A stretch of 35,498 nt of DNA, from the IMG/VR virus record IMGVR_UViG_2740892487_000006; one strand, written 5' to 3'. Shown piece by piece: positions 1-35,498 of the stretch. How positions within the stretch are numbered: the stretch's first letter is position 1; each line of letters begins with the position of its first letter. Source of the stretch: a virus (Duplodnaviria > Heunggongvirae > Uroviricota > Caudoviricetes). A model generated the notes under the pieces. That model ran no database searches, was not told the origin of the DNA, and was given only the letters and a program-made list of their open reading frames with translations. A program made the position numbers and the translations under genes.

Positions 1-29421: not shown

Positions 29422-29811
29422 CCCCCGAACGCTGCGGGTATTATCCTCCCACCGCCAGATATGCCACCACTGGGGCAATTTGTCATACTGCCACCATACC
29501 AGCCTGCTCGACCGGCTGGCTTTTGACCCAAGCTGGCTCTCCGGTATGCTGAATGCAGCACACTGGAGTCTCAAAAATGTACATCGACAACTTCATTTAC
29601 CCCGCTACAATTGCTACCTGTAGCGGGTGTAGCAGGCTAAATGCTTGCAAGGAAAAATAAAACACCCTAATCAGCTCATAAATCAGCCAGCCTTGTCGCT
29701 AATCAGACATCCAGATACCAGACTGTGACACAGTGCGACAGCTCACCGTTGGAACCGCTACAACCCTGCTACACCCTCTTTCAAATCACAGTAAGCCGAT
29801 ACAGTAAATAA

Positions 29812-30444
29812 TCAGGACTGACTACAACCAAAATTACGCATACCATCAGAACTGTCTTTGGTAGCGAGCTTTGTTAAATATGACAAACTGCGATCAAGTT
29901 GACTGTAATAGTACTCAAAGTTTTTACCCTTCCTATCCAGCCTGAAATCCCCTTCCTTAACAAAATGCACCAGCGGGTAATACTTTTGATAATCAGGCGT
30001 GACATTGAGACTCAGCGTTCTCACCCAGGCTTCCATAATCATTAATGCCAGATTATGGATATACAGGCCTTGTATGGGGTAATAGGTACCCGCATTGCAG
30101 TACACATCGTTATTCAGCATCAATGCCACATGATAATGCTTCTTGCCCTTTTCTTCACCAAACTCTCTCGACCAGGCATAACGAACATTACAGGAGCGAA
30201 TACGTTTACCCTCTGCGGCTTTACGTTTCTGCGTATGTTCAATCTGAGATTTTAAAGATTCAATAAACCGGGTTATCAATTTAGGGTCTGCCTTGTAATG
30301 TTCATAATTCTCATCAGGCAATCTTAGTATGAGATTTAACACAAACGTCCTTGGGTATTCCTGTAAAGACTTATCAAGTGTTTCACGAATACGATCCATA
30401 TGATGCTGATTACTCAGTCCAAAAGGACTGATGAATGTTTTCAC
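29812..30444 (-). CDS. YfjJ/YagK-family protein (inovirus Gp2-like), typical of CP4-type islands
   Basis: 210-aa ORF preceded by a very AT-rich promoter region; family assignment from memory, moderate. Confidence 0.55.
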   Translation of the reverse strand: MKTFISPFGLSNQHHMDRIRETLDKSLQEYPRTFVLNLILRLPDENYEHYKADPKLITRFIESLKSQIEHTQKRKAAEGKRIRSCNVRYAWSREFGEEKGKKHYHVALMLNNDVYCNAGTYYPIQGLYIHNLALMIMEAWVRTLSLNVTPDYQKYYPLVHFVKEGDFRLDRKGKNFEYYYSQLDRSLSYLTKLATKDSSDGMRNFGCSQS

Positions 30445-31041
30445 GTTTAGCTCCTGATGTTAATCATCTCAATACAATAGACTGGATATGTAATTTATTA
30501 CTGTTATTTATATTTGGTATCATTGCCATGGGAGTGTGATAATACTAAATACAATACTTCTTTATTATTATAATACCAATCAACCACAGTTATTCTTCTG
30601 CATGTTAAATTTGCAATAGAAGAAGGAAACATCTAAAAACGTCAATTAACTTGCATAATATAGTCCGTAATTACTCCGAAGTTATAACATCTAAAACAAC
30701 TAATACAAACCTGTATTAATCTTGTTGATTCTTAATATCTCGATTAATACGTATCCCAATAAATTTCACACCTATATCACTAAAACGAACCACAACAGAT
30801 ATTCGTTTCCAGCTTGTATCTTGTTGATCTGCAACTCCGATCGATACTCAAATTAAGATAGTCACTGACTATCAATTAAATGTTATTGATCGTTTTTATG
30901 ATAGATAAAAGCGATCAATTTCAGCAAATCGATCTGTATTAACGATTATCCCATCCCCTGCCAAATGCATACGATTGGATGGCCTCAGACAAAGCTCAAA
31001 GGCCATTTTTATCTTATAAAACACTCAGTAAGGATTTTTTT

Positions 31042-31476
31042 ATGTTGAAGATAACCTCTGCACTGCTCTTGAGTGCCACGCTGTTCAGCGCCGCTTCGCA
31101 CGCCATGGGTCGGGAGCAGCAATGGGGTAGCTGGTTTGGCACTATCAATGTGATGGAGTTTGAACTTAACACCGACAACAGCGCAGGCGAACGCATGACT
31201 CTGACCTGCCGAGACAATCAGCTGGTCGTGGGTTACAGCGCACCAGATAAAGCTCATGCGGAAACGCCCGACGACGGACAAAAAACGGTGGGACTGAATA
31301 TCAACGCAGTACATTACCAGCCTGGCGAGGCGGCCTTTATGGCGCTTAAAAATACAAATGATGATGGTCGAATTGAAGTCACCCAGATGAACGAGCCTTT
31401 ATCTCACCTCTTTAAAACTACAGGGCTGCATGACGCATTGCAGGACCTGACCTGGGAAGACTGCATTAGCCATTAA
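31042..31476 (+). CDS. Putative secreted protein of unknown function (Sec signal peptide)
   Basis: MLKITSALLLSATLFSAASHA signal-like N-terminus from ATG 31042 (the track ORF begins at 30979); RBS AGGA upstream. Confidence 0.6.
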   Translation: MLKITSALLLSATLFSAASHAMGREQQWGSWFGTINVMEFELNTDNSAGERMTLTCRDNQLVVGYSAPDKAHAETPDDGQKTVGLNINAVHYQPGEAAFMALKNTNDDGRIEVTQMNEPLSHLFKTTGLHDALQDLTWEDCISH

Positions 31477-31535
31477 TCCTCTCCCCCACTACAAATTCAC
31501 CCGTGCCGTTAACAATAATGAATAAGGATGTCTTT

Positions 31536-32375
31536 ATGACGACATTAATTTCACGCATGATTTTATTCTGTGCTCTTTCATTTCCGGCATTCAGCTTTGC
31601 CATCACCATTCAAGGCAATATTCATCCTGAGCGCTTCACCTTCTTTCTGACGGAGAAAGGCGGTGAAATGCTGCGTGATATGAACAATGAGGCAGTCAGC
31701 GTCAAACTCAACAATAAAGCCGGTTTCAACGCTGAGGCACAAAGTAAGGCTGCGGCGGCAAATATATCTCCCTTGCTGTATGCCGCCTCACCGCTTGAAC
31801 AGAACTTTATCCGCTACGACGGAAAGCCTGTAAAAGCCCTGACCTGTCTCATCACCACTCGCACCATGCCGGGCCAGAACAAAAACTATGCATGGGAGGA
31901 AACCTACTGCCTGGATGAAACTGGTGCGGCCTACATTGGCACTAAAGGCTGGCCGTCTCGCACTATTTTCAGTAAGAGCTGTGCCGTGGGCGCTGCTGAT
32001 TGCCCTGTTTACCTGAGCATGAACAACGACCCGCCAACCCTGCGTAACGATACTGTTCAATATGTTCCTTACAACCGCGAACGCATGAATGGGCAGAAAG
32101 AACATAATCCTGAGCCAAAACCAACGCCTGCGGAAACCGTTACAGAGCAGGACGGTTATGTGGTGAGTTTTGTAAAAGCCAGCAACTGCGCAGACAACAA
32201 GCTCATTGTGAAAAATACAAGCTCGGGGAAAAGCGCTGTAATTGCAGGACTAAACGGGTGCACGTTTGATCCAAAGACTAATGCAGTCATCATCTTTACC
32301 CAAAATGAATACGTCGGCGTTTACAGTGGCCCCACTAACGCTTCTCAGGAAATAGCCTCCGCAGATCTTCCCTAA
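31536..32375 (+). CDS. Putative secreted Cys-containing protein of unknown function (Sec signal peptide)
   Basis: MTTLISRMILFCALSFPAFSFA signal-like N-terminus from ATG 31536 with RBS AAGGA; six Cys in the mature part. Confidence 0.6.
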   Translation: MTTLISRMILFCALSFPAFSFAITIQGNIHPERFTFFLTEKGGEMLRDMNNEAVSVKLNNKAGFNAEAQSKAAAANISPLLYAASPLEQNFIRYDGKPVKALTCLITTRTMPGQNKNYAWEETYCLDETGAAYIGTKGWPSRTIFSKSCAVGAADCPVYLSMNNDPPTLRNDTVQYVPYNRERMNGQKEHNPEPKPTPAETVTEQDGYVVSFVKASNCADNKLIVKNTSSGKSAVIAGLNGCTFDPKTNAVIIFTQNEYVGVYSGPTNASQEIASADLP

Positions 32376-32421
32376 TCACTCACCCTGTCCGGTATACGCT
32401 TCCTGCGATGCCGGACGTCTT

Positions 32422-32970
32422 ATGGACTTACCAATGAAAAACGCAAAATCGCCGGGCGATGCCGTGCCAGAAGAGCAATCGTTGGATCTGACCTGGCCCA
32501 TTGTTTTCAGTGTCGCCGGACTCACGCTGCTGCGAAGCAAATCAGTTGTATGCCAGACGCTCGGCGCAACCCTGACAACGCTCAGCCTGATAAGACTTAT
32601 AAAAAAAACTCGCCACCCTTGCCTGACAAATTCGTTTTCAGGCAAGCGGTCTATATCTGTGTCTAAAACTCAATCGCTGATGAAATATCAACGCTGGTTG
32701 CAACGCGCTGCTATCGACGGACTTTCCGTCGTTGCGGAGAAAACACTCAATGATGATGTCTTTATGTTATCCGTATGCACTAAAGTCTACCGTCGCTTGC
32801 CGCTGCCCATCAGAAGAGTCGTTAAGTGTGAATGGTGTCTTCAATATCTGCAGTACAGTAAGCCCATAATTCTGAGACGATTACAGAATCTTCGAGCCCA
32901 CACTGAAAATTCCTCTGCATTACCCAAGAATGCATCGGCCGAACAGCAACAACCCACGTCATTGCCCTGA
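32422..32970 (+). CDS. Hypothetical protein
   Basis: 182-aa ORF with no recognisable family; supported only by the intrinsic terminator directly after its stop. Confidence 0.35.
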   Translation: MDLPMKNAKSPGDAVPEEQSLDLTWPIVFSVAGLTLLRSKSVVCQTLGATLTTLSLIRLIKKTRHPCLTNSFSGKRSISVSKTQSLMKYQRWLQRAAIDGLSVVAEKTLNDDVFMLSVCTKVYRRLPLPIRRVVKCEWCLQYLQYSKPIILRRLQNLRAHTENSSALPKNASAEQQQPTSLP

Positions 32971-32987
32971 AAACTTCCTCTCAAGCC

Positions 32988-33016
32988 AGAACCACTCTTC
33001 GGAGTGGTTTTTTTAT
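32988..33016 (+). terminator. Intrinsic terminator
   Basis: ACCACTC-ttcg-GAGTGGT at 32991-33008 followed by a 7-T run. Confidence 0.6.
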
Positions 33017-33038
33017 GCCCAATTTAAAGGAGTTACCT

Positions 33039-33860
33039 ATGCGATTAGCCAGCCGCTTTGGCCGTATAAACCAGATACGCCGTGACCGGCCTCTGACCCA
33101 CGAAGAGCTGATGAGCCATGTCCCCAGCGTGTTCGGGAGCGACAAGCATGAATCTCGTTCAGAACGTTATACCTACATCCCTACCATCACCATCCTCGAA
33201 AGCCTGCATCGTGAAGGCTTTGAACCGTTCTTTGCCTGTCAGACAAAGGTTCGTGACCAGAGCAAGCGGGAACACACCAAACACATGCTTCGCCTGCGTC
33301 GTGCCGGTCAACTGACAGGACATCAGGTGCCGGAAATCATTCTACTTAACAGCCATGACGGCTCATCAAGCTACCAGATGTTGCCGGGGCTATTTCGAGG
33401 CGTCTGTACCAATGGTCTAGTCTGCGGCCAGTCATTCGGAGAAGTGCGGGTACCGCATAAAGGCAATGTCGTCGAGAAGGTGATTGAAGGGGCTTACGAA
33501 GTGCTCGGGGCCTTTGACCGGGTGGAGGAGAAGCGCGATGCAATGCAGTCGCTGGCGCTGCCAGCCCCGGCTCGTCATGCACTGGCGAATGCCGCACTGA
33601 AGTATCGATTCGGTGAGGACCACCAGCCAGTCACGGTATCGCAGTTGCTGACCCCACGTCGCCAGGAGGACTACAGCGATGACCTGTGGACCGTATACCA
33701 GCGCGTGCAGGAGAACCTGATGAAAGGTGGATTGTCAGGGCGAACCGCTCAGGGGAAAAGCAGCCGCACACGTGCAGTTACCGGTATTGATGGCGATGTG
33801 AAGCTCAATCGCGCCCTGTGGGTTATGGCAGAAAACATGCTCGAATTTTTCGGGCGTTAA
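33039..33860 (+). CDS. DUF932 protein, YfjQ/YafZ family
   Basis: 273 aa from ATG 33039 with RBS AAGGAG; same length as K-12 YfjQ and at the usual position upstream of the antirestriction gene. Confidence 0.7.
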   Translation: MRLASRFGRINQIRRDRPLTHEELMSHVPSVFGSDKHESRSERYTYIPTITILESLHREGFEPFFACQTKVRDQSKREHTKHMLRLRRAGQLTGHQVPEIILLNSHDGSSSYQMLPGLFRGVCTNGLVCGQSFGEVRVPHKGNVVEKVIEGAYEVLGAFDRVEEKRDAMQSLALPAPARHALANAALKYRFGEDHQPVTVSQLLTPRRQEDYSDDLWTVYQRVQENLMKGGLSGRTAQGKSSRTRAVTGIDGDVKLNRALWVMAENMLEFFGR

Positions 33861-33890
33861 ACAACCGTTCCGGCATAAGGAGATAGTTTA

Positions 33891-34334
33891 ATGGATACAC
33901 ACAACCCTGAGTTCGCTGAGCAGGCAGCAATTACTGCCTCGGTGGTCCCTGACGAGCTACGCATCGGCTTCTGGCCGCAGCACTTTGGCTCCATCCCACA
34001 ATGGATAACCCTTGAGCCCCGAATCTTTGCCTGGATGGACCGCCTGTGCACTGACTATCACGGCGGTATCTGGAACTTTTCGACGCTCAGCAACGGCGGC
34101 GCTTTTATGTCTCCTGAGTCGGAGGATGATGAAAAGTGGGCATTGTTTAACAGCATGAACGGCAATGGAGCAGAACTCACCAGTGAAGCAGCTGGAATAG
34201 TCGCCTGTCTGATGACATACAGTCACCACGCCTGTCGCACCGAGTGTGATGCGATGACTGAGCACTATTATCGCTTACGCGACTTCGCGCTGAACCATCC
34301 AGAGTGCAACTCCATTATGCATCTCATCGACTGA
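33891..34334 (+). CDS. Antirestriction protein, ArdB/KlcA family (YfjX/YeeR-like)
   Basis: 147-aa ORF in conserved order DUF932 / antirestriction / RadC-like / DUF987 / CbeA; assignment from recalled family resemblance and synteny. Confidence 0.65.
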   Translation: MDTHNPEFAEQAAITASVVPDELRIGFWPQHFGSIPQWITLEPRIFAWMDRLCTDYHGGIWNFSTLSNGGAFMSPESEDDEKWALFNSMNGNGAELTSEAAGIVACLMTYSHHACRTECDAMTEHYYRLRDFALNHPECNSIMHLID

Positions 34335-34346
34335 GGAGAGCCAAGC

Positions 34347-34889
34347 ATGAGTACCGCGTTATCCCCATTGTCATCACAGCCTGAACTCTTTCCGCTGGCG
34401 GTTATGGCTCAACATGGTTGCCTGCTTCCCGCGACTTCCGGATTGACACCCTATGCCCAACGGACCATTCGCCGGGCTATCAATCTGCTGGATAAATATC
34501 TGCGCCAGCCCGGCATATCTTTTACCTCAAGTGCTGCTGCCCGTGATTGGCTTCGGTTACAGCTGGCAGGACAAGAACGGGAAGTGTTTATGGTGCTCTA
34601 TCTTGATAATCAGCATCGTTTACTGGAGAGCGAAACGCTGTTTGCCGGTTCAGTTAATCATGTCCAGGTCCATCCCCGCGAAGTAGTGAAGTCAGCGCTT
34701 CGCTTAAATGCTGCAGCTGCCGTGCTGGCGCATAACCATCCATCCGGTGATCCGGAGCCCAGTCAATGTGACCGCAACATTACGGGCAGGCTTAAAGAAG
34801 CGTTAGCACTGGTTGATGTGAACACGCTCGATCATCTGGTCATCGGCTCAGGGGGCATTGTGTCGTTCGCGGAGCGAGGCTGGATATGA
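34347..34889 (+). CDS. RadC-like JAB-domain protein (YeeS/YfjY/YkfG family)
   Basis: Contains the JAMM-type motif HNHPSGDPEPS; true start may be the internal Met at 34404. Confidence 0.75.
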   Translation: MSTALSPLSSQPELFPLAVMAQHGCLLPATSGLTPYAQRTIRRAINLLDKYLRQPGISFTSSAAARDWLRLQLAGQEREVFMVLYLDNQHRLLESETLFAGSVNHVQVHPREVVKSALRLNAAAAVLAHNHPSGDPEPSQCDRNITGRLKEALALVDVNTLDHLVIGSGGIVSFAERGWI

Positions 34890-35107
34890 AAATCATCAGT
34901 AAACGCCAGGCAATGCCCCTATACCGGCAACATCCTGGCTCCCGGCTGTTTCGCTTCAGTACGGGAAAATATAAATGGTCAGGCAGTATCTGCCATTATG
35001 CTGGCCGCGAGGTGGAAGATATACGCGGCGTTCTGGCCGTATTTGCTGAACGTCGTCAGGACCGCAATGGTCCCTATGTCATTCTTCGAAGTGTCACTCT
35101 CAATTAA
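34886..35107 (+). CDS. DUF987 protein (YeeT/YpjJ family)
   Basis: 73-aa ORF overlapping the RadC-like stop and directly upstream of the CbeA-like antitoxin, as in CP4-44. Confidence 0.65.
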   Translation: MKIISKRQAMPLYRQHPGSRLFRFSTGKYKWSGSICHYAGREVEDIRGVLAVFAERRQDRNGPYVILRSVTLN

Positions 35108-35132
35108 TCTTTCCCTTTAATCAGGAACAATA

Positions 35133-35498
35133 ATGAACAATCACTCCGAATCCGGTACTAAGCCGGATAATCCCGCCTGCCAGCAGTGGGGACTAAAGCG
35201 CACGATCACACCCTGTTTTGGCGCTCGTCTGGTGCAGGAAGGCAACCGGGTGCATTTTCTCGCTGACCGGGCCGGATTCAACGGTGCTTTCAGCGACGGA
35301 GATGTATTACACCTGGACCAGGCTTTTCCCCTGATACTCAAGCAACTGGAACTAATGCTCACCAGCGGCAAGCTAAATCCCCGCTATCAGCACTGCGTCA
35401 CGTTTTACCACAACGGACTCACCTGCGAAGCCGATACACTCGGCTCCTGTGGTTATATCTACATTGCTATTTATCCTGACCAGACTGAGCCGCATTAG
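35133..35498 (+). CDS. cbeA: Type IV antitoxin CbeA/YeeU/YfjZ-like; the cognate CbtA-like toxin would lie just beyond the window
   Basis: 121-aa ORF ...WGLKRTITPCFGARLVQEGNRVHFLADRAGFNGAFSDGDVLHLDQAFPLILKQLELMLTSGKLNPRYQHCVTFYHNGLTCEADTLGSCGYIYIAIYP... resembles recalled YeeU. Confidence 0.8.
   Translation: MNNHSESGTKPDNPACQQWGLKRTITPCFGARLVQEGNRVHFLADRAGFNGAFSDGDVLHLDQAFPLILKQLELMLTSGKLNPRYQHCVTFYHNGLTCEADTLGSCGYIYIAIYPDQTEPH

Follow-up and report, generated by a model that had tools for sequence, protein, structure and literature searches.

A conserved GATC array with OxyR-like half-sites upstream of two exported-protein genes on a CP4-type island: a candidate OxyR/Dam switch

In the literature consulted (sources including PMC2909390 and PMC4856963), just three switches of the OxyR/Dam class are described, namely agn43, gtr and opvAB; each of them alters the cell surface, with effects on phage sensitivity, immunity or biofilm formation. 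The gtr region is responsible for phase variation of O-antigen glucosylation in phage P22 and Salmonella, and in that study the same sequence signature correctly foretold phase variation of untested operons (Broadbent et al., 2010, PMC2909390). The opvAB region is known from Salmonella enterica (Cota et al., 2012/2016, PMC3350482, PMC4856963). In gtr and opvAB a half-site spacing of 31-32 bp is characteristic of reduced OxyR, and the oxidation state of the protein is irrelevant for switching (PMC2909390, PMC4856963).

Here we describe a region in a viral sequence of 35,498 bp (the window, i.e., the whole stretch of DNA that was analysed) which a preliminary description had proposed to contain a Dam-dependent phase-variable promoter, controlled through either OxyR or Lrp and likened to agn43 and pap. 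The assignment to the Dam/OxyR kind is supported at the sequence level by OxyR-consensus half-sites, their spacing of 31-32 bp, colinearity with gtr, an agn43-like design and conservation; its nearest relatives, however, are gtr and opvAB and not agn43 or pap. We consider it probable that the region of about 30826-30982 is a cis-acting OxyR/Dam epigenetic switch controlling the operon at 31042-32375.

Layout of the regulatory region

Five GATC sites lie at exactly the positions originally reported, 30826, 30839, 30888, 30913 and 30931, and the chance expectation of about 0.4 sites given with them is matched by a local first-order Markov estimate for 109 bp (~0.4). The density of the whole window (83 GATCs in 35,498 bp) gives an expectation of 0.25 per 109 bp. 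The cluster is the densest in the window, with three sites in the runner-up, and since 0.76% of random placements of the 83 sites reach at least five within 109 bp (P ~0.008), the single-sequence statistic is just moderate. The palindromes noted earlier are also present (GATC2 and GATC5 within ATCGAT, GATC2 and GATC3 within GATCG), and the intergenic region is indeed AT-rich (32% GC). The ATG at 31042 follows the cluster at a distance of 108-216 bp, and the GATC spacings of 13, 49, 25 and 18 bp are not multiples of the helical repeat.

The comparison covered 62 distinct regulatory regions related to this one, drawn from at least 10 genera; 13 loci were retrieved through protein or BLAST homology. 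Half-sites were scored out of ten against the OxyR consensus ATAGnTnnnAnCTAT. The features of the region are as follows, with the strand in brackets where one is assigned.

30761..30775: conserved block AAATTTCACACCTAT upstream of the array, scoring 8/10 as a half-site; outside the portable module
30826..30829: GATC1, in the 5' arm of half-site A (gATCT)
30827..30841: half-site A, ATCTGCAACTCCGAT, centre 30834, 5/10, with two GATC arms
30839..30842: GATC2, in the 3' arm of half-site A (CGATc); CCGATCGA invariant in 13 loci
30858..30872: half-site B, ATAGTCACTGACTAT, centre 30865, 8/10, GATC-free
30888..30891: GATC3, in the 5' arm of degenerate half-site C; aligns with gtr GATC3
30889..30903: remnant of half-site C, ATCGTTTTTATGATA, centre 30896, 5/10; 3' arm lost in the window
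30901..30915: half-site D, ATAGATAAAAGCGAT, centre 30908, 9/10
30913..30916: GATC4, in the 3' arm of half-site D; present in 62/62 sequences
30931..30934: GATC5, in the 5' arm of half-site E; invariant in the 13 homology-found loci
30932..30946: half-site E, ATCTGTATTAACGAT, centre 30939, 7/10; 5' arm formed by GATC5
30946..30951 (+): putative -35, TTATCC, 3/6 match, one base in common with half-site E
30970..30975 (+): putative -10, TACGAT, 4/6 match; predicted start near 30982
30980..31015 (+): hairpin in the leader (TGGCCT...AGGCCA) with a T-run behind it, terminator-like
31042..31476 (+): cargo gene 1, product of 144 aa with two conserved Cys; N-terminus resembles a signal peptide by eye
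31536..32375 (+): cargo gene 2, product of 279 aa; N-terminus resembles a signal peptide by eye

A scan for OxyR motifs across the GATC sites placed the GATCs in the arms of OxyR-consensus half-sites, a GATC standing in for the consensus ATAG or CTAT arm in A, D, E and the C remnant. Three sites scoring at least 8 occur within 206 bp, compared to 0.23 in local shuffles (P=0.0005), and half-site D is the sole 9/10 match in the 35.5 kb window, matches of at least 9 having a background rate of 3.8e-5 per position (972 kb of background DNA). The sole mismatch of D to the consensus is the one that generates GATC4. D scores 9/10 in 48 of the 62 sequences and retains CGAT in all 62, although CTAT would fit OxyR better, which points to selection for the GATC itself. 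Half-site B reaches 10/10 in 24/62 sequences; its arms ATAG and CTAT are 98-100% conserved, its inner positions 5-11 (including T6 and A10) just 42-66%.

Half-sites A and B are 31 bp apart in the window (31-32 bp among the 62 sequences), D and E are 31 bp apart in 62/62, and B and D are separated by 43 bp (42-44 bp). B-C is also 31 bp, both for the window's remnant and in loci with an intact C, and C and D overlap. At C the subfamily of the window is one nucleotide short (ATGAT versus ATCGAT); the half-site is intact in the viral contigs L087 and L089 (ATCGTTTTTATCGAT, 8/10) and scores 7/10 in Yersinia pekkanenii (ATCGACATTATCGAT). Half-site A scores 6-7/10 in most relatives versus 5/10 here. 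The window thus carries a weaker version of the family (A 5/10, B 8/10, the 3' arm of C lost, a sixth GATC absent), and given these weaker sites its predicted switching could be biased or locked.

A promoter inside the GATC cluster, as assumed in the preliminary description, was not recovered by a stricter sigma-70/terminator consensus scan, and because such simple scanning remained empty we turned to a conservation-aware promoter scan. The top-conserved promoter-like element in all 13 loci was TTATCC-N18-TACGAT (30946-30975), and the promoter is most likely located downstream of the cluster. This sigma-70-like element adjoins half-site E and is a weak consensus match; its -35 reads TTATCC in 12/13 loci and TTATCT in the remaining one, and its spacer is fixed in length (18 bp) and variable in its letters. 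Relatives carry hairpins of unrelated sequence with a U-run 5' of the start codon, as does the agn43 leader. A hairpin and U-run directly after the predicted start is awkward for a start near 30982. As an Rfam search of the region gave nothing at threshold, it does not represent a known RNA. A minus-strand terminator call at the B palindrome by the simple consensus scan was rejected as spurious, and the small ORFs 30722-30856 (+) and 30896-31024 (-) were discarded as genes on account of 1-2 nt indels in relatives and tetramer-wise conservation.

Comparison with gtr, opvAB and agn43

From GATC1 through GATC3 the P22 gtr region is colinear with the module (alignment, z up to 15 versus shuffles). 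In both, a pair of GATCs 13 bp apart forms the two arms of half-site A (gtr OxyR(A) is ATCGGTAACAACGAT), a GATC-free consensus half-site B follows about 31-32 bp downstream, which in the Scandinavium copy is identical to OxyR(B) of P22 gtr, and GATC3 belongs to the 5' arm of the half-site after B. The predicted logic would also be shared, with mutual exclusion of OxyR and Dam and alternative half-site pairs setting ON and OFF. However, there are three half-sites and four GATCs in gtr, where the promoter overlaps C and the start lies 33 bp past GATC4. The gtr half-site C carries the GATC3/4 pair, 13 bp apart, and overlaps the -35, whereas C of the module is degenerate and unpaired: there is no GATC 13 bp past GATC3, and the next one is 25 bp away in another half-site. 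The module instead has the additional half-sites D and E with GATC4 and GATC5, and its putative promoter lies beyond E. It also differs in its cargo, two exported proteins without a GtrA-like match rather than gtrABC, and in its host element, a CP4-type island rather than a P22-like prophage.

The comparison with opvAB was made by published coordinates rather than by DNA alignment. Both regions have four main half-sites over 105 bp, with spacings of 32-41-32 in opvAB and 31-43-31 in the module, and if the start near 30982 is correct, and only then, half-sites A, B, D and E would lie at -148, -117, -74 and -43, compared to -148, -116, -75 and -43 in opvAB. In both, the proximal half-site scores 7/10 and adjoins a poor -35, and its 5' arm includes a GATC at -49.5 (in the module, as counted from the predicted start). 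The order of site strengths differs (strong-weak-strong-weak in opvAB, weak-strong-strong-weak in the module), as does the number of GATCs, namely four in opvAB with two of them outside half-sites, but five to six in the module with two in one half-site. The promoter hexamers GTGAAT/TAAAAT and TTATCC/TACGAT are unrelated.

With agn43 (flu, E. coli CP4-44) the module shares the design of half-sites D and E, i.e., ATAG...CGATc followed by gATC...CGAT at a distance of 31-32 bp. The first agn43 half-site, ATAGAATAAAACGAT, resembles D, and the second, ATCGTTTATATCGAT, 32 bp away, is designed like E. Both regions have a terminator-like leader hairpin just 5' of the Shine-Dalgarno sequence and belong to the same kind of island, with DUF932, antirestriction, RadC and YeeU/CbtA neighbours. 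But agn43 has a single operator with three GATCs over -10/+1 and OxyR acts there purely as a repressor, whereas the D+E pair of the module has two GATCs, precedes the predicted -35 and is linked to a gtr-like A-B-C; moreover, its cargo is not an autotransporter.

Conservation, cargo and distribution

In a first alignment of ten of the 13 homology loci, seven genera were represented (Escherichia, Enterobacter, Kluyvera, Scandinavium, Photorhabdus, Buttiauxella and Yersinia). All five GATCs are invariant in 13/13 homology loci although mean column identity is just 66-75%. Nearly all invariant columns of 30824-30975 (13 loci) map to GATCs, to half-site arms or to the putative -35/-10, and the stretches between the GATC sites vary freely among relatives. 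Among the distinct regulatory sequences, 62/62 have the GATC1+2 pair (13 bp apart) as well as GATC4, and 56/62 have GATC3; for GATC5 the count of 62/62 is partly circular, as the pattern that retrieved the metagenome loci already included GATC5 and site E. That pattern gave 64 hits, 11 of which were dropped as chance matches (no GATC array, no cargo homologue). The sixth GATC, in TACGATC, occurs in 52/62 relatives and has been lost in the window, which reads TACGATT. Judged from these patterns, the GATC/half-site array is under strong purifying selection, and its conservation is the decisive evidence.

The two downstream genes had been described as encoding exported proteins, and their N-termini, MLKITSALLLSATLFSAASHA and MTTLISRMILFCALSFPAFSFA, are signal-peptide-like by eye. 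Neither protein had a Pfam or NCBIfam match. For cargo gene 1 an AF2 model with a pLDDT of 81.6 was obtained, and a fold search with this model yielded no significant match; the model for cargo gene 2 was poor (pLDDT 58.6). The nearest cargo proteins are from Enterobacter hormaechei. Upstream of the region, at 29812-30444, lies a Gp2/Rep-related gene of the YagK/YfjJ (Gp2-like) type, and the island has the neighbours named above for agn43. Neither dam nor oxyR lies within the 35.5 kb window; the host probably has both genes, given that every host of the family belongs to the Enterobacterales.

Throughout the family (67/67 loci), and also in the viral contigs L087 and L092, the module is located directly 5' of an exported or membrane-protein operon and faces it. 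It is often parted from yagK by other genes, or found without yagK. In L087 and L092 the segment from GATC1 to TACGATC fronts unrelated cargo, and the similarity to these modules stops at the -10. The upstream block at 30761..30775 is missing 5' of the modules in L087, L092 and L089. The cassette is widespread; the mobile islands that carry it come from Enterobacter, Escherichia, Cronobacter, Pantoea, Citrobacter, Kluyvera, Yersinia, Photorhabdus and others. Among the carriers are E. coli W (NC_017635, with the module near 4,052,500), E. coli G3/10 and isolates of Enterobacter hormaechei. BLAST searches with the regulatory region had no match among phage genomes and, among plasmids, were limited to a single E. 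coli copy and a Klebsiella fragment of 59 bp.

Predicted switching and alternative readings

In the OxyR/Dam switch that we propose, reduced OxyR tetramers would bind pairs of half-sites 31-32 bp apart and, when bound, would protect the underlying GATCs from Dam, and methylated GATCs would in turn exclude OxyR, as deduced from gtr, opvAB and agn43. Through this mutual exclusion, one of two self-perpetuating states should result after replication. In one state OxyR would occupy D+E (near -74 and -43, beside the -35), possibly together with A+B, and GATC4/5 (and 1/2) would be kept unmethylated. In the other, GATC4/5 would be methylated and OxyR would be found upstream only, on A+B, or on B+C where C is intact. 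As C and D overlap, occupancy of B+C and of D+E should be mutually exclusive. We assume that D+E occupancy corresponds to ON, by analogy with opvAB, whose proximal site at -43 and requirement of OxyR for expression suggest this polarity; it is the least secure step of the model. The leader hairpin might serve in attenuation or insulation as in agn43, and the output would be heritable ON/OFF heterogeneity in two exported proteins.

An ordinary peroxide-responsive OxyR promoter, with incidental GATCs and uniform expression without epigenetic memory, seems unlikely. The half-sites do fit the OxyR consensus well, and sites of the OxyR regulon often end near -40, but GATCs are retained precisely where the OxyR match suffers from it (CGAT in D and ATCT...CGAT in A, both 62/62), the spacing of 31-32 bp is that of reduced OxyR in gtr/opvAB, and several alternative half-site pairs exist, like in the proven switches. 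Quite unlikely is a Dam-sensitive switch in which another protein binds ATAG-N7-CTAT, either a LysR-type regulator such as HdfR at std or a regulator encoded on the island. T-N11-A dyads are common to LysR-type regulators, and small HTH regulators are found close to the cassette on such islands; against this stand the match to the full ten-position OxyR consensus (10/10 for B in 24/62), the colinearity of the upstream half with gtr, where OxyR binding was demonstrated (PMC2909390), and the occurrence of the module amid unrelated neighbours in L087 and L092, a point in favour of a host-encoded factor.

The array could also be thought of as having a non-transcriptional role, as a SeqA-sequestration or replication site for the YagK/YfjJ (Gp2-like) gene, or as a chance AT-rich cluster, given that a Gp2/Rep-related gene lies upstream, that origins carry GATC clusters and that the single-window P is just ~0.008. 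We regard this as highly improbable in view of the orientation of the module towards exported or membrane-protein operons in all the loci mentioned, its frequent separation from yagK and the lack of helical-repeat spacing, and chance is excluded by conservation of the array across genera. Even less credit can be given to the Lrp variant of the original proposal, a pap-type switch in which two key GATCs, separated by about 102 bp, would be read by Lrp together with a PapI-like co-regulator, and for which we found no support. It shares with the module a GATC cluster in the regulatory region 5' of exported products, GATC1 and GATC5 are 105 bp apart, and T- or A-runs flank GATC3 and GATC4 in the window. 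These flanks are, however, not kept in relatives, nor are the surroundings of the GATCs conserved as Lrp boxes; no papI/papB-like or fimbrial gene was recognized among the neighbouring ORFs submitted to Pfam/NCBIfam, and the conserved dyads are of OxyR type, with GATC1/GATC2 forming a gtr-type 13-bp pair.

Returning to the OxyR/Dam switch, the module would represent a fourth architecture of this kind, a portable bistable promoter of composite build, travelling as a cassette of about 150 bp with differing cargo. It is conceivable, albeit tentatively, that it constitutes a portable toggle of five OxyR half-sites, not previously described, in which a gtr-type A-B-C is combined with an agn43-type D-E and a fixed weak promoter, and which, moving as a cassette between islands and prophages, makes arbitrary envelope cargo phase-variable. 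If so, a pair of OxyR tetramers combined with five to six GATCs might allow for more than two methylation states or for tunable switching rates, and the main cargo would represent a new phase-variable periplasmic family that possibly affects interactions between phage and host. The exported cargo family is flagged as likely bet-hedging factors of the surface or periplasm. The model predicts which GATCs should be unmethylated in ON versus OFF cells and which half-site pairs should be held by OxyR, and the variants of the module would offer a natural experiment on half-site strength and number versus switching rates.

With respect to published methylomes, the Xenorhabdus paper contained nothing relevant to the module, and the one on Photorhabdus TT01 reports four always-unmethylated GATCs 5' of plu1732, which we mention as a lead only.

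The GATC cluster and its genomic setting

All five GATC sites reported in the preliminary description (30826, 30839, 30888, 30913 and 30931; GATC1 to GATC5 hereafter) were found at exactly these positions, in an interval which is as AT-rich as claimed (32% GC). The window holds 83 GATC sites in 35,498 bp versus 136 ± 10 in dinucleotide-preserving shuffles, and this under-representation makes the local cluster more conspicuous. The window density predicts 0.25 sites per 109 bp; with a local Markov model the expectation is about 0.4, the value put forward originally. The cluster at 30826-30934 is the densest GATC cluster in the window, and at least five sites within 109 bp occurred in 0.76% of trials with 83 randomly placed sites. 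Judged from this single sequence, the cluster is suggestive rather than compelling.

The cluster lies in the AT-rich intergenic region between a YagK/YfjJ gene and two ORFs referred to here as cargo, 108-216 bp upstream of an ATG (31042) preceded by AAGGA. The leftmost 28 kb (1-28396) represent a lambda-like prophage late region. DUF932, antirestriction, RadC and CbeA-antitoxin genes are found to the right of the cargo ORFs; this right part is a CP4-44/CP4-57-type island backbone, and in CP4-44 of E. coli K-12 this same backbone carries agn43.

Genes of the window
2561-3094, lysozyme (prophage late region)
7130-8746, terminase gpA (prophage late region)
8958-10505, portal (prophage late region)
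12204-13229, capsid E (prophage late region)
16652-19189, tape measure (prophage late region)
21592-24990, tip protein J (prophage late region)
26117-28396, tail fibre (prophage late region)
28422-29390, minus strand, IS5-family transposase at the junction between prophage late region and island
29812-30444, minus strand, YagK/YfjJ (Gp2-like)
31042-31476, cargo ORF1, 144 aa, signal-peptide-like N-terminus (by eye)
31536-32375, cargo ORF2, 279 aa, signal-peptide-like N-terminus (by eye)

Neither cargo protein matched a Pfam or NCBIfam family, and every homologue is annotated as hypothetical. These homologues occur in Enterobacter, Cronobacter, Pantoea, Citrobacter, Kluyvera, Yokenella, Scandinavium, Hafnia, Atlantibacter and Escherichia, the nearest to ORF2 being from Enterobacter hormaechei (99% identity). 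A 640-bp gap (32376-33014) separates ORF2 from the DUF932 gene and contains only unconvincing ORFs of 182 aa (plus strand; no Pfam or NCBIfam match) and 89 aa (minus strand); relatives are annotated with a 60-aa hypothetical gene at this position.

Related loci were collected by protein homology (species genomes), by BLAST (E. coli genomes) and by a 20-nt pattern scan (metagenome contigs). Homology yielded 13 loci, ten of which (Escherichia, Enterobacter, Kluyvera, Scandinavium, Photorhabdus, Buttiauxella, Yersinia) entered a first alignment. Among 5,426 E. coli genomes, 3 had a close cargo homologue and 26 the regulatory module alone, and the pattern scan returned 53 true members and 11 chance hits. 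The five GATCs are invariant in the 13 homology-retrieved loci at a mean column identity of just 66-75%, and nearly all invariant columns within 30824-30975 fall in a GATC, an ATAG/CTAT tetramer or two downstream hexamers. Since cargo proteins diverge to 36-45% identity in loci which still keep the GATC elements, the regulatory region is more constrained than the genes downstream. The features of the window are shared by near-identical copies (L032, cargo identity 98.6% and 99.3%). In E. coli W (L016, 5218-6701) an IS3 insertion truncates the first cargo gene, with the upstream module intact.

GATC conservation in 62 distinct regulatory sequences
GATC1 and GATC2, 13 bp apart: 62/62
GATC3: 56/62
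GATC4: 62/62
GATC5: 62/62, in part a result of the pattern used for the metagenome scan
Sixth GATC, in TACGATC 42 bp after GATC5: 52/62 (TACGATT in the window)

An array of OxyR-like half-sites

The scan for OxyR motifs over the GATC sites proposed earlier placed GATC1, 2, 4 and 5 in the arms of half-sites A, D and E. Half-sites were scored against the 10-position consensus ATAGnTnnnAnCTAT, counting as was done for opvAB, the Salmonella enterica OxyR/Dam switch.

OxyR-like half-sites in the window
30827-30841, A, ATCTGCAACTCCGAT, 5/10 (usually 6-7/10 in the family)
30858-30872, B, ATAGTCACTGACTAT, 8/10 (10/10 in 24/62)
30889-30903, C, degenerate, 5/10, with GATC3 in the 5' arm
30901-30915, D, ATAGATAAAAGCGAT, 9/10, the only such site in the window
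30932-30946, E, ATCTGTATTAACGAT, 7/10, with GATC5 in the 5' arm

Both arms of A are replaced by GATC-forming variants (GATC1, GATC2), and GATC4 results from the sole mismatch of D (CGAT for CTAT), which 62/62 sequences share. In B, the arms are 98-100% conserved and the inner positions 42-66%. Three sites scoring at least 8 lie within 206 bp, versus 0.23 in local shuffles (P = 0.0005), and the per-position frequency of matches of at least 9 was 3.8e-5 across 972 kb of unrelated background DNA. Centre-to-centre spacings are 31 bp for D-E (62/62), 31 or 32 bp for A-B and 42-44 bp for B-D; at gtr and opvAB, the reduced OxyR tetramer has been described on half-sites 31-32 bp apart (PMC2909390, PMC4856963). 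Half-site C, centred 31 bp from B and sharing 2 nt with D, has intact copies in viral contigs L087 and L089 (ATCGTTTTTATCGAT, 8/10), and the Yersinia pekkanenii copy (ATCGACATTATCGAT) matches at 7/10; in the subfamily of the window, the loss of one nucleotide destroys its 3' arm. A further conserved block, AAATTTCACACCTAT(ATCAC) at 30761-30775, 66 bp upstream of A, is present in 13/13 island loci and matches the consensus at 8/10; being absent upstream of the composite module in viral contigs L087 and L092, it lies outside the cassette.

Scored in the same way, the gtr switch of phage P22 contains three half-sites spaced by 32 bp: A (ATCGGTAACAACGAT) at 8/10, B (ATAGATAAAAACTAT) at 10/10 and C at 8/10, with a GATC pair at 13-bp spacing in each of A and C. 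From GATC1 through GATC3 it is colinear with the module family in alignments (z = 15 against shuffles for Scandinavium, 6.5 for the window), and its B site is identical to that of the Scandinavium copy. The K-12 agn43 operator, ATAGAATAAAACGAT and ATCGTTTATATCGAT at 32 bp, has the same half-site design as D and E. As both comparisons match, the array resembles a composite in which a gtr-type unit (A-B-C) is followed by an operator of agn43 type (D-E).

Candidate promoter, leader and predicted switching

A conservation-aware sigma-70 scan of the 13 loci ranked TTATCC (30946-30951)-N18-TACGAT (30970-30975) highest as candidate promoter, its -10 being invariant (13/13) and its -35 present in 12/13; the 18-nt spacer is constant in length and differs in sequence between subfamilies. 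With the predicted start near 30982, half-sites A and B would lie at -148 and -117, and D and E at -74 and -43, positions that would agree with those of opvAB, where half-sites scoring 10, 8, 10 and 7 lie at -148, -116, -75 and -43, the proximal one adjoins a poor -35 and expression needs OxyR (PMC4856963).

Between predicted start and Shine-Dalgarno sequence we find a GC-rich terminator-like hairpin with a T-run (30980-31015). Relatives have U-run hairpins of unrelated sequence upstream of the start codon, by 20-35 nt in most loci (L009, 3939-3969; L016, 5154-5190; L010, about 3950-3975; L003, 1979-2012), so that this structure is maintained through at least three unrelated sequences. The agn43 leader also contains a terminator-like hairpin, the 3' end of IsrC. 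The hairpin could be an attenuator, a read-through insulator or a 5' stabiliser, and its recurrence suggests a second regulatory layer, attenuation or insulation, common to these switch-controlled operons.

In gtr, OxyR on AB activates (ON) and on BC represses (OFF), methylation abolishes OxyR binding and OxyR blocks Dam (Broadbent et al., PMC2909390). While the sequence itself shows the array of half-sites, with GATCs in their arms and a kept spacing, and the promoter-like element next to it, the following steps are modelled on gtr, opvAB and agn43. After replication, OxyR and Dam would compete. In one state OxyR would hold D+E, and probably also A+B, leaving GATC4/5 (and 1/2) unmethylated and assisting RNA polymerase from -43. 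In the other, methylated GATC4/5 would limit OxyR to the upstream sites, either A+B or, in copies with an intact C, B+C; OxyR on B+C would rule out binding at D+E, since C and D share nucleotides. Which state would be ON is the weakest part of this scheme. The window copy, with A, B and C slightly eroded and lacking the sixth GATC, may for these reasons depart from the family norm in its switching bias. The Dam-dependent phase-variable promoter originally proposed is supported in a Dam/OxyR form, its functional claims standing as predictions.

In the Photorhabdus TT01 methylome, four GATCs upstream of plu1732, a possible copy of this cassette, were unmethylated under all conditions (PMC6092372); the present module occurs in a Photorhabdus akhurstii genome (L007).

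Modules upstream of other genes

The complete composite module (A to E and TTATCC-N18-TACGATC), with C intact, was found in L087 (about 1259-1519, minus strand) and L092 (4145-4405), facing genes for a membrane protein of 184 aa and a secreted one of roughly 210 aa, which are unrelated to the window cargo and without Pfam match. Similarity stops directly after TACGATC. Its occurrence before unrelated cargo identifies the module as a mobile regulatory cassette. OxyR/Dam epigenetic switches are an already known kind of system, and our literature search found no paper describing this cassette; its architecture (five half-sites, five to six GATCs, a gtr-like joined to an agn43-like unit) appears to be new, as do the cargo genes and the module's portability between different cargo.

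Phase variation in two more gtr operons was correctly predicted from the gtr sequence signature (PMC2909390). Scanning viral contigs for the gtr-type A-B-GATC3 pattern (GATC-N9-GATC ... ATAG-N7-CTAT ... GATC) retrieved P22-like gtrA. The pattern also lies upstream of a FimA-type fimbrial operon (L086/L099), of Acyl_transf_3 (O-acetylase-like) genes (L094/L102), of small zinc-ribbon membrane proteins followed by lipoproteins (L088/L095/L100/L107) and of a lipoprotein (L093). All four groups are further candidate OxyR/Dam phase-variable loci.
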